Shown here piece after piece: positions 1-64,000 of a DNA stretch of 64,000 nucleotides (its first letter is position 1; every line of letters starts with the position of its first letter). Source of the stretch: an uncultured Bacteroidales bacterium. GTDB lineage: Bacteria; Bacteroidota; Bacteroidia; Bacteroidales; P3. The position numbers and the translations under genes were made by a program. The DNA lies in assembly GCA_947175635.1 (NCBI GenBank), contig CAMWNM010000005.1:7253-71252 (forward strand). Direction: 5' to 3'. The notes below the pieces were generated by a model that saw only the letters and a list, made by a program, of their open reading frames with translations, searched no databases and was not told where the DNA came from.

Positions 1-1
1 G

Positions 2-2281
2 TTTATCGTGGGCCGTCAGAAATTTGCCGAACCCTGCATTATCGATACGCTTTACTTCTTCATGGATCAGTTGAGCATCGGTTTTACGCAGAAGATAAAG
101 ATACATCTGGGGTATTACGACAAGAACCTCTTTACCGAATACGGGGATTGGATGGCCATCGACTCGCTTACCGAAGTATTTGCCGGCTCCCTGCGTTTCG
201 AGAAAGGCGCGGAAGTACTCAGGATTCCGGTGAAACCTTTCTACTACGATCAGAGCAGGAACTTGTTGGTGAGCATCATCAAGGGACGTCAGTCGGCCCG
301 TCTGGACGCCAACTTTATCAGTAATTCCGTGTACGAATACTATCCGCAAATCCACGATTACCATCTGGAGAGCATGGAAGACTACTACGATTTGCACGGA
401 AAGCCGGTGATGCAGAAAGGGCTGGCGCTGGAACCCCTCCTGGTGGTGAACCGTCAGCAGAGCCTCAACACGATAAAAGGGCATATAACCTTATCGGTGT
501 CGGGCGAAGCGGTGGAAGGCGCCAAAATTGAAATCTCGAAAGTGGAAGACACCGAAGGCATGGAATTTTCCCAGACCCTTTACAGCGACCGAAACGGTGA
601 TTTCTCCTTTGCGTATTTCCCCAAAAACCGCTACATGATACGTATTTCGTTTGCAGGTATGCGGGATTTTGAAAAAGAAGTGACGCTTTCCGGCGACCAG
701 GTGGAAGACCTTCAGGTGGAACTGCAGGGGGCGGTAAAGGTAAATCTGAACGGCAGTGTGCGCAATCGTCTGGATGAGCCCGTTGCCGATGCCCTCGTGA
801 AGCTTCTGGATACCGAGGTGCCTGAAGTGCGGACCGATGCCGAGGGCACTTTCGTGTTCCCCGATATTTACGGTTCCACCCGTTACAACGTGTCTGTTTA
901 TCATGATCTTTATCAACCAAGCCAGATTCAGGTAAGGGTAGGAGAGGAGCCGGAAAGCAGGATGGAGACGGTGGGTTTGGTTTGGTTTCCATTCCCGGCC
1001 CGTCATGTAACGGCTTCCGAGGTCGAAGACGGCAGCATGGCCATTACTTGGGAAAATCCTTTGCAGAGTGTACGTTCGGTAGAACGCAAATATCATGGCC
1101 AGCGCAAAAGTTCGATTTGTTCCAGTTACGAAATAACGGGGGCTATCCGGTTCGGCAAGGAGCAGCTGAAGGAATGGGTTGACGCCCAGCCTGATCTTGG
1201 AATCAACGCCATCGCTTTCCAGGCTACCGATACCACCGCGGACTACGACCTGCGTATCTTCTCTGCCGATTGGGAGAACCCGGCCTATGTGCAGCATGTG
1301 GGGCATCTGCCTTTGGCGCATCATCGTATCTTCCTGGATGAGCCCTTCAAGATAGATACCACGCACGATATGTTGGTGGCCCTTCATGTTCCCGGCGGTT
1401 ACAGAGGTTGTCCGCTTGGCAACGATGCCGGCCCGCAATTGAACGACGGGGCGATGATTAATCAGGGAGACGGTTGGCGTTATATGTCGGACTACATGAA
1501 CGGTGCCGACGGTTCCAATTGGATTCTGAGCGCCTGGTTCGGTGAAGTGCGGCAAGCCGAAGCGCCGGAAGGATATCGCCTGTATCGCGCCAAAACGGAT
1601 CCTTTCAGCCTGAACCATTGGGAGGAATTGGGCCGGGTGGACGCTTCTGCGCGTTCGTTTACCGATAAGGATTGGTCCGGACTTCCGTTTGGCGACTACA
1701 ACTACGCGGTTCGTGCCGACTGGATGGATGACAACCTGAGTCAGGAAAAAATCGACAAGAAGAGCAAGGACATGTATTTCAACGTAACTGTCCGCATCGA
1801 AGATCCGAAACGGGTTTTGCCGGCGGGAACCGAAGTGAGGTTGCGCAGTGAAGACAGGATCGATGACCACAGACTGGAATTGGATGGGGTGCATTATGAT
1901 TTTGCCTTTGAGAATTTCCGTAGAAACACCTATAACGCCACGATTACCGGAAGCGAATACGCCTTTGAATCGACTGTATTCTCGGTGGCTTCCGATACGT
2001 TGATTGTGCTGACAGTGGATTTGCTGGCCAACGGGGAAGAGGGAGGCGCGGTCTTGAACGTGTATCCGAATCCTTCTGCCGACGGCCGTTTCACGCTCCA
2101 TGCCACGTTGGGCGAAAACAGCCGTTACGAGGTGTTTTCCGTTGACGGTCGTTTGATCAAGAGCGGTGTTTTGGCGGCAGAAAGTGCCATGCTTGATCTT
2201 TCTGCCTGTGTTTCGGGTGTTTATATGCTCAAAGTGCATGGCAAAACGGCTTCTTGCCTGAAGAAGCTGGTGATCCGTTAG
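2..2281 (+). CDS. Secreted protein with T9SS (Por) C-terminal sorting domain; 5' end probably runs off the window
   Basis: The frame is open back to base 2 and there is no N-terminal signal peptide, so the GTG at 8 is probably internal. The last ~75 aa (NVYPNPSADGRFTLHA...GVYMLKVHG...KKLVIR) fit the T9SS type-A CTD pattern. The mid-region has carboxypeptidase-regulatory-like beta-sandwich segments (ITLSVSGEAVEGAKIEI..., NGSVRNRLDEPVADALVKLL...). Confidence 0.7.
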   Translation, partial: FIVGRQKFAEPCIIDTLYFFMDQLSIGFTQKIKIHLGYYDKNLFTEYGDWMAIDSLTEVFAGSLRFEKGAEVLRIPVKPFYYDQSRNLLVSIIKGRQSARLDANFISNSVYEYYPQIHDYHLESMEDYYDLHGKPVMQKGLALEPLLVVNRQQSLNTIKGHITLSVSGEAVEGAKIEISKVEDTEGMEFSQTLYSDRNGDFSFAYFPKNRYMIRISFAGMRDFEKEVTLSGDQVEDLQVELQGAVKVNLNGSVRNRLDEPVADALVKLLDTEVPEVRTDAEGTFVFPDIYGSTRYNVSVYHDLYQPSQIQVRVGEEPESRMETVGLVWFPFPARHVTASEVEDGSMAITWENPLQSVRSVERKYHGQRKSSICSSYEITGAIRFGKEQLKEWVDAQPDLGINAIAFQATDTTADYDLRIFSADWENPAYVQHVGHLPLAHHRIFLDEPFKIDTTHDMLVALHVPGGYRGCPLGNDAGPQLNDGAMINQGDGWRYMSDYMNGADGSNWILSAWFGEVRQAEAPEGYRLYRAKTDPFSLNHWEELGRVDASARSFTDKDWSGLPFGDYNYAVRADWMDDNLSQEKIDKKSKDMYFNVTVRIEDPKRVLPAGTEVRLRSEDRIDDHRLELDGVHYDFAFENFRRNTYNATITGSEYAFESTVFSVASDTLIVLTVDLLANGEEGGAVLNVYPNPSADGRFTLHATLGENSRYEVFSVDGRLIKSGVLAAESAMLDLSACVSGVYMLKVHGKTASCLKKLVIR

Positions 2282-2306
2282 TTCGCGTCCAAACCGGGTG
2301 CGAAAA

Positions 2307-2346
2307 GACCGCATGGCAGGTTGTACCGCCATGCGGTCTTTTTTTT
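2307..2346 (+). terminator. Rho-independent terminator after the T9SS cargo gene
   Basis: An 11-bp perfect stem GACCGCATGGC (2307-2317) / GCCATGCGGTC (2328-2338) is followed by a run of 8 T (2339-2346). Confidence 0.8.
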
Positions 2347-2562
2347 GCTCCGGCGCCCGTTTGCTAAAATGTGTTTTTGCGGTGGTAACCGAAATAGGCC
2401 GGGTTTGGGGAGCATGGTGCTGTATGCCGTTTGGGCCATGAAGGTGTGCCCGACAGCGTTCTGCCGGTATAGCGGAACTTTGTCCGCCAATTTTTCACCA
2501 AGAAAAGTACGGTTTGGCAGTGCGGGAGGTGAAAGTATGTAAAAATGGCAGAGGTGAGGACT

Positions 2563-2578
2563 TGGCACGCTTTGTGCT
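2563..2578 (+). promoter_or_regulatory. Sigma54-like -24/-12 element upstream of groES (candidate)
   Basis: TGGCACG-CTTT-GTGCT compared with the consensus TGGCACG-N4-TTGCW. The GG/GC spacing is correct with one mismatch (G for T). It lies ~64 nt upstream of the groES ATG. Confidence 0.3.
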
Positions 2579-2641
2579 GTACCCCAATACCGCGTCCGAG
2601 ACGCAACACGGAAAGAATAAACAATTAAAATACAACAAGTC

Positions 2642-2920
2642 ATGTCTAAATTAAAAATCAGACCCTTAGCCGATCGTGTATTGGTTGAACCCTTGGAAGC
2701 CGAACAGAAAACCGCCGGTGGAATCATCATTCCCGACACGGCCAAGGAAAAGCCGCAACAGGGTGTTGTGGTTGCCGTTGGTCCCGGTAAGAAAGACGAA
2801 CCCATGACCGTTAAGGCAGGAGACAAGGTTTTGTACGGTAAGTACTCGGGTTCCGAGCTCAATGTGGGCGGAACCAACTACCTGATTATGCGCGAAAGCG
2901 ATATCTTCGCCATTCTCTAA
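2642..2920 (+). CDS. groES: Co-chaperonin GroES (Cpn10)
   Basis: 92 aa. [17 protein letters not shown]...[24 protein letters not shown] is the canonical Cpn10 pattern, and the gene is directly upstream of groEL. Confidence 0.97.
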
Positions 2921-2956
2921 TCCATTCATGTTTCATATTTAAACACCATTATAATC

Positions 2957-4588
2957 ATGGCAGCAAAAGAAATCCTCTTTGATCAAGAAGCTAAGAACCG
3001 TCTCAAGAAAGGCGTTGACGCCTTGTGTGATGCCGTCAAGGTAACCTTGGGCCCCAAGGGACGCAATGTAATCATAGACCGTAAGTTCGGCGCCCCCCAC
3101 GTAACCAAGGACGGCGTGAGTGTGGCCAAGGAAGTGGAGTTGAAAGACACCGTTGAGAACATGGGTGCCCAGATGGTGAAGGAAGTGGCTTCCAAAACCA
3201 ACGATCTGGCCGGTGACGGTACCACCACGGCTACCATCCTGGCGCAGTCGATTGTGCGTACGGGACTGAAGAACGTTACGGCCGGTGCCAATCCGATGGA
3301 TCTCAAGCGCGGTATCGACAAAGCTGTGGCCGAAGTGGTGGCTCAAATCAGAAAGATGAGCCGCAAGGTAGGCGACAGCATCGACAAAATCGAACAGGTC
3401 GCCACTATTTCGGCCAACAACGACAACAATATCGGTAAGTTGATAGCCGAAGCGATGAAACAGGTGAAGAAGGAAGGCGTTATCACGATTGAAGAAGCCA
3501 AGGGAACCGAAACCAGCGTGAAGGTGGTGGAAGGCATGCAGTTCGACCGTGGCTATATCTCTCCCTATTTCGTTACCGACACCGAAAAGATGGAAGCCGT
3601 CATGGACAATCCTTTCGTATTGCTCTACGACAAGAAAATTTCGGTGATGAAGGATTTCCTTCCCGTGCTCGAAAAAACGGTTCAGACCGGTCGTCCTCTG
3701 GTGGTGATTGCCGAAGATATCGACGGCGAAGCTTTGGCAACGCTGGTTGTGAACCGTCTGCGTGGCTCGCTCAAGATTGCCGCCGTAAAGGCGCCCGGCT
3801 TCGGCGACCGTAGAAAAGACATGATGGAAGACATCGCCGTATTGACCGGCGGTACCGTTATTTCGGAAGAAAAAGGACTCAAGTTGGAAGACATCGACCT
3901 CACTTTCTTGGGTCAGGCCGAAAAAATCACCATCGACAAGGAAAACACCACGATTGTGAACGGCAAGGGCAAGAAAGCCGACATCCAGGATCGGGTGAAC
4001 ATGATCAAGGCCCAGATTGAAAAGACCACCTCCGACTACGACCGTGAAAAGCTTCAGGAACGTCTGGCCAAACTGGCCGGCGGTGTGGCCGTTATCTATG
4101 TGGGTGCGGCTTCCGAAGTGGAAATGAAGGAAAAGAAAGACCGCTTCGACGATGCGTTGCACGCTACCCGTGCCGCTGTGGAAGAAGGTATCGTGCCCGG
4201 CGGTGGTGTGGCCTACCTGCGTTGTTTGGCCGCCTTGGAAAAACTCAAGGTGGACAACGATGATGAAAAAGTGGGTGTGGAAATTATCCGTCGCGCATTG
4301 GAAGAACCTTTGCGTCAGATTGTGGAAAACGCCGGTCTGGACGGTTCGGTGATTGTGGACAAGGTGAAAGCCGGTAAAGACGACTACGGCTTCAATGCCC
4401 GTACCGAAACCTACGAACATCTGTTGACCACGGGCGTTATCGATCCGGCCAAGGTTACCCGCGTGGCGTTGGAGAACGCCGCTTCGATTGCCGGTATGTT
4501 GCTCACCACCGAATGTGTGTTGGCTGAAATCAAGGAAGACAAGCCCGCCGCTCCGGCTATGCCCGGCGGTATGGACGGCATGTATTAA
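2957..4588 (+). CDS. groEL: Chaperonin GroEL (Cpn60)
   Basis: 543 aa. [16 protein letters not shown]...[10 protein letters not shown]...[13 protein letters not shown], with a Gly/Met-rich C-terminal tail ending PGGMDGMY. Confidence 0.98.
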
Positions 4589-4608
4589 CAGATACCTTTC
4601 CTTGACAC

Positions 4609-4658
4609 GAGCCGAAAGTCGGCCGGTATGTTCCGGCGGGCTTTCGGCTCTTTTTTTT
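4609..4658 (+). terminator. Rho-independent terminator after groEL
   Basis: Outer stem GAGCCGAAAG (4609-4618) / CTTTCGGCTC (4641-4650) with an inner GCCGG/CCGGC pairing, followed by 8 T (4651-4658). Confidence 0.8.
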
Positions 4659-4755
4659 CGGCCGGGTTGTTGACTATGCTTTGTTGGTATAAATTCGGAA
4701 GGCTTGTGTTTTATCGTGTGTTTTGTTGTACCTTTACAAAGATAAATGCCTGTTT

Positions 4756-5331
4756 ATGGAGGGTAAGTTCAAACATTGGTGCTGGCAACGGAGGTTGCGC
4801 AAGGTGTTGCGTAGAAATACCGTGCACCGCGACCCAGTAGGCTTCGGCAAGGCTTATACCATCGGTATTTACGATACCTATCGTTCCGAAGAGGAGTGGA
4901 ACGAACTGAGGGTTTTTGCCCGGCAGTTGGCGGAGCGGAACAAGAAAGTGAAGGTGTTTGTTTTCTTTCAAGGAAAGACCATGCCCGAACTCAAGGCCGA
5001 CAATTTTACGTTGGTGGTGGCCGATCGTAAGGAATTTGACCGGCTGTGGTTTCCTCAACGGGAAATAAATGCGGCGGTGGAAGACTTTTTGGATACCGAA
5101 TACGACCTTCTGCTGGATTTCAGCCCCGAATTCCACTATGTCGATGTATCTGTGATGGCAACCTGTGTTTCGCGTATGAATGTGGGCAAATACGGAGAGT
5201 GGAACGTGAAGGTGAACGATGTAAGTTTGGAACCGGACGGTCGCGCGCCTACTTATGCAAGGGGATTTATCAAGGTATTGGAACGTTATCTTCCTTTGTT
5301 CGACAAGGAAGAGAGTTCCCCTGGACGTTGA
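4756..5331 (+). CDS. Hypothetical protein (conserved-looking, no motif I can name)
   Basis: An open frame with the same codon style as its neighbours, lying between the groEL terminator and dapA. The start is ambiguous (ATG at 4723 or 4756). I prefer 4756 because a TAccTTTA box, close to the Bacteroidota -7 motif, lies just upstream of it. Confidence 0.5.
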   Translation: MEGKFKHWCWQRRLRKVLRRNTVHRDPVGFGKAYTIGIYDTYRSEEEWNELRVFARQLAERNKKVKVFVFFQGKTMPELKADNFTLVVADRKEFDRLWFPQREINAAVEDFLDTEYDLLLDFSPEFHYVDVSVMATCVSRMNVGKYGEWNVKVNDVSLEPDGRAPTYARGFIKVLERYLPLFDKEESSPGR

Positions 5332-5350
5332 TCGAAAATTCACATAAAAA

Positions 5351-6235
5351 ATGACTGGCAAGAAACTGGGCGGGGTGGGAACGGCTTTGGTTACGCCTTT
5401 TGACAAAGACGGGCGTATCGATTTTTCCGCTCTTGAGAAAATAACGGACTACAGCATAAACAACGGTGTGGACTTTTTGGTGGTATTGGGTACCACCGGG
5501 GAAAGCCCCACCTTGGATGAGGCCGAGAAGCATGATGTATGCCGTGCGGTGGTGGAATACGCCAAAGGCAGGGTACCTTTGGTGATGGGAATGGGCGGAA
5601 ACGATACCGCAGGTCTGCTCAAGACATTGCGGAAAACCGATTTTTCGGGTTATTCCTATATCCTTTCCGTTGCCCCATGCTACAACAAGCCGGGGCAGAG
5701 AGGGCTTTACGCACATTTTAAGGCCGTGGCCGAACATTCGCCCCTGCCGGTAATCGTGTATAACATACCTTCGCGTTGCGGTGCCAATATAGAACCGGAA
5801 ACTATCGTGAAATTGGCGGGTCATGTGCCCAACATCAAAGCGGTGAAAGAAGCTTCGGGGCAGATGGGAAAGATAGGGGAGATTTTGCGCGACAGACCGG
5901 AGGATTTTTCGGTATTCTCGGGCGATGATTCGCTTACCTTGCCTTTGGTGGCGATGGGGGCCGACGGGGTTATCAGCACGGCGGCGAACCTTATCCCGGG
6001 GGAAATGAAGTTCATTGTGGAAAGCGTGAAGAAAGGCAGACTTTCCGAAGCGCAGGCGGTGAACGGGCGAATCATGAATCTGCTCAAACTGTTGTTTGAA
6101 CAAGGCAATCCACCTGGCATCAAGGCAGCCCTGCATATCAAGGGCTTTTGCGAAAACTCCCTGCGGTTGCCGTTGACTGCGGTAACGAGGAATCTTTACG
6201 CCCGAATGGAAGAAGAACTTAGAAAAGCGTTCTGA
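5351..6235 (+). CDS. dapA: 4-hydroxy-tetrahydrodipicolinate synthase
   Basis: 294 aa. GVGTALVTPF...DFLVVLGTTGESPTL...IKAVKEASG (active-site Lys region), typical of the DapA/DHDPS family. Confidence 0.93.
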   Translation: MTGKKLGGVGTALVTPFDKDGRIDFSALEKITDYSINNGVDFLVVLGTTGESPTLDEAEKHDVCRAVVEYAKGRVPLVMGMGGNDTAGLLKTLRKTDFSGYSYILSVAPCYNKPGQRGLYAHFKAVAEHSPLPVIVYNIPSRCGANIEPETIVKLAGHVPNIKAVKEASGQMGKIGEILRDRPEDFSVFSGDDSLTLPLVAMGADGVISTAANLIPGEMKFIVESVKKGRLSEAQAVNGRIMNLLKLLFEQGNPPGIKAALHIKGFCENSLRLPLTAVTRNLYARMEEELRKAF

Positions 6236-6312
6236 CCCTTTGCGTTAAGCCGAAGGCAGGCAAATGTTCAAAACGTTTTCTCCCCCTTCGGGATAGGGAT
6301 GTTTGCTTAGAG

Positions 6313-6342
6313 AAAAGGCGCGGCATTCGCCGCGCCTTTTTT
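6313..6342. terminator. Bidirectional terminator between convergent dapA and menA
   Basis: Stem GGCGCGGC (6317-6324) / GCCGCGCC (6329-6336), loop ATTC, flanked by AAAA on one side and TTTTTT on the other. Confidence 0.8.
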
Positions 6343-6366
6343 AACAATAAGTAAAACGCCAGATCA

Positions 6367-7431
6367 TTATTTATTGTCTGTAGGATCCGTAACCTCAACG
6401 ACAACGCCGGTTGCAGCATAAGACACCTTTTTGTAAATACCTAAAACGGTTGAGATGTGTTGCTTTACATAGATATCTACAATGGTTCGCGCTTCTGTAA
6501 GGTTGGCGGATTTGAACATATCTTCCACTGTATTTTTAGTTTGTGTGTTTTGTGGCCTGCAGAGAATGAAGACAACCAGCAACGACAGGGTGAAAAAAAG
6601 CAGGTTGAAGGCGGTTCTCCCCAAAAGCGGATTGAGCGAGGCACCCCGCCGATGAATGAGTTTGCGCCATGTCGCCGTATGCAAGACCAGATAAATAAGA
6701 GGAACGGACAATGCCTCCCAGGGCAGATTCGTCCATAGAGGCGTCATCAGCAACATCGCGCCAATGCCCGAAATCAGATAGGCAGTGCTCATTATCGGAC
6801 GTCCGAAAATCACCACGGTGGTATGTTTGCCTGCCGCCGCATCATCTTCCATATCACGATAATTGTTCACGATAAGGACATTGGCCGCCAGCAATCCTAT
6901 CGAGACCGAGACCGTCAGCAATATCGGCATGCGGATCCATTCTTCTGTCTGGAGATAACAGGTGAGCGTTACCGGAACAATTCCGAAGAAAACCACCACC
7001 GCCAAGTCTCCAAGCCCGTGATGGGACAGGGGATAGGGCCCCGTGCTGTAGGCCAAGGCGAAGAGCAGTATGGCCACGCCTATGGGAATAAGCCATAAAC
7101 TGCCGTATATCAGCAAGGCGCATCCCAAGACCGCCGCTATGCCCAACATGATGAAAGTGGCGCGCCTCATGGCCTGGGGACGGATGTCTCCCTCGGTGAC
7201 GCCACGTCTGAATCCCGCGCGCCCCTTGCGGTCAAGCCCGTTCTTGAAGTCGTAATATTCGTTGCCGAAATTTGCGGCAATCTGTGCCGAAAGGGCAAAA
7301 AGCAGGCACAATAAAGCCGGTATCGTTGAAAATTTCCCTTGCCACACGGCACAGCCGCAACCTGCAACCACACCGGCCGCACTTACCGGAAGCGTGCGCA
7401 GGCGCATGGCCTCAACCCATTTGTTCCGCAT
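6367..7431 (-). CDS. menA: 1,4-dihydroxy-2-naphthoate polyprenyltransferase (UbiA family) with an extra hydrophilic C-terminal tail
   Basis: A multi-TM protein with the Asp-rich motifs NEYYDFKNGLD and NNYRDMEDD. It is adjacent to ubiE/menG. The last ~60 aa are non-membrane and AT-rich (see finding). Confidence 0.85.
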   Translation of the reverse strand: MRNKWVEAMRLRTLPVSAAGVVAGCGCAVWQGKFSTIPALLCLLFALSAQIAANFGNEYYDFKNGLDRKGRAGFRRGVTEGDIRPQAMRRATFIMLGIAAVLGCALLIYGSLWLIPIGVAILLFALAYSTGPYPLSHHGLGDLAVVVFFGIVPVTLTCYLQTEEWIRMPILLTVSVSIGLLAANVLIVNNYRDMEDDAAAGKHTTVVIFGRPIMSTAYLISGIGAMLLMTPLWTNLPWEALSVPLIYLVLHTATWRKLIHRRGASLNPLLGRTAFNLLFFTLSLLVVFILCRPQNTQTKNTVEDMFKSANLTEARTIVDIYVKQHISTVLGIYKKVSYAATGVVVEVTDPTDNK

Positions 7432-7443
7432 GGTTCCACTCCT

Positions 7444-8139
7444 TTATTTTTCTCCTACATACATGCGGCATACACCGAAAGTCAGCGCCTGTTGCCGCAC
7501 ATTTCTGAAACCGGCTTCCCGCATCATGCGCATGAAAATATCGGGTGCCGGAAATGCGATCACGGAAGCCGGGAGATAGCGGTAGGCGCGGTGATCGCCC
7601 GACACCCATCCGCCGATTACCGGAAGGATGTGCAAGGCATACAGTTTGTAGCACCGACGCACCATGCTGTTTGAAGGCACCGACAGTTCCAGGATCACCA
7701 ACCTGCCACCCGCTTTCAAGACCCGGAACATCTCCGCAAGGCCTCGGTCAGGATGTTCGAAATTGCGGATGCCGAATCCTATCGATACACGTTCAAAAGA
7801 AAGGTCTTCATACGGAAGCGCCTCGCCGTCGCCGTATTCTAAAACCGCCTCAAGTCCGGCGCTTTCAATTTTGGCGCGCCCGGCTTTCATCATTTCCTCC
7901 GACAGGTCGATTCCGACAACCCTGCTCCCGTATGCCGCGTGCCTGGCAATGTCTATGGTGAAGTCGCCCGTGCCGCACGCTACATCAAGTACCGACAAGG
8001 GTTTTGAGATATCCGTTATCTCCCGCACCGCCTTCCGGCGCCATCCTTTGTCCATTCCGAAAGACAATAGATGGTTCAGCCTGTCGTAGGCAGGGGCTAT
8101 GTTGTCGAACAGATTCCTTATCTTTTCTTTTTTCCGCAT
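7444..8139 (-). CDS. ubiE: Demethylmenaquinone methyltransferase
   Basis: 231 aa. NIAPAYDRLNHLLSFGMDKGWRRKA plus the SAM-binding motif VLDVACGTGD. It lies upstream of menA on the same strand. Confidence 0.9.
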   Translation of the reverse strand: MRKKEKIRNLFDNIAPAYDRLNHLLSFGMDKGWRRKAVREITDISKPLSVLDVACGTGDFTIDIARHAAYGSRVVGIDLSEEMMKAGRAKIESAGLEAVLEYGDGEALPYEDLSFERVSIGFGIRNFEHPDRGLAEMFRVLKAGGRLVILELSVPSNSMVRRCYKLYALHILPVIGGWVSGDHRAYRYLPASVIAFPAPDIFMRMMREAGFRNVRQQALTFGVCRMYVGEK

Positions 8140-8297
8140 CTTTGCTGTTTTCGGGCGGCACGGTCCGGTACCTTTTCAATCCGTCTGAGGCGTAAGGAAA
8201 TTCCGATACGGATTACCTCACGCCTTTGCAAAGATAACGATGTCTTCTTTTTTCGGCGGTAGAGAAGGGCGGGAAACGGCCATGGGAACGAGGAAAG

Positions 8298-8942
8298 TTA
8301 ACGCTTCAGGCTCAGGTAGTTTTCGTTGTTCACGGTTATTTGAATGATTCCGTAGTCTTTGTTATAGAAAAGCACAACAGGGACATCGTTTTTTATCGTT
8401 TGTGTCATTTCAACCACATCCTGGTAAATGTAACTGTTGATTTCTATGGTCTCATGGAAAGAAGACGATTCTACTATATATGCGCCTTTGTCGCTGATTT
8501 TGAACCCTACTGACATATACTCGTTCCAAGTGGAATACGCGATGTTCATTCCTATATTCAATAAACAGTAATCATCGTCCCACGTAAGCGAGGGATCGTT
8601 TGCCCAAGAAACATAAAAGGTCATCTGGAATTGGATTGAAAGATTGCTGGAATCGGCGCTTAATTCGATGGTCTCCGATTCGTACCGGATGTAGTCGGCC
8701 GGACAAAAGCTATCGTCCCATGCATCTTCTTGCGTCCACCATTTATTCCTTTTTGTTACCAGTAGGTCAACCGTATTCCCTTGTTGATCGGAGAAACTGT
8801 AGATGCCGTCCTGCCGGTAGGGCGGAAATAGCTTCTCCTGGGCTTTCGTGAATCGAAGACGCGCCACTTCTTTAGGCGAGCAGCACGAAGAGAATAATAC
8901 TGCTGAAACTATCAGAATAATCCAATGTGCCGTTCTCATCAT
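8298..8942 (-). CDS. Orphan lipoprotein, low G+C
   Basis: Signal peptide with lipobox MMRTAHWIILIVSAVLFSSC. The coding region is visibly AT-rich (22/60 G+C at 8401-8460). I recognise no domain. Confidence 0.6.
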   Translation of the reverse strand: MMRTAHWIILIVSAVLFSSCCSPKEVARLRFTKAQEKLFPPYRQDGIYSFSDQQGNTVDLLVTKRNKWWTQEDAWDDSFCPADYIRYESETIELSADSSNLSIQFQMTFYVSWANDPSLTWDDDYCLLNIGMNIAYSTWNEYMSVGFKISDKGAYIVESSSFHETIEINSYIYQDVVEMTQTIKNDVPVVLFYNKDYGIIQITVNNENYLSLKR

Positions 8943-9022
8943 GATGTTCTAAATTGTCATGGCCCCCTTCCGTACATAACAATCCTGGAGCCTAAGTAAA
9001 TCGTTTTCGGTGAATAGGCCGC

Positions 9023-10828
9023 CTACATCTTTTCCGGTGCGGAGATTCCCAGCAGATGCAAGCCTTTCTTGAGCGTTACGCCCGTTTGCTGCACCAAAGC
9101 CAGGCGGAAGGCCTTGAGTTGTTCGTTTTCTTCGCGCAGCACGTTGGTGTCCTGGTAGAAACCGTTGAAGTCTTTGGCCAGATCGTAGAGGTAATTGGCG
9201 ATAAGGGCGGGGCTGAACTGTTCGCCCGCCTGCTTCAAGACCGCAGGATAGGCCGCAAGGTTCTGAATCAGACTCTTTTCCTTGTCAGAAATATTCAGGC
9301 CCTCGGTTTGGTAGGCGATAAGTTCGTCGGGATTGCATCCGCTTTTGCGCAGCAGGGAACGGATACGGGCGTGCGTGTATTGCAGGAAAGGCCCGGTGTT
9401 GCCGTTAAAGTCGATGGATTCCTTGGGATTGAAAAGCATATTCTTTACCGGATCCACCTTCAGGATAAAGTATTTGAGCGCCCCCATGCCGAGTTCGAAA
9501 TACAATTTATCCATTTCCGCGCGGTCTTCATCCAATATAGACACACCCTTGGCGGCGCGGATTTCCTCGCCGGTCTCGCGGGCGGTCTCCGCCATCTTTT
9601 CCATCAGGTCGTCGGCATCCACCACGGTGCCTTCGCGCGATTTCATCTTGCCTTCGGGCAGTTCCACCATGCCGTAGGAAAGGTGCGTTATCTTCTCTCC
9701 CCAGGCGTAGCCCAGTTTGCGGAGCACCCGCTTCAGCACATCGAAATGGTAGTTCTGTTCATTGCCCACCACGTAGATGAGTTTTTGGGCGTCGAAATCC
9801 TTCTGGCGCAAACGGGCCGTTCCCAAATCCTGGGTCATATATACCGAAGTGCCGTCCTTGCGCAACAGCAATTTCTCATCCAGGCCTTCATCGCGCAGAT
9901 CCGCCCATACCGAGCCGTCTTCGTGTTTCACCAACACACCTTTCTCCAAACCTTCCTGCACCATGCTTTTACCCAGCAGGTAGGTGTCCGACTCATAGTA
10001 AATCTTGTCGAAGTCCACGCCCAATTTCGCATAGGTGGCATCGAAGCCCGCATATACCCAGGTATTCATCTTTCTCCACAGGGTCCGGATTTCTTCATCG
10101 CCGTCCTCCCATTTCTTGAGCATGGCCTGCGCCTCCTGCATCAGCGGCGTCTGGCGTTCGGCCTCGTCTTTTTCCATGCCGGGATGGGCGGTGAGCATCT
10201 TGTCGGTCTCTTCCTTGAGGTGATTGCTGAAAATTACATAGTATTTACCCACTAAGTGGTCGCCCTTCAAGCCCGAACTTTCGGGCGTTTCGCCATTGCC
10301 CCAGCGCAACCACGCCAGCATCGACTTGCAGATATGCACGCCGCGGTCGTTCACCAGATTCACTTTCTTTACCGTGTAGCCGTTGGCCTTGAGGATCTCG
10401 GCTACCGACCAACCGAGCAGGTTGTTGCGGATATGCCCCAAGTGCAAGGGCTTGTTGGTGTTGGGCGAGGAATATTCGATTACCACGGGCTTGGTATCTT
10501 TGGCCTCGGGTTCGCCGGCTTTGCGCAGCGTGTCTAAATATTTCACCCAGTAGGCATCGCTCACCGAAAGGTTCAGGAATCCTTTCACGGTGTTGAAAGC
10601 CGTTATGTCGGGGCAGTTCGCCTGCAGATATCCGCCTATCATCCGGCCCGTTTCTTCGGGGCTTTTCTTGGCCGCCTTTACAAAGGGAAACACCACCAAG
10701 GTGATGTCGCCTTCGAATTTCCGGTCGGTTTTCTGGAACTGTATGCCGGTCGCTTCCGTATCGGACCCGAATAATTCCTTTACGGCCTTTACGGCAAGCC
10801 TGCTCAAAATCTGCTCTATCGATTCCAT
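9023..10828 (-). CDS. argS: Arginine--tRNA ligase
   Basis: Class I HIGH-type motif SSPNTNKPLHLGHIRNNLLG, and the C-terminus ends ...APEKM as in ArgRS. I chose the start at MESIEQIL (10828) rather than the upstream ATG at 10867. Confidence 0.93.
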   Translation of the reverse strand: MESIEQILSRLAVKAVKELFGSDTEATGIQFQKTDRKFEGDITLVVFPFVKAAKKSPEETGRMIGGYLQANCPDITAFNTVKGFLNLSVSDAYWVKYLDTLRKAGEPEAKDTKPVVIEYSSPNTNKPLHLGHIRNNLLGWSVAEILKANGYTVKKVNLVNDRGVHICKSMLAWLRWGNGETPESSGLKGDHLVGKYYVIFSNHLKEETDKMLTAHPGMEKDEAERQTPLMQEAQAMLKKWEDGDEEIRTLWRKMNTWVYAGFDATYAKLGVDFDKIYYESDTYLLGKSMVQEGLEKGVLVKHEDGSVWADLRDEGLDEKLLLRKDGTSVYMTQDLGTARLRQKDFDAQKLIYVVGNEQNYHFDVLKRVLRKLGYAWGEKITHLSYGMVELPEGKMKSREGTVVDADDLMEKMAETARETGEEIRAAKGVSILDEDRAEMDKLYFELGMGALKYFILKVDPVKNMLFNPKESIDFNGNTGPFLQYTHARIRSLLRKSGCNPDELIAYQTEGLNISDKEKSLIQNLAAYPAVLKQAGEQFSPALIANYLYDLAKDFNGFYQDTNVLREENEQLKAFRLALVQQTGVTLKKGLHLLGISAPEKM

Positions 10829-10894
10829 GGTAAATCTCTTTCTAAAAGTGAATGGCTTAACTTGCAAAAATAGCGAAAAAGCGGGGAACTCGGC

Positions 10895-11800
10895 TCAGGC
10901 CGGTTTCTTCGATGCGGTTTTCCCCGAAAGATACACTCCGCCGACAATAAGTCCGGCCCCTATGATCATGATGCCTGTAATGGATTCATGAAGAACGAAA
11001 TATGCGGCTGTTGCGGTAATTACCGGCGAGAAATACAGATAGTTGGTGGCCTGCAATGGATTTATTTTCTGCAATACTCGGTTCCAGAAAAAGAAGCAGA
11101 GCAGGGAAGCCACAACCCCTAAGTAAAGCAGATTGCCGTACACCACAGGATCGGTGAGTCGGGAAAGCGGGTGGGGAACGGAAAAATAGAGCGGCAGAAT
11201 GGTTATCAGACCGTAAAAGAATACTTTGCGGGTGATGAAAAGATTATCGTAGCGCGGATTTAACTTGCGGATGCAAACCGTATAGAAACTCCAGCAAAGG
11301 GCGGCGGCGAGGCACAACAGATCCCCTTTGGGCGAAACCCGCAGTTTGAAATGACCGTTGAGAATCACGCAGGCCACACCTGCGATGGCAAGGAGGGACC
11401 CCAACAGGAAAGCCGTGTTGTTTTTTTTCTCCCGGGAATTTCTGTTGAACAGATGCAGCATGCCGGCTGTGAGCAAAGGGGTGATGCATAAGATAAGGGC
11501 GATATTGGTGGTTGCCGTATAACCCAGGGCTGTGTTTTCGGTATAGAAATAGAGGGAGCCTCCGAACACGCCGCTGAGGGCGGTAAGCAGTTCGTCTCTG
11601 ACAGAACGGGCAAACAGCCGCTTGTGCGAATAGGCCAGCATCAGCAGATAGGCGGCCAGAAAGCGGTAAAAGAATATCTCTTCAGGTGAAAGACCCTTGC
11701 CCAACAGCACTTTGGTGCATACAAAGGTGGTTCCCCATACCGCCACAATGGCGAAAGCCAGGATATGATAGGCAAAGATACCTTTATGCGTTTGGTTCAT
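10895..11800 (-). CDS. EamA/DMT family transporter
   Basis: A protein of ~10 TM segments with a two-repeat EamA-like organisation. I prefer the ATG at 11800 (MNQTHKG...) over the GTG at 11806. Confidence 0.75.
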   Translation of the reverse strand: MNQTHKGIFAYHILAFAIVAVWGTTFVCTKVLLGKGLSPEEIFFYRFLAAYLLMLAYSHKRLFARSVRDELLTALSGVFGGSLYFYTENTALGYTATTNIALILCITPLLTAGMLHLFNRNSREKKNNTAFLLGSLLAIAGVACVILNGHFKLRVSPKGDLLCLAAALCWSFYTVCIRKLNPRYDNLFITRKVFFYGLITILPLYFSVPHPLSRLTDPVVYGNLLYLGVVASLLCFFFWNRVLQKINPLQATNYLYFSPVITATAAYFVLHESITGIMIIGAGLIVGGVYLSGKTASKKPA

Positions 11801-11813
11801 AAGCACGTCCCTC

Positions 11814-11849
11814 TAAAAAAAGAAAACCGGAAGCGGGCTTCCGGTTTTC
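11814..11849 (-). terminator. Rho-independent terminator ending the 4-hydroxybutyrate operon
   Basis: On the minus strand, stem AAAACCGGAAG / CTTCCGGTTTT with a 4-nt loop is followed by a T-run (complement of the A-run at 11815-11821). Confidence 0.75.
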
Positions 11850-11873
11850 TTCCATCAGGCATGGCCCAAAGGA

Positions 11874-13226
11874 TTAACCCCACATTTCTTCATCGGAAGG
11901 AATGGCGATACGTTCGCACAAGGGCGCGATACGGGTCGTGTTAAGCAAATGCTTGTAGGTGAAGTTCTCGGAGATGGAGTTGTTGCCCCATGTACCGCAG
12001 CCCAACGTGTTGGTCACGGCCAATCCGTTCTGGATGGCGCCGCCGCCCGTGGTGGAGCTGATGGCGTTCACAACCACACGGCTCACGGTGAGCATTTCGC
12101 CGGCCATGATGATGTTGCCTTGGTTGTTGGAGTGTACGGCGGCCGTATGACCGTTGCCTTCCATGTGGAGGTTGGTCAACATGATCTTCAAGCCTTCTTC
12201 AAAGTGGTCGTAGCCGATGCAACCCATTACCGGGCACATCTTTTCCTTGCAGATCTGGTCTTGCGTGCCGGCACCGATGGCTTCGGCAACGATAACGCGG
12301 GTTCCGGCAGGAATGTTGAAACCGGCCATCTTGGCGATTTTGTCCACACCTTGGCCTACCACATCGCGGTTGATGGCGTTGTCTTTGAACAGAACGGCCA
12401 GAAGCTTTTTCTTTTCTTCATCGTTGACAAAGTAAGCGCCTTGTTTCTTGAAGGCGGCGAATACAGCTTCCTTGTCTTTCTTGGGATAAGCGAAGAACTG
12501 TTCGCCGGAGCAGATGATGCCGTTGTCGAAAGCACGACCGGTAATCACCTTGTTGGCGGCCTGTTCGAAGTCGATATCGGTATCGAGGATAACTTGAACG
12601 TTACCGGCACCTACACCGAAGGAAGGCTTGCCGGAAGAATAAGCCGAGCGAACCATGGGCATACCGCCGGTAGCAACCACTACATCAGCGGTTTTCATCA
12701 GTTCCTGGGTCGATTCGATAGAGGGTTCTTCGATAACCTGAACCATATAATCGGGCACGCCCATCGTCTTGAGTTTTTCCTGGATCATGTGAACCGTGGT
12801 GGAAGAACACAATTTGGATTTGGGGTGCGGAGCGATGATGATGGCGTTTTTGGTCTTGAGCGCGAACATGATCTTGCTCATCGGGGTAACGACGGGATTG
12901 GTCATGGGGGTGATGCCGGCAACCACACCGATGGGTTTGGCGATGGTGATCATGTCGGTGCGTTCGTCGATTTCGAGGATTCCCATCGACTTCTTGCCTT
13001 TCAGGTTATACCATACACCTTTGGATTTGTTGCGGCATTTGGCCACTTTGTCTTCGTAAACGCCCATCTGGGTTTCGTCTACGGCCATTTTGGCCAGCTT
13101 TTCAGCGTTTTCAAATACCACACGGGCGGTGGCTTTTACTACGGCGTCCGTGGTGCTTTGGTTGAAAGTTCTCTCAAAAATGGCTTGAGCTTCGCGAGCT
13201 TTCGCCACCATTTCTTTGATTTCCAT
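11874..13226 (-). CDS. sucD: CoA-acylating succinate-semialdehyde dehydrogenase
   Basis: 450 aa in the aldehyde dehydrogenase superfamily, with the catalytic Cys context RAFDNGIICSGEQ. Its position beside 4hbD/cat2/abfD matches the Clostridium kluyveri / Porphyromonas gingivalis pathway. Confidence 0.8.
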   Translation of the reverse strand: MEIKEMVAKAREAQAIFERTFNQSTTDAVVKATARVVFENAEKLAKMAVDETQMGVYEDKVAKCRNKSKGVWYNLKGKKSMGILEIDERTDMITIAKPIGVVAGITPMTNPVVTPMSKIMFALKTKNAIIIAPHPKSKLCSSTTVHMIQEKLKTMGVPDYMVQVIEEPSIESTQELMKTADVVVATGGMPMVRSAYSSGKPSFGVGAGNVQVILDTDIDFEQAANKVITGRAFDNGIICSGEQFFAYPKKDKEAVFAAFKKQGAYFVNDEEKKKLLAVLFKDNAINRDVVGQGVDKIAKMAGFNIPAGTRVIVAEAIGAGTQDQICKEKMCPVMGCIGYDHFEEGLKIMLTNLHMEGNGHTAAVHSNNQGNIIMAGEMLTVSRVVVNAISSTTGGGAIQNGLAVTNTLGCGTWGNNSISENFTYKHLLNTTRIAPLCERIAIPSDEEMWG

Positions 13227-13265
13227 GATGCTTATTGTTTTTTAAATTTTAATTGCGCGGTTCAA

Positions 13266-14378
13266 TTAAAAGAGTTCGCGATACACTTCGCGAATTTCTT
13301 CTTCGCTCAAGGGAACGTAATTGTTGTTGAGCAGACGTTGCTGGGTTTCCAGCACGCTCTTGGCGAATCCGGCCACTTCCTCGTCTTTCATGCCGTAGGT
13401 GTGAAGCGGATTTTTCTTGATAAGCTTGCCCAGCAGTTCATCCAAGGCATCGTAGGGATCGCCCGTGGTGTGGAGCAACTGTTGCAGATAAGCGTTCAGT
13501 TCCTTGATACGGCCGTTGGGGTTCTTCTTGTTGTAAAGGTGGAAAATGGCGGTATAGAACTGATAGTTGGCTTCTCCGTGGGGAACGTGGTAGTTGCCGC
13601 CCAGCGGATAGCTCAAGGCGTGAACGGCGCCTACGCCGGTATTGCCGAATGCGATGCCGGCAAAATTGCTGGCCATCAGCATATCGCCCAAACGCTCGAA
13701 GCGGTAGTCGGGGCCTTTTTCGGCAATCTTCTGGAATACGTCGATAATGATACGCATCGCTTCCTTGCCCAACGCTTCGGTATAAGGATTGGATTTGGGC
13801 GAAACGAAAGATTCGGTGGCGTGAACCAAGGCGTCAATGGCACTGCAGGCATAGAACTTGAAAGGAAGGCCCTTCAGGAGTTCGGGTACCAGAACAGCGT
13901 CGTCGGCCACGATGGCATCGTCGGCCAGCCCCATTTTGGTATGCAGGCTTACCAATTCGGCAATCGAGATGTTGGTTACTTCGCTGCCCGTACCGCAGGT
14001 GGTGGGAAGGATAACCAGCTGCTTTTCCTTTACGATGGGGATTTTGCGCAAGAAAGCATCGGTAACGTTTTCAACGCCTTTAAGCACAAACAGTTTGCAA
14101 CAGTCGATAACGGTACCGCCGCCCACGGCGACAACGCGGTTGTACTTTACGTTCTTCACGTCCTGAAGAATGGCGTTCATCATGTTGTCGGAGGGTTCGC
14201 CCAAACCGTATTTTTCCTGCATGATGAAATGACAGGGAAGATTGAGCGATTTCATGAAAGGTTCGTAAAGAAATTCGTTCGTGATCACCAAGTCATCCGC
14301 ACCGAGGTTGAATTCCTTGGCGAACGAAGCGAAGTCTTCGAATTGGCTCAGACGAGTCTTCAGCTTGAAAAGTTGCAT
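13266..14378 (-). CDS. 4hbD: NAD-dependent 4-hydroxybutyrate dehydrogenase (iron-type alcohol dehydrogenase family)
   Basis: Nucleotide motif VVAVGGGTVIDCCK and metal-site His cluster AVHALSYPLGGNYHVPHGEAN, together with the operon context. Confidence 0.8.
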   Translation of the reverse strand: MQLFKLKTRLSQFEDFASFAKEFNLGADDLVITNEFLYEPFMKSLNLPCHFIMQEKYGLGEPSDNMMNAILQDVKNVKYNRVVAVGGGTVIDCCKLFVLKGVENVTDAFLRKIPIVKEKQLVILPTTCGTGSEVTNISIAELVSLHTKMGLADDAIVADDAVLVPELLKGLPFKFYACSAIDALVHATESFVSPKSNPYTEALGKEAMRIIIDVFQKIAEKGPDYRFERLGDMLMASNFAGIAFGNTGVGAVHALSYPLGGNYHVPHGEANYQFYTAIFHLYNKKNPNGRIKELNAYLQQLLHTTGDPYDALDELLGKLIKKNPLHTYGMKDEEVAGFAKSVLETQQRLLNNNYVPLSEEEIREVYRELF

Positions 14379-14464
14379 GATATTTAATTTTAGATTTTCA
14401 ATCTACAATGCCTCCACCTTGGCGGAAGTAAAACTTGCTTTGCCTCCGCACTCGGTTCAGTCGT

Positions 14465-15787
14465 TTATTTTTTGAATCTTTTGCTGTATTCTTCTTCCAG
14501 CATGGCGCGGAAGTCGGGATGGGCGATGGCGATAAGCCGCCTGGCCCTTTCCTTGAGGCTGGCGCCTTTGAGTTTGGCCACGCCGTATTCGGTAACGATA
14601 TAATCCACATCGTTGCGGGGCGTGGTTACGGCCGCACCGTGCGAAAGGAACGGCACGATACGGGAGGCTGTGCCTTTGGCGGCCGTAGAGGGCATGGCCA
14701 TGATGGAGCGTCCGCCTTTGGACCAGGCCGCCCCTTTTACATAATCGAATTGTCCGCCGATACCGCTGAACTGCTTCAATCCGATGGATTCGGAATTCAC
14801 CTGGCCCATCAGGTCCACTTCAATACAGGAGTTGATGGAAACCAGATTATCGTTCTGGGCAATCACGCGGGGGTCGTTTACCCAATCCACGGGGCGCATT
14901 TCCACGCAGTCGTTATGGTTGGCGAAGTCGTAGAGTTCCTGGGTGCCCATCAGGAAAGTGGCCACCATCTTGCCGGGCAGCAAGGTCTTCTTGGAACCGT
15001 TGATGACGCCTTTTTTGACAAGGTTTACCACGCCGCTCGAAAACATCTCGGTGTGGATGCCCAGATCATGCTTGTCGTCGAGCGACATCAGCACCGCATC
15101 GGGAATACCGCCGATCCCGAGCTGCAGCGTGTCGCCGTCTTTTACCAAGGTGGAGCAGTTTTTACCGATGGCCAGTTCCACTTCGGTTATCTTGGCCGGA
15201 GGCAGGATGGCCAGCGGCGTATGATTTTCCACGATATAGCTGAATTTGGAAATGTGCATGAAATTATCCCCTGCGATGTAGGGCATATTTTCATTCATTT
15301 CAGCAATGACGATTTTGGCTTTGCGGGCGGCGGGCAACGAGTAGTCGCACGAAATGCCGAAACTGCAATTGCCTTTTTCATCGGGCAGGGATACCTGTAC
15401 AACGGCCACATCTACCGGAAAATATTCATCGAAGAAAGCCGGCACTTCCGAAAAATGGACGGGAATGAAATCCCCCCGGTCTTCGGCCACGGCCGCCCGG
15501 GAGTTACCGCCTACGAAATTGGTGACGTGACGGAAATGTCCCTCGGTTTCAGGCACGAGGTATTCCCCGTTGTTGATGGTGAACATGTGGTAGATCTTCA
15601 CATTGTGCAACCTGTCCATCTGGCGCAACATTTCCTGCGGCACCACACCCGGAACGCCTGCGGCATGCCCGAAAACGACGTTGTCATTGTCTTTAATCGC
15701 TTTTACCGCCTCTTCTACGGTAACGAAGTTCCCTTCCTTTTTCAAATCCATGGTATGACGTGTTTTTATTTTCTTCAACACAAGCAC
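14465..15787 (-). CDS. cat2: 4-hydroxybutyrate CoA-transferase (acetyl-CoA hydrolase/transferase family)
   Basis: 440 aa with the family motifs LQLGIGGIPDAV and FSGIGGQFDYVKGA, together with the operon context. Confidence 0.8.
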   Translation of the reverse strand: MLVLKKIKTRHTMDLKKEGNFVTVEEAVKAIKDNDNVVFGHAAGVPGVVPQEMLRQMDRLHNVKIYHMFTINNGEYLVPETEGHFRHVTNFVGGNSRAAVAEDRGDFIPVHFSEVPAFFDEYFPVDVAVVQVSLPDEKGNCSFGISCDYSLPAARKAKIVIAEMNENMPYIAGDNFMHISKFSYIVENHTPLAILPPAKITEVELAIGKNCSTLVKDGDTLQLGIGGIPDAVLMSLDDKHDLGIHTEMFSSGVVNLVKKGVINGSKKTLLPGKMVATFLMGTQELYDFANHNDCVEMRPVDWVNDPRVIAQNDNLVSINSCIEVDLMGQVNSESIGLKQFSGIGGQFDYVKGAAWSKGGRSIMAMPSTAAKGTASRIVPFLSHGAAVTTPRNDVDYIVTEYGVAKLKGASLKERARRLIAIAHPDFRAMLEEEYSKRFKK

Positions 15788-15798
15788 CCGCCCGCTGT

Positions 15799-16095
15799 CT
15801 ATTCCTTACGGGCGTGCATCAGTTTTTTGGCAAAAGCCAGCAAATCCGGATCGGTTTCGTTGATAAGGTACACCCGACCCGTTTCCGGGATCTCTTCCCG
15901 AAGTGTCTTTTCGATTACCTCCTCAAGGGTAATCTGCGCCGCCGGGCAAGTCCGGCACGCACCTTGGAATACCAGCCCCACATCCGTTCCCTTTATCTCC
16001 TTGATGCGGATATCTCCGCCGTGTTCCAATAAAGAAGGACGGATCCGCTCTTCTATCAGAGAGCGAACCCGACCTTCGAATTCAGGGTTGTCCAC
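15799..16095 (-). CDS. NifU-like (Nfu C-terminal domain) Fe-S protein
   Basis: 98 aa. RIRPSLLEHGGDIRIKEI...FQGACRTCPAAQITL carries the Nfu-type CxxC motif. Confidence 0.8.
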   Translation of the reverse strand: MDNPEFEGRVRSLIEERIRPSLLEHGGDIRIKEIKGTDVGLVFQGACRTCPAAQITLEEVIEKTLREEIPETGRVYLINETDPDLLAFAKKLMHARKE

Positions 16096-16100
16096 AGAAA

Positions 16101-17585
16101 TTACTTTTTAGCGGGCTTTGCAGGCCAGTTATCTTTCGATACGTCGATTTTGGCAATCTTGCGGGCCAATTCTTTCTTGGCTTCGAGGTTGCCTTGACGG
16201 GCAATCATGATACGTTGGGCCTGCGGAGAACCGGCACCGTGCAGCGATTCGGTACGATAACCTACCGCGGCGGTACCCAAGGTCATGTTTTCGATCAGGC
16301 GAAGCACACGCATTCTGTTTTCGGTAGCCGCACCGGTGGCACCCTTGAAGTATTTTTCAACATAAGGACCGGTTTCCTTGGAACGGAGATCCTGCTGCGA
16401 AGGCATGGTTACCATCAGACCGCCGGCGATATCTTCGGCCAGACGGGCGATTTCGTAAGGATAACGGGTTACGTTCTGTTTGCAGACATTGGCAAGGAGC
16501 AAATCGATCTGATAGTTGCCGGCCGGCATCTTTACCCCTTCGGCCGAACAGGCGATACCGCAGGCATAGAGGGTTTCGTTGAGGTGAATCATTTCGATGA
16601 GCTTGTCTTTGATATGGCTGGCTTTGGGCACACCGTTGTAGTCGGCGGCCAAAGCGGCGGCACCGATCAAGACATCGCCCACACCCACTTTACATCCGCC
16701 GTAAGACTGACGGTGATAACCGGCGAAGCGTTCCACCATCATGCCGGCAAACTGGTATTCCTTGCACATGAAGATACGTTCGTTGGGAACGAACACGTCA
16801 TCGAACACCACCAAGGCTTCGTGACCGCCGAACTGGGAGTTTCCGAGGTCGATTTCGGCATCGGGTTCCATCTTGCGGGTATCGCAGGACTGACGGCCGT
16901 AGATCATGAACACGCCCTTGGCGTCGGAAGGAATGGCGAAAGACACGGCGTAGTCTTTGTCTTCTTCTCTCATGGCGATGGTGGGCATGATCAGGTGTTC
17001 GTGGCTGTTGATGGCACCGGTCTGGTGGGCCTTGGCACCGCGGACCACGATACCGTCGGGACGTACTTCGGTGATGTGTACGAACAAATCGGGATCTTCC
17101 TGTTGCGAGGGAGCTAGACCACGGTCGCCTTTGGGGTCGGTCATGGCACCGTCAACGGTGAGGTCGTTCTTCTGAACGAACTTCATGTATTCGGTAAAAC
17201 GCTTGTGATATTCGGTTCCGAGCGCCTTGTCCATTTCGTAAGTGGTGGAGAAGATGGCGTTGAAAGCGTCCATCCCCACGCAACGTTGGAAGCAGGCGGC
17301 CGTTTTCTGTCCCATCAGACGCTGCATCTTCACTTTCTTGATAAGGTCTTCGGTGTTTTGGTGCAGGTGGCAGAAACGGTTCACTTTTTCTCCGATAAGG
17401 GGCGAATAGGCCGTCATCAGATCTTCGTATTCTTTTTTCTGCGCCAATTCGTAGGTCATGGCCACCGAATTCAAAGACGGGCGGATAATGGGGTGGTTAA
17501 CGGGATCTTTCACTCTCTCTCCGAACAGATAGACCTTCAGGTCCATTTTCTGGAGGCTCTTGATGTACTCTTCTGCTGTCATCAT
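16101..17585 (-). CDS. abfD: 4-hydroxybutyryl-CoA dehydratase / vinylacetyl-CoA delta-isomerase
   Basis: 494 aa with an HpaB-like fold. Candidate [4Fe-4S] ligands are in AACFQRCVGMD (Cx3C) and HRQSYGGCKVG (Hx6C), as in AbfD. Confidence 0.85.
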   Translation of the reverse strand: MMTAEEYIKSLQKMDLKVYLFGERVKDPVNHPIIRPSLNSVAMTYELAQKKEYEDLMTAYSPLIGEKVNRFCHLHQNTEDLIKKVKMQRLMGQKTAACFQRCVGMDAFNAIFSTTYEMDKALGTEYHKRFTEYMKFVQKNDLTVDGAMTDPKGDRGLAPSQQEDPDLFVHITEVRPDGIVVRGAKAHQTGAINSHEHLIMPTIAMREEDKDYAVSFAIPSDAKGVFMIYGRQSCDTRKMEPDAEIDLGNSQFGGHEALVVFDDVFVPNERIFMCKEYQFAGMMVERFAGYHRQSYGGCKVGVGDVLIGAAALAADYNGVPKASHIKDKLIEMIHLNETLYACGIACSAEGVKMPAGNYQIDLLLANVCKQNVTRYPYEIARLAEDIAGGLMVTMPSQQDLRSKETGPYVEKYFKGATGAATENRMRVLRLIENMTLGTAAVGYRTESLHGAGSPQAQRIMIARQGNLEAKKELARKIAKIDVSKDNWPAKPAKK

Positions 17586-17926
17586 GGCTTTAGTCTTTTA
17601 AGGGTTTATGTTTTTTCTTTTTGTTTCCGACAGGATTTTCAGCTATGGCGCAACCCGGACCCGCTTCTGCCCATGGTGCAGGCGAAAACGCTGTTCCGTC
17701 ACGCACCATAAAGCAAAACGCCCGAACATGCATTCCGCTCTGTTTCTGATGCACGGCTTCTGTAATAAGGGCCGCACACTTTCGTTAAGCTGCTGTCCAA
17801 GGCGCCTATCGATCCCTCTTCATCCGTCTTTCGCCCGAAAGCGTGCCGCCGGTATTGAGAGGCAACGTTTTTGAAAAAGGAAACCGCCCGTAGAAATATC
17901 TGAGAGGTCTCTTTTCCAAAGCGTGG

Positions 17927-17956
17927 CAAAGTTAACAAATTTCTTATAAGAACAAA
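17927..17956 (-). promoter_or_regulatory. Candidate Bacteroidota sigma-A promoter for the abfD operon
   Basis: Read on the minus strand: TTTG (17953-17956), an 18-nt spacer, then TAACTTTG (17927-17934). This fits the -33 TTTG / -7 TAnnTTTG consensus and implies a ~340-nt leader. Confidence 0.4.
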
Positions 17957-18123
17957 AGGGTTTTTTGCCCGAAATCCGTTGAAGAAAATTCCGCTTCCGC
18001 CTTGCCCTGAAGTTCCGCATGACTTGCATGCGATTGCTTGATTTTTATTGTAACACAGTAAAATATGGGTGCGTCCACGGAATGTTCGATAAATCCCGAT
18101 ATTTGCAACCTGAAAGGAAAGAA

Positions 18124-18439
18124 ATGAACTGGATTGTTTTGGTGTTGGCAGGCCTTATGGAAGTGGCCTTCACTTTCTGCCTGGGAAAGACCAGGACCGC
18201 CGTCGGTGTGGAACGGTATTGGTGGTGGGCTGGGTTTGCGGTGGCCTTGGTCTCAAGCATGTATTTGATGGCACGCGCCTCCCGCACGATTCCTCTCGGC
18301 ACGGTTTATCCTGTCTGGACCGGAATCGGTGCCGTCGGGGCTTCTGGGTATCTTCTTCTTTCATGAGCCGGTGACCTTTTGGCGTATCCTTTTTATAAGT
18401 ATGCTGATTGTGTCGATCGTGGGGCTTAAAATCGTATAA
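18124..18439 (+). pseudogene. sugE: SMR family (SugE/Gdx-type) small multidrug/guanidinium exporter, frameshifted
   Basis: Frame 1 gives MNWIVLVLAGLMEVAFTF...PLGTVYPVWTGIGAVG and then stops at 18364-18366. The +1 frame from 18341 continues LLGIFFFHEPVTFWRILFISMLIVSIVGLKIV* and ends at 18439, 4 nt before the next gene. Confidence 0.8.
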
Positions 18440-18442
18440 GGG

Positions 18443-18925
18443 ATGAAACACAGGATGCGGCGCTTCAAACAACTTCTGACCGAAGAGGAGGTGAAGGAAA
18501 TATTGGCAACCCATACCGGCGGGGTTTTGTCATTGGTCGATGCCGATGGGCAGCCATATGGTGTGCCGCTCAGTTTTGTGTATGACGGTGGGCGGATCCT
18601 CTATTTCCACAGCGCCGTGGCCGGCCACAAGGTAGAGGCGGTCAGGGCGCATCCGCAGGGATCGTTCTGTATCATCGCCAAGGATGAAATCAAGCCGGAA
18701 GCGTTCACGACCCACTTCCGCAGTGTGATAGCCCAAGGCCGTCTGGTAATCGTGGAAGATGCCGGAGAAATCCTCAGGGGGTTGAGGCTTTTGGGAGAGA
18801 AATACGCACCGGGAATTGACAGCACGGATGAAATTTCCAGAAGCCTCTCCCATGTGCTTGTGCTGAAAATGGAAATAGAGGACATGACGGGCAAGCAGGC
18901 CATCGAATTGGTAAAACCGGGATAA
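18443..18925 (+). CDS. Pyridoxamine 5'-phosphate oxidase-like FMN-binding protein
   Basis: 160 aa. ...GVLSLVDADGQPYGVPLSFVYDGGRILYFHSAVAGHK... fits the split-barrel PNPOx-like family pattern. Confidence 0.7.
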   Translation: MKHRMRRFKQLLTEEEVKEILATHTGGVLSLVDADGQPYGVPLSFVYDGGRILYFHSAVAGHKVEAVRAHPQGSFCIIAKDEIKPEAFTTHFRSVIAQGRLVIVEDAGEILRGLRLLGEKYAPGIDSTDEISRSLSHVLVLKMEIEDMTGKQAIELVKPG

Positions 18926-18942
18926 CGGAAATATATCGCTTT

Positions 18943-19440
18943 ATGGAAAGGAAAATAACATTCAGAAAGGCAGAAAAAGAAGACGCAGGCCTGATCCTTA
19001 AGTTTATCCGTCTGTTGGCTGAATACGAGCGTATGGCAGACGAGGTGACGGCGACCGAAGAACTTCTTCGGGAATGGATTTTTGAAAAACATGCCGCCCA
19101 GGTACTGTTTGTGATGTGCGAGGGCAAGGAAGTAGGTTTCGTCCTTTACTTTTTCAATTTCTCCACGTTCACAGGCCGTGCCGGGCTGTATGTGGAAGAT
19201 GTTTTCGTGTTGCCCGAATGGCGCGGACAAGGTATCGGCAAACGTGTGTTCTCCCATCTTGCCGGCATCGCCCGTCAGATGGGGTGCGGCCGCATGGAAT
19301 GGATTTGCCTTGACTGGAATGCCCCGAGCATCGCCTTCTACCGTTCCTTGGGGGCCGCTCCGATGTCGGACTGGACGGTTCACCGTCTTACCGAGGCGCA
19401 ACTGCCTTTGGTGGCAGGGGAGGAGAGTGGCCAGGCCTGA
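18943..19440 (+). CDS. GNAT family N-acetyltransferase
   Basis: 165 aa with the acetyl-CoA motif [14 protein letters not shown]. The overall pattern resembles diamine/spermidine acetyltransferases. Confidence 0.8.
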
Positions 19441-19595
19441 TACCTTCGCCGTTTCTGAACGGCCGGGTGAAGTTCTTTCCTTGGTCCCGATGCGGGCAAG
19501 ATACTTTCCCCCTGAAAATTCGTAACTTCGCGCATTGTGCATGCCAGTTCCGGATAAACCGACAAGCCGTTTTCAAAAATATACAATCATTTGAG

Positions 19596-20756
19596 ATGGA
19601 AAACAATAAAAGGAAAGCCCTGATTACGGGTGTGACGGGGCAGGACGGCGCTTATCTGAGCGAATTTCTCCTGAAAAAAGGCTATGAGGTGCATGGCATC
19701 AAACGCCGTTCTTCGCTTTTCAATACCGACCGTATCGACCACCTTTACCAGGATCCGCAGACAAAAGACCGTACTTTTGTGCTGCATTACGGCGATATGA
19801 CCGACAGCCTGAACCTTACCCGAATCGTGCAGGAGGTTCAACCCGATGAAATCTACAATCTGGCGGCCATGAGCCATGTGCAGGTAAGTTTCGACACGCC
19901 CGAATATACCGCCAACGCCGACGGCATCGGTACCTTGCGCCTGCTGGAGGCGGTCCGCCTGCTGGGCATGACGCAGAAAACGCGCATTTACCAGGCCTCC
20001 ACTTCCGAACTATTCGGCAAGGTGCAGGAGACCCCCCAGACCGAAAAGACACCTTTCTATCCGCGCAGTCCCTATGCCGCCGCCAAACTCTACGCCTATT
20101 GGATTACGGTGAACTACCGCGAGGCCTACGGGATTCACGCCAGCAACGGCATCCTGTTCAACCACGAGTCGCCGGTTCGGGGCGAGACTTTCGTTACCCG
20201 CAAGATAACCCGCGCGGTCTGCAAGATGGCCTTGGGACTGCAAGACCGGCTCTATCTCGGGAATATGGATTCCAAACGAGACTGGGGACACGCCAAAGAC
20301 TACGTGCGCGCCATGTGGATGATCCTGCAACAGGAAAAGCCCGACGATTACGTTATCGCCACCGGCACCACCACCTCCATACGCGAGTTCGTGGATATGG
20401 CTTTCCGTCAGATAGGCTGTACCTTGTCTTATAGGGGAACGGGTATGGACGAAACCGGTATTCTGGACGCCATCGACAAAGAAGTATTCGTGCAAAAAGT
20501 GGGAGAAGCGTACTACAGGGCTTTCAGCCAGCGTATCGGCAAGGTTCTGGTGGCGGTGGATGCCAAGTATTTCCGTCCCACCGAGGTGGATTTCCTCTTG
20601 GGGGATGCCCGCAAAGCACGGGAGGTATTGGGCTGGAAGCCCGAATACGATCTGGCGGCCTTGGTGCGCGAGATGATGGAAAGCGATATGCAGCTGATGC
20701 GGAAAGACGGATTCCTCAAGGAAAACGGCTATACGATTTTGAATTACTTTGAGTAG
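19596..20756 (+). CDS. gmd: GDP-mannose 4,6-dehydratase
   Basis: [40 protein letters not shown] plus the catalytic YxxxK (PYAAAKLYA). The real start is the ATG at 19596, not the ORF-track start at 19467. Confidence 0.93.
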
Positions 20757-20759
20757 AAA

Positions 20760-21878
20760 ATGAAAAAGACAGACTACAAACTCAAAAAATTGGAAATTAA
20801 AGGTTTCAAATCTATTGCATTTGACAAACCTTTGACTATACAATTTAATGATATCACTATTTTATTAGGCGCAAATGGCGCAGGGAAAAGCAATATCATT
20901 AGCTTTTTCAAAATGTTGGGCTATATGATGACAGCGAAGTTACAGGCATTTATAGCCCAAGCTGGCACAAGTCAAAGATTTCTCCACTATGGCATCAAGA
21001 AGACACCAACATTAAGTGCAGAAATTCGCTTTGAGAACGAAAAAGCAAATTATGGTATTTATCGTTTTCACCTTACCCATGCAGTTCCTGATAGACTTAT
21101 CGTAAATTCTGAAGAAGTTGAACACTATGACAAAGAGAAAAATGTTGACATTATCAATGGTGTTTTAGCATCCAAGTTCAATGAAGCAACATTAAGTCCA
21201 GAATCAAAGTCAGGTACAGAAAAACTTCTGTGGCGGTTGTTAAGTGGTTGTAAAGTATATCAGTTCAGCGATTCCTCTTTATCTTCCCCTATGCGCCAAG
21301 CATCAACTGTCGAATCCGCTCATTATCTACAATCCGAGGCGAATAACCTGTCATCTTTCCTATACTATTTGAGAAACAACTACAAAGACACATATAATAG
21401 AATTGTAGATTACACCAAAAGTGTTACTCCTCAATTTCAGGATTTCTATCTTGAACCTGAAGGTAATTACATCGCTTTGAAATGGATTGATAATTCCGCT
21501 AATGACTATGTGTTTTCCGCAGACCAACTATCCGATGGCTCCATTCGTTTTATCGCATTGGCCACCCTGCTGTTGCAACCCCAAGAAACCATTCCAAACG
21601 TTATCTTAATTGATGAACCAGAGTTGGGCTTGCATCCCTATGCTGTAGATCAATTGATTGAAATGATAAAAGATGCTTCCATGCGTGCCCAAATTATTAT
21701 TTCCACACAATCACCCGCATTGATGGATGGTTTCGATTTAGATGAAATTACAATTATTGAACATGATGGAAATTCCACCATTGCAAGAAAACTGGAATCA
21801 TCTGAATATGCGGAATGGTTAGATGAATATCTACCTAGTGAACTATGGAATAAAAATGTATTAGGAGGGCGTCCATAA
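20760..21878 (+). CDS. ABC/OLD-type AAA family ATPase (AAA_15/AAA_21-like)
   Basis: 372 aa with Walker A LLGANGAGKS (res 35-44), ABC-signature-like LSDGS (257-261), Walker B VILIDEPELGLHP (281-293), and STQSP (315-319) at the H-loop position. Confidence 0.8.
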   Translation: MKKTDYKLKKLEIKGFKSIAFDKPLTIQFNDITILLGANGAGKSNIISFFKMLGYMMTAKLQAFIAQAGTSQRFLHYGIKKTPTLSAEIRFENEKANYGIYRFHLTHAVPDRLIVNSEEVEHYDKEKNVDIINGVLASKFNEATLSPESKSGTEKLLWRLLSGCKVYQFSDSSLSSPMRQASTVESAHYLQSEANNLSSFLYYLRNNYKDTYNRIVDYTKSVTPQFQDFYLEPEGNYIALKWIDNSANDYVFSADQLSDGSIRFIALATLLLQPQETIPNVILIDEPELGLHPYAVDQLIEMIKDASMRAQIIISTQSPALMDGFDLDEITIIEHDGNSTIARKLESSEYAEWLDEYLPSELWNKNVLGGRP

Positions 21879-22579
21879 TGTACGAGAGCAAAGTGATCCT
21901 TAATGTTCTTTGTGAAGGAAAAACAGAAGAAGAATTTATAAAGCACGTTTTGAAGCCGTATTTGCAACCTTTCAATATCATTGCCAAAAGCATCTTATTG
22001 ACAACATCTAGAAAGAAAAATGCCCAAGGTGGCTTGAATAGTTATACTCAAGTACAAAAAGATTTGAGGTTATTGATAGCACAAACATCACATAAAGCTA
22101 ACGAACTGCATTATTTTACTACGATGTTCGATTTCTACAAGCTTCCTAATGACTTTCCTTTATATAAAAGAGCCTCATCCATACATGATGTATACAAGAA
22201 AATAGAAACATTGGAAACCGCCTTTCTTGATGACATCCAACATCCACACTTTATTCCATATATTCAACTACATGAATTTGAGGCATTTTTGTTCTGCGGT
22301 ATCGAACAATTGGCTCAAAAATACAATGAATGCGCCAAAGACATAAGGAAACTCGAAGATGCAGTAAGGGAGTGTAAAGGAAATCCTGAAATGGTAAATG
22401 GGGGAATTTCCACAGCACCCAGCAAACGTATCACTAATATCATAGATAAAACATATCATTACAACAAACCTCAAACCGGCCGAGAAATAACAAAACAAAT
22501 TGGCATCACTAAACTTAAAGAGAGATGCCTCCATTTTTCCGAATGGATAGAGAAACTAGAACATTTGGTGAGGAATTGA
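21878..22579 (+). CDS. DUF4276-like protein, partner of the ATPase
   Basis: 233 aa. ILNVLCEGKTEEEFIKHVLKPYL, FTTMFDFYKLP, IQLHEFEAFLF, APSKRITNII and CLHFSEWIEKL match my recollection of the conserved DUF4276 blocks. Its start overlaps the ATPase stop (TAATG at 21876-21880). Confidence 0.7.
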   Translation: MYESKVILNVLCEGKTEEEFIKHVLKPYLQPFNIIAKSILLTTSRKKNAQGGLNSYTQVQKDLRLLIAQTSHKANELHYFTTMFDFYKLPNDFPLYKRASSIHDVYKKIETLETAFLDDIQHPHFIPYIQLHEFEAFLFCGIEQLAQKYNECAKDIRKLEDAVRECKGNPEMVNGGISTAPSKRITNIIDKTYHYNKPQTGREITKQIGITKLKERCLHFSEWIEKLEHLVRN

Positions 22580-22616
22580 AAGTACTGTCTAATAGAAATC
22601 AAAAAACACCAAAATC

Positions 22617-23318
22617 ATGAAAAAACTTATTGCACTTATATTATTTGCCTTGTGCATTGCTTTCAGTTATGCACAAGAAGCCACAGAAGAAAGAAAAGTC
22701 ACAACCTTTCTTGGTATTCCTGTTGATGGAAGCAAGTCAGAAATGATACATAAATTGCAAAAAAAAGGGTATCAGTATGATGAAGATCTGGATATGTTGA
22801 CGGGAGAATATAATGGAGAGGATGTTATGATTGGTATTCAGACCAACAATAACAGAGTATGGCGACTTGGGATAATAGATGTTGCTCGCAGAAGTGAAGG
22901 ACAAATTAAAATACGGTTCAATAAACTCTGCGAACAATTCTCTAATAACAAACGATATAAAAACACCACAGATCAGACAATTTCGCAATTTGAGGATATC
23001 TCTTATGAAATGGCTGTTCACAATAAACAATATCAAGCTCTTTTCTTCCAAGATGCTCTACCTGAATTGGATTCAGTGGGATTGTATACTGAGCTTCGAA
23101 AGAAATATACTCCCGAACAATTGGATAATCCTACAGAAGAACAAGAACAAAAGATTTTTGATATCAAGATGGATTATATAAATGATGCATTTCAGAAGAT
23201 CTCGGGATTTATAAACAGATCTGTATGGTTTACCATTATTAATGAAAAATATGGAAAATATTACATCGTAATGTATTACGAAAACGGCTATAACGAAGCC
23301 AATGGTGAAGATTTGTAG
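22617..23318 (+). CDS. Orphan secreted protein (signal peptidase I type)
   Basis: 233 aa with signal peptide MKKLIALILFALCIAFSYA|QE. It is AT-rich like the two preceding genes. I recognise no domain. Confidence 0.6.
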   Translation: MKKLIALILFALCIAFSYAQEATEERKVTTFLGIPVDGSKSEMIHKLQKKGYQYDEDLDMLTGEYNGEDVMIGIQTNNNRVWRLGIIDVARRSEGQIKIRFNKLCEQFSNNKRYKNTTDQTISQFEDISYEMAVHNKQYQALFFQDALPELDSVGLYTELRKKYTPEQLDNPTEEQEQKIFDIKMDYINDAFQKISGFINRSVWFTIINEKYGKYYIVMYYENGYNEANGEDL

Positions 23319-23330
23319 ATAAGGGGAACA

Positions 23331-24443
23331 ATGAACAAGCAAGATAAAATCTACGTAGCCGGCCACAAAGGCCTTGTGGGCAGTGCCATTTGGCGCAACT
23401 TGCAATCCAAGGGCTATACCAATTTGGTGGGACGTTCCCATGCCGAGCTGGATTTGATGGATACAGCGGCCACCTGCCGTTTTTTTGACGAAGAGAAACC
23501 CGGTTACGTTATCGTGGCCTCCGCCAAGGTGGGCGGCATCCAGGCAAACAGCGTCTACCGGGGGCAGTTCATCTACGAGAACCTGATGATTGCCTGCAAC
23601 ACCATCCATCAGGCCTATACCCACGGAGTCAAGAAACTGCTGTTCTTAGGCAGTTCGTGCATCTATCCGCGTCTGGCGCCCCAACCTATGCCCGAAGACT
23701 GCCTTCTGACATCGCCCCTCGAATACACCAACGAACCCTACGCGCTCTCCAAGATTGCGGGCCTGAAGATGTGCGAAAGCTACAACCTCCAGTACGGTAC
23801 CGATTTCATCTCGGTGATGCCCACCAACCTCTACGGGCCTTACGACAACTTCAATCTGGAGACCTCCCACGTTCTGCCCGCTATCCTGCGCAAGATGTTC
23901 TTGGGCAGATGCCTCGAAACGGGCAACTGGCAATCGCTCCGCGCGGATTTGAATGTGCGCCCGGTGGAAGGCGTGAACGGCACGGCATCCGAAGAAAAGA
24001 TTCTCGACATTTTGGCTAAATACGGCATCCGGACCACGGATGTGCAAGAAAACAAACCTTGCGGCGTGAAAGTGGAAATATGGGGAAGCGGCAAGCCGAT
24101 GCGGGAATTCCTTTGGAGCGAAGACATGGCGGATGCCTGCGTGTATCTGCTCGAAAACGTTTCCTTTGCCGACCTGAGCCAAGGCATGGGCAAGGAAATC
24201 CGCAACACCCACATCAATATCGGCACGGGCAAGGAAGTTACTATTGCGCAGACGGCACAACTGATCAAACAGGAAGTGGGTTTTGAAGGCGAACTATTCT
24301 TCAATGCCGGGAAACCCGACGGAACGCCGCGCAAACTGTTGGATGTTTCCAAACTCCACGCACTCGGTTGGCGTCACAAGGTGGAATTGGAAGAAGGCAT
24401 CGCACGCCTGGCGCAGTGGTACTTGAACAGCCTCGGCAAGTAA
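23331..24443 (+). CDS. fcl: GDP-L-fucose synthase (GDP-4-keto-6-deoxymannose epimerase/reductase)
   Basis: KIYVAGHKGLVGSAI Rossmann motif, YxxxK in PYALSKIAG, and SVMPTNLYGPYDNF, typical of Fcl/WcaG. Confidence 0.9.
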   Translation: MNKQDKIYVAGHKGLVGSAIWRNLQSKGYTNLVGRSHAELDLMDTAATCRFFDEEKPGYVIVASAKVGGIQANSVYRGQFIYENLMIACNTIHQAYTHGVKKLLFLGSSCIYPRLAPQPMPEDCLLTSPLEYTNEPYALSKIAGLKMCESYNLQYGTDFISVMPTNLYGPYDNFNLETSHVLPAILRKMFLGRCLETGNWQSLRADLNVRPVEGVNGTASEEKILDILAKYGIRTTDVQENKPCGVKVEIWGSGKPMREFLWSEDMADACVYLLENVSFADLSQGMGKEIRNTHINIGTGKEVTIAQTAQLIKQEVGFEGELFFNAGKPDGTPRKLLDVSKLHALGWRHKVELEEGIARLAQWYLNSLGK

Positions 24444-24485
24444 ACGGCCCCGACAGGGTTCCCCAATCAGAAAAATTCTCCGGAT

Positions 24486-26183
24486 ATGGAACAGACGATA
24501 AGACAACGGGCGGAATTGTGGACCAAACCGCCTTACGACGAAAAGACACGCCTTGCAGCCCAAGCCCTCTTGGAAGGCAACGAAACCGAATGCGCCGATG
24601 CGTTCTACCGCGATTTGGAATTTGGAACGGGCGGCTTGCGCGGCATCCTTGGAGTCGGTACCAACCGCATGAATGTGTATGTAGTGGCTTTGGCCACACA
24701 AGGGTTCGCCAATTACTTGAGAAGGCAATGTGAGGCTGAAAATCTGCAACCTGCCGTGGCTGTTTCTTACGACTGCCGCAACGGGAGTTCGGAGTTTGCC
24801 CTCACCACCGCCAAGGTGTTTGCCGCCAACGGTTTTAAAGTGTATCTTTTTACGGCCATGCGCCCCACGCCGGTGCTTTCGTTTGCCGTGCGGCATTACG
24901 GTTGTTGCGGTGGGGTGATGATTACCGCCAGCCACAATCCCAAGGAATACAACGGTTATAAAGCTTACGGCAAAGACGGCGGCCAGCTGGTGAGTCCTCA
25001 CGACAAGAACGTGATGGCCCAGGTGGCGGCGATAAAAGGGCTTTCCGAGGTAAAGATGCAGGGCGGAGAGGCGAATATCGTATATGTGGATGAAGAAGTG
25101 GACAACGCCTATCTGGAAAAGGTCTGCGCCCTCTCGCTGGACAGAGAGTCGGTAAAGCGACAGAAAAGACTTAAAATCGTTTACACCCCCCTGCACGGCA
25201 CGGGCATGACGATGGTGCCGCGCGCCTTGCGCCGCTGGGGATTTGAAAACGTGCTCTGCGTGCCCGAACAGATGGTTCCCGACGGAGATTTCAGCACCGT
25301 GGCATCGCCCAATCCCGAAGAAAAGGCCGCCATGCAACCGGCACTTGACTTGGCCGCGCGCGAGAATGCCGATCTAGTGATCGCCACCGATCCCGATGCC
25401 GACCGCGTGGGTGTTGCCATCGCCGACGGGAAGGGCGGGTTTGTTCTGCTCAACGGCAATCAGACCGGTTCGGTATTGGTGCATTACCTGTTGCGCAAGT
25501 GGAAGGAAAACGGCCGGCTGTGCGGCCGGGAGTATATCGTGAAGACCATCGTCACCACCGAACTGATTAAGGAAATGGCAGTCAAGAACGGCGTGGAATG
25601 TTTCGATGTGCTTACCGGTTTCAAGTATATCGCCGAAGTGATCGGCAGGCTGGAAGGAAAGAAAACCTTTATCGGTGGCGGCGAGGAAAGCTACGGTTAT
25701 CTGGCCGGAGAGTTCGTGCGCGACAAAGACGCCGTGACAGCCTGCTGTCTGATTGCCGAGATGGCAGCTGAGGCGGCCTGCAAAGGTGAAAGTTTCATGG
25801 ATATCTTGTGTGGATTATACCGTGAATACGGTTTCTATCGCGAATCTTTGGTTTCGCTGAGCAGGAAAGGGCAGAGCGGAGCGGAGGAGATAAAGGCGAT
25901 GATGGCCGGTTTCCGTCAGCATCCGCCCCGAATCATCGGTGGAGAAAAGGTAACTGAAGTCCGCGATTACAAGCAAGGTTTTGAAGGCCTGCCGCCTTCC
26001 GATGTATTGCAGTTCTTTACCGAAAAAGGCAGTAAGGTTACAGTGCGTCCTTCCGGCACGGAACCTAAGATAAAGTTTTATTTCGGCTTGAAATTTCCTT
26101 GGCGGCCGGATCGGGACTATGCTTCCCAAGAGGCCGAAGCCGCCTTGCAGGTCGATAGCATCCGAAAAGATTTGGGGATATGA
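24486..26183 (+). CDS. Phosphoglucomutase/phosphomannomutase family phospho-sugar mutase
   Basis: 565 aa with the active-site Ser motif ITASHNPKEYNGYK and FGTGGLRG near the N-terminus. Confidence 0.88.
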   Translation: MEQTIRQRAELWTKPPYDEKTRLAAQALLEGNETECADAFYRDLEFGTGGLRGILGVGTNRMNVYVVALATQGFANYLRRQCEAENLQPAVAVSYDCRNGSSEFALTTAKVFAANGFKVYLFTAMRPTPVLSFAVRHYGCCGGVMITASHNPKEYNGYKAYGKDGGQLVSPHDKNVMAQVAAIKGLSEVKMQGGEANIVYVDEEVDNAYLEKVCALSLDRESVKRQKRLKIVYTPLHGTGMTMVPRALRRWGFENVLCVPEQMVPDGDFSTVASPNPEEKAAMQPALDLAARENADLVIATDPDADRVGVAIADGKGGFVLLNGNQTGSVLVHYLLRKWKENGRLCGREYIVKTIVTTELIKEMAVKNGVECFDVLTGFKYIAEVIGRLEGKKTFIGGGEESYGYLAGEFVRDKDAVTACCLIAEMAAEAACKGESFMDILCGLYREYGFYRESLVSLSRKGQSGAEEIKAMMAGFRQHPPRIIGGEKVTEVRDYKQGFEGLPPSDVLQFFTEKGSKVTVRPSGTEPKIKFYFGLKFPWRPDRDYASQEAEAALQVDSIRKDLGI

Positions 26184-26230
26184 AAAAAAGCCGGACGCAT
26201 TCCTTGAAAAAGGTTTCGCGTCCGGCTTTG
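26183..26230. terminator. Terminator hairpin between convergent mutase and cvpA genes
   Basis: 10-bp stem AGCCGGACGC (26189-26198) / GCGTCCGGCT (26218-26227). The A7 run on the plus strand gives a T-run for the minus-strand transcript. Confidence 0.6.
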
Positions 26231-26259
26231 TCTTGGCCGCATTCCGGTAGAAACGGCTT

Positions 26260-26772
26260 TTATTCGTCCTTTAAGCCTTTAATGCAATCCATGCCCGTTT
26301 GTACGGTTTCGCTCACGATAGGCCAAAAGCGGTAGGTGGCGCTTTCCACATAACGGAAAGACAGCGAAGCGTCCCTTACCGAGGGCTTGAGAATCTCTTC
26401 CCTGGGATCGATTTTGTTCCAGAAATAAATAAGGATGCTCAGCACGGCCAGCACCTTGCAGAAACTCAACAGCAAGCCGCCTATACGGTTGAACAGTCCC
26501 AGCGAGGTTCTGTTGGCCCAGTTTCCGAAAATCTTACCCAAAAAATACACGCCCACAGATACACCTATAAACATAATGACGAAGCAGATGGTTTGGGCGT
26601 ACCGGCCGTTTATCGAGAACCATTCCCCCACCAGATAGGAGAATTTGAACGACATATAGAATCCCGCCACCAAGGCCAGAAAAGACATCAGCTCCATCAC
26701 AAGGCCGTTTCTTGCGCCTTTGAAGCCGCACCACAAAAGGGGAACAAGGATGATAAGGTCTAAGAAATTCAT
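26260..26772 (-). CDS. cvpA: CvpA family membrane protein
   Basis: 170 aa with 4 TM segments. MNFLDLIILVPLLWCGFKGARNGLV is a typical CvpA N-terminus. An ATGA overlap links it to the upstream ABC ATPase gene. Confidence 0.75.
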   Translation of the reverse strand: MNFLDLIILVPLLWCGFKGARNGLVMELMSFLALVAGFYMSFKFSYLVGEWFSINGRYAQTICFVIMFIGVSVGVYFLGKIFGNWANRTSLGLFNRIGGLLLSFCKVLAVLSILIYFWNKIDPREEILKPSVRDASLSFRYVESATYRFWPIVSETVQTGMDCIKGLKDE

Positions 26773-27545
26773 GCGGTAAGATGTTTGTCCCGATGGTTAT
26801 GCAGAAGCCGTTTGGTAAGTTCGGAGGCTTCCATGAAATGAATGATTTCCTTGTTGTCGCTGTCCAGGATCGAACTGCCGTTTCCCTGCCACCAGAGTTT
26901 TCCCTCGTAGATGAAGTTCACCGTATCGCCGATTTTCAACACCGAATTCATATCGTGGGTATTGATAATGGTGGTGATGCCGTATTCATCGGTGATTTCC
27001 GCAATCAGGTTATCGATAAGTTCGGAAGTACGCGGGTCAAGCCCCGAGTTGGGTTCATCGCAGAAGAGGTATTTCGGCGCCATGGCGATGGCTCTCGCGA
27101 TGGCCACCCGTTTGCGCATTCCCCCGCTGAGTTCGGCCGGAGAAAGTTTCTCGGCTCCTTTCAAATCCACGCGTTGCAGACAGTCCTTGGCGCGCTTTAT
27201 CTTTTCTCCGCGCGACTTTTTGGTGAACATATCCATCGGAAACATCACGTTTTCCAGCACCGAAAGAGAGTCGAACAAGGCGCCGCCCTGGAATACCATG
27301 CCTATTTCGCGGCGGATGGAAGTAAGCAGTTCCTGATTATTGCCTTTTACAAAGTTGCGTCCGTCGAAGAGGATACTGCCGCTTTCGGGAGCAAGCAGTC
27401 CCACCATGGTTTTCATCAGCACGGTTTTTCCCGAACCGCTTTGTCCGATAATCAGGTTGCATTTGCCCGGCATCATTTTCAGATTGATGTCGAACAGCAC
27501 CTGGCGGTCGCCGAAAAATTTGTTAAGATGTTGAATCTCTATCAT
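26769..27545 (-). CDS. ABC transporter ATP-binding protein (MlaF-like)
   Basis: Walker A GQSGSGKT, signature LSGGMRKR and Walker B YLFCDEP. It is downstream of an MlaE-like permease. Confidence 0.85.
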   Translation of the reverse strand: MIEIQHLNKFFGDRQVLFDINLKMMPGKCNLIIGQSGSGKTVLMKTMVGLLAPESGSILFDGRNFVKGNNQELLTSIRREIGMVFQGGALFDSLSVLENVMFPMDMFTKKSRGEKIKRAKDCLQRVDLKGAEKLSPAELSGGMRKRVAIARAIAMAPKYLFCDEPNSGLDPRTSELIDNLIAEITDEYGITTIINTHDMNSVLKIGDTVNFIYEGKLWWQGNGSSILDSDNKEIIHFMEASELTKRLLHNHRDKHLTA

Positions 27546-27560
27546 CTTGCAAGGGGCGTT

Positions 27561-28292
27561 TTACATAAGTAACTGGGTAAGCACCAGATTGGAAAGGATA
27601 ATGGCGATACTGCTGTTTACAACCGCTTTGGTGCTGGCACGGCCCACTTCGAGCGCCCCGCCTTTTACCGTATATCCGTAAAACGACGAAATACTGCTGA
27701 TAAAAAAAGCAAACACCACGGTCTTGATGATGGCGTAGGCCAAATCGAAGGGGTGGGGAAAGGATTGCAAGCCGTAGATGAACTCATAGGAAGTCATGCC
27801 GCCTACGCTTACCCCGATAGCCCAACCGCCGAAGAGGGCGGCCACGATACTGAGCATGATCAGGATGGGATTGAACATCAAACAGGCGATAATCTTGGGC
27901 AGAATCAGATAGGACGCCGAGTTCACGCCCATTACCTCAATGGCGTCGATTTGTTCGGTGATGCGCATACTGCCCAGCTGGGAAGCGATATGCGAGCCGA
28001 TTTTTCCGGCCAGAATCAAGCCGATGATGGTGGGGGCCAGCTCCATCACGATGGCCTTACGGGTGGCGAAGCCCACGGCGTAAATCGGGATCCAGGGCGA
28101 ATCCATATTGATTTGCAGCTGGATGGTGATAGCCGCCCCTACAAAGAGGGACACCAGCGAAACGATGGGAATGGAGTCGAAACCCAGTTGATGGATTTCA
28201 TCGATAACCTGCTTCCAGAACATCTTCTGTTTTCCCGAAGGGGAGAATACTTTTCTGAGAAGCAGAAAATAGTTGCCTATGGTTGCTATCAT
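27561..28292 (-). CDS. MlaE/Ttg2B family ABC transporter permease
   Basis: 243 aa, multi-TM, with ...ITEQIDAIEVMGVNSASYLILPKI... typical of MlaE-type permeases. Confidence 0.8.
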   Translation of the reverse strand: MIATIGNYFLLLRKVFSPSGKQKMFWKQVIDEIHQLGFDSIPIVSLVSLFVGAAITIQLQINMDSPWIPIYAVGFATRKAIVMELAPTIIGLILAGKIGSHIASQLGSMRITEQIDAIEVMGVNSASYLILPKIIACLMFNPILIMLSIVAALFGGWAIGVSVGGMTSYEFIYGLQSFPHPFDLAYAIIKTVVFAFFISSISSFYGYTVKGGALEVGRASTKAVVNSSIAIILSNLVLTQLLM

Positions 28293-28432
28293 GGTGTTAT
28301 TCTAAGGAGAGGGCCGGCTGAACCCGCTACAAAAGTACGGAAGTTTTTTGTTCGCCCCGCTTTATTTACTTTTGCGTTGCCTCGATTTTTGGGAAAAACA
28401 AGTCGGTGGTTTTCTAAATTGTTGTGCTTGAA

Positions 28433-28660
28433 ATGAAAACAAAAAAAATAAAGGGGGCTGTCTGTCTGGTGGGCGCGGTGGTGGTGCTGGCGGTTTCTTC
28501 CTGCAGGTCGCAGTATCATTTTCCGGGTGGTTTCAAGAAACGTCGTGTTCCTGCCAAGGGATGCGGTTGTCCGTCGTATTCGTATGGCGCTGATTCAGCC
28601 ACGTTCAAGCATCTCTGCCTCTACCAAGCCGTGGATGCGGGCGAGTTTGCCGGTAGATAG
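28433..28660 (+). CDS. Candidate small lipoprotein ORF (uncertain)
   Basis: MKTKKIKGAVCLVGAVVVLAVSSC is a clean lipoprotein signal plus lipobox. However, the 3' ~66 nt overlap the convergent SprT-like gene, so the true extent is unclear. Confidence 0.3.
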   Translation: MKTKKIKGAVCLVGAVVVLAVSSCRSQYHFPGGFKKRRVPAKGCGCPSYSYGADSATFKHLCLYQAVDAGEFAGR

Positions 28661-29467
28661 GTTCTGCGCCAAGACGAAATCCTCCCCGGTTTTGACGATC
28701 CGGTATTCGTTGCCCTCCATGCGGATATACATGCCGGGTTCGGTTTGCGCCACCTTTCGGTGTCCGGCAGACGTGTAGCCGGTTGCTTCGGGGGGGGCTT
28801 CCTGCGGTCGGTTTTTCTTTTCTTCCGCAATCTGTCTTTTCATTTCTTGCCGCTGCCGGTCTTCCCGGAGTCCGGCCGACAGTTTTTCAGCCTGTTCTCC
28901 CATATAGGGAGCGGGAATCTCGATGCCTTTCTTGAGCAGTTTCAGATAGGTTCTGGCAAATTCCTTTCGGTTTTTGCCGTAGCGCAGGCAGGCCTCCTCC
29001 ATTTCGGCTTCGAAATAGCGGCTGGTTTTCACAAAATAGCGTTGAATAACCTCCAGAATGTCGGCGGGAAAGATCTCCGGCGAGAAAAAAGGCTGGAAAA
29101 GCCGTTTGAAATTGTTTTTCCATTCCTTTCCATGCGGATATACCGTATCGCCGTATTGACGACGGGTAACGAGGTGTGCCCACTCATGCACGAATACAAA
29201 CAGCAGGGCGTAGGGGTTGAGGTCGATTTGCAGGGAAATGGTATGCAGCGTATCAAAACCCTTGGGGTGTGAAAGAAAAGGAGCGGTCTCGGTTTTGGGC
29301 GGCATATAGTACCCCAAGGTACGGCTTTTTCGGTCGGAAAAGGCTACGCGCACCCCGTCTTGGGCCAACCAGGAGAGGATATGGGGCAGCGCTGCCTTGA
29401 TGATGAAAGGCTGGAGCGCGCGGGCAAGATTCCGCTCTATTTTTATACCGTTTGCAGGCTCACTCAT
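28595..29467 (-). CDS. SprT-like zinc metalloprotease domain protein
   Basis: 290 aa with the HExxH motif in LLFVFVHEWAHLVTRRQYG...HGKEW. Confidence 0.65.
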   Translation of the reverse strand: MSEPANGIKIERNLARALQPFIIKAALPHILSWLAQDGVRVAFSDRKSRTLGYYMPPKTETAPFLSHPKGFDTLHTISLQIDLNPYALLFVFVHEWAHLVTRRQYGDTVYPHGKEWKNNFKRLFQPFFSPEIFPADILEVIQRYFVKTSRYFEAEMEEACLRYGKNRKEFARTYLKLLKKGIEIPAPYMGEQAEKLSAGLREDRQRQEMKRQIAEEKKNRPQEAPPEATGYTSAGHRKVAQTEPGMYIRMEGNEYRIVKTGEDFVLAQNLSTGKLARIHGLVEAEMLERG

Positions 29468-29560
29468 GCCGCAAAATTAGCGAAAACAGATGGCCGGATA
29501 AAGGGGAAAATGCTACTTTTGCAGTCTGTGTTCCGCAAAACAAAAAGCAAGATAGGGAAT

Positions 29561-31369
29561 ATGCGCCATTTTTTTTCATTATTGGCTCACTATAAGGGGT
29601 ATATCGTACTCAATATCCTTTCCAACCTATTGTATGTACTTACATCTTTCTTTTCCCTTACCCTTATCGCCCCCTTTGTTTCGGTCATGTTCGGAATGGT
29701 GGACAGGGTGGAGGCACTGCCTGCATTTGAGTTTGATGCCGACACATTGTTGCGGTACGCTTATTTCTATGTGGCCCGGTTTGAAGATGCCTATGGGGTG
29801 ATGCCGGCTTTGGTGATGCTGGCGGTGGGGTTTGTGTTGATGTCTGTACTCTCCAATGCTTTCCGCTACGGGGCCCTGTATTGTTTGGGAACCCTCAGAA
29901 GCGGTGTCGTATGCGATCTTCGCAGTTATTTCTATTCGTGTATGATGCGCTTGCCCTTGGCTTATTTTTCCGAGCAGAAGAAAGGGGATTTGCTTTCGCG
30001 TGTGAACAACGATATGGCAGAGGTGGAGGCGGCTGTGGTGAAGTCCTTGCAGAGTGCCATCATGGAACCTCTTTATGTGTTGGTGTTCGTTGCCGGCTTG
30101 TTTGGTCTCAACGCGCAGCTCTCTCTGGTGGTGTTGCTGGCTTTTCCGCCCATTCTTTACATCATGGGGAGAATCGGCGTTTTTCTCAAAAGGCGTTCGG
30201 AAACGGTGCAGCAGATGCTGGGGCAGTTGGTGGCCACGATAGAGGAGGCCATAAACGGTTTGCGTGTCATCAAATCTTTCAATCTTATCGATTGGACGGG
30301 CGATGGTTTCCGCCAGTACAACAAGAAATATGTAAAGGTACTCAACGGGGTGCACAGGAGAAGGGATCTTTCGGGGCCGCTTACCGAAATCCTGCTGGTG
30401 ATCGTTACCATGGGCGTGTTGGGCTTCGGCGGCGTGAGGGTATTGAACGGCGGTATGCAGCCCGATCTTTTCGTGCTGTACATACTCCTGCTTATCCGCA
30501 TCATCTCTCCGGCCAAGCATACGGTGGATGCCTACTACAATATTCAGAAGGGACGCGCCGCCTTAAAGCGCATCTATGCCGTGATCAACGAACCTCCGGG
30601 CGAGACGGATGCCGCCGATGCGCGTTCCAAAACCTCGTTCGATGCTGAATTGGAATACAGGGATGTGTCTTTTCAGTACGTTTCGGGTGAAGCGACGGTG
30701 TTGGAACATGTGAACCTGAAGATTCAGAAAGGCCGGATCTACGCATTTGTAGGGGCCTCCGGCGCGGGTAAAACCACCATGGTGGATTTGCTGTGCCGCC
30801 ATTACGATGTTTCGTCAGGTGCCATCCTGATGGACGGCCAAGATATTGCCGGCATCAGACGGAACGACCTGCGGGAACTGATAGGTACCGTAAGTCAGCA
30901 TCCTTTCGTATGGCACGATACGGTGGCCAACAACATCCGTTTCGGAAAGGAAGAGGCCACAATGGAGGAAGTGATGGAAGCGGCCAGAAAAGCCAACGCC
31001 CACGACTTCATCATGGCCATGCCGGAAGGTTACGATACCGTATTGGGCGATAATGGCATGACCGTTTCGGGCGGACAGCGTCAGCGGATCGTGATCGCCC
31101 GCGCCATTCTCAAGAACGCCCCCATTCTGGTGCTGGACGAGGCAACTTCGGCACTCGATACCGAGTCGGAAGTGCTGGTGCAGCAGGCCCTGACTCAACT
31201 GATGGAGGGGAGGACTTCGATCGTGATAGCCCATCGGCTCAGTACCATCCGGCATGCCGACTGTATCGTGGTGTTCGACAGGGGCCGGATTGTGGAACAA
31301 GGCACGCACGAGGAATTGATGGCCTTGGACGGGCATTATGCCAAATATGTGGGATTGCAAACTTTGTAA
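29561..31369 (+). CDS. ABC exporter, fused permease/ATPase (MsbA-like)
   Basis: Six-TM domain followed by an NBD with Walker A GASGAGKTT, signature VSGGQRQR and Walker B ILVLDEATSALD. The start is the ATG at 29561 (MRHFFSLL), not 29360. Confidence 0.85.
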   Translation: MRHFFSLLAHYKGYIVLNILSNLLYVLTSFFSLTLIAPFVSVMFGMVDRVEALPAFEFDADTLLRYAYFYVARFEDAYGVMPALVMLAVGFVLMSVLSNAFRYGALYCLGTLRSGVVCDLRSYFYSCMMRLPLAYFSEQKKGDLLSRVNNDMAEVEAAVVKSLQSAIMEPLYVLVFVAGLFGLNAQLSLVVLLAFPPILYIMGRIGVFLKRRSETVQQMLGQLVATIEEAINGLRVIKSFNLIDWTGDGFRQYNKKYVKVLNGVHRRRDLSGPLTEILLVIVTMGVLGFGGVRVLNGGMQPDLFVLYILLLIRIISPAKHTVDAYYNIQKGRAALKRIYAVINEPPGETDAADARSKTSFDAELEYRDVSFQYVSGEATVLEHVNLKIQKGRIYAFVGASGAGKTTMVDLLCRHYDVSSGAILMDGQDIAGIRRNDLRELIGTVSQHPFVWHDTVANNIRFGKEEATMEEVMEAARKANAHDFIMAMPEGYDTVLGDNGMTVSGGQRQRIVIARAILKNAPILVLDEATSALDTESEVLVQQALTQLMEGRTSIVIAHRLSTIRHADCIVVFDRGRIVEQGTHEELMALDGHYAKYVGLQTL

Positions 31370-31380
31370 GCGAGAGGATT

Positions 31381-32559
31381 ATGCGGGATAGAATCAAGCG
31401 GCAGGCGCAAGCCTTGATGCAGGAATTGGTGGAGATGCGCCGTCATCTGCATCGGCATCCGGAACTTTCTACCGAGGAACGGGAAACGGGGCGTTATATC
31501 GAGCGGCAACTTTCCCGATGGGGCATCGCCTGCAGGGGCGGTTACTCGGGATACGGAGTGGTGGGGATTATCGAAGGAAAGGAACCCCGGCGGCGTTGCA
31601 TCGCCCTTCGGGCCGATATGGACGCTCTGCCCATCGAGGAAGAGACGGGTCTGGATTTTGCCTCGGAAAACAAGGGGGTGATGCACGCCTGCGGGCATGA
31701 TGTGCATATGGCGTGCCTGCTCGGGGCGGCCAAGATACTGCAATCGATCAAGGATGAGTTTGAAGGAACGGTGAAGCTGATCTTTCAACCCTCCGAAGAA
31801 GATTTCCGCGCGGGTGCGCCGGTGATGATCCGGCAAGGTGTGCTGGAAGATCCGGTGCCGGAACGAATCTACGCGTTGCACGTGATGCCTGAGATGCCTT
31901 GCGGTAAGGTCGGGATGAAACAGGGCCCCTACATGGCCTCAACCGATGAGATTTATTTACGCGTGATCGGCAAAGCCGGTCATGGGGCGATGCCTGAAAT
32001 GAACGTGGATCCGGTGCTGACATCGGCCTATATCCTTACCGGATTGCAACAGGTTGTGAGCCGTCAGGCACCGCCGTATATTCCCACGGTGCTTTCTTTT
32101 GGCCGTATCATCGGAGAGGGCCGGACCAATATCATTCCGGGCGAGGTGAATATGGAGGGTACATTACGTACTTTCGACGAGGCATGGCGGAAGAAGGCGC
32201 ACGAAGCCATTATCCGTTGCGCGCAGGAAATCGCCAAGGGAATGGGGGCAAGATGCGAGGTGCGGATAGACCACGGCTATCCGTTTGTATATAATGATGA
32301 GCAAGCTACGCAAAGCGTCCGGAATGCGGCCGTTGCCCTGTTGGGAGCGGAGAATGTGGAAGAACTGCCGCTTCGCATGACGGCCGAAGACTTTTCCTAT
32401 TATACCCGGGAAGTGCCGGGTTGCATGTTCCGTTTGGGCGTAAGACCGGAGGGGCTGGAAAATCCTTCCAATCTGCATACAAGCCGTCTTTCCATAGACG
32501 AGAACGCGCTCCCGATAGGGGCGGCGATGATGGCAGCCTTGGCGGTGGGAGAGGCCTAA
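31381..32559 (+). CDS. M20 family amidohydrolase (N-acyl-amino acid amidohydrolase type)
   Basis: 392 aa. LVEMRRHLHRHPELS ... MHACGHDVH ... typical of the M20D subfamily. Confidence 0.8.
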   Translation: MRDRIKRQAQALMQELVEMRRHLHRHPELSTEERETGRYIERQLSRWGIACRGGYSGYGVVGIIEGKEPRRRCIALRADMDALPIEEETGLDFASENKGVMHACGHDVHMACLLGAAKILQSIKDEFEGTVKLIFQPSEEDFRAGAPVMIRQGVLEDPVPERIYALHVMPEMPCGKVGMKQGPYMASTDEIYLRVIGKAGHGAMPEMNVDPVLTSAYILTGLQQVVSRQAPPYIPTVLSFGRIIGEGRTNIIPGEVNMEGTLRTFDEAWRKKAHEAIIRCAQEIAKGMGARCEVRIDHGYPFVYNDEQATQSVRNAAVALLGAENVEELPLRMTAEDFSYYTREVPGCMFRLGVRPEGLENPSNLHTSRLSIDENALPIGAAMMAALAVGEA

Positions 32560-32574
32560 GGCAATCCGGAAAGA

Positions 32575-33177
32575 TTACTTTTCCTCCAGTTCGAAATCCA
32601 CGTCTTCTATAATACCGTTCACGATGTTTTTTCCGGCTTTTTGCAGTTTCTTGCGCATGTGCAGGGCCGCAAGAAGAAGGGTAAGGCCGTAGAAGATGCA
32701 TCCGATTCCGAAAAGGGTGAAGACAAAAGCATTGGTGGCTTTTGGGTAGGTGCAGATAAAGACACCGAGGGCAAACAGCAATATGGCTGAGATATATTCG
32801 GCAAGGGCCGGTTTCACGCCCCATTTACGGAGGCTCCAAAGGGAGAGGATTTGACTGATGCCGCTCAAGGCCAATATCAGTCCGAGTAATATAAACAGCA
32901 GTTTTACAAAAGATTGTGGCGAAGCGATTAAGGCAATGCCCACTATCAGGCTCATACCGAGATTGAAATACTGCATGCCGCCGGGGCGGATGTCTTTGCG
33001 TGATAAAACGGCAAGGAACGAAACTATGCCGGTGAAGAGAATCACACCGCCCAAAACGTAAAAGATCAGATTGGCCGACAAGCCGGGGAACACACAGAAA
33101 AACACGCCCAGCGCCACGGCCAGGATCGATCGGATGAGGATCTTCTGCAAATCACAGGAAGCAAGGTAAGTACACAT
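32575..33177 (-). CDS. HdeD/DUF308 family membrane protein
   Basis: 200 aa with ~6 TM segments and repeated DUF308-like helices (ILAVALGVFFCVFP..., LLFALGVFICTYP...). Confidence 0.55.
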   Translation of the reverse strand: MCTYLASCDLQKILIRSILAVALGVFFCVFPGLSANLIFYVLGGVILFTGIVSFLAVLSRKDIRPGGMQYFNLGMSLIVGIALIASPQSFVKLLFILLGLILALSGISQILSLWSLRKWGVKPALAEYISAILLFALGVFICTYPKATNAFVFTLFGIGCIFYGLTLLLAALHMRKKLQKAGKNIVNGIIEDVDFELEEK

Positions 33178-33267
33178 GGCAAGAAAAATTTTTTACATGC
33201 AAAGATACCAATACGGCACCATATCGGGCGGAGGGCCGATGGAAAAAATCCAGAGGCTTGTTCTCCG

Positions 33268-34059
33268 CTATTGCATAGGGGATTTTTCCGTGTGGCGGAT
33301 AAGCAGGATGCTGATTTCGTAGAGCAGGTACATGGGCAGGGAAACCACAAGGAGGGTTACGATATCGGATGTGGGGGTAATGATGGCCGCCAAGACCAGA
33401 ATGATGACGACGGCATGTTTACGGTAACGGCGCATGAAAGAGGCCGAAATAAACCCCAGTTTGGCAAACAGCCAGCAAAGAACGGGAATCTCGAATACGA
33501 TGCCCATCATCAGACACATACTTAACAGTGTGGAAATGTAAGAATCCAATGAAATGAGGTTGCTGACAGCCGGACTTACCTGATAGGTGCCCAGAAAACG
33601 GAAAGTGAGCGGGAAAATCAGAAAATAACTCAGCAGCACGCCCAGAATGAACATCAGATAGCCGCTTGCGGTTACCCTTGTGGCGTAGAGCCGTTCGTTG
33701 GCGTAGAGGGCGGGGGATACAAAGCGGAAAAGTTGATAGAGGATATAGGGCGAAGCGATGAAAAAACCCGCACAGAGAGCCATCTTCATGTGCACGATAA
33801 ATTGCCGGGCCAGTCCGGTATTGATAAGCTGTACCGAAAAATCGCTTTGCGGACTGCCCGTCCATTCGGCGATGCGGGTAAAGAGCGCGTAGGTAACGAA
33901 CGAACTGTTCTGCGGAGCAAGAAGTACCGAAAAAAGCAAGTTCTTGAAACAGAACGCCACAATGGCGAATCCCAAGGCGACAAGACCTATCCTGACCAAT
34001 GCGCCCCGAAGTTCGTCCAGATGCTCCCAAAAAGACAGCTTGGGGTTGCCCGCATCCAT
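33268..34059 (-). CDS. tatC: Twin-arginine translocase subunit TatC
   Basis: 263 aa. LSFWEHLDELRGALVR... followed by 6 TM segments, directly downstream of tatA. Confidence 0.9.
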   Translation of the reverse strand: MDAGNPKLSFWEHLDELRGALVRIGLVALGFAIVAFCFKNLLFSVLLAPQNSSFVTYALFTRIAEWTGSPQSDFSVQLINTGLARQFIVHMKMALCAGFFIASPYILYQLFRFVSPALYANERLYATRVTASGYLMFILGVLLSYFLIFPLTFRFLGTYQVSPAVSNLISLDSYISTLLSMCLMMGIVFEIPVLCWLFAKLGFISASFMRRYRKHAVVIILVLAAIITPTSDIVTLLVVSLPMYLLYEISILLIRHTEKSPMQ

Positions 34060-34266
34060 TTATCCCTTGTCTGAGGTTTGTTCGGGTTTCTTGTCGTCTT
34101 CGGCTTTTTCGGCGCCGTTCATCCCGTCTTTGAAGGAACGGACACCCTTGCCCAACCCTTTCATGAGTTCGGGGATTTTTTTCCCGCCGAAAAACAGCAG
34201 CACCACCAATGCGATTAATAAGATTTCCTGAAATCCTATACTGCCCAGAAAAAGTAAGTTTGTCAT
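34060..34266 (-). CDS. tatA: Twin-arginine translocase subunit TatA/E
   Basis: 68 aa. [36 protein letters not shown] is the canonical TatA pattern. Confidence 0.9.
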
Positions 34267-34294
34267 GATTTTTCAACTGTTAGGGGAAAACAAC

Positions 34295-34813
34295 CTAAGC
34301 CTGACGTTTGCCTAATTGACGGATGCAACACCAACCGCCGAAAACTTGCAGCAGCATACCGGGAATTCCGATTCTGAAATCCTGTACGGCCGCAAGGAAA
34401 CTGCCCTTGATGGCCCATTCGCCCAATGTGCCGAAGACCTGATAAAAAAGCACTACGGCTGCGATCAGCCACAGCGGCGCTTTTCCAAAACGGGCGGCTG
34501 CATATCCGGCTGCGCCGGCCAGCAAAACCGATTTCAGCAGGATAGCGGGCAAAGCGGCGGTGGCCGGCATCCCGAAGAGCAGGGAGTTTGCAATCGGGGA
34601 TGCGAGGGCAATCAACAAACCTGTCTTCCAACCGTATTTATAGGCGCCCGCCAAGGTGAAGAAGTAGATGGGCAGCCAACGCAAACCACCTTGGGGTACC
34701 AGATGGCAGAGTTGGGGCAGAAGGATATTGCCGAGTACGAAAATGGCGGCCACCAGATAGGTTTTTGCCTGACGGTAGCCGAGTTCTCCGAAATAAAGGG
34801 CCGAAGTTTGCAT
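34295..34813 (-). CDS. Integral membrane protein, ECF-transporter S-component-like
   Basis: 172 aa with ~5-6 TM segments and a small substrate-capture-like topology. The family assignment is tentative. Confidence 0.4.
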   Translation of the reverse strand: MQTSALYFGELGYRQAKTYLVAAIFVLGNILLPQLCHLVPQGGLRWLPIYFFTLAGAYKYGWKTGLLIALASPIANSLLFGMPATAALPAILLKSVLLAGAAGYAAARFGKAPLWLIAAVVLFYQVFGTLGEWAIKGSFLAAVQDFRIGIPGMLLQVFGGWCCIRQLGKRQA

Positions 34814-35031
34814 GTTTGAACAATGTTTTGTGTGAAAAGCCCGTCGGAAACATTGTATTGTCCGACAAGCGCGGACAAAGATAACCCTATCGTTTTAAAG
34901 AACAAAATCCGAGCGGATTATGTCTGAATTGTTGAAAAATAAAGCGGAAAAAAGTGCAAAAGACAGGGTTGAAATAGCCGAAAATCAGTGGGCTTTACCT
35001 ATCTTTGAAGTCTAAAAGAATTAGATACGGA

Positions 35032-36423
35032 ATGAAACGGATTTTATTTGAAAGTTTGGCCGTGGCCGCGCTTCTGCTGTGCGGCGGCGGTCTCTTTGCC
35101 CAGGCACTGGGAGAGAAAGAATTGTCTGCCATCAAGAAAAGTTTTGTGCCGGATGCGTCCACACGCGCCATTCAGAATGTGCTCACCACCGATGCCAACA
35201 TCCGCGCGCAGGCCTTGAATCGTGAAAAGCAGGGGAAAATAGACCATTATTTCAAATATCGGGTGGATGTAAAGGGCATTACCGATCAAAAGCGTTCGGG
35301 GCGTTGCTGGATGTTTACCTCCATGAACGTGCTCCGTCCCGGGGTGATGGCCAAATACAAGATCGAAGAATTTGATTTTTCGCATAATTATTTGTATTTC
35401 TACGATATAATTGAAAAATCGAACCTCTTCCTCGAAAACATCATCCGTACGGCCAAAACCGATGCCGACGACAGGGAAGTGGTGCGTCTTTTCACCTCTC
35501 CCGTAGATGACGGCGGGGTGTGGAACCTGTACTTCAACATCGCCTCCAAATACGGGGTGGTGCCGGCTTCGGTGATGCCCGAAACCGAACATTCCAACAA
35601 CACCGCCCAGATGCTGGGGCTGGTAAACGAAAGCCTGCGCCGCACCGCTATGGAAATCCGCGGTATGGCCGGAAAGGGCGGCAAGACATCCGCCCTCAGG
35701 GAACGGAAGATGGCCGGCTTGAACGATGTGTACCGCATTCTGGCCCTTTGTCTGGGCGAACCGCCCGCTTCCTTTACCTGGCGTTACAAAGATACCGACG
35801 GCAATATCCGGGAACTGAAAGATTATACCCCTTTGCGTTTCTATGCGGAGATTACGCCCGAAGGCTACACGCCCGACAACTACATCATGATCATGAACGA
35901 TCCGACCCGTGCGTATTACAAGGTGTATGAAATCCAGAATTACCGCAACAGCTACGAAGGGATAAACTGGATTTATCTGAACCTGCCCGATGCGGATATA
36001 AAGGCGGCGGCCTTGGCTTCCATCAAGAACAACGAAGCGATGTACGCCTCTTGCGATGTGGGCAAGCAGTTCGATTCCAAACAGGGAATTTCGGATCCGG
36101 AAATGTACGACTACGAGTCGCTTCTGGGCGTGAAGCTGGATATGTCGAAAGCCGACAGGATTCTGAGCCGGCAGAGCGGTTCCAGCCATGCGATGACCTT
36201 GGTGGCCTGCGATGTGGACGAAAACGAAGTGCCGCAAAAATGGGAATTTGAAAACAGCTGGGGGGCCGATGCCGGTCATAAGGGATACATCACCTTTACC
36301 GACGCATGGTTTTCGGAATATATGTTCCGTCTGGTGATCCGTAAGGCCTATCTCGGCGAACGTGCGCTGGAAGCGCTTGAAACCAAGCCGGTGCAGTTGC
36401 CCATGTGGGATTATATGTTCTAA
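35032..36423 (+). CDS. pepC: Aminopeptidase C / bleomycin-hydrolase-type C1 cysteine peptidase, with signal peptide
   Basis: Catalytic Cys context DQKRSGRCWMFTSMN, His in SSHAMTLVACD, and Asn/Trp in FENSWGADAG. I prefer the ATG at 35032. Confidence 0.85.
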   Translation: MKRILFESLAVAALLLCGGGLFAQALGEKELSAIKKSFVPDASTRAIQNVLTTDANIRAQALNREKQGKIDHYFKYRVDVKGITDQKRSGRCWMFTSMNVLRPGVMAKYKIEEFDFSHNYLYFYDIIEKSNLFLENIIRTAKTDADDREVVRLFTSPVDDGGVWNLYFNIASKYGVVPASVMPETEHSNNTAQMLGLVNESLRRTAMEIRGMAGKGGKTSALRERKMAGLNDVYRILALCLGEPPASFTWRYKDTDGNIRELKDYTPLRFYAEITPEGYTPDNYIMIMNDPTRAYYKVYEIQNYRNSYEGINWIYLNLPDADIKAAALASIKNNEAMYASCDVGKQFDSKQGISDPEMYDYESLLGVKLDMSKADRILSRQSGSSHAMTLVACDVDENEVPQKWEFENSWGADAGHKGYITFTDAWFSEYMFRLVIRKAYLGERALEALETKPVQLPMWDYMF

Positions 36424-37511
36424 TGAAGACGCTAAAAACATCAGGTATGAAAAGGGGAATATCCTTGAGTTTGCTGTTGTTGGTTCTCGGTATGGGAATC
36501 AATCTTTCGGCACAGGAGAAAAAACAGTATGAATTGGGCATGGTGGCCTTTTACAATCTCGAGAACCTGTTCGACACCATCGATGATCCCAATACCAACG
36601 ATCAGGAATACCTGCCTTCGGGAAAAAATTCCTGGAACACGGTCAAGTACCGCAACAAACTGCACAACCTGGCCGAGGTGATCACTTCCATGGGCACGGA
36701 CGAGATAGCCGGTTATCCGATGTTCTGCCCCGATGTGGTGGGGGTAAGCGAGATAGAAAACCGCTTGGTGCTGGAAGATCTGGTAAGCCAGCCCGAAATG
36801 CAGCCCTATAATTTCGGCATCGTGCATTACGACGGTCCCGATCAACGCGGCGTGGATGTAGGGCTTTTGTATAAAAAAGACAAATTCACTGTTTTGGGAA
36901 GCCGTTCGGTGCGTTTGGTGGATCCCGACCTGCCCGATTTTAAAACCCGCGATCAATTGGTGGTTACGGGTCTGTATATGGGCGATACCCTGCATTTCGT
37001 GGTGAACCACTGGCCTTCGCGTCTGGGAGGGGAAAAGAGAAGCTCTCCCAGACGGGAAAACGCGGCCCGTCTGAGCCGTTCCATCGTGGACAGCCTTTTG
37101 GCCGTCAATCCCGATGCCAAGGTGATCGTAATGGGCGACCTGAACGACGACCCCATCAACAAGAGCGTGGTGGAGGTGTTGAACGCGCCCAAAACCGACG
37201 ATTATACCCGACTCCAGCCCGGACAGATGTTCAATGTTGCTTACGGCGCGTTTAAACGGGGTAATGGAACGCTTTGCTACAGGGGCAATTGGAATCTTTT
37301 CGATCAGATTGTCATCACGCAGGGACTGGTAGGTAAGGACCGCACCTCGCTTAAGTTTTACGGATACCGCATCTTCAATGCCGACTGGCTTGTCCAGCAA
37401 ACCGGCCAATACGCGGGCTATCCTTTGCGGACCCATGCAGGAGGCGTGTATCTGAACGGGTATAGCGATCACTTTCCTGTGTATATGATATTGATAAAGG
37501 AAAAGAGGTAG
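36423..37511 (+). CDS. Secreted endonuclease/exonuclease/phosphatase (EEP) family protein
   Basis: The signal peptide is followed by VAFYNLENLFD...VGVSEIEN...HFVVNHWPSR...VMGDLND...GYSDHFPV, typical EEP catalytic blocks. The start is 36423 or 36447. Confidence 0.75.
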   Translation: MKTLKTSGMKRGISLSLLLLVLGMGINLSAQEKKQYELGMVAFYNLENLFDTIDDPNTNDQEYLPSGKNSWNTVKYRNKLHNLAEVITSMGTDEIAGYPMFCPDVVGVSEIENRLVLEDLVSQPEMQPYNFGIVHYDGPDQRGVDVGLLYKKDKFTVLGSRSVRLVDPDLPDFKTRDQLVVTGLYMGDTLHFVVNHWPSRLGGEKRSSPRRENAARLSRSIVDSLLAVNPDAKVIVMGDLNDDPINKSVVEVLNAPKTDDYTRLQPGQMFNVAYGAFKRGNGTLCYRGNWNLFDQIVITQGLVGKDRTSLKFYGYRIFNADWLVQQTGQYAGYPLRTHAGGVYLNGYSDHFPVYMILIKEKR

Positions 37512-37590
37512 CCGGGGCGCTCGCGAGGTAACGGTATTCGACTTCGCAAAACATTTGTAATTTCGCAACCTATAAAAATTTCCAGACGAT

Positions 37591-38898
37591 ATGTTGACAG
37601 ACATGAAAATTGTTTCCGCCGAAGAAGCGGTGAAAGTCATCAAGACCGGCGACAGGGTACATATCCATGCCATCGGTTGCGCACCGCAGAAATTGATTCA
37701 GGCCATGTGCGAACGCGGACGCCGCGGCGAGTTCAGCGATGTGCGTATCCAGCACTTGCATACCGAAGGGCCGGCCCCTTATACCGCGTCCGAATTCGAA
37801 GGGGTTTTCTTCTTGGAATCCTTTTTTGCCGGTGCCAATGTGCGTAAGGACACCCAGGCCGGTTATGCCGACTATATTCCCGGTTTCCTGCAGGATACCC
37901 AACGCTTGATACGGGAAGGCTACTGCCGTCCCAACGTGGCCTTGATACAGACCACGCCTCCCGACAAACACGGTTATGTTTCGTTGGGTTGCTCGGTGGA
38001 CGCCACTTTGGCCGCCATCGAAAAGGCCGATACGGTAATCGCCACCATCAATCCCAAGATGCCGCGTTCTTTCGGAGATGCGCTCATTCCGATGGAAATG
38101 ATCGATATATTTACCGAAGATGATGCTCCGTTGATGACGGCGCATTTTGCCCAGCCCACGCCCGAAGAAGAAAGGATCGGCAAGCATGTGGCCGAACTTA
38201 TCGAAGACGGTGCCACCTTGCAGATGGGCATCGGTTCGATTCCCAATGCGGTGCTTTCCCAATTGGGTAATCACAAGAATCTGGGCATCCATACCGAAAT
38301 GTTTGCCGACGGGGTGCTTCAACTCGTGCGCAAAGGCGTTATCAACGGCATGAACAAGGCCATCGACAGGGGGAAGATCGTATCGACCTTTGTGATGGGC
38401 AGCCAGGAAGTGTACGACTTTCTCGATGACAATCCCGGTGTGGCCATGATGGACGTGGGCTATACCAACAACGAGTTCATCATCGCCAAGAATCCCAAGG
38501 TAACGGCCATCAACTCAGCCTTGCAGGTGGATCTGACGGGGCAGGTGTGTGCCGATTCTCTGGGCATCAAGTTCTATTCGGGCGTGGGCGGACAGGTGGA
38601 TTTTATCCGCGGAGCCTCGATGAGTGAAGGCGGAAAACCCATCATCGCCATGCAGTCGGTAACCAATAAAGGTGTAAGCAAGATTGCGCCCGTACTTACC
38701 TCGGGGGCCGGTGTGGTGACATCCCGTGCACATGTGCAGTGGATCGTTACTGAATACGGAGCGGTGAACCTGTTTGGCAAGACCATGCAGGAACGCGCCA
38801 AACTTCTGATTTCGATCGCCCATCCGGATCATCGCGAGGAACTGGACCGCGCGGCTTTCGAACGTTTCGGCCCGCATTTCCACTATGTGGGTAAGTAA
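37591..38898 (+). CDS. Acetyl-CoA hydrolase/transferase family CoA-transferase (paralog of cat2)
   Basis: 435 aa with LQMGIGSIPNAV and YSGVGGQVDFIRGA, the same motifs as the gene at 14465-15787. Confidence 0.8.
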   Translation: MLTDMKIVSAEEAVKVIKTGDRVHIHAIGCAPQKLIQAMCERGRRGEFSDVRIQHLHTEGPAPYTASEFEGVFFLESFFAGANVRKDTQAGYADYIPGFLQDTQRLIREGYCRPNVALIQTTPPDKHGYVSLGCSVDATLAAIEKADTVIATINPKMPRSFGDALIPMEMIDIFTEDDAPLMTAHFAQPTPEEERIGKHVAELIEDGATLQMGIGSIPNAVLSQLGNHKNLGIHTEMFADGVLQLVRKGVINGMNKAIDRGKIVSTFVMGSQEVYDFLDDNPGVAMMDVGYTNNEFIIAKNPKVTAINSALQVDLTGQVCADSLGIKFYSGVGGQVDFIRGASMSEGGKPIIAMQSVTNKGVSKIAPVLTSGAGVVTSRAHVQWIVTEYGAVNLFGKTMQERAKLLISIAHPDHREELDRAAFERFGPHFHYVGK

Positions 38899-38919
38899 AC
38901 AAGGAGAGGAGCCCCGGAT

Positions 38920-38954
38920 AAAAAAGGCTGTCTGTTTTACAGGCAGCCTTTTTT
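38920..38954. terminator. Bidirectional terminator between convergent genes
   Basis: Stem GGCTGTCTG (38926-38934) / CAGGCAGCC (38940-38948) with one G-U pair, flanked by an A-run and T6. Confidence 0.7.
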
Positions 38955-38974
38955 GTTGCAAGGAGAGAGGCGGT

Positions 38975-39883
38975 CTATCCGAACCATGTTATGCCGATGC
39001 CTGCTGTCAGGATAAGGGCAAAAAGGATTTCCTTGAGCAGTCCGTTGTTCATGTACAGGATGGCGTTGGTGCAGAGAAAGGCCACGGGCATGAAGAGCGG
39101 AAAGAGGTTGTGGTTGATATTGCCGCCCCCCGCCGCCATGAATACCGTCAGGTAAAGGAACATCACGATGATGGATGCCACCTTGCGTCTTTCCGTGATT
39201 TCCAGACCTTGAAGATATTTCTGCATGGAAAAGATGGAGATAAAGGCCAGTACGATGCAGAAGCAAAGCAGCGCGAGTCCAAGCATCCTCTCGGCCGTAC
39301 AAGAGGGCGGACCGAAGATCATGATGCGGGAAAAAGTCTGTTGCAAGATATTTTCATGCCAAAGAAGGTCGTAAGCCCCTGTCAGGAGGAACGGTGTGCC
39401 CATCGCTAACAGGGATGCCGCCCATACATGCCAGTTTCCCACGGCATAGGTAAGCAGGATAATCCAGAAACAAGGCAGGGTGAATATCAGTTCGGGAAAG
39501 AAAAGGGTGCCCGTACTCCAGAAGAATATGGCGTTGAATAAAGCCGGATAAGGTTTTTCTTTACCGTAGATATCCAATAAATAGTAGAAAGAAAGCAGGA
39601 ACAGCAGATAAACCCACATCCGGGGAAAGTAACCGGCATGGAGCGTGGTGGCCACCAAGCACAGCAGTACCACGGCGTGCAAGCCGGGACTTCGGGAAAT
39701 GCGGTGTCTGGTGAGTAGCAGGCAAAAACCGATGGCGCACAACAGGCTGATGCCCCAGGACAGATAGCTGCCGCTGTGGGAAAATCCGGTTTCCATGAAT
39801 GTCTTTCCCCACAGTAGAAGCGAAACGATGATGACCAAGGCGTATTGAAAGAGAGGGTTGTTTTTGGATAATTTAATCAGCAT
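38975..39883 (-). CDS. Polytopic membrane protein of unknown function
   Basis: 302 aa with ~9 hydrophobic segments and no catalytic motif I recognise. Confidence 0.55.
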   Translation of the reverse strand: MLIKLSKNNPLFQYALVIIVSLLLWGKTFMETGFSHSGSYLSWGISLLCAIGFCLLLTRHRISRSPGLHAVVLLCLVATTLHAGYFPRMWVYLLFLLSFYYLLDIYGKEKPYPALFNAIFFWSTGTLFFPELIFTLPCFWIILLTYAVGNWHVWAASLLAMGTPFLLTGAYDLLWHENILQQTFSRIMIFGPPSCTAERMLGLALLCFCIVLAFISIFSMQKYLQGLEITERRKVASIIVMFLYLTVFMAAGGGNINHNLFPLFMPVAFLCTNAILYMNNGLLKEILFALILTAGIGITWFG

Positions 39884-39912
39884 GATTTTCCTTCTTTTGC
39901 CTTGCTAAGGTA

Positions 39913-41856
39913 CTAAATCTTGGTGGACTGGGAGGGCGAATGCCATTTGTATCCGAGTGCGCCGTCCGGGGCAATCCTCTCTTCCGAGAGCAGATATTGC
40001 CAGAGTTGTTGGAGGCGGATTTCGCTTTCTTGCGGAAAAACATCCGAGAGCAATTGCAGGTTCAATGTACTTTGCGCGGAAACAGACTGTAGTTCATCTG
40101 CCATCAGGCGAAGTTGTTTTTCGGAGATGGGGAGGGCTTTTCGCGCCAGACATATGTCGCAATGTCCGCAGTCTTGCCGGTTGTCTTCCCCCAGATATTG
40201 CAGCAGGAAGCGGTTGCGACACAGGCTTTTTTCGGTGGCATAGCTTGCCATCGCATCGGCTTTGCGCCGGGCGTTTTCTTTACGTTCGGCATAGTTTTCG
40301 GGGCGCAGGAAAGAGGGTCCTGTCTTCCGTCTTGGCATGAGCAACGTGATTGTTCCGCCCTCGGAAGGGGGAATGTAGTCGAGCAGGGATACGGCTGAGA
40401 GCTTTTGCAGGGCTTCCCTGACGAGATTCCCGCTTTGTTTAAGCCGTCTTGCCAGTTCGGGTTCGTCTATCGGTACGTAGTCCGAGAAAAGTTTTCCTCC
40501 GTAGGTGCGCAACAAGGTGGTAAGCAGATTCTGAAAAACAGGATGCGCTACCTGATAGCGATACACCGTATCGTAATCTGCCTTGAAATGCACCTTTCCC
40601 GTTTCTCGCGCCGAGTCGGAGAGGCGCAGGTAGCCGTCTTTTTCCAAAAAGAACAGTGCCGAGAAGGTTTCGGCTACAGGCAGGCGGCAGGTCTGGCAGA
40701 ATTGAGGGAGGTTAAAGGCATTCTCCACGCCTTCGCCGCTTCCTGCGGGGATATTGAGATAGTTGCCGAGGGCTTCGTATACACTTTTGATAAAGGGCAG
40801 GGCAGGATAGGCGCGGTTCAGGTTCTGTTCGGCTTCCATGCGGTCGGAGGGATGATATACCAGAACGGCGAAAGCTCTTTTTTCATCGCGTCCGGCCCGT
40901 CCGGCCTCCTGAAAATAGGCCTCAATGGTATCAGGCAGGTCCAGATGCACCACATAGCGAACATCGGGTTTGTCGATGCCCATGCCGAATGCGTTGGTGG
41001 CCACCATTACCTGTATCTTGCCTTCGATCCATGCGTCCTGCCGTCGGGAACGGGTGGCGGCATCCATGCCTCCGTGGTAAAAAGAAGCCGAAATGCCCCT
41101 TTTCTGCAAGGCCTCGGCTATCTGAACGGTCTTTCTTCGTTTGCGTACATAGACGATACCGCTTCCCCCCACTTTATTCACGATGCGCTCCACACGTCCC
41201 AGCTTGTCTTCATCATACACCACATAGTAGGTGAGGTTTTCCCGCGTAAAGCTCTTTTGAAATACCTTGCGGGGCAGAATGCGGAGTTTATCCTGAATGT
41301 CCTCCACCACTTCAGGGGTAGCCGTGGCGGTGAGGGCCAGTACCGGTACGCGGGGCAGACGGCTCCGCAACAGGGCTATCTGCAGATAGGGAGGACGGAA
41401 GTCGTATCCCCATTGAGAGATGCAATGCGCCTCATCTACGGCCAGCAGGCAAACCTGCATCTGTTGCAGATGCGCCAGGAATGTCTCGTTTTGGCAACGT
41501 TCGGGCGAAATGTAGAGAAACTTGATCCGGTTGTGAATGGCCGCGTTGAAAATCAGTTCGGTTTCATGCGTTGACAGACCGCTGTAAACAGCTTCGGCGG
41601 CAATCCCTCTTCGCTTGAGGTTTTCAACCTGGTCTTTCATCAATGCGATAAGGGGCGATATGACGATACATATGCCCCTCATCGCTAAAGCCGGCACTTG
41701 AAAGCAGATGGACTTTCCCCCGCCGGTGGGAAGCAATGCCAATGCATCCTTCCCTTGCAATACATATTCGATAATATCCTGTTGCAAAGCCCGGAATCGG
41801 GCGTAACCCCAATATTGCCGCAGGATATCGTGGATGTGGAAATTATCTGTTGCCAA
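39913..41856 (-). CDS. recQ: RecQ family ATP-dependent DNA helicase
   Basis: RFRALQQDII...LLPTGGGKS (motif I), LLAVDEAHCISQWGYDFRP (DEAH box), and a Zn-finger-like CGHCDIC near the C-terminus. Confidence 0.9.
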   Translation of the reverse strand: MATDNFHIHDILRQYWGYARFRALQQDIIEYVLQGKDALALLPTGGGKSICFQVPALAMRGICIVISPLIALMKDQVENLKRRGIAAEAVYSGLSTHETELIFNAAIHNRIKFLYISPERCQNETFLAHLQQMQVCLLAVDEAHCISQWGYDFRPPYLQIALLRSRLPRVPVLALTATATPEVVEDIQDKLRILPRKVFQKSFTRENLTYYVVYDEDKLGRVERIVNKVGGSGIVYVRKRRKTVQIAEALQKRGISASFYHGGMDAATRSRRQDAWIEGKIQVMVATNAFGMGIDKPDVRYVVHLDLPDTIEAYFQEAGRAGRDEKRAFAVLVYHPSDRMEAEQNLNRAYPALPFIKSVYEALGNYLNIPAGSGEGVENAFNLPQFCQTCRLPVAETFSALFFLEKDGYLRLSDSARETGKVHFKADYDTVYRYQVAHPVFQNLLTTLLRTYGGKLFSDYVPIDEPELARRLKQSGNLVREALQKLSAVSLLDYIPPSEGGTITLLMPRRKTGPSFLRPENYAERKENARRKADAMASYATEKSLCRNRFLLQYLGEDNRQDCGHCDICLARKALPISEKQLRLMADELQSVSAQSTLNLQLLSDVFPQESEIRLQQLWQYLLSEERIAPDGALGYKWHSPSQSTKI

Positions 41857-43285
41857 TAATCTGAACTTTGTTCACTTCCCAAGTGGCCATCCCCTCACCT
41901 TCCACGCTTTTATACACGAAGGCGATGTGGATTTTCCGGCCCCTGTAGGCGCTCAAGTCGATGGGGCCGCTGGTTTGGAAAGTGAAGTTGTTGCCCGGAT
42001 GCGGGTTGGGAATGGTAAGTGTGGACCAAGTGGCTTGCCGCGGGTCGGAATGCAGAGTCTGGTCGTAGTCGGTTGAAATCCGGACGGTGTAGTAGCTGTC
42101 GGGTTGCTCGTATTTATAACTCAGGGCCTGTTCGAAGGTCAGATCTATGGCCGTGAATTCTTCCGGTATCTCAATTTCTTTGGATACCAGCCAGTCCTGA
42201 TTGGTTTTGGCGGTCTGAGAACCTTGCACCATCGCGCAACCGCCACCGTAACTACCCCATGTCCAAGTGGCACCGCCATCCCTACCGTCCATTCCATCGG
42301 TGTTGTACACGGAGAAATTGTTGATTCCGGTAGCGAAGGAAGCGGCGAAAACAGGATAGTTCACTCCGGCCGAAGCGGCGAACTTGCCGGTGTCTATATC
42401 GTTGTATGCGCGCAGATAGAACTGTTTGGTAGTGCCGTAAATGGCAAAGATGGACTTCATGTCGCCTATGCCGGCCGGCACCGTACGCCGGAAGAAGCGG
42501 CAGGCGCTGCTGGTGCGCAGAATCAGGTCGGCGCTTCCGCCATTAATCGAAAAATAACGGTTGGTGGAGGTGGGATTGCTGCCGGCAGGAGGAGCGGGCG
42601 CGAATTCCAGATTCACGTCATCTCCGGAAAACTGCACGTTGCGCAAAATCACCAATTGGTTATACAGTGCGGGATTATCCAATTGGGATGCATCGGTTAT
42701 CTCGATCGGTTTCATGATTTCCTCATCCTCTCCATGCGGCAGACCTACTTTGGATACATGCTGCATGAACACCACGTCCGGAATACGTCCCAAAGTTACG
42801 GAACCGTTGTCGTCCAGATAGCGGAATCCTAACTGGGGAAGACCTTCATAGGAACCTAAGTAAAGTCCGCTGCAATTGATATACAGCTCCTGTCCGAGCG
42901 GGAAGAAGTTGTAGAGACCTGTTTTGTCAACGGCCAGATTCAGGGCCAGACTGCTGTTGGCATCGCCGCTTCCGGCATCCCTTACATACATGCTTTTGTA
43001 GATGTTGCCGGACATATCGTTGCCGATCACCACCACGTGGATATAAATATCCCTGTATAGGGTGTCTCCGTTGAGGATCTCCCTGAATTGCCCCACCGAA
43101 TCGAAGGTGCCGGGGTAATATCCTTTTATTTCCTCGATCGACATTACCCTGGCGTTGCCGGGCAGTTCGAAATCAGGATAGGATGGAACATCGCCGTGAT
43201 TGAATTTCACGCAGGAAGAAAGACAAAAAGCGAGACCTGCAGGAAAGACAGCGTTTTTCAGTATTTTAGAGATAGAAGTATTCAT
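41843..43285 (-). CDS. Surface lipoprotein, DUF5689-like N-terminal region plus C-terminal choice-of-anchor-J-like domain
   Basis: Lipoprotein signal ...AGLAFCLSSC. It is a clear paralog of the upstream 287-aa gene (VVIGNDMSGNIYKSMYV versus VVVGNDISGNIYKKIYL). The family names come from memory. Confidence 0.5.
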   Translation of the reverse strand: MNTSISKILKNAVFPAGLAFCLSSCVKFNHGDVPSYPDFELPGNARVMSIEEIKGYYPGTFDSVGQFREILNGDTLYRDIYIHVVVIGNDMSGNIYKSMYVRDAGSGDANSSLALNLAVDKTGLYNFFPLGQELYINCSGLYLGSYEGLPQLGFRYLDDNGSVTLGRIPDVVFMQHVSKVGLPHGEDEEIMKPIEITDASQLDNPALYNQLVILRNVQFSGDDVNLEFAPAPPAGSNPTSTNRYFSINGGSADLILRTSSACRFFRRTVPAGIGDMKSIFAIYGTTKQFYLRAYNDIDTGKFAASAGVNYPVFAASFATGINNFSVYNTDGMDGRDGGATWTWGSYGGGCAMVQGSQTAKTNQDWLVSKEIEIPEEFTAIDLTFEQALSYKYEQPDSYYTVRISTDYDQTLHSDPRQATWSTLTIPNPHPGNNFTFQTSGPIDLSAYRGRKIHIAFVYKSVEGEGMATWEVNKVQIIGNR

Positions 43286-43303
43286 GATTTTCCTCCTGTT
43301 TTA

Positions 43304-44167
43304 CTACTGGTTGTCTTCCTCTTCTTGGGAGGGAAGAATGATAACATCGTTGATGTCCCGGATATAAAGCTGCATATCGGTACGGCTGGTGGTCTTGTAG
43401 ATACCCAGGATTCCCTGTACGCAAACCTTGCCGGAGGGCATGGTGTCGTTGGCAAACAATGCGCTGGCGCTGTTGCGGAGAATGAGCGTGTTGTTGAAGT
43501 CGTCTTTCAGGTTGTGGCTTTCTGCACTGCCGTTGTTGGCGTTGGCGTAAACCAGCCCGGCATCTTCGAACTCCACATTGTTTACACGGACCAGCCGGCC
43601 CACATATTGCATCCTTTGGTAATCCAGACTGATCTGGTTCAAGGTAAGCACCTTAGGTGCAGGTGTGGTGGCAGCGGAGGCATAGCCTTTACGGTGCAGG
43701 TGCTGATTGCATTCGGCTTCGTACAGGCGTCGGGTAACGTTTTCACCGCGTCCCGCGATCTGCGGCTGACCGCTGTAAAGGCCGTAGGCCAGACCTTTGA
43801 GTTCCACCACCAGACGTTGTCCGACAGGATATTTGTGATGGTTGTTGGTCATTTCGATTTCGATATCGATGCCTCTTATGTTGATTGAGTCTTCGGGCGT
43901 AGGGTAGTCGTCTTGCAGATAGATTTTTTTGTAGATGTTGCCCGAGATATCGTTGCCCACCACCACACCTTCGATGTATAAGTCTTCGTCGATATCGCAG
44001 TAGTTGTAGGCCTTGTATTTTTCCAGCAACTCCTTGATGGTGATATTGGCCACAAGATCTGTATCGGGGGCTTCTGGCGTATCGCGGTCGCCCACGCAGC
44101 CGGGCAGGGGAAGCAGACACGACAGGAGGAGGCAGGCGCCCAATTTCATATGCTTGATTGTTTTCAT
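43304..44167 (-). CDS. Lipoprotein, DUF5689-like
   Basis: Signal plus lipobox LLSCLLPLPGC. It is immediately downstream of the TonB-dependent receptor and is a paralog of the next gene. Confidence 0.5.
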   Translation of the reverse strand: MKTIKHMKLGACLLLSCLLPLPGCVGDRDTPEAPDTDLVANITIKELLEKYKAYNYCDIDEDLYIEGVVVGNDISGNIYKKIYLQDDYPTPEDSINIRGIDIEIEMTNNHHKYPVGQRLVVELKGLAYGLYSGQPQIAGRGENVTRRLYEAECNQHLHRKGYASAATTPAPKVLTLNQISLDYQRMQYVGRLVRVNNVEFEDAGLVYANANNGSAESHNLKDDFNNTLILRNSASALFANDTMPSGKVCVQGILGIYKTTSRTDMQLYIRDINDVIILPSQEEEDNQ

Positions 44168-44189
44168 GCTTTCTGTGCTTTGATAAAGG

Positions 44190-46934
44190 TTAGAAACGGA
44201 TACCTACATTGATGAAGAAAGTGGTGCCGTAGGCATAGAAGTAACGGGGCGGATATTTATCCACGTTATGTTCGGCATAGTCGAACCGGCGTTGTTCGTA
44301 ACCGCCGGTTTGAATATTGCGGTTGTTGGTGGCGTTCTGTACCGAGGCGTTCACGTTGAGTTGCCAGCCTTTCATCCGGAAGACCTTGCCGACGGAGAGG
44401 TTGAGGGTGAAACCGCCCTTTAGTTTCTCTTCGTTCAGGATGGCGTTCAATAATTCGGTATCGTCGGCCGAAACCCCTTCGATGGCGGCTGTGGTGCGGC
44501 GTTCGGGGTTCATGCTCAGATAATTCCAGTTGACGTAATTCAAGGTGGCGTTCAGATAGATATTGAACGGAGCCTGATAATTCAGGCCTAAGGACGCACC
44601 CAGTTGCGGCGTGCCGGTTACATGGTAGTTCTTGATGTAAATGGTGTTGGTTTGATCTTCGAACGCGCCGTTTTCGGCCGATATGGTGGCTGTGGGCCGG
44701 TTGGTATAGCGGTAGTTGCCTACGGATCCCACCAGGGTGGCGCTCAATTGGGGAATAATCTTCACATCCAAACCCAGTTCAACCCCTTGGTGAACCTTAT
44801 CTACATTGTTCATGGTGTAGTTCACGAAAGTACGGTAGTCGTCGTGATAGAAGGAAAACGATTCCATGCCGTCGAAGAACATGGTGTGATAGAGTGTCAG
44901 GCGGCCTTGCACCACGGGGGTCTTGATGATGTAGTTAAGGTCGGCCGAGAAGATTTTTTCGTTGGTGAGCTTGGCCACGTCATCCTTGATGCGGGGCGAG
45001 ATGTATGCCGTTTGGAGGTAGGGGGCGCGGGTTTTCCATAAAATATTGGCGTAAATGTAGTTGCGTCCGTTTATTTTCCAAGTGGCACCTGCTTTGAGCG
45101 CATAGTTGTAGAAACTGTGGATATCGCCCTGGCCTTTTGAATTTTCGGGTGAACGGCCGTTGCGCATGTGTCCGTAGCGCCAGAAATGCGTGGTGGAGAA
45201 CTCCGCTCCGCCGTAGAAATCCCAATGGGCGTACTCGAACAATCCTGTGGCGAACAATTGACCGTAGACCAAGTGCATATCGTAGTTGTAACCGAATTTG
45301 TCGCCTTCTTTGATAACGCGGTTGGGGTTGTCCAGATCGTTTTGAATTTCATCGGCATCGGAAGAGAAGTCGCGTTCGGCGAACTGGTCTATGTCTATCC
45401 AGTATTTACCTCCCAAGAGGTCGTCCATAACCTTGAAGTTGCTGGTGATGCTGTGGCGGAAACGGATACCGCCGTTGATTTTGGTGTGGTCGCCCAGATT
45501 CTGGTTGAGGACCGAACTTAGGTTGAAGTCGTTCACATCGCTGCGGCGCTCCTCCACAATGTATTTGGCCTGTTTTCCCAATTCGTTCTGGGTGTAGTTC
45601 ACCTGATAGAGGTTGGCCCAGTTGATCTGGCTCACCGAGGGATCGTTGCGCCATAAATCGGCCACCAGCTCGGCTGTGGCCGGATCTTCATAATAGGAAG
45701 GTAGGTAGCGGTAGTAGTCCGGTCGGGGGTCGGGGGCATCGTACCAGTTGAGGGAAGTGGTTCCGTAGATACCGAACTGATAGCTGGCCGTGGTGGTTAA
45801 GCGTGTGTCGGTATTCGGGTTGTAGTCCCATACAAGCTGGAAGGTGGGCAGGATGCTGGTGCGGACGCGGGCACTGCGGATCTTTCCGTCTTGATACCCC
45901 CAGTTGCCGTTGTAGTAGTTGTTGCCCACAAGGTCGTACACCTCCTGATAGGAACCACCCTGCGTGGCTCTTTGCGTAGGAGATCCGAACGCCACGAAGC
46001 TGAGGGCATGACCGGTTTGGCCGAAGCGTTTCTCAACGGAGAAATAGTAGCCCCAGCCATCGTACAGCAAACCGTCGGGCATACCTTGCTTGTCGAAATT
46101 TTCGCTGAAACGGGGCACGCGGACCTTTGTTTTTTCATTGAACACCAATCCGTTTCCCCAACGGCGGGAAAGGGTGAGCGCCACCGCCCAGCCATTTCTG
46201 AGCAGGCCCGAACCGAAAGAATACATCAAACGGTGGGTGTAGGAACTGTTTGACAGCGAATAGGTAAACCTATGCTGCTTGGGCATGGCCGAAGCCCGCA
46301 TGTTGATATTCTGTTCGCCCCCTAAGTTGCCGGCTCCGAAGCTGTTGGGCTTGAGTCCGCTTACCTGTTCGTTGTTTCGTGTGATATCGTTCAGGCCGCC
46401 CCATTCACTCCATACGGCGCGGCCGTTTTCGGGATCGTTCATCAGGGCGCCGTTGATAAAAACGGTGTTGTTTTCGTTGTCGTAACCTCTTGCCCTGAAG
46501 TAGGCGAATCCCAGATTGTATCCGGCGGCCTTGTCGAATACGTCCGAGGATTGGGTCTGCAGGCCGGCCACTGCCTGACCGCCGTATCCCATGTCTTCAT
46601 CCCCGTCTAATTCAAGGACCCCCATATCCATTACGGGGGCGGAGGCGCCTTCTTCCAGAACATAGACACCGCCTTCGAAGTCTTTTACGTTGAAGGTTTC
46701 CGTTTTGTGTCCGGGAGCGGAAATGGTAATGGATACCCGGCCCTTGTCGGGAATGTTTTTGAGGATGAATGTACCGTCAGGGTGAATCGAAACGGATTCA
46801 TTTCCTGTAGAGATACGGGCGTTGGAAAGGGGAGTCTGACTCTTTTTTCCGAGAACCGTACCGCTTACCTGCCGTTGCGCCATAGAGAACGGCATCAGGC
46901 AGAACAAGCATAGGATTGCAATCAAATGCTTCAT
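44190..46934 (-). CDS. TonB-dependent outer-membrane receptor with N-terminal carboxypeptidase-regulatory-like domain
   Basis: 914 aa. The signal peptide is followed by VSGTVLGKKSQTPLSNARI...DGTFILKNIP (CarbopepD_reg-like), and the beta-barrel ends ...FFINVGIRF with a terminal aromatic residue. Confidence 0.85.
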   Translation of the reverse strand: MKHLIAILCLFCLMPFSMAQRQVSGTVLGKKSQTPLSNARISTGNESVSIHPDGTFILKNIPDKGRVSITISAPGHKTETFNVKDFEGGVYVLEEGASAPVMDMGVLELDGDEDMGYGGQAVAGLQTQSSDVFDKAAGYNLGFAYFRARGYDNENNTVFINGALMNDPENGRAVWSEWGGLNDITRNNEQVSGLKPNSFGAGNLGGEQNINMRASAMPKQHRFTYSLSNSSYTHRLMYSFGSGLLRNGWAVALTLSRRWGNGLVFNEKTKVRVPRFSENFDKQGMPDGLLYDGWGYYFSVEKRFGQTGHALSFVAFGSPTQRATQGGSYQEVYDLVGNNYYNGNWGYQDGKIRSARVRTSILPTFQLVWDYNPNTDTRLTTTASYQFGIYGTTSLNWYDAPDPRPDYYRYLPSYYEDPATAELVADLWRNDPSVSQINWANLYQVNYTQNELGKQAKYIVEERRSDVNDFNLSSVLNQNLGDHTKINGGIRFRHSITSNFKVMDDLLGGKYWIDIDQFAERDFSSDADEIQNDLDNPNRVIKEGDKFGYNYDMHLVYGQLFATGLFEYAHWDFYGGAEFSTTHFWRYGHMRNGRSPENSKGQGDIHSFYNYALKAGATWKINGRNYIYANILWKTRAPYLQTAYISPRIKDDVAKLTNEKIFSADLNYIIKTPVVQGRLTLYHTMFFDGMESFSFYHDDYRTFVNYTMNNVDKVHQGVELGLDVKIIPQLSATLVGSVGNYRYTNRPTATISAENGAFEDQTNTIYIKNYHVTGTPQLGASLGLNYQAPFNIYLNATLNYVNWNYLSMNPERRTTAAIEGVSADDTELLNAILNEEKLKGGFTLNLSVGKVFRMKGWQLNVNASVQNATNNRNIQTGGYEQRRFDYAEHNVDKYPPRYFYAYGTTFFINVGIRF

Positions 46935-47050
46935 AGTCTGTAGATTTCTGTATGAAATACTTAGGGGACAAGAATTGGTTGCAAATATAATTGAAACCGA
47001 CAGAAATAGGTGGGTCGTTAGGGCAAAGAGGAACGGAGAAACGCCGTTTT

Positions 47051-47072
47051 ATTATCAACAACTGTTGATAAT
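47051..47072. promoter_or_regulatory. Perfect 10-2-10 palindrome, candidate operator upstream of the TonB-dependent receptor
   Basis: ATTATCAACA-AC-TGTTGATAAT lies ~117 nt upstream of the receptor ATG and contains ATTATC/GATAAT hexamers. A TATATTTG -7-type box (minus strand, 46982-46989) lies between it and the ATG. Confidence 0.4.
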
Positions 47073-47119
47073 ATTTTTAATATATTGATTATAAGTGTCT
47101 CTGTTTTTCAAGGGATGGC

Positions 47120-47665
47120 TTAGAAACGAAGCCGTTTCAAGGTGCCTGAATAGCGTATGTCGCTTCGGATGGAACTGTAGATATATACGGTGGTGTAGCC
47201 GTTTTTGTCGACACGCAGTTCCACATCGAAATTCTCGCCGACCTGATAAATCCTGTACTTCACGCGGAACCCCCGTCGGGTGGGAGACAGGCTGTAGTCT
47301 ATGGCGGGATTGTCGATGTTTATGGTTCGTTTGTAGGCAATGGCCAGATTGGGTGCGCTGAAACGGCCCACATAGGGCAGGTTGGCCTGCATTTTTCCAG
47401 ACTTGAGCATGAAAAGGGCGGGCGTGGACAGTGACACGATGCCCCCGGGGGTAAACATCCGGGTAATCTCGATGCCGAAACTTTTTTGCGCCAAGACTTC
47501 CGGAATCCAAGATTTTTCATTGGCGGTCTTTGGCTTCGGCTTCACCGTCTTTTCTTTTCTGACGGGAGTTTTCTTTCGTTCCCTTCCGGGGCCGGCGGCA
47601 TAGGCGGAAGAAGGCAAGCATAAACAGACGGAAAGCAATAGAGGGAAAAAGAAAGCGGTTTTCAT
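47120..47665 (-). CDS. DUF4251-like secreted protein
   Basis: True start MKTAFFFPLLLSVCLCLPSSAYA at 47665. The ORF-track start at 48028 adds 121 aa with no signal peptide. The ANLPYVGRF motif resembles DUF4251 (from memory). Confidence 0.55.
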   Translation of the reverse strand: MKTAFFFPLLLSVCLCLPSSAYAAGPGRERKKTPVRKEKTVKPKPKTANEKSWIPEVLAQKSFGIEITRMFTPGGIVSLSTPALFMLKSGKMQANLPYVGRFSAPNLAIAYKRTINIDNPAIDYSLSPTRRGFRVKYRIYQVGENFDVELRVDKNGYTTVYIYSSIRSDIRYSGTLKRLRF

Positions 47666-47936
47666 AAGCGTTTTTTTTGCCGGCGCAAGGCCGAAGACAC
47701 GAAGGAAGATATAGCAAAATCCGTGCCATAAGGGGCAGGAAAACTTCCAACTCATTTCGGTTTCGGGCATGTGGATCCGAAACAAAAAAAATCGGTCAGA
47801 GGGCTTGATGTAAAACGGCTGAAAAAGAGTGTGATAAAGAGGCTCGAGACAAGATTGCAACGGACTTCCGTATGCTTCAGGGAAACAAAAATCCCGATAA
47901 AAACGGTTTCGATCGTTTATATAGAAAAACGAACTT

Positions 47937-49487
47937 ATGATAGCAAAAACGTATGGTGCCGCGGTTGTGGGTATCGATGCCCTGGTTATCAGGGTGGAAA
48001 CCAGTGTGGAACCGGGTGTGAACTTCATGTTGGTAGGCTTGCCCGACAGTGCGGTGAAGGAAAGTCATTACCGGATAGCCACCGCATTGTTGCATTGCGG
48101 CTTTAAAGTGCCGGTGAGAAAGATTGTCATCAACATGGCCCCCGCCGATTTGAAAAAAGAAGGTTCGGCTTATGACCTCACGCTGGCCATGGGGATTCTG
48201 GCCGCATCAGGGCAGTTGAATACCGGCGGTCAGGAGGCTTTGGACACGGAACGTTACATGATGATGGGCGAGCTTTCGCTGGATGGCAGGTTACGGCCGG
48301 TCAAGGGGGCTCTGCCGCTGGCCATCGAGGCCAGGCGGCAAGGATTCAAGGGCATCGTGTTGCCTTCTGTCAATGCACCGGAAGCCGCTCTGGTGGGAGA
48401 CATCGAGGTATATGGCGCCGATACCCTGCAGGAGGTGGCCGGTTTCTTCAGGGGAGATATCCGTATGCGGCCCGTAAGCGGAGACTCCTTGGATAAACAG
48501 GATTTGGAATGTTTGCCGGAAGAACCCGATTTCGATGAAGTGAAAGGGCAGGCGTTTTGCAAGCGGGCGCTTGAAATCACGGCTGCCGGCGGGCACAATA
48601 TATTGCTTGTCGGCCCGCCGGGTTCGGGTAAGACCATGTTGGCCAGGCGGCTTTCGGGTATCCTGCCGCCTCTTACGACGGACGAGGCCTTGGAAACCAC
48701 CAAAATCTATTCGGTGGCGGGTAAAATGATTACCGCCCGCCGCCTGATTCGCACCCGCCCTTTCCGGGACCCGCATCATACGGTGAGTTACGCGGCTTTG
48801 GTAGGCGGCGGGTCTTTTCCGCAGCCGGGCGAAATCTCCTTGGCGCACAACGGGGTGTTGTTTCTGGATGAACTGCCTGAATTTACCCGTGCCACACTCG
48901 AAGTGTTGCGTCAGCCTTTGGAAGACCGAAAAATCAGTATCTGCCGGGCGAAGATGCGGGTGGATTATCCGGCAAGCTTCATGTTGGTGGCTTCCATGAA
49001 TCCTTGTCCTTGCGGATATTACGGTTCGCCCGATACGCCTTGTACCTGTAAGCCTTCGGCGGTGGAACGCTATCTGAACAAGGTTTCCGGCCCGCTCTTG
49101 GATCGCATGGATCTGCATGTGCAGGTATTGCCGGTTCCCTATCAGGAGCTAGCCTCGAGTTCGGCGGGCGAATCCAGCCGGAGCATACGTCAGAGGGTGA
49201 TGGAGGCAAGAAAGATACAGACCGCCCGTTTTAGCGGTACGCCTCTCTTTTGCAATGCCCAGATGCAGTCGAGGCAGATACAGGAATATTGCCGTCTGTC
49301 GGCCTCCTCGGGGGCTTTGCTTAAAAACGCCATGCAACGGTACGGTCTTTCGGCCCGGACCTGCCACCGTATCTTGAAAGTGGCGCGGACCATCGCCGAT
49401 CTGGCCGGAGGCGGGGATATCACCGATGTGCATGTGGCCGAAGCGTTGCACTATCGCTGTATCGACCGTTCCACTTACGGACGGTAA
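47937..49487 (+). CDS. comM: YifB/ComM family Mg-chelatase-like AAA ATPase
   Basis: 516 aa. N-terminal MIAKTYGAAVVGIDALVIRVE...MAPADLKKEGSAYDL, Walker A VGPPGSGKT, and LFLDELPEF. Confidence 0.9.
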   Translation: MIAKTYGAAVVGIDALVIRVETSVEPGVNFMLVGLPDSAVKESHYRIATALLHCGFKVPVRKIVINMAPADLKKEGSAYDLTLAMGILAASGQLNTGGQEALDTERYMMMGELSLDGRLRPVKGALPLAIEARRQGFKGIVLPSVNAPEAALVGDIEVYGADTLQEVAGFFRGDIRMRPVSGDSLDKQDLECLPEEPDFDEVKGQAFCKRALEITAAGGHNILLVGPPGSGKTMLARRLSGILPPLTTDEALETTKIYSVAGKMITARRLIRTRPFRDPHHTVSYAALVGGGSFPQPGEISLAHNGVLFLDELPEFTRATLEVLRQPLEDRKISICRAKMRVDYPASFMLVASMNPCPCGYYGSPDTPCTCKPSAVERYLNKVSGPLLDRMDLHVQVLPVPYQELASSSAGESSRSIRQRVMEARKIQTARFSGTPLFCNAQMQSRQIQEYCRLSASSGALLKNAMQRYGLSARTCHRILKVARTIADLAGGGDITDVHVAEALHYRCIDRSTYGR

Positions 49488-49503
49488 AGACGGGATGGAA
49501 AGC

Positions 49504-50478
49504 TTAGGGTTTGTAGGCGGAGATCTGCAACACTTCGCGGGCGGAGGCCTGCAGAAGTCTCTCCCTGTCGTTGCCCGTTTTTTTCATAAAGGCCTGCACC
49601 ATGCGCCGGCCGGTATATTGGCACAGACGGGCCGGCGCACCTTCCAGAAGAGGGTTGAAGGGCCCTTCTTCCACGAAATAGCGGAATTTGAGCGGATTGG
49701 TTTCAAACAGCAGGTTTTGCTGCACCATGTACTGCCAGATTTCCCTTTCGTGCGCCTTGCACCACAGCATCTGCCTCTCGTCATAGCCCAGAAGAAGGCT
49801 CGGTTCGGTATGGGGCAGAACCTGTTCCATAAAGTATTGGATTTTGCCTTCGAACACGATATGGTCGAGCAAGGAGGCGCGTTCGGTTCCGGGCAGGAGG
49901 GACGTTATCAATACACGCGCCAGATCCGGTTCCAGATAGGCGGCGTTCAGCTTTCGGCTGATGTAACGCGGAATCCCGATCTCGTCCATCTGTTGCTCGT
50001 TTCCGTCCACATAGAGGTCGAGGGCGACGGAAAGGGCGGAATCCAGATAGAGAATGCGGTTCATGAAGTCGAAATAAGAGATGTAGGTGTATACGGTGGG
50101 ATTCCCTAATGCCGGAAATTCACGGCGGATACGATCGAACAGGAGTGCGATACGCCGGTTGAACGCCGTTGAATCCGCATATTGCTTTTCTATCCGTTCA
50201 TACACGGTTTGCACCAGGGGATCTTCGATAAAGTTCCGTATGCGGCGTACATTGAGGGGATTTTCCCAATCCGCCCCTTCCAGATAGAGCGGAAACTTCT
50301 CGGTCAAGGCCTGCATGGAGGTCTTGAGGTGAGCGGTGTCGGCCCGCATCAAAGCCGTCTCGTAGCGCAGCACGCATACCGGAGGAACGGAACGGGCGCT
50401 GTCGTTGCCCCTGTGGCAACCGCCGCAGATAACGAGGCAGAAAAGGAGCGGGAAAAAGCAAAGAATTTGTTTTGACAT
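49504..50478 (-). CDS. Lipoprotein of unknown function (possibly GldB/DUF2268-like)
   Basis: Signal plus lipobox FCLVICGGC. The size (~324 aa) and general pattern suggest GldB-like proteins, but I cannot verify this. Confidence 0.35.
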   Translation of the reverse strand: MSKQILCFFPLLFCLVICGGCHRGNDSARSVPPVCVLRYETALMRADTAHLKTSMQALTEKFPLYLEGADWENPLNVRRIRNFIEDPLVQTVYERIEKQYADSTAFNRRIALLFDRIRREFPALGNPTVYTYISYFDFMNRILYLDSALSVALDLYVDGNEQQMDEIGIPRYISRKLNAAYLEPDLARVLITSLLPGTERASLLDHIVFEGKIQYFMEQVLPHTEPSLLLGYDERQMLWCKAHEREIWQYMVQQNLLFETNPLKFRYFVEEGPFNPLLEGAPARLCQYTGRRMVQAFMKKTGNDRERLLQASAREVLQISAYKP

Positions 50479-50484
50479 GTTGGC

Positions 50485-51177
50485 TTACAGGATTTTGAAC
50501 CCGACAAGAAAGTTGAAAGTGCCTGTCTTGAACGATTGTTTCCGGTATTTGAAAAGGTCGGTTCCCGCAAATTCATAGCGGAAAGAAAGGAAGACAAAGT
50601 CGTATTGCAGGCGGAGTTCGGCCATTACACCTATATTGATGTAATACATGGATTTGTTTACATCCTGACGGTTGACACTGATTTGGCTTTTGTTTTCTTG
50701 CGGCATCCCTGCGATGGCGCCCAGGATAAAGACGGCGTTGAAGCGGCTTTCGGCTGGAAAGAAGGTGTAGCCTATGCCGAGGGGAACGCTGATATTGGTG
50801 TATTGGCAGGAAAGGTCGTAGTTGTTGCGGGCGGTGTCTGAAGAGGTGCCGGTGGCCAGCAGGCGGCGGGACGATATATTGGCTTCCACATGCACGAAGA
50901 AGCGTTTGGCGAAATCAAACTCGAAGTAGGCACCGCCGCTCACGCCTATTTTGGTTTGCGGAGGAGCGAAAGTCCATCCGTCCGACATCGGAAAGGTGGT
51001 GTTGCAGGCACCGCCGATAGCAAGGCCGAAATGTATTTTCTCATTCGCGGAGGCTTTGACGATTTGCCCGTATGCCGAAACAGGCAAGAAAGCCAAAAAC
51101 ACGATCCAGCATCCCAGAACGCGTTTTGTCCGTATCTTAAAAGTTGGTGTATGCAGAGATTTGGTGTATTTTTGCAT
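50485..51177 (-). CDS. Outer-membrane beta-barrel (porin/OmpA-like barrel) protein
   Basis: Start at MQKYTKSL... (51177) with signal ...FLAFLPVSAYGQ. It shows an alternating hydrophobic beta-strand pattern and ends ...FLVGFKIL. Confidence 0.6.
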   Translation of the reverse strand: MQKYTKSLHTPTFKIRTKRVLGCWIVFLAFLPVSAYGQIVKASANEKIHFGLAIGGACNTTFPMSDGWTFAPPQTKIGVSGGAYFEFDFAKRFFVHVEANISSRRLLATGTSSDTARNNYDLSCQYTNISVPLGIGYTFFPAESRFNAVFILGAIAGMPQENKSQISVNRQDVNKSMYYINIGVMAELRLQYDFVFLSFRYEFAGTDLFKYRKQSFKTGTFNFLVGFKIL

Positions 51178-51199
51178 AGGCTCAAAAGTAAACAAAATT

Positions 51200-52135
51200 A
51201 TGAAAAAGCCCTTGGCCCTGTATCTGGCTCTTCTTCTCGGTTCTTTTGGGGGAATGGCCCAAAACGGCAACTCCGGCTTCATCGACAGTCCCTCTTGGGT
51301 GTTGGCGCAAAAAGGCACCCGGAATGGAGGGGCGGAGGCGTCCGGACAAGCGTTGGCGGTGGATACGAAAACAACTTCCCGTCCCCAACCGGCAGGTACG
51401 GTCAGAACCGCACCTGCCCCTTTGTCCAACAGAGAAGAGAAATCTTCGGACAAGAAAGTGAAGGCCGACGGACCCAAGAGAAACGGGAAGGGAGAAGGTT
51501 TCTTCCATATCGGAATCTATGTGGCGCCGGTGCTGAACTGGACAAGTTCGGTAACAGGTCCCTACAAACGCAGCGGAGTTACGGCCTGCGGTGTGCCGAC
51601 GGTGATGCTTGACTTCCGCATCATCCGGCGTTTCTATGTGGGGGCAGGCGTGTCGCTCAATACGTATGGCGGCAAGGTGAAGTACACGGGACAAACCCTT
51701 GCCGACGGTATGGCGGTAAGCGATTATGAACGTACCTACACTTTTTCCTACATAGATATTCCCGTACGCCTCAAGTTGCAGACACCCAATTTTGCAGGCA
51801 GCAGGAGCTCGATGTTTTTTTCGGCCGGCTTGAATTTCGGTTTCGGCGTGAGCTACAAATACAAGGATTCCTACAAGGGAACCGTTGACGGTATAGGGGG
51901 CGGCACCTTTGAACAGGAGGGGCGTATGAAAAAAGACAGCAAGGTCGCCGATATTTCGGCTGTAGGACAGATAGGGGTCAATGTTCAGTTGCTGAAACGT
52001 CTCAATGTGGTGGTAGGCGTTGAATATCACTACGGTATGATTAAACCCCTGAAAAACAATAGTACGATTATACAGAACAGCTATCCCGGATTCAATAACC
52101 AACAATTGGGGCTGGTGGTAGGCGTGATGTTTTAA
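51200..52135 (+). CDS. Outer-membrane beta-barrel protein with low-complexity N-terminal linker
   Basis: Start at MKKPLALYLALLLGSFGGMAQ (51200). A ~80-aa Pro/Lys/Gly-rich linker is followed by a beta-barrel pattern ending ...GLVVGVMF. Confidence 0.6.
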   Translation: MKKPLALYLALLLGSFGGMAQNGNSGFIDSPSWVLAQKGTRNGGAEASGQALAVDTKTTSRPQPAGTVRTAPAPLSNREEKSSDKKVKADGPKRNGKGEGFFHIGIYVAPVLNWTSSVTGPYKRSGVTACGVPTVMLDFRIIRRFYVGAGVSLNTYGGKVKYTGQTLADGMAVSDYERTYTFSYIDIPVRLKLQTPNFAGSRSSMFFSAGLNFGFGVSYKYKDSYKGTVDGIGGGTFEQEGRMKKDSKVADISAVGQIGVNVQLLKRLNVVVGVEYHYGMIKPLKNNSTIIQNSYPGFNNQQLGLVVGVMF

Positions 52136-52147
52136 AACAGAAGAATT

Positions 52148-53686
52148 ATGTTGATATCCATCCTTCAAGATTCTTTCCGTGCCGGTGCTGTGGAGGAAAA
52201 TGCGGGGAAAATCAGGGATTTCTATAAAAAAGCGGTGGTGCAGAAAGTGGATCTGGCCATCGTGCCCACCGAGGCTTTGTGCGGTTTCCATCCTGAAAAA
52301 CATCTGGATTACTCTGATTTTTCGGACAGGATAGCCAAGGCGCAGAAAAAGTTGGTGAGGGAAACCGATGCCTTTACGGCTTTGGTATTTGATTCGCCTT
52401 TTGCCATGGACGGTTCTTTTGCGCCGATGGCGGCCCTGGCCTGCAACGGTTGCATCCAGCATGCCGTATCCCAGTTTTCCGACGGAGAACTGCAAGACGA
52501 TGTGTTTGTCTTTCACGGAAACAGGATTCTTCTGACCTATACCTCGCTGGCTACCGCCATGCAGTTTGGCGGGAAAGCCGATTGGCAGGAAGCGATAGAC
52601 ACCCTTGTGCTGCTGGATGGCACACCTTTCGCACTGGAAGAAGAGGAATCTCGCATCGCATTGCTCGATTACATATCGGGGTTGATGCCGGAGGTGGTGT
52701 ATGTGGCCCAGTGCGGCGGCATGGGAGGGACGGTATATACGGGCGCTTCGGCCATTTACAAAGACGGTCGGCTTCGGTTGCAGCTGCCGTATTTTGCAAC
52801 AGCTTCGGCGGTGTTCGATACCCAGGCTCCGTCAAGCAGGAAGTGCGCATCCATCCTGCCCGATACGGCGCAGAAAAAGATAGCCTGTATTCACGATGCC
52901 TTGGTGTGCGCCATACGCGATTATTTTAAGCAGAACGGTATCAAGAAGGCGGTAGTGGGGCTGTCGGGAGGCATCGACTCAGCCGTGGTGTTGCCCCTGG
53001 CCGTAGAGGCTTTGGGCCGTAAAAATGTTTTCGGCCTGATGATGCCTTCTCAGTTTTCTACCGACCATTCGGTGGCGGATGCCGTGGCTTTGGCCGAAAA
53101 TTTGCAGGTTTACTACGAGATCATCCCGATAGAACCGGTTTACAAGGCTTTCATGCAGCAACTTTCCCCTGTTTTCAAAGACACGCCTTTCGGGCTGGCG
53201 GAAGAAAACCTGCAGGCCCGTATCCGCGGCAACCTGTTGATGGCGGTGGCCAACAAAACGGGCGCGATGTTGCTCAACACATCCAACAAGAGCGAAGCCG
53301 CCTGCGGTTACGGTACCATGTACGGTGATTTATGCGGAGGGCTTTCGGTGCTGGGCGATCTGTACAAAAGTCAGGTATATGCCTTGGCGCACTATATCAA
53401 CAGGAAGAAAGAAATCATTCCCATACATTGCATTACCAAAGCCCCTTCGGCCGAACTGAGACCAGGGCAGAAAGACAGCGATTCTTTACCGCCCTATGAT
53501 ACGATAGAAAAAGTGCTTCGTCTGCACTTGGAAGAGAAGAAAGACGAAAAAGAAATCATCAAGAGCGGCATCGGGCGGGATGCCGTACAACGGATACTGG
53601 GTTTGTATTACAAGAACGAATACAAACGCCGTCAGACCCCGCCCGCTATCCGTGTCAGCAATACCGTATTGGGTGTGGACAGGTAG
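52148..53686 (+). CDS. nadE: NAD+ synthase with N-terminal CN-hydrolase-like domain
   Basis: PP-loop VVGLSGGIDSAVV in the C-terminal synthetase half and ...NTSNKSEAACGYGTMYGD. The N-terminal ~245 aa resemble the glutaminase domain but appear to lack the catalytic Lys and Cys. Confidence 0.8.
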   Translation: MLISILQDSFRAGAVEENAGKIRDFYKKAVVQKVDLAIVPTEALCGFHPEKHLDYSDFSDRIAKAQKKLVRETDAFTALVFDSPFAMDGSFAPMAALACNGCIQHAVSQFSDGELQDDVFVFHGNRILLTYTSLATAMQFGGKADWQEAIDTLVLLDGTPFALEEEESRIALLDYISGLMPEVVYVAQCGGMGGTVYTGASAIYKDGRLRLQLPYFATASAVFDTQAPSSRKCASILPDTAQKKIACIHDALVCAIRDYFKQNGIKKAVVGLSGGIDSAVVLPLAVEALGRKNVFGLMMPSQFSTDHSVADAVALAENLQVYYEIIPIEPVYKAFMQQLSPVFKDTPFGLAEENLQARIRGNLLMAVANKTGAMLLNTSNKSEAACGYGTMYGDLCGGLSVLGDLYKSQVYALAHYINRKKEIIPIHCITKAPSAELRPGQKDSDSLPPYDTIEKVLRLHLEEKKDEKEIIKSGIGRDAVQRILGLYYKNEYKRRQTPPAIRVSNTVLGVDR

Positions 53687-53695
53687 GTTCCGGGC

Positions 53696-53950
53696 TTAAA
53701 ATCCTACGGCCACCACTTCTTTCACTTCGGGAATTTCACTCCGGATGGCTACCTCCACCCCTTGTTTCAGCGTCATCTGGGCCCGGGGACAGGAACCGCA
53801 GGCCCCGTGCAGGCGCACACTCACCACCATGTCATCGCTCATATCCACAAAAGAAATATCGCCGCCGTCGGCCTGGAGGGCCGGCCGCATACGGGTTTCG
53901 ATAATCTGCCGCACTTTCTCCATTACGGCCTGTTTCTGATTTGTATCCAT
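53696..53950 (-). CDS. NifU/Nfu-type Fe-S cluster carrier
   Basis: 84 aa. RMRPALQADGGDISFVDM...LHGACGSCPRAQMTL carries the CxxC motif. Confidence 0.85.
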   Translation of the reverse strand: MDTNQKQAVMEKVRQIIETRMRPALQADGGDISFVDMSDDMVVSVRLHGACGSCPRAQMTLKQGVEVAIRSEIPEVKEVVAVGF

Positions 53951-53969
53951 TTTTTTATCTTTTTTCAGT

Positions 53970-55025
53970 TTAACAATTTCTGAGTTCCATCACTTTTTGC
54001 GCCAGCTCCATAAAGGCTTTGCCTACGGGGCTGCCGTCTTTCAGCACTTCGGGCATCCCCGCGTCTCCGCTCATGGCCGTGGCTTCGGTCATGGGGATTT
54101 GGGCCAAAACAGGGTAGCCCATCCGGGCGGCATATTCTTCGCACGCGCCCTTGCCGAAAATATAGTATTTCTTATCGGGCATATCCGAGGGCACGAACCA
54201 AGCCATGTTTTCCACCATGCCGAGCATGGGTACCTTTACCGCCTGGAACATCTGTGCGGCCCGTTTCACGTCGGCGATGGCTACCTGTTGAGGACTGGAA
54301 ACCATCACTACTCCGCTTACAGGCATGGTCTGCACGATGGTGATGTGGATATCGCCCGTTCCGGGCGGCAAGTCCACCACCATATAGTCGATCTCGCCCC
54401 AGCGGGTTTCGGTAAAGAGTTGCTTGAGCGCGTTGGAGGCCATCGGTCCCCGCCAAAGCAGACCCTTGTCGGCTTCCACGAAAAATCCGATGGAAATAAG
54501 CTTGATGCCGTATTTTTCAATGGGCAGGAGCAGTGTTTTCTCTCCCTCCTGAACACCTTGCGGCTGCACGTTCTCCAGACCGAACATGGTGGGGATGGAA
54601 GGACCGTAGATATCGGCGTCCACCAAAGCCACCTTTTTTCCCGATTTTGCCAACGCCAGAGCCAGATTGGCCGCTACGGTGGATTTACCCACTCCGCCTT
54701 TTCCGGAGGCGACGGCAATGATATGGCGTACATTTCTCAGTTCCCCCAAATCGGTGGCGGCTTGCGCGGGTTTGGAAGAAGTAAGGTTGATTTCCACCTT
54801 GTAGTCGGGTGAGATGTACTGGGCGATGGCGGCGGTGCAATTGTCGCTCAGCACCTTTTTGAGCGGGCAGGCCGGTGTGGTGAGCACCAAGTCAAAGGCA
54901 ATGGTGTCTCCCTTGATGGCGATATTGCGTATCATGTCCAGACTTACCAGATCGGCACCCAGTTCGGGGTCCATCACGTGGCTCAGCGCCGCTCTTACAT
55001 CATCGATGCGAACCTTGTTTTCCAT
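53970..55025 (-). CDS. apbC: Mrp/NBP35/ApbC family Fe-S cluster carrier ATPase
   Basis: N-terminal MIP18-like domain (DPELGADLVSLDMIRN) followed by the deviant Walker A VASGKGGVGKST. Confidence 0.9.
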   Translation of the reverse strand: MENKVRIDDVRAALSHVMDPELGADLVSLDMIRNIAIKGDTIAFDLVLTTPACPLKKVLSDNCTAAIAQYISPDYKVEINLTSSKPAQAATDLGELRNVRHIIAVASGKGGVGKSTVAANLALALAKSGKKVALVDADIYGPSIPTMFGLENVQPQGVQEGEKTLLLPIEKYGIKLISIGFFVEADKGLLWRGPMASNALKQLFTETRWGEIDYMVVDLPPGTGDIHITIVQTMPVSGVVMVSSPQQVAIADVKRAAQMFQAVKVPMLGMVENMAWFVPSDMPDKKYYIFGKGACEEYAARMGYPVLAQIPMTEATAMSGDAGMPEVLKDGSPVGKAFMELAQKVMELRNC

Positions 55026-55606
55026 TATTGCAGATTGGAATGTTTGTCGATTTGTTCCACCAGGCGGTTGAATATTTCCTCCAGCGAACCGGTTCCGTCA
55101 ACAGGATAGTAGAATCCTTTTTCCTGAAAGTACCCGGCTACGGGCAGGGTTTTGCTTTCGTATTCCCGGAGGCGTTCCAGAATCACATCTTCCCTGTCGT
55201 CCGAACGTCCCGAAACCTTGCCCCGGTTGATGAGGCGTTTTATAAGTTCCTCGCGCGGTACTTCCAGACTCAGTACGCCGAAAAAGCGGGTATGGAGATC
55301 GCCTATCAGCTCCTCCAGCAGTATGGCTTGGGATATCGTGCGCGGAAATCCGTCGAAAAGAATACCGTTCACATGCGGATTTTCATCGATGGTCTTCCGG
55401 ATGATACGCATGATAAGTTCGTCTGATACAAAATGCCCTTGGGAAGTGATTCGGTTGATTTCCTGACCCAAGTGCGAACCTGAGGCTATTTCCTTGCGGA
55501 GAATGTCTCCCGTGGAAATGTAGAGCAGGCCGTATTTGGCGATAAGCCGTTCCGACTGCGTTCCTTTTCCGGCGCCCGGAGGTCCGAAGAGTGCGATATT
55601 CAACAT
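55025..55606 (-). CDS. adk: Adenylate kinase
   Basis: MLNIALFGPPGAGKGTQSERL...YISTGDILR. Its stop overlaps the apbC start by 1 nt. Confidence 0.93.
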   Translation of the reverse strand: MLNIALFGPPGAGKGTQSERLIAKYGLLYISTGDILRKEIASGSHLGQEINRITSQGHFVSDELIMRIIRKTIDENPHVNGILFDGFPRTISQAILLEELIGDLHTRFFGVLSLEVPREELIKRLINRGKVSGRSDDREDVILERLREYESKTLPVAGYFQEKGFYYPVDGTGSLEEIFNRLVEQIDKHSNLQ

Positions 55607-55653
55607 GATTGTACCTGTTTGGTAAAGTGTTTCGGAAAGGGTTGGGGAGATGG

Positions 55654-56196
55654 TTATTCGGCCACGCTGTATATGTCGGGAAGATTGCGGCCGAATCCAT
55701 CGTAGTCGAAGCCGTATCCCACCACGAATTCGTTGGGAATGGATTTTCCGATGTAATCCACCTTGTAGTTTTTGGTGAACTTGTCGGGTTTGAACAGCAG
55801 GCTGCAGATAGTCACGCTCCTGGGATTCTTTTCCTTGAGCATATCCAGCACATGCGCCATGGTGATGCCCGTGTCCACGATGTCCTCGATCACGATGATG
55901 TCTTCGCCCTCGATATCCTCCTGAAGGCCTATCAGGTCCTGTACCTTATGGGTGGTTTGCATACCTTGGTATGAACTTACCTTCACCATCGAGATGCGGC
56001 ATTCGAGCGTGATCTTCTTGACCAGGTCGGCGGCAAACATGAAAGCTCCGTTGAGCATCGTAAGCAGGATAGGCGAACGACCGGCGTAATCGTGGTTGAT
56101 CCTGTTTGCCAGTTCCTGAATGATCCCGTCTAATTCCGCGGCAGTCAGATAAGGTTTGAAAACCTTGTCCTTGATTTGGATATTTCCCTTGTTCAT
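55654..56196 (-). CDS. hpt: Hypoxanthine phosphoribosyltransferase
   Basis: Start at MNKGNIQIKD (56196). It has the PRPP-binding motif DIIVIEDIVDTGITM. The ORF-track start at 56742 is an artefactual N-terminal extension. Confidence 0.9.
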   Translation of the reverse strand: MNKGNIQIKDKVFKPYLTAAELDGIIQELANRINHDYAGRSPILLTMLNGAFMFAADLVKKITLECRISMVKVSSYQGMQTTHKVQDLIGLQEDIEGEDIIVIEDIVDTGITMAHVLDMLKEKNPRSVTICSLLFKPDKFTKNYKVDYIGKSIPNEFVVGYGFDYDGFGRNLPDIYSVAE

Positions 56197-56255
56197 GGCG
56201 TTGTCATCATAGTGAAACCTCAAAGGTACGAAAAAGGTACGAAAAGTGGAGCGCA

Positions 56256-56825
56256 TTATTTTTTGTCGGTCATGTCCGCGATGCCGATGATTTCGGATAG
56301 CCAGCGCAGGGCGTGATACGTGCTGAGGACGATGTTCTGTTCGCGGCAGGAGGACAGGTGGAATAGTTGCGACAGGCAACCTCCGGGGGTGGCGATGGCC
56401 ATCCAGACCGTGCCGACAGGCTTCTGGGGCGTGCCTCCGCCCGGCCCGGCGATGCCCGAGGTGGCGATGGCGTAGTCGGTGTCCATCAGCCGTTTCACGT
56501 TTTGGGCCATGGCGCGGACCACGGCTTCGCTTACCGCTCCTTCTTTCTCCAATACGGCAGGCGGAACGGAGAGTACCTTTATCTTGATTTCGTTGCTGTA
56601 GGCAATCACGCTTCCTTTGTAATAGCCTGAACTGCCCGGCACGGCAGTGAGGCGATGGGCCAGATATCCGCCCGTGCAGCTTTCGGCTGTGGATAGCGTA
56701 CAGCCCAGATCCAGCATTCTCGTCCCGAGCCTCGATGCCCAATCCGTTTTTTCGGGAGGCGGGTACCTCCGGCTGTCCGGATTTCCGTCAAGGCCGTAAG
56801 ATCCGGTGTGTTGTATTCGGTTCAT
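56256..56825 (-). CDS. pncC: CinA C-terminal domain / nicotinamide-nucleotide amidohydrolase PncC-like
   Basis: LSTAESCTGGYLAHRLTAVPGSSGYYKGSVIAYSNE...ATSGIAGPGGGT is the canonical CinA_C pattern. The start is uncertain. Confidence 0.85.
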   Translation of the reverse strand: MNRIQHTGSYGLDGNPDSRRYPPPEKTDWASRLGTRMLDLGCTLSTAESCTGGYLAHRLTAVPGSSGYYKGSVIAYSNEIKIKVLSVPPAVLEKEGAVSEAVVRAMAQNVKRLMDTDYAIATSGIAGPGGGTPQKPVGTVWMAIATPGGCLSQLFHLSSCREQNIVLSTYHALRWLSEIIGIADMTDKK

Positions 56826-56983
56826 GTATGCGATGTGTCTGTATGCGCGTTTCTGACTGAATGGGAAAGTACGGTTCAAAAGTAAGACAATTTGTCCGGA
56901 TACGGGTTTCGGATTTTTTGTAAATTTGTGTTTGGAAGGCCGCCTCCGGCGGCGTTTTTCATCATATTAAAAAGAAAAAAGCA

Positions 56984-57973
56984 ATGAAGAAAAGTATTTT
57001 TTCGATTCTGGCGCTTGCCGCCGCTTTTTCGGTTGTGTTTTCATCCTGCGGGTCTGGGAACAGCCGCAAGGCCGGTAAGGACGATTTGCAGGGAGAGGTG
57101 AATATTTCCGGGGCATTCGCCCTTTATCCGATGATGTTGTTGTGGGCCGAAGAGTTCGAGCAGATGCACCCGGGGGTAACCATCAACGTATCGGGCGGCG
57201 GAGCGGGAAAAGGCATGACCGATGCCCTCAACGGCATGGTGGATTTCGGGATGATTTCGCGTGAAATAAAGCCGTCCGAGATAGAAAAAGGGGCATGGTT
57301 CATCGCCGTGGCCTGCGATGCGGTGGTTCCCACCATCCATCCTTCCAATCCGCTTTATTCAGAAGTGCTTAAACGCGGTTTGACCCGCCGGCAGCTCGAA
57401 CAGATCTTCATCACGGGCGAGATTACGCGCTGGAACCAGCTTTATCCCGGTTTGGCGGGCGCGCCGGATGAAGCCATCAGCGTTTATACCCGTTCCGATG
57501 CATGCGGGGCCGCCGAAACATTTGCCGGCTATTACGGCAAACATCAGGAAGACTTGCTCGGAATCGGTATCAACGGCGATCCGGGCATGGCGGCCGTGGT
57601 GCAGCGGGATGTTTACGGAATCGGCTACAACAATATCGGTTTCGGTTACGACCAGCAGAGCCGCAAGCCGGTGGAGGGTCTGGGTATCATTCCCTTGGAT
57701 CAGAATGAAAACGGAGTATTGGATGAAGAAGAGGATTTTTATGCGGATGTGGATGTGTTTTCGGATGCGGTGAAGAACAACCGTTATCCGGCGCCTCCTG
57801 CCCGCAGCCTCTATCTGGCAGGTTTGGGTTATCCTCAGAATCCGGCGGCAAGGGCGTTTGTGGCTTATATTCTCGATCAGGGGCAGGCGCTGACTTCCGC
57901 AGGCGGCTATGTGGCCCTTCCCGAGGAACTTCGCCAGGCGCAGTTGCAGAAACTTCAACCGGAAAACGAATAA
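56984..57973 (+). CDS. pstS: Phosphate ABC transporter substrate-binding lipoprotein
   Basis: Lipobox VVFSSC. ISGAFALYP...INVSGGGAGKGMTDALNGMVDFGMISR fits the PstS family, and the gene is the first of pstSCAB. Confidence 0.88.
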   Translation: MKKSIFSILALAAAFSVVFSSCGSGNSRKAGKDDLQGEVNISGAFALYPMMLLWAEEFEQMHPGVTINVSGGGAGKGMTDALNGMVDFGMISREIKPSEIEKGAWFIAVACDAVVPTIHPSNPLYSEVLKRGLTRRQLEQIFITGEITRWNQLYPGLAGAPDEAISVYTRSDACGAAETFAGYYGKHQEDLLGIGINGDPGMAAVVQRDVYGIGYNNIGFGYDQQSRKPVEGLGIIPLDQNENGVLDEEEDFYADVDVFSDAVKNNRYPAPPARSLYLAGLGYPQNPAARAFVAYILDQGQALTSAGGYVALPEELRQAQLQKLQPENE

Positions 57974-57994
57974 ACCCGAAACGGAATTTTCCTC

Positions 57995-58888
57995 ATGAAT
58001 ATTTCCAGCAATAGGCGCACGCGCGACAAGATCATCACCTGCCTTACCTATGCGGCCATGTTCGTGGTGCTTCTGCTACCTTTCGCCCTGTTTATCGGTT
58101 TGGCGTTCAAGTCCGAGTTGCTTTTCCGCGACCATAGCCTGGGGCAGTTGCTTTTTTCGTCCAGCTGGCGGCCGAGCGCAGGCGAATTCGGATTCAAGCC
58201 CTTTATCGTCGGTTCGCTCTACGTTACCTTGTTGGCCATGATCATTTCGGCGCCGATCTGTCTTTTGTCGGCGATCCATATCACCCAATACGCGCCTGCG
58301 CGGGTTTCGAAGGTGGTTACCACGGCCATCGATATTCTGGCCGGGATTCCTTCGGTGGTATATGGCGTATGGGGCATGATGTTCGTGGTGCCGATAGTGA
58401 GCCGGTATGCGGCGCCTTTGTTCGGCGTGCAGACAACGGGATTCAGCATCCTTTCGGGTGGCGTGGTGCTTTCCATCATGGTGGTGCCCTTTATCCTCAA
58501 TATCCTCATCGAGATTTACCGCACCATACCCAAAGAACTGACGGAAGCCGCGCTGTCGCTGGGAGCCACCCGCTGGGAGGCAGTCCGTTCGATTCTCAAC
58601 CGCAAGGCTTTGCCCGGTATTCTGGCGGCAGTCGGATTCGGCTTTGCCCGTGCTTTCGGAGAAACCATGGCGGTGCTGATGGTGGTGGGCAATGCCATTC
58701 GGATTCCCGAGAGCCTGTTCGATCAGGGCTATCCATTGCCCGCATTGATCGCCAACAGCTATAGTGAGTTGGCCTCCGTGCCCGAAGTGGAAAGCGCCTT
58801 GATGTTTGCCGCGCTGATTCTTTTCGTGGTGGTGCTGCTGTTTAACGCCACCTTGCGTTGGTTCATTATCAAAACCGAAAAATATTAG
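57995..58888 (+). CDS. pstC: Phosphate ABC transporter permease PstC
   Basis: 297 aa with 6 TM segments and the EAA-like loop ...ELTEAALSLGATRWEAV.... Confidence 0.88.
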   Translation: MNISSNRRTRDKIITCLTYAAMFVVLLLPFALFIGLAFKSELLFRDHSLGQLLFSSSWRPSAGEFGFKPFIVGSLYVTLLAMIISAPICLLSAIHITQYAPARVSKVVTTAIDILAGIPSVVYGVWGMMFVVPIVSRYAAPLFGVQTTGFSILSGGVVLSIMVVPFILNILIEIYRTIPKELTEAALSLGATRWEAVRSILNRKALPGILAAVGFGFARAFGETMAVLMVVGNAIRIPESLFDQGYPLPALIANSYSELASVPEVESALMFAALILFVVVLLFNATLRWFIIKTEKY

Positions 58889-58894
58889 GCCGAT

Positions 58895-59809
58895 ATGGAA
58901 CTGGATGCGATGAACGAAAAACGTACGTTGGTGAAGCAACGTGAAAAGTCGGCGCGTACCGGAGGAAAACTCGCCGAGGAAGTGTTTTGCCGTACGCTGA
59001 TGAATATAGCCTCCATACTGATTGTGGGGGTGATGGGCGTTATCCTTGTTTCGATCTTCTACAAAGGTATTTCCACCTTCAGTTGGAATATGCTTGCAGA
59101 AGACATGGGATCGGGTTTCTACCTCAATCGGGGCGGCGGTATCAGAAACGCCATTCTAGGCTCGGTTTACCTTTCGGTAAGCGCCACCTTGCTGGCCCTT
59201 GTGATAGGGTTGGCCTGTTCGGTCTGCATGAACGTGTATATGGTGCGGTGCCCGCGGCTGCTGCATACAGCCCGTTTCCTTTTGGACCTCATATGGGGCG
59301 TTCCCTCCATCATCTACGGAGCCTTCGGCTTCTCCCTCATGGTGTTCTTCGGTCTCAAGACCTCTCTTCTGGCCGGTATCATCACCGTAACGCTTTTTAT
59401 CCTGCCCATCATGATCCGCGCCATAGACGAAGTGATGAAGACCGTGCCGCACGGTCTTTCGGAAAGTGTGCTGGCGATGGGTTCCACGCGTTCCGAACTT
59501 TCCTACAAGGTATATCTGCGCCAATGTTTCCCCGGTATCGTTACGGCGGTATTGTTGGCTTTCGGCCGCGCGATAGGGGATGCGGCATCGGTGCTGTATG
59601 TTACAGGAGAGAGCGCCCGTTCGCCCAGAGGCCTTATGGACAATGTTACCACGCTTCCCGTGGCAATCTACAACCAGATAAATTCGCCATCCGCCGCCAT
59701 TCAGGACAAGGCTTATGCCTCGGCGTTCATCCTTACGTTGGTCATTTTGATTATCAGCCTTCTTTCTCGCTATATATCGAAGCGTTACCAGAAGTACAGG
59801 ATTTATTGA
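58895..59809 (+). CDS. pstA: Phosphate ABC transporter permease PstA
   Basis: 304 aa, multi-TM, with ...GLSESVLAMGSTRSEL... It is the second permease of the operon. Confidence 0.85.
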   Translation: MELDAMNEKRTLVKQREKSARTGGKLAEEVFCRTLMNIASILIVGVMGVILVSIFYKGISTFSWNMLAEDMGSGFYLNRGGGIRNAILGSVYLSVSATLLALVIGLACSVCMNVYMVRCPRLLHTARFLLDLIWGVPSIIYGAFGFSLMVFFGLKTSLLAGIITVTLFILPIMIRAIDEVMKTVPHGLSESVLAMGSTRSELSYKVYLRQCFPGIVTAVLLAFGRAIGDAASVLYVTGESARSPRGLMDNVTTLPVAIYNQINSPSAAIQDKAYASAFILTLVILIISLLSRYISKRYQKYRIY

Positions 59810-59836
59810 TTTCAAAGGACGGAAAAGATACAAGAG

Positions 59837-60598
59837 ATGGAAAACCAAAGCATCATAAAAGTAGATCACCTGGATTTGTATGCGGGTAAGACGCATATCC
59901 TGAAAGATATCAATATCGAGATACCCAAAAACAAGCTTACCGTGATTCTCGGGCCTTCGGGTTGCGGGAAAACCACTTTGCTCAAGTGCATGAACCGCCT
60001 CACCGACCTTACGCCCGACATCAAGGTTACGGGGAATATCTTTATCGGCAAACAGCCCGTATTCGGGGCCAAAACCGACATCGTGGCCTTGCGGCGCAAG
60101 ATGGGGCTTCTCTCCCAGAGGCCCTTTCCGCTTCCGATGAACATCTACAACAACATCGCCTACGGACTCAAGTTGCGCGGCAAATACAGCCGCACCGAAC
60201 TCAACGATTTGGTGGAACACTATCTGCGTCAGGTCAATCTTTGGGAAGAGGTGAAAGACAGGTTGCGCTCTCCGGCGGTAAGGCTCTCTATCGGACAGCA
60301 GCAACGGCTTTGTCTGGCCCGGGGATTGGCGGTGAATCCCGAAATCATTTTGGCGGACGAGCCAACCTCGGCGCTTGATCCGGTAAGCAGCGAAGCCATT
60401 GAGAAGCAGTTTGCGGCACTTGCCAAAGACTACACCCTGGTGATGGTGACCCATGTGTTGCGTCAGGCAAGACGTATCGCCGACTATGTGGTGTTCATGT
60501 ATCTGGGAGAAGTGATCGAAATGCGGCCTGCCCGGGAATTTTTTGAAGACCCGCGTGAGGAACAGACCAAGAAATATCTTGCGGGCGCGTTCAACTGA
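59837..60598 (+). CDS. pstB: Phosphate ABC transporter ATP-binding protein PstB
   Basis: Walker A GPSGCGKTT, signature LSIGQQQRLCLARGL and Walker B ILADEPTSALD, with the typical PstB length of 253 aa. Confidence 0.93.
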   Translation: MENQSIIKVDHLDLYAGKTHILKDINIEIPKNKLTVILGPSGCGKTTLLKCMNRLTDLTPDIKVTGNIFIGKQPVFGAKTDIVALRRKMGLLSQRPFPLPMNIYNNIAYGLKLRGKYSRTELNDLVEHYLRQVNLWEEVKDRLRSPAVRLSIGQQQRLCLARGLAVNPEIILADEPTSALDPVSSEAIEKQFAALAKDYTLVMVTHVLRQARRIADYVVFMYLGEVIEMRPAREFFEDPREEQTKKYLAGAFN

Positions 60599-60682
60599 GA
60601 GGATTTACGGAGTACATACAGCGGCGGAGGGTCGTGGCGTAGTCCTTTAGGTTTTTGAACCGGTAGGGGAGAAGAATCGTTT

Positions 60683-63600
60683 ATGAGAGTCGGTAAGATA
60701 GGATTGGATATAGGTTCCACTACAATCAAGGTGGTAGTGTTGGACGAAGCGGAGCAACTTCGTTTTTCGTGTTACGAACGTCATAATGCCAAAATAGGGG
60801 AAACGCTGGGCCGGATTCTGGATGAAATGGACCGGTTGTTTCCCACCGAAAGTTTTTGTCTGAGGATTACCGGTTCGGTAGGGCTTGGCTTGGCAGAGCG
60901 GAGCGGGGCGGATTTCATGCAGGAAGTGGTGGCCTCCACAACGTATATCAAACGGTATTATCCGCAGGCCTCCACGATGATAGATATAGGCGGAGAGGAT
61001 GCCAAGGTGGTGTTCCTGCATGCCGGTACGCCCGATATGCGCATGAACGGTAATTGTGCCGGCGGCACGGGGGCTTTCATCGATCAGATGGCCTTGTTGC
61101 TCAACACCACACCGCAGGGGCTGGATGAATTGGCCGCCAAGGCCAGGCATCTTTATCCGATGGCTTCCCGTTGCGGGGTTTTTGCCAAAACCGACGTACA
61201 GAATCTGGTGGCCCGTCATGCGGGTGCGGAAGATATAGCCGCTTCTATTTTCCGTGCGGTGGCCGTGCAGACAATCGTTACGCTTTCGCGTGGTTGCGAC
61301 ATTACCCCGCCGGTGCTTTTCTGTGGCGGTCCGTTGGCATTTCTGCCCGCTTTGCGCAAGGCCTTTGCCGACTATCTGGCCTTGGCTCCCGAGCATATGA
61401 TTGTGCCCGACAATGCCCAGTTGCTGCCTGCCTGGGGATGCGCTGTTTCGGCAGGCGGGGAGAAATGTTGTCCGATAGAGGGGTGGAAAGCCCGTCTGTT
61501 GGCTGTCCCGCAGACAGATGTGCGTACCTATGCGGCTTTGCCTGCCTTGTTTACCGCCCCGGCGGATTATGCGGCATGGAAAGTCCGCAAGGCGGCCGGA
61601 AACAAGGTAGAGGCCGCTCTCTTACCCGGTCGGAATGAAATGATATTGGGTATCGACTCGGGTTCCACCACCACCAAAATCGTGGCGCTCGACAAGCGGA
61701 AACATCTGCTTTTTTCGCATTATGCGGCCAACGACGGCAATCCGATACAAGCCGTATCGAATGGACTTCGGAAATTGTTGGAAGCCTGCCGGCAAGCGGG
61801 GGCCGTTCCCGTTATCACGGGTAGTTGCGTTACCGGCTACGGCGAAGATCTGATAAAGGCGGCTTTCCGTCTGGAATCGGGCATGATAGAAACCATCGCC
61901 CATTATCTTGCCGCCCGGGAACTGGCACCCGATGTGTCTTTCATTCTCGATATCGGCGGGCAGGACATGAAAGCCATTTTTGTGGAAAGAGGGGTGCTTT
62001 CCAAGATGGAACTAAACGAGGCCTGCTCTTCGGGCTGCGGTTCGTTCTTGGAAAATTTCGCCAACAGTCTCGGCTATTCTTCGGCCGATTTTTCCGCCAT
62101 GGCCTGCAAGGCCGCCTATCCCTGCGATCTGGGTACCCGTTGCACCGTGTTCATGAATTCCAAAGTGAAGCAGGTGTTGCGGGAGGGTGCGGCCTTGGAG
62201 GATATCGCCGCCGGGCTCTCTTATTCGGTAGTCAAGAATTGCCTGTATAAGGTATTGAAGCTGAAATCGGTGGAGGAACTTGGCACAAAAATCGTGGTGC
62301 AAGGCGGTACCATGCGCAACGATGCCGTTGTACGGGCTTTCGAAAGCTTGTTGGGGAGGGAAGTGTTCCGCAGCGACCGCCCCGAACTGATGGGGGCCTA
62401 TGGCTGTGCCCTTTATGCGATGCAAGGGGCCGCCCGGGATATCCCGCTGGAGGAAATGTTGAATGCGGCCGCCTTTACCGCCGATGAATTGTCTTGCAAG
62501 GGTTGCGAGAATAATTGCGTGATTGCGCGCTATCGCTTCGCCAACGGCAATATCTATTTTTCGGGAAACAAATGCGAACGGCATTTCTCCAATCGGGGCG
62601 ATTACCGGAATCAGACAGGGAGAAATGCCTATGCAGACAAATTGCACCTGCTTTTCGACAGGAACGAGGCGGTGCGTTCCGGACTTGCGCCGGGCAGATA
62701 CCGTATAGGTGTTCCGCGCTGCCTCAATATGTATGAGGATTTTCCTTTCTGGCATACGTTGCTTGCTGCATGCGGTATGGAAGTGGTGCTTTCAGACGGG
62801 TCCAGCATGGCCGCATACGAAAAGAACGCCTGCAAGGTGATGTCCGACAATATCTGTTTTCCCGCCAAGTTGGTGCACGGGCATATCGACAACCTGCTGG
62901 AAAAAGGCGTCAACAGGATACTGATGCCCTATGCGCTGTATGAAAGGCAGGAGGGAAAGGCAGATGCCAACAGCTACAACTGTCCCATCGTGACAGGCTA
63001 TTCCGATGTGGTGCGCAGCGTAGGTAAATTACCGGTGCCGCTGGATACACCGGCCGTTTCCTTTAAGGAAGAAAAGCGTCTTTATACCCAGATACGCCGC
63101 TATCTGTCCGGGTTGGGGGTGGATGAATCCCAGATACGGCCTGCCTTTGAGAAAGCTATGGCGGCACAGCAAGACTATCTGGACAGTATCAGGGAAGTCA
63201 ATCAGGACATACTGGATCAGTCCCGTCGGGAAGGGCGTCTGGCAATCTTGTTGGCCGGCCGGCCTTATCATTCGGATCCGCTGGTGCAGCATAAAATCGC
63301 CGAAAGTATCGCCGCCATGGGCGTGGACGTGCTTACCGACGATGTCGTGCGTGGCCTTGATTTGCCTTTGGCCGATACCCATTTCGTTTCGCAATGGGCC
63401 TATCCCAACCGCATTCTGCGGGCGGCTTCCTTTGTGGCCGCGCAAGACGCATCCCTGCAACTGGTGCAGATGACTTCTTTCGGCTGCGGGCCGGATGCCT
63501 TGCTTACCGATGAGGTGCGCGATTTGCTGGGACGTTACCGCAAAACGCTCACTTTGCTCAAGATCGACGATATCGGCAATACGGGCTCTCTCAAACTGCG

Positions 63601-64000
63601 CGTGCGGTCTTTGGTGGAGAGTCTTCGTTTAGAGGAACGGTTGTCCGGGCAAGAACAGGAGAGGGGGCACAAGGGGGAAGACTTTGTTACCACCCCGCCT
63701 TTTGAAAAGAAAGACAGGGATCGGAAAATCCTTGTTCCTTTTTTCACGCCTTTCATGTCGCCCCTGATACCGGCCCTGTTTCAACGGGCCGGATACGATG
63801 CCGAACCATTGCCGCCGCCTTCGGTGTTTACGGCCGATACGGGTTTGAAGTACGCCAACAATGAGATCTGCTATCCGGCTACGCTGGTGGTGGGCGATAT
63901 ACTGACGGCCCTGCTTTCGGGAAAGTACGATCGGGAACGTATCGCCGTGGCCATTACCCAGACCGGCGGACAATGCCGTGCCAGCAGCTATCTGTCGCTT
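60683..64000 (+). CDS. Large fusion protein with two BcrAD/BadFG-type (acyl-CoA dehydratase activase-like) ATPase domains plus a DUF2229-like region; 3' end runs off the window
   Basis: It is not in the supplied ORF track because no stop occurs before base 64000. My own translation gives MRVGKIGLDIGSTTIKVVVLDE...NGNCAGGTGAFIDQ. A second module starts at 61640 (MILGIDSGSTTTKIVALDK...NEACSSGCGSFLE), followed by YRIGVPRCLNMYEDFPFWHTLL... That is 1106 in-frame codons. Confidence 0.85.
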   Translation, partial: MRVGKIGLDIGSTTIKVVVLDEAEQLRFSCYERHNAKIGETLGRILDEMDRLFPTESFCLRITGSVGLGLAERSGADFMQEVVASTTYIKRYYPQASTMIDIGGEDAKVVFLHAGTPDMRMNGNCAGGTGAFIDQMALLLNTTPQGLDELAAKARHLYPMASRCGVFAKTDVQNLVARHAGAEDIAASIFRAVAVQTIVTLSRGCDITPPVLFCGGPLAFLPALRKAFADYLALAPEHMIVPDNAQLLPAWGCAVSAGGEKCCPIEGWKARLLAVPQTDVRTYAALPALFTAPADYAAWKVRKAAGNKVEAALLPGRNEMILGIDSGSTTTKIVALDKRKHLLFSHYAANDGNPIQAVSNGLRKLLEACRQAGAVPVITGSCVTGYGEDLIKAAFRLESGMIETIAHYLAARELAPDVSFILDIGGQDMKAIFVERGVLSKMELNEACSSGCGSFLENFANSLGYSSADFSAMACKAAYPCDLGTRCTVFMNSKVKQVLREGAALEDIAAGLSYSVVKNCLYKVLKLKSVEELGTKIVVQGGTMRNDAVVRAFESLLGREVFRSDRPELMGAYGCALYAMQGAARDIPLEEMLNAAAFTADELSCKGCENNCVIARYRFANGNIYFSGNKCERHFSNRGDYRNQTGRNAYADKLHLLFDRNEAVRSGLAPGRYRIGVPRCLNMYEDFPFWHTLLAACGMEVVLSDGSSMAAYEKNACKVMSDNICFPAKLVHGHIDNLLEKGVNRILMPYALYERQEGKADANSYNCPIVTGYSDVVRSVGKLPVPLDTPAVSFKEEKRLYTQIRRYLSGLGVDESQIRPAFEKAMAAQQDYLDSIREVNQDILDQSRREGRLAILLAGRPYHSDPLVQHKIAESIAAMGVDVLTDDVVRGLDLPLADTHFVSQWAYPNRILRAASFVAAQDASLQLVQMTSFGCGPDALLTDEVRDLLGRYRKTLTLLKIDDIGNTGSLKLRVRSLVESLRLEERLSGQEQERGHKGEDFVTTPPFEKKDRDRKILVPFFTPFMSPLIPALFQRAGYDAEPLPPPSVFTADTGLKYANNEICYPATLVVGDILTALLSGKYDRERIAVAITQTGGQCRASSYLSL

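Follow-up and report, generated by a model that had tools for sequence, protein, structure and literature searches.

The stretch of DNA analysed here (64,000 nucleotides, hereafter the window) comes from a gut-type uncultured Bacteroidales bacterium and carries, at positions 20757–23330, an islet of three genes (A, B and C) that lies between gmd and fcl, all on one strand. The gmd gene (GDP-mannose 4,6-dehydratase; 19596–20756, plus strand; Pfam GDP_Man_Dehyd, 3e-151) ends in a TAG stop codon and encodes a protein recorded as MDE6493809.1, from a metagenome-assembled genome labelled 'Bacteroidales bacterium'. It is separated by a 3-nt spacer read from the sequence (AAA; 20757–20759, plus strand) from gene A (20760–21878, plus strand, 372 aa), which encodes an ABC-type (AAA_21/AAA_15/SMC_N) ATPase of HEC-01A type. 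The stop codon of A overlaps the start codon of gene B (21878–22579, plus strand, 233 aa) in the motif TAATG, and B, which encodes a putative DUF4276 (Toprim-like) nuclease of HEC-01B type, is probably translationally coupled to A. Gene C (22617–23318, plus strand, 233 aa, TAG stop) follows after a 37-nt spacer and encodes a predicted secreted protein with an N-terminal signal peptide. Its stop codon lies 12 nt (ATAAGGGGAACA) before the ATG of the downstream anchor fcl (GDP-L-fucose synthase; 23331–24443, plus strand; Pfam Epimerase, 3e-54). The right junction (23319–23345, plus strand) consists of this spacer and 15 nt at the 5′ end of fcl; both segregate together with the islet. A phospho-sugar mutase gene (PGM/PMM family; 24486–26183, plus strand; an open reading frame, with Pfam PGM_PMM_I–IV matched on the syntenic gene) starts 42 nt past fcl on the same strand and is probably in the same transcription unit. 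Besides gmd, fcl and the phospho-sugar mutase, the islet has an acetyltransferase gene and others of this kind as neighbours, and there is no Hma or multi-gene defence system around it. No exact-protein match was found for fcl or for C, and no Rfam family was found across 19000–24600.

The original prediction held that gmd and fcl are usually adjacent and that both islet junctions are extremely tight. Both statements are borne out: the junctions measure 3 nt (gmd/A) and 12 nt (C/fcl), and an fcl match is present in 61 of the 80 gmd loci listed (Bacteroidota and others), mostly across a gap of 3–30 nt. These 80 loci are from species-representative genomes, none above ∼73% identity among the matches listed, i.e. 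a distant baseline rather than close relatives. We also find that co-transcription of the islet with its flanking genes, as proposed earlier, is the most economical reading of the sequence, given the shared strand and the short or overlapping gene spacing. No TAnnTTTG motif, the Bacteroidetes promoter motif, occurs on the plus strand of 19773–24600 (this search replaced a sigma-70 promoter scan, which is uninformative for Bacteroidota), and no plus-strand terminator-like site occurs inside the islet; the gmd promoter was not located by motif search. By contrast, in 11 of the 14 contexts in which A-B homologs occur elsewhere, a TAnnTTTG motif lies no more than 100 nt upstream of A. The A-B pair of the window has neither a leader nor a recognisable promoter motif, unlike most of its relatives elsewhere, and its probable transcript is therefore gmd-A-B-C-fcl(-pgm), read through from gmd. 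A non-canonical internal promoter may lie within the AT-rich islet DNA.

The islet DNA is compositionally foreign. Its G+C content is 35.5%, compared to 52.5% in the rest of the window (z = −13, relative to other 2574-bp segments with G+C of 0.524 ± 0.013 and a minimum of 0.493), and GC3 is 0.33, 0.34 and 0.30 in A, B and C, compared to 0.70 in both gmd and fcl. The tetranucleotide correlation between the islet and the rest of the window is 0.23 (other segments 0.86 ± 0.04, minimum 0.67), and a CAI-like index is 0.44–0.52 for the islet genes and 0.66–0.77 for flanking genes. The compositional discontinuity is sharp and falls exactly at gene boundaries, and the hand counts of the original prediction (19/60 and 34/60 G+C) prove exact. 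Signatures of mobility were also searched for. There is no tRNA gene in the whole window, only chance-level short matches were found as repeats flanking the islet, and no integrase or transposase domain is present in A, B or C, or in the called genes ∼6 kb on either side, consistent with what had been noted by eye. Thus, the recombinase, att target and direct repeats that define an integrative mobile element or genomic island are not seen here. A phage or plasmid origin was rejected, because the module is nearly absent from viral collections (in 2.9 million viral contigs, A has no match and the B profile has two; phage records searched for the A-B module gave no match) and its plasmid homologs are distant (found only at ≤38% identity).

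Gene A matches the PADLOC profile HEC-01A (PDLC04175) at 1.4e-122, with residues 6–372 aligned to profile positions 4–362 of 363; in Pfam it matches AAA_21 (1.8e-27) and SMC_N (6.6e-16). It contains the three motifs by which an ABC ATPase is recognised (i.e. Walker A GANGAGKSN, signature LSDGSIRF and Walker B ILIDEPELGLHP), all intact and invariant across 16 homologs, in which the H-loop position likewise reads invariantly TQSP. Compared to sequences of solved structures, it matches SMC, PtuA, AriA and OLD chains. Gene B matches HEC-01B (PDLC04188) over its full length at 2.9e-73 and Pfam DUF4276 at 2.5e-49. It has five invariant motifs (i.e. LCEGxTE, FTTMFD, QxHExE, TAPSKR and CxHF) and invariant acidic residues at E13/E17, D85, D92 and E133/E135. 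An AF2 model of B (pLDDT 91) finds its best PDB folds in the C-terminal (Toprim) region of OLD (6njv/6njx), a weak match (E = 4e-3, probability 0.96, TM 0.36–0.39), while the B sequence gave only spurious coiled-coil matches to solved structures. The Toprim assignment of B is thus putative, and draws on this weak fold match and on published analyses rather than on a strong structural match. As both HEC-01 profiles are matched full length, A-B is classed from its sequence as a HEC-01-type candidate defence pair. PARIS, MADS, Menshen and AbiL were considered as families for A-B and rejected because their profile matches are partial and far below those of HEC-01. The original prediction did not recognise A-B as the PADLOC HEC-01 candidate defence pair.

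Gene C has no Pfam match above threshold (only a sub-threshold match to DUF6705) and none in PADLOC, NCBIfam or PHROG. It belongs to a large uncharacterised family, with 3235 homologs found, mostly of ∼225 aa and from Bacteroidales. An AF2 model (pLDDT 88) gave no significant match in a PDB fold search. Homologs of C occur on the chromosome, unlinked to A-B and in unrelated contexts, in Barnesiella and in a second set of metagenome contigs. Within the islet, C is a passenger that varies between lineages and has been added to the A-B module.

We then compared the same junction in related lineages. The four closest homologs of A, at 97, 89, 80 and 75% identity, each sit at the gmd|fcl junction of a syntenic locus (metagenome contigs L087, L095, L096 and L098), and a left junction of 2–3 nt is kept in each. 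The gmd and fcl proteins of these relatives are 89–95% and 86–95% identical to those of the window. The junction architecture is thus common to at least five lineages including the window, a count drawn from the divergence of flanking genes in metagenome contigs rather than from a species tree. The original prediction saw a single unusual domestication in this genome, which does not agree with the occurrence of the same arrangement in four or more additional related lineages; hence, either the arrangement is old or it has been exchanged repeatedly within the clade. The prediction had also allowed that all relatives might carry these genes at host-like composition, as expected of an ancestral arrangement. 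The genes are indeed present in the relatives, but they are still AT-rich (G+C of 0.34–0.43 across lineages, compared to 0.49–0.60 for the flanks). A GC3 of ∼0.3 persists despite a host dS of 0.4–1.1, for which simple long residence does not account.

Divergence of the islet genes is mosaic. Between the window and L087, dS is 0.59 for gmd and 0.43 for fcl, and it is 0.20, 0.90 and 1.40 for A, B and C, respectively; between the window and L095, it is 0.59 for gmd, and 1.04, 1.64 and 0.31 for A, B and C. The same pattern is seen in the sliding-identity profile and in four-fold-site identities. Segments of the islet are thus of discordant age: relative to the housekeeping genes on either side, some are younger and others much older. 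Purifying selection acts on A, B and C, with dN/dS of 0.06–0.22 over all islet genes (A 0.06–0.09, B 0.07–0.22 and C 0.16–0.20). These results bear on whether A, B and C could be ancestral, vertically inherited members of the operon with a low G+C content maintained by selection (e.g. for low expression). Such an origin would fit their shared location across the five related lineages observed, the purifying selection on all three genes and the islet GC3 of 0.50–0.53, rather than ∼0.3, in L098, the host with the highest G+C, which fits partial drift towards host composition. We nevertheless consider it highly improbable. The three islet genes disagree in dS, both with one another and with the flanking genes (in the comparison with L087, A is younger than its flanks, and B is saturated everywhere), a pattern that suggests incongruent A, B and C trees and so argues against ancestral vertical inheritance. 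Moreover, L098 lacks C and L087 has a shortened version of 192 aa, strains of the same species carry a replacement for the islet (see below), and gmd and fcl are directly adjacent in distant Bacteroidota.

Within the species of the window, the islet is polymorphic in a presence/absence manner against a different cassette. Two conspecific contigs (L081 and L082) have flanks 99.2% identical to the window and carry another cargo at the same breakpoints (20756/20757 and 23345/23346, with homology resuming at 23346), while a third (L083) carries the islet itself; identical flanks with different cargo in conspecifics are the hallmark of a strain-variable hotspot. Conspecific contigs encode an identical gmd protein whether or not they carry the islet. 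The alternative cargo is 987 bp long, has a host-like G+C content, contains a reverse-strand gene with an FGE-sulfatase domain and carries a promoter motif (TATATTTG) ∼50 nt upstream of the fcl ATG. The N-terminus of Fcl differs accordingly: it reads MNKQDK in the window, MNK in all islet-bearing loci and MEKNSK in the alternative haplotype. The alignment of related loci called for by the original prediction located the breakpoints, and the uninterrupted gmd-fcl arrangement was found in distant Bacteroidota and not in the islet-less conspecifics.

These observations make it very unlikely that the islet is a recent, private horizontal insertion, i.e. a three-gene foreign fragment in the course of domestication, as was originally proposed. 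A composition break that is sharp and exactly at gene boundaries would suit such an event, as would the existence of conspecific contigs that lack the islet and its very low diversity within the species (4 differences in 2574 nt between the window and L083, compared to ∼0.8% in the flanks). However, four further lineages, with dS of 0.4–1.5 relative to the window for gmd, fcl and pgm, have the same cassette and its 2–3 nt left junction, the B and C alleles predate the species splits, and in the islet-less conspecifics gmd and fcl are not uninterrupted but separated by a different cassette, with fcl also differing at its 5′ end. No raised flank divergence, a sign of old balanced polymorphism, was seen beside the junctions. 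Overall, foreign composition, a precise wedge between the two genes and co-transcription as a reading survive from the original prediction, while the one-off insertion does not.

The alternative haplotype is also relevant to a selfish explanation, in which A-B would give no defence benefit and would persist as an addiction-like module that holds the operon hostage: as a promoterless insert placed between consecutive genes of one pathway, it could be lost only by a precise deletion or by a replacement that restores fcl expression; a nuclease restrained by its ATPase may in addition punish loss. In line with this, the only islet-less haplotype seen supplies its own promoter motif for fcl, HEC-01 gave no defence in assays, the Pfam label of AAA_21 is 'putative AbiEii toxin, Type IV TA system', and the gmd|fcl gaps of other Bacteroidota hold small GxxExxY-type, four-helix-bundle and ParE/RelE-like genes (as judged from N-terminal sequence only). 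On the other hand, A and B have been under strong purifying selection over long divergence and B shows deep allelic diversity, a combination that is more typical where diversifying pressure acts on a function. Elsewhere, most members of the A-B family stand alone and have a promoter motif of their own, and are therefore not generally hostage-takers. We regard this explanation as unlikely.

We also analysed the wider contexts of the A-B pair. Distant A-B homologs lie inside glycan-biosynthesis clusters in 7 of 14 contexts, or 8 of 15 with the clade of the window. This raises the question of whether A-B is functionally coupled to surface-glycan synthesis, with its expression tracking the glycan that serves as a phage receptor or shield, or with the proteins acting on the pathway itself. 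In all eight glycan contexts, A-B is on the strand of at least the adjacent glycan genes, and two of these contexts were chosen on contig size alone, both of which would speak for coupling. However, the sample is small (15 contexts) and has no matched control family, the other seven contexts are neighbourhoods of unrelated housekeeping genes or uncharacterised ones, a promoter motif of its own is retained by most copies in glycan clusters, and it is not obvious what an ABC ATPase and a nuclease would do in sugar chemistry. Glycan loci of Bacteroidales are themselves hypervariable, recombination-prone and low in G+C, and hitch-hiking could therefore yield the same pattern. Functional coupling thus appears quite improbable. 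A related proposal, which we put forward only tentatively, is that a sublineage of A-B in Bacteroidales has specialised for surface-glycan and nucleotide-sugar operons and spreads by recombination swaps, the gmd|fcl form being promoterless. If so, immune-gene expression would be hard-wired to the production of glycans that serve phages as receptors or form a layer they have to cross, a previously undescribed coupling of receptor-level and intracellular phage defence. Among the papers searched for defence systems within capsule or O-antigen loci, none reported such an arrangement, which is no proof of absence. If the glycan association holds, it would provide a search rule for defence genes (i.e. 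between consecutive genes of a glycan pathway) and a testable link between capsule/LPS expression and intracellular immunity in gut Bacteroidales; if it reflects only hitch-hiking, the locus would be a tidy but ordinary small variable slot driven by recombination.

Taken together, our results favour, with a probability of roughly 0.6, a reading in which the islet is a HEC-01-type A-B pair with passenger C, forming a long-resident, recombining cassette at the gmd|fcl junction that is transcribed with the operon and serves in defence, the latter by analogy. The cassette would have resided for long at this junction in a clade of uncultured Bacteroidales, and would have spread and been reshuffled by homologous recombination, acting in the conserved flanking genes gmd and fcl as well as between alleles of the islet, and not by mobility functions of its own. 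By analogy with PARIS, OLD and Gabija, the ATPase A might sense an infection cue and then license the putative Toprim nuclease B to cut nucleic acid, and the outcome would be phage defence of the abortive-infection type. Anti-phage activity of A-B is inferred only, from this analogy. Defence genes are usually sought in islands beside mobile-element genes. Here, a candidate defence system sits inside a housekeeping sugar-nucleotide operon, without a promoter motif or mobility genes, and has apparently been kept and reshuffled across species by recombination in conserved flanks. These native, diversified HEC-01-type alleles from Bacteroidales also offer material for study where the published E. 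coli assay failed.

HEC-01 (Hma-embedded candidate 01) was described as an ABC ATPase with a TOPRIM protein (Payne et al., bioRxiv 10.1101/2024.01.29.577857). The published representative of HEC-01 did not protect E. coli against any of the phages assayed (bioRxiv 10.1101/2024.01.29.577857), and anti-phage activity of the family is therefore unproven. As in HEC-01, the A and B genes of the window are adjacent, co-oriented and overlapping, and they are embedded in another gene set rather than in a classical island. Unlike HEC-01, the host locus is a nucleotide-sugar operon and not Hma or another defence system (Hma embedding being the discovery context of HEC-01 rather than a requirement of the PADLOC model), and A-B lacks its own leader and promoter motif and is accompanied by a third gene, for a secreted protein.

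Comparison with other ATPase–nuclease systems gives a similarly mixed picture. Like PARIS, OLD and Gabija, the pair combines an ABC ATPase with a Toprim-type nuclease (the Toprim of B being putative), and A weakly matches the AriA, Old and GajA profiles; ATPases linked to DUF4276 have been placed in the same AAA15/21 tree in the PARIS paper (PMC11464382). Unlike PARIS, the nuclease family of B is DUF4276 and not DUF4435 (AriB) or Toprim_Old, there is no AriB profile match in PADLOC, and A matches the AriA profile at 7e-27, far below its HEC-01A match. DUF4276 is a Toprim member homologous to Mad4, and the Toprim domains of Mad4 and of the C-terminus of some NsnC proteins are of the DUF4276 type (PMC12065111). 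A partially matches the mad3 and NsnB profiles of MADS and Menshen, but it scores only 95 bits with NCBIfam MAD3, compared to a cutoff of 420, and no methyltransferase, other MADS gene or NsnA is present nearby.

The locus can also be compared with known modes of defence-gene carriage. Chromosomal defence hotspots hold variable cargo between conserved core genes, and mobility genes are not obligatory. The gmd|fcl slot differs in being the interior of a two-step biosynthetic operon, in having a capacity of ∼1–4 kb rather than tens of kb, and in that its cargo is probably read through by the host operon. It nonetheless resembles such hotspots, in a likeness drawn from general knowledge rather than from a formal definition, in its gmd and fcl core flanks, its alternative cargos in conspecifics, its mosaic alleles across species and its independence of an integrase.

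The AT-rich islet that separates gmd from fcl (window 20757–23330) is a clade-wide, strain-variable and recombining cassette. According to the ORF map and the sequence, all genes of the locus lie on the plus strand: gmd (19596–20756, stop codon TAG) is followed after 3 nt (AAA) by gene A (20760–21878), whose TAA overlaps the ATG of gene B (21878–22579) as TAATG; gene C (22617–23318, stop codon TAG) starts after a 37-nt spacer, fcl (23331–24443) after another 12 nt, and a phospho-sugar mutase gene 42 nt past fcl. The islet has a G+C content of 35.5% compared with 52.5% in the remainder of the window, ∼13 standard deviations under equal-sized windows. Its genes have GC3 values of 0.30–0.34 (0.70 for gmd and fcl) and a codon-adaptation-like index of 0.44–0.52 (0.66–0.77 for flanking genes), while its tetranucleotide correlation with the remainder of the window is 0.23, compared with 0.86 ± 0.04 elsewhere. 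The foreign composition proposed in the original prediction from hand G+C counts, which are exact on recount, is borne out by sliding G+C, tetranucleotide and codon profiles that are all discontinuous at the islet, and the seamless embedding can be read directly from the 3- and 12-nt junctions. The proposed lack of a mobility signature also holds: there is no tRNA in the window, no flanking repeat above chance level around the islet and no recombinase domain inside it or nearby.

The closest A homologs in a search of 5.8 billion proteins are 97, 89, 80 and 75% identical, and all four sit at the gmd|fcl junction of a syntenic region: as far as each contig extends, HpaB/AbfD is upstream and PGM downstream (CvpA, ABC and MlaE are found further downstream only in the lineages L096 and L098). 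Proteins of these related lineages are 89–95% (gmd) and 86–95% (fcl) identical to those of the window. Across them, the left junction remains 2–3 nt long, fcl still starts with MNK, and the islet is AT-rich in all (G+C of 0.34–0.43 vs 0.49–0.60 in the flanks). Its GC3 stays at ∼0.3 in hosts with GC3 of 0.6–0.7, despite host dS of 0.4–1.1, and intermediate values (0.50–0.53) occur only in the highest-G+C host, L098. Gene content varies: three lineages have a C of 233–234 aa, but that of L087 has only 192 aa; L095 contains an extra reverse-strand 315-aa gene between B and C (L095:8948–9895); and L098 has no C, with B overlapping fcl by 4 nt. Upstream of gmd, L095 contains an HTH_3 + Gp49 (HigB/HigA-like) pair (L095:4958–5579) and L087 an inserted AAA_14/DUF4143 ATPase (L087:1996–3186). 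Fe-ADH, acetyl-CoA hydrolase/transferase-family, NifU and HpaB/AbfD-type genes are grouped on the minus strand of the window (∼13600–17585) and are kept upstream of gmd in relatives whose contigs reach that far; they look like a succinate/4-hydroxybutyrate-to-butyrate gene set.

We then compared conspecific contigs, i.e. those encoding a gmd protein identical to that of the window (whose proteins include MDE6493806, -809, -811 and -814). The same islet is present on L083 and also on L085/L086. Within the species it is nearly invariant, with 4 differences in 2574 nt compared with ∼0.8% in the flanks. Between the window and L083, both islet-bearing, 27 differences are clustered within ∼460 nt in the 5′ half of fcl (window 23465–23927), which look like a dense recombination tract. 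Two other conspecific contigs, L081 and L082, have flanks 99.2% identical to the window and differ in sequence across window 20757–23345. Instead of an uninterrupted gmd–fcl pair, they hold a 987-bp alternative cargo (L081:7162–8148 and L082:7162–8146) with a host-like G+C of 0.52. A reverse-strand gene in it encodes an FGE-sulfatase-domain (SUMF1-like) protein, which has 290 aa in L082 and, as called, 210 aa in L081. A canonical Bacteroidetes −7 motif, TATATTTG, lies ∼50 nt upstream of fcl, which begins MEKNSK rather than MNKQDK as in the window. A different cargo between near-identical flanks indicates that the gmd|fcl site is a strain-variable slot. The prediction thus holds in that the DNA is compositionally foreign, embedded without seams and probably co-transcribed, while its singular insertion is refuted by the same islet in relatives and the other cargo in conspecifics.

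Among the matches listed from distant Bacteroidota, gmd and fcl are mostly 3–30 nt apart, which agrees with the premise that they are usually adjacent. However, ∼14 of the 61 listed loci with both genes contain inserts of 250–1900 nt (inserted genes occupy the gaps of loci L007, L013, L015, L022, L029, L038, L039, L040, L066 and L072), which suggests that the junction is a recurrent landing place. Small genes on the same strand, mostly lower in G+C than the flanks, are frequent among these inserts. Judged from their N termini alone, they look like GxxExxY-type, four-helix-bundle (23S-IVS-type), ParE/RelE-like and Bro-N-like proteins, besides a 388-aa cytidylyltransferase-like gene and one membrane protein.

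Ratios of dN/dS are 0.06–0.09 for A, 0.07–0.22 for B and 0.16–0.20 for C, indicating that all three genes are functional. Synonymous divergence is discordant among segments: between the window and the L087 lineage, dS is 0.59 for gmd, 0.43 for fcl, 0.20 for A, 0.90 for B and 1.40 for C, while between the window and L095 it is 0.59 for gmd, 1.04 for A, 1.64 for B and 0.31 for C. Four-fold-site identities and the sliding-identity profile give the same mosaic. These patterns suggest that some segments were swapped between lineages after their split and that other alleles are older than the splits. In viral data the module is very rare, with only two viral-collection matches. One is an A–B pair on an IMG/VR contig (L137:547–2375; B 51% identical) that adjoins reverse-strand genes, among which a terminase large subunit and an HU-like protein can tentatively be made out by eye. 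It seems possible that phages or prophages carry A–B on occasion. Given the absence of mobility genes and the near-absence from viral data, the module would most likely spread by homologous recombination, with exchange through gmd, fcl and alleles of the islet itself.

Within the islet, there is neither a plus-strand terminator-like site nor a TAnnTTTG promoter motif, and the co-transcription with gmd and fcl originally proposed is therefore probable. By contrast, TAnnTTTG occurs ≤100 nt upstream of A in 11 of the 14 other genomic contexts of A–B homologs, so that, judged by this motif, the gmd|fcl form is a promoter-less variant. Expression of the islet, and of fcl behind it, would most likely depend on read-through from gmd. 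Given the TAATG overlap, translation of B is probably coupled to that of A. A sequence close to the Bacteroidetes −7 box but non-canonical, TTACTTTG, overlaps the last gmd codons (window 20744–20751), 16 nt before the A start.

More distant A–B homologs (41–66% identical) are located elsewhere than at gmd|fcl. Counting the A–B family alone, glycan-biosynthesis clusters hold 7 of these 14 other distinct contexts, or 8 of 15 with the window clade. The glycan-embedded homologs (44–63% identical; loci L102–L105/L122, L108, L110/L111, L113, L119, L130/L131 and L132–L135, of which L130 and L132 were picked solely for contig size) belong to capsule, LPS or nucleotide-sugar clusters and share the strand of at least the adjacent glycan genes. 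They lie after GT1 genes (L102 group), between GT2 and GT4 genes (L108), after GT4 and GT2 genes (L110), between a UDP-GlcNAc 2-epimerase and a Wzx-type flippase gene (L113), between FdtA-like and DegT genes with a gmd–fcl pair downstream (L119), between ADP-heptose genes and a heptosyltransferase gene (L130), and in a capsule locus (L132), where PS_pyruv_trans, GT1 and three unannotated genes precede them and a small reverse-strand gene, DUF6261, EpsG and GT2/GT4 genes follow. In L108 (4977–6095) and L109, a solo A-type ATPase lies between GT2 and GT4 genes and B is undetected, as it is in L102 and L104. The other seven contexts are housekeeping or uncharacterized neighbourhoods: bioD/aroA (L099), upstream of a probable glycerate kinase named by N-terminal sequence only (L106), uncharacterized genes (L112), YfhO/GSCFA/murF (L114), ResB/DhaK (both L115 and L121) and TonB receptor/ABC transporter (L120). 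Glycan loci make up a few per cent of a Bacteroidales genome, a share that the A–B family, counted alone, exceeds in its frequency there. The subfamily possibly has an affinity for glycan loci. Alternatively, the pattern may reflect hitch-hiking, because hypervariability and frequent recombination are features of the glycan loci themselves.

The C protein has an N-terminal signal peptide and is thus secreted; it matches no curated family among Pfam, PADLOC, NCBIfam and PHROG profiles. Its family comprises >3000 Bacteroidales proteins of ∼225 aa. In Barnesiella and a second metagenome contig set, C homologs (e.g. L124:6001–6684) are ordinary chromosomal genes that are not tied to A–B and follow a hypothetical gene of 136–142 aa; the Barnesiella intestinihominis copy alone is on 859 contigs. 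The confident AlphaFold model of C (pLDDT 88) has no significant PDB fold match and possibly represents an undescribed fold.

The A protein matches Pfam AAA_21, SMC_N and AAA_15, and the PADLOC HEC-01A profile over its full length (1.4e-122); PADLOC scores for AriA, AbiLi, Old, GajA, mad3 and NsnB are far below. Its Walker A, signature and Walker B motifs are intact. Its H-loop position has a glutamine (TQSP, residues 317–320, window 21708–21719) instead of the usual histidine, and this glutamine is invariant in 16/16 aligned family members. The B protein matches Pfam DUF4276 (2.5e-49) and PADLOC HEC-01B (2.9e-73) and retains the invariant acidic motifs. Among PDB structures, its confident AlphaFold model (pLDDT 91) comes closest to the C-terminal part of Xanthomonas OLD, which contains the Toprim domain, in a weak match (E = 4e-3, TM < 0.4). 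DUF4276 has been placed in the Toprim superfamily and is homologous to Mad4 (PMC12065111), and DUF4276-linked ATPases sit alongside PARIS in the AAA15/21 tree (PMC11464382). HEC-01, described as an ABC ATPase paired with a TOPRIM protein, was discovered embedded in Hma defence systems and gave no protection in Escherichia coli from the phages tested (bioRxiv 10.1101/2024.01.29.577857). The islet core is thus a known candidate defence pair of HEC-01 type with a putative anti-phage role. Its distinguishing features are the promoter-less placement within a two-step nucleotide-sugar operon, the addition of a secreted-protein gene to the pair and the possible affinity of this HEC-01-type subfamily for glycan loci.

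Follow-up and report, generated by a model that had tools for sequence, protein, structure and literature searches.

An ABC ATPase and DUF4276 gene pair of the HEC-01 type within the gmd-fcl operon of a Bacteroidales bacterium

The described system closest to the locus examined here is HEC-01 (Hma-embedded candidate 01) of Payne et al., a combination of an ABC ATPase with a TOPRIM protein carrying a conserved metal site (bioRxiv 10.1101/2024.01.29.577857). The Hma embedding reflects how the candidate was discovered and is not a requirement of the PADLOC model. Experimental results for HEC-01 are mixed: the representative of Payne et al. gave E. coli no protection against the phages tried (bioRxiv 10.1101/2024.01.29.577857), and another, in a single screen of E. 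coli B with T4, T5 and T7, guarded against one or more of these three phages (bioRxiv 10.1101/2024.09.26.614923). According to the literature, the same domain pair occurs as Mad3/Mad4 in the MADS system of Pseudomonas aeruginosa (PMC12065111, PMC11464382). There, mad3 and mad4, encoding the ATPase and the DUF4276 homologue, are each reported to be required for defence, and the methylase gene mad5 reportedly tolerated deletion only when mad2 or mad3 was removed as well (10.1101/2023.03.30.534895). MADS3-4 has been added to the OLD- and PARIS-like systems that combine an ABC ATPase with TOPRIM (PMC11464382), and DUF4276 and RloB have jointly been put in the Toprim superfamily (PMC12065111). The Toprim domains of AriB and of P2 OLD are tRNases (PMC11464382; 10.64898/2026.07.10.737580).

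The pair described here lies in a window of 64,000 nucleotides, the whole stretch of DNA that was analysed, and the coordinates of genes and motifs given below all refer to its forward strand. Two ORFs were confirmed, one of 372 aa (20760-21878) and one of 233 aa (21878-22579), with one base common to the TAA stop (21876-21878) and the ATG start (21878-21880), giving a 1-nt overlap. At this coupling junction (21864-21880, TTAGGAGGGCGTCCATAATG) a GGAGG sits inside the codons for the C-terminal GGRP of the ATPase and is followed by the TAATG overlap. Judged by profile matches, the pair is an ordinary member of the catalogued candidate anti-phage system HEC-01, both PADLOC models being matched full length: HEC-01A (PDLC04175, E 1.4e-122, protein residues 6-372 against 4-362 of 363) and HEC-01B (PDLC04188, E 2.9e-73, 8-231 against 15-227 of 230). 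A preliminary description had presented the two genes as an uncharacterised module, which does not hold, as the pair is already PADLOC HEC-01 (ABC ATPase + TOPRIM), assayed in E. coli twice. Its account of the architecture, a stand-alone ABC-type ATPase coupled to a small Toprim-like partner and analogous to OLD, Gabija and PARIS, does stand, and the ORFs, the TAATG overlap and all the motifs that it named in either protein were re-found in the sequence. The pair is therefore to be labelled HEC-01 in annotation and not as a new system. What is unusual for a HEC-01 member is only its site inside a sugar-biosynthesis operon and the allele swapping there. The present analysis adds to the knowledge of HEC-01 the strict pairing of the two genes, two invariant departures from canonical motifs, the housekeeping context, the gmd-fcl insertion and recombination.

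On the combined evidence of PADLOC, Pfam, AF2 and Foldseek, HEC-01A is an SMC-head-like ABC ATPase without a coiled coil. The AAA_15/AAA_21 assignment made earlier agrees with the Pfam matches (AAA_21 1.8e-27, SMC_N 6.6e-16, AAA_15 1.5e-15). The AF2 model (pLDDT 79.5, pTM 0.82), built on an alignment (A4) narrower than the one used for motif conservation (A3), has as its best Foldseek matches the SMC head 4i99 (E 3e-11, TM 0.58-0.66), retron PtuA, Rad50, GajA and OLD. Across the 50 homologues of alignment A3, which reach down to 36% identity, the Walker A motif GANGAGKS (residues 37-44, 20868-20891) and its surroundings are invariant at G37, N39, G40, G42, K43, S44 and N45. The Walker B and D-loop region (VILIDEPELGLHP, 21600-21638) includes VILIDEPE at residues 281-288, and the run D285-E286-P-E-L-G-L-H-P293 is likewise invariant. 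An ABC signature-like LSDGS (residues 257-261, 21528-21542) has Q256, D259 and G260 invariant and S258 nearly so, and VYQF (21255-21266), with Q168 at least 90% conserved, is the probable Q-loop, since it follows a beta-strand. Of the elements of an ABC ATPase with an SMC/Rad50/OLD-type head, Walker A, Q-loop, signature, Walker B and D-loop can all be recognised, and the nucleotide-binding and signature motifs are intact in the alignment. The H-loop position is different: in STQSP (residues 315-319, 21702-21716) Gln317 replaces the His of ABC ATPases, and this Gln is invariant in 50/50 homologues. The RecF equivalog TIGR00611 is matched over the N-terminal 44 residues only, scoring 26.5 bits where the cut-off is 172.

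The second protein, HEC-01B, is assigned by the same four methods as a Toprim-like putative nuclease of the DUF4276 family. Its earlier recognition as DUF4276 agrees with Pfam, where PF14103 is matched over the whole profile (1-192 of 192, 2.5e-49, 168.6 bits, cut-off 30.2). The AF2 model (pLDDT 92.2, pTM 0.88) has the order b1-a1-b2-a2-b3-a-b4 followed by a helical C-terminal half, which fits the Toprim succession, although the global match to the OLD Toprim is weak; the Toprim fold is a three-layer alpha/beta one whose sheet has four parallel strands in the order 2-1-3-4. In the PDB the sole credible Foldseek match is the C-terminal Toprim region of Xanthomonas OLD (6njx/6njv, prob 0.98, TM 0.35-0.39, E ~2e-3). 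In the viral library BFVD the best credible match is an RloB-like phage protein (prob 0.94, TM 0.40-0.43). The Pfam OLD-like_TOPRIM model gives weak matches in 4/57 members of the DUF4276 family, and the DUF4276 profile found only noise among PDB sequences (E >= 0.12), with no solved structure matched by sequence. The nuclease-like fold foreseen in the preliminary description is accordingly borne out in part: of the PDB folds, that of the OLD Toprim region matches best, but the TM is low and the Toprim DxD is absent.

Conservation was assessed across 144 cluster representatives, whose identity to the window protein is 32-50%. The b1-a1 loop, CEGKTEEEF (residues 12-20, 21911-21937), comes directly after strand 5-12 and holds E13 (100% conserved) and E17 (99%); E13 is the candidate for the conserved Glu that Toprim proteins have in this loop. 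At the end of b3 (strand 76-85), TTMFDFY (22118-22138) carries D85-x-Y87 in place of the Toprim DxD, with D85 in 100% of representatives and position 87 Tyr in 97%, otherwise Phe. The acidic block HEFEAFLF (residues 132-139, 22271-22294) follows b4 (strand 125-130), with H132 conserved in 95%, E133 in 99% and E135 in 99%, and this H-E-x-E may supply the remaining metal ligands. In the predicted Toprim-like sheet the invariant acidic set E13, E17, D85, E133 and E135 thus lies at the C-terminal ends of b1, b3 and b4, suggesting catalysis. In the C-terminal helical domain (22415-22546), APSKRI (residues 180-185) and CLHFSEW (residues 217-223) contribute P181 and S182 (100%), R184 (95%), C217 (98%), H219 (99%), and F220 and W223 (100%), and K197 is conserved in 99%.

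HEC-01 as described resembles the window pair in the same two-gene order and the same description as ABC ATPase and TOPRIM-like protein, but the window pair lies in a gmd-fcl sugar-nucleotide operon and is not embedded in a Hma or methylation system. With respect to MADS, the window ATPase matches PADLOC mad3 over the entire profile (1.4e-29) but is not an equivalog, scoring 95.2 bits on NCBIfam antiphage_MADS3 against a cut-off of 420. A specific relationship to MADS based on this HMM was rejected, ordinary ABC transporters of the window matching the same model at 5.5e-33. PADLOC matches of the DUF4276 protein (E<=0.01) are confined to HEC-01B models, so that no Mad4 model is matched. Matches of window ORFs to the mad2 and mad8 models were also discarded, the matching ORFs being a RecQ-like helicase or ABC transporters, and mad1, mad2, mad5-8 and Hma genes were not detected among the window ORFs.

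PARIS shares with the window pair the two-gene split, an AAA_15/21-type ABC ATPase with a Toprim-superfamily effector, and the proposed logic of a nuclease that is sequestered and then released. However, the AriA matches in PADLOC (7e-27 and 3e-17) are far weaker than that to HEC-01A, and the match to the AriA structure PDB 8ux9 (1e-5) covers only residues 276-329. The window ATPase, at 372 aa, is closest to SMC heads, whereas AriA chains in the PDB have 464 aa. The effectors also differ, AriB being DUF4435 and the window protein DUF4276: DUF4435 was not matched in Pfam even at E<=10, AriB was not matched in PADLOC, and AriB structures were not in the best 50 Foldseek matches of the DUF4276 model. 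OLD and Gabija GajA have the same class of ATPase, and it is the OLD Toprim region that the partner's fold best matches in the PDB, but both fuse ATPase and Toprim in one polypeptide where the window pair uses two. The window pair further differs from them in having D-x-Y for DxD and Gln for the H-loop His, and in lacking a UvrD-like GajB partner. As to the Toprim-type effectors RloB and Menshen NsnC, the structural likeness to the RloB-like phage protein has no counterpart in Pfam searches for RloB with the window protein and family members. The partners are different too: Menshen has NsnA and NsnB, RloB goes with Type I RM, and the window protein with an ABC ATPase.

Beyond the window, HEC-01 was found in at least 580 species-representative genomes, and the DUF4276 protein alone forms 4,083 clusters at 50% identity. 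At 80/80 loci in genomes of many phyla an ATPase homologue lies directly upstream of the DUF4276 gene on the same strand, and stop and start overlap in ~68 of 74 junctions from other genomes. These junctions comprise 51 ATGA and ~7 GTGA/TTGA (both 4-nt overlaps) and ten T(A/G)ATG (1-nt), with GGAGG or GGGGG upstream in most of those listed. Pairwise identities of the ATPases and of the DUF4276 proteins are correlated (Mantel r = 0.83, with 0/999 permutations as high). The co-conservation of homologous pairs anticipated earlier is therefore found, HEC-01A and HEC-01B being always a same-strand pair, overlapping at nearly every junction, and co-inherited. No conserved third gene was found across the HEC-01 loci examined.

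A PADLOC and Pfam scan of the genes at positions ±1 and ±2 in ~70 genomes did not show the enrichment in defence islands that the preliminary description expected. Housekeeping genes make up most of the immediate surroundings of the pair in other genomes, and of the 112 or 102 genes scanned there just 2-3 are matched by the commonest defence families (E<=1e-10). Genes of RM, BREX or Hma systems are a small minority at these positions (matches include REase_III, MTase_III, PglX, BrxL and HmaA); at one locus, L009, the order is Type III methylase, pair, SNF2 helicase. With so few defence neighbours guilt by association is weak, and association is not counted as evidence here. Certain other HEC-01 loci adjoin glycosyltransferase or sugar-epimerase genes. 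Protein-level searches found the family on 13/72,556 plasmids, in 0/50,697 phage genomes and on 4 IMG/VR contigs, and a DNA-level plasmid search gave no match. Carriage by phages or satellites was rejected on these counts, in contrast to PARIS, which is often encoded in viral genomes (PMC11464382).

In the window the pair interrupts the usually contiguous genes gmd and fcl. The upstream operon neighbour, gmd (19596-20756), encodes a GDP-mannose 4,6-dehydratase of 386 aa (Pfam GDP_Man_Dehyd 3.3e-151), the stop codon of which is 3 nt ahead of the ATPase ATG (junction GAGTAGAAAATG). Downstream lies fcl (23331-24443), encoding a GDP-L-fucose synthase-type epimerase/reductase of 370 aa (Pfam Epimerase, GDP_Man_Dehyd). 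Between the two, GC and GC3 define a low-GC island of three genes (20757-23330), with a GC of 0.34-0.40 against 0.49-0.59 in the flanks, the sole such island in the 64 kb window. GC values of 35-37% for the island and ~50-57% for the flanks were also obtained. GC3 is 0.30-0.34 in the three island genes and 0.37-0.71 in all other window ORFs, almost all of them at 0.49 or above. The third island gene, orf3 (22617-23318), encodes 233 aa with a signal peptide, has only a weak DUF6705 match (1.4e-3) and ends 12 nt before fcl. It was rejected as a third component, being absent from 80/80 HEC-01 loci of other genomes and from the related locus L172. The pair is packed into the gmd-fcl operon without a promoter-sized gap of its own. 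Signs of a mobile element or of a separate transcription unit at the island were sought as direct or inverted repeats in the flanks, as terminators and as promoters, with nothing above chance; the 64 kb window contains no tRNA genes, and Rfam had no match at 18-26 kb.

Five related lineages keep the position gmd-[pair]-fcl, with gaps of 2-3 nt; in L172 the stop of the DUF4276 gene and the start of fcl overlap in an ATGA. Elsewhere the arrangement is different: among 65 informative metagenome Gmd loci, 41 have fcl no more than 150 bp after gmd and none has the pair, in a scan that reached relatives of <=73% identity only and gives no same-genus empty site. Neither gmd nor fcl is near HEC-01 at any of 80 loci in other genomes. 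The insertion site being common to the five related lineages, acquisition was not recent, and the insertion probably predates the split of the lineages sampled. The context had earlier been called AT-rich, evidently acquired and mobile; the low-GC island is confirmed, but it is an old resident insert.

Recombination exchanges the alleles at this site, and most of all the nuclease's Toprim core. The pair has a GC of 35-43% against 49-58% for the host in the five lineages, and protein identities across lineages are discordant with host relatedness. For example, lineages L005 and L006 share 98% identity in Gmd, 88% in the ATPase and 52% in the C-terminal half of the DUF4276 protein. Compared with L005, dS of the window genes is 0.16 for ATPase residues 1-278, 1.86 for DUF4276 residues 1-139 and 0.59 for the flanking gmd. 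Segments of the pair thus have discordant histories, which indicates recombination, and a dS of 1.86 beside 0.16 in the ATPase points to allele replacement as the cause. Diversifying selection by point mutation was rejected for the divergent N-terminal half of DUF4276, its dS being saturated next to so low a value in the adjacent ATPase. The pair is under purifying selection (dN/dS well below 1) and is therefore not decaying.

We consider it reasonably probable that the two genes form a conflict module of the HEC-01 type, an ATP-dependent sensor or gate ATPase with a divalent-metal nuclease of the Toprim superfamily, active in defence against phages or mobile elements. In this module HEC-01A would most likely be the ATP-dependent sensor or gate and HEC-01B the metal-dependent nuclease. 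To judge from the analogous systems PARIS, P2 OLD, Septu and Menshen, an oligomer of the ATPase would keep the nuclease inactive until a phage or foreign-DNA cue altered the ATP-bound state. The Gln at the H-loop suggests slow hydrolysis, that is, a switch more than a motor. By the same analogy the nuclease, once released or activated, would cut tRNA or DNA and halt infection, for which the cell would probably pay a price. In favour of a conflict module are the profile matches, the predicted folds, the conserved catalytic-type residues, the obligate pairing, a conflict-type evolution seen in the foreign GC, the dS contrast and the discordant identities, and the published results on HEC-01, MADS, AriB and P2 OLD. 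Counting against a conflict module are the mixed E. coli results, D-x-Y, the weak OLD fold match, the lack of a sequence match to any solved structure, the housekeeping neighbours, the rarity on viruses and plasmids and the unspecific nature of the similarity to Mad3.

A selfish addiction module resembling toxin-antitoxin systems, in which the DUF4276 nuclease would be a toxin restrained by the ATPase with no net defence benefit to the host, is unlikely. The pair would then persist in gmd-fcl because its loss or unequal expression kills the cell; tight translational coupling would fix the stoichiometry, and the pair has stayed at one site in five lineages while still compositionally foreign. 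The Pfam text for AAA_21 ('putative AbiEii toxin, Type IV TA system'), the PDB depositors' label 'AriA antitoxin' and the one assayed HEC-01 without a defence phenotype (10.1101/2024.01.29.577857) point the same way. However, segmental allele replacement and very divergent Toprim cores fit diversifying pressure from an external enemy better, one HEC-01 representative lowered phage plating (10.1101/2024.09.26.614923), and MADS defence needs both mad3 and mad4 (10.1101/2023.03.30.534895). Addiction and abortive defence can hold together. It is distinctly improbable that the pair is an accessory module of a methylation-based system (MADS/Hma, some Type III RM, BREX), the gmd-fcl copy being an orphan that is inactive or dependent on a methyltransferase elsewhere in the genome. 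Such dependence would agree with the discovery of HEC-01 inside Hma systems (10.1101/2024.01.29.577857), with mad5 being deletable only along with mad2 or mad3 (10.1101/2023.03.30.534895) and with the few loci, such as L009, that sit in such systems (REase_III, MTase_III, PglX, BrxL and HmaA neighbours). However, all five gmd-fcl loci, and the majority of those examined in other genomes, lack a neighbour of this kind, no methyltransferase or RM-type gene was detected among the called ORFs of the 64 kb window, the catalytic-type residues are all invariant in orphan copies, and the purifying selection shows that the pair is not decaying.

The match of the ATPase to SMC and Rad50 heads, its weak RecF match (NCBIfam, 26.5 bits), the Toprim-like predicted fold of the partner and the housekeeping neighbours would also suit a housekeeping pair for DNA repair or maintenance mirroring RecF and RecR, of which the former is an SMC-head-like ABC ATPase and the latter a Toprim protein. 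This is very improbable, given that the RecF score is far under its cut-off and that the HEC-01 match in PADLOC is full length; the patchy occurrence across phyla, foreign base composition and allele swapping also speak against it, as does the partner's full acidic metal-site set, which suggests catalysis. A role in GDP-fucose or surface-glycan synthesis can be given almost no credence. It would account for the chaining of the pair into the gmd-fcl operon, which five lineages preserve at gaps of 2-3 nt and L172 with the ATGA overlap, and for the glycosyltransferase or sugar-epimerase genes beside certain other loci, but gmd or fcl is nearby at 0/80 HEC-01 loci of other genomes, the pair is in 0/65 informative metagenome Gmd loci, and Pfam finds no sugar-metabolism domain in either protein.

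A more specific form of the HEC-01 conflict module, which we regard as unlikely, is that the copy here has become a domesticated immune locus fixed in the GDP-fucose operon, a mechanistically distinct ATPase-gated nuclease whose specificity is renewed by swapping of the Toprim core. If this were true, transcription and translation with the GDP-fucose operon would mean that defence is co-expressed with the synthesis of surface-glycan precursors. The invariant D-x-Y and H-E-x-E, with the H-loop Gln, would then possibly belong to a tRNase with a non-canonical metal site and not to a plain OLD-like DNase. The natural allele swaps in this gut-type Bacteroidales copy mark the Toprim core as the variable part of the pair.

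Both open reading frames were confirmed as first described, an ABC ATPase of 372 aa (20760..21878, +) and a DUF4276 protein of 233 aa (21878..22579, +) that share a single base, at which the ATPase TAA (21876-21878) runs into the ATG of its partner (21878-21880), and every motif quoted in the preliminary description was found in its place. Profile-HMM searches matched the ATPase to Pfam AAA_21 (1.8e-27), SMC_N and AAA_15, and the partner over its full length to Pfam DUF4276 (2.5e-49; 168.6 bits, cut-off 30.2). In PADLOC-DB the two proteins are matched over their whole length by the HEC-01A (1.4e-122) and HEC-01B (2.9e-73) models respectively, which score far above the AriA, Old, GajA, AbiLi and retron ATPase models. 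This makes the pair an example of HEC-01, an assignment we regard as almost certain. The earlier reading of an ATPase/effector defence module was right as to kind, but its claim to novelty fails, as this is a fresh example of an already catalogued candidate system.

[quoted passage not shown] A later screen reported that E. coli B carrying a cold-seep representative was protected from one or more of the phages T4, T5 and T7 (bioRxiv 10.1101/2024.09.26.614923). DUF4276 has been assigned to the Toprim superfamily jointly with RloB (PMC12065111), and in the PARIS paper the ABC-ATPase/TOPRIM systems were extended by 'MADS3-4', an ATPase with DUF4276 (PMC11464382). The match of the window ATPase to the PADLOC mad3 model (PDLC04135) was rejected as specific evidence of MADS because plain ABC-transporter ATPases in the window match the same model, via profile positions ~211-363 (29360-31366, +, 5.5e-33; 26769-27542, -, 1.6e-23); a lone mad3 match is therefore no evidence of a MADS system. 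Against NCBIfam MADS3 the ATPase reaches 95 bits, the cut-off being 420.

The DUF4276 protein matched no solved structure by sequence. Its predicted structure is confident (pLDDT 92.2, pTM 0.88), with the order b1 (5-12), a1, b2, a2, b3 (76-85), helices, b4 (125-130) and a helical C-terminal half. Only the Toprim portion at the C terminus of Xanthomonas OLD matched its fold in the PDB with E < 0.05, at a probability of 0.98 but with a TM-score of just 0.35-0.39. The best credible match in a viral library was an RloB-like protein. The family carries an invariant acidic site on this Toprim-like scaffold: among 144 cluster representatives, 32-50% identical to the window protein, E13, E17, D85, H132, E133, E135 and E171 are 95-100% conserved, as are P181, S182, R184, K197, C217, H219, F220 and W223, and the conserved acidic residues are predicted to lie where b1, b3 and b4 reach their C-terminal ends, the metal-binding position in Toprim enzymes. 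Instead of the canonical DxD the family has D-x-Y, the second position being Tyr in 97% of the 144 representatives and otherwise Phe. Relatives form 4,083 clusters at 50% identity (E <=1e-3), the best 150 of which are all single proteins of ~170-250 aa.

The ATPase model (pLDDT 79.5) resembles SMC heads most closely (TM 0.58-0.66), followed by retron PtuA, Rad50, GajA and OLD. Its nucleotide-binding motifs are intact, with Walker A, signature, Walker B and D-loop invariant in an alignment of 50 homologues, all 50 of which have Gln (Gln317) for the H-loop His. By analogy, this substitution suggests slow hydrolysis, i.e. a switch; together with D-x-Y it forms a family-wide departure that is modestly new. 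Across phyla no variation is seen in the C-terminal tail (W353...ELWxKN..GGRP), whose disorder in the monomer model makes it a candidate docking element.

Pairing of the two genes is obligate and coupled. A scan of species-representative genomes yielded at least 580 loci with DUF4276-protein relatives, and the best 80 of these, which span many phyla, all have an ATPase homologue immediately upstream in the same orientation (80/80). The junction is a 4-nt overlap in most cases (ATGA in 51 of 74, GTGA or TTGA in about 7 more) and a 1-nt overlap, T(A/G)ATG, in a further 10. Most junctions printed also have a GGAGG-type element upstream of the partner start, made by Gly-Gly codons of the ATPase tail, and this near-universal stop/start overlap, usually with an upstream coding Shine-Dalgarno-like element, is likewise modestly new. 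Pairwise identities of ATPase and DUF4276 protein are correlated (Mantel r = 0.83, reached in 0 of 999 permutations). No third gene is conserved, the commonest neighbour family occurring in just 9 of the 80 loci. In the window (21864-21880) and in most junctions printed for the other genomes, from many phyla including Bacteroidota, the C-terminal Gly-Gly codons of the ATPase yield a GGAGG that stands 9-13 nt ahead of the partner start codon. Bacteroidota are generally thought to be sparing users of Shine-Dalgarno sequences. These bases appear to be under coding and translational-coupling constraint at once.

The AT-rich context noted at the outset was upheld, 20757-23330 being the sole low-GC island in the 64 kb (~35-37% GC vs 50-57% in the flanks), with GC3 of 0.30-0.34 in its three genes vs 0.37-0.71, almost all >=0.49, in the other called ORFs. 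In this Bacteroidales MAG the ATPase gene begins after a 3-nt gap behind the stop of gmd (GDP-mannose 4,6-dehydratase) at 20756; the DUF4276 gene comes next, with the 1-nt overlap, then orf3 after 37 nt and fcl (GDP-L-fucose synthase-type) after another 12 nt. No repeats were found at the island, and no terminators or promoters above chance. Among 65 informative Gmd loci from metagenomes, 41 have fcl within 150 bp after gmd, and none holds the pair. The identical gmd-fcl site is occupied in five related lineages (window/L001, L005, L006, L172 and L173), in which the pair has 35-43% GC in hosts of 49-58%. In L172 (GCA_023662825.1, a 'Bacteroides sp.' MAG), which is without orf3, the DUF4276 stop and fcl start overlap as ATGA (7680-7710), and translation of the cassette is chained to that of the operon at both ends.

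Evolution of the pair is of a conflict type. Across the five lineages, pairwise amino-acid identity is 88-98% for Gmd, 85-98% for Fcl and 74-97% for the ATPase, but 58-78% and 47-84% for the N- and C-terminal halves of the DUF4276 protein, and host relatedness is discordant with pair identities. Between the window and L005, dS is 0.59 for gmd, 0.16 and 0.34 for ATPase residues 1-278 and 279-372, and 1.86 and 0.39 for DUF4276 residues 1-139 and 140-233. The pair is therefore a mosaic from inter-allele recombination, not point mutation, and its long-term, operon-embedded residence at gmd-fcl with allele swapping is also modestly new.

The third island gene, orf3 (22617-23318, +; GC3 0.30), encodes 233 aa with an N-terminal signal peptide (MKKLIALILFALCIAFSYAQ), and its only family match is a weak one to DUF6705 (1.4e-3). 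The gene occurs in L005, L006 and L173; L172 lacks it, as do all 80 HEC-01 loci of other genomes, and it is not a system component. In L006 an extra 315-aa gene without a Pfam match (8830-9777, -) lies between DUF4276 and the orf3 homologue on the opposite strand; the gmd-fcl gap therefore gathers differing cargo per lineage.

We consider a defence mechanism fairly probable. On the model of PARIS, P2 OLD, Septu and Menshen, an ATPase oligomer would sequester or gate the putative nuclease, a phage or foreign-DNA cue would shift the ATP state of the ATPase, and the nuclease thus freed would cleave tRNA or DNA. The alternatives considered were that the pair is a pure addiction module, that it serves RecF/RecR-like repair, that it is linked to fucose metabolism, or that it is an accessory nuclease dependent on a methylation system. 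The authors of the MADS study report that mad3 and mad4 are each required for defence and that the methylase gene mad5 can be deleted only along with mad2 or mad3 (10.1101/2023.03.30.534895); no RM or MADS genes are among the ORFs called in the 64 kb window. The anticipated enrichment of defence neighbours did not materialise, the ±1/±2 neighbours in ~70 genomes being mostly housekeeping, with few Type III RM, BREX, Hma-like or PDC-S02 genes. The family is rare on mobile elements, occurring on 4 IMG/VR contigs, in none of 50,697 phage genomes and on 13 of 72,556 plasmids.

One locus (L009, 35-9637) has the embedded, Hma/Type III-like setting of the original discovery, with a Type III-like DNA methylase, the pair, a large ORF and then an SNF2-family helicase. 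In the window, a 646-aa RecQ-like helicase (39913-41853, -) matches PADLOC DpdF (5.7e-142) and PsyrT (1.4e-110) via the N-terminal helicase part of these models; no further Dpd genes were seen beside it in the window, and it is probably a housekeeping RecQ rather than a defence system. Two further loci, assigned to an archaeal bin (Candidatus Methanomethylophilaceae archaeon) and a Firmicutes bin (Firmicutes bacterium CAG:460) from one common study, agree exactly for the pair in match coordinates, identity values and junction sequence, which suggests a binning artefact or a very recent transfer.
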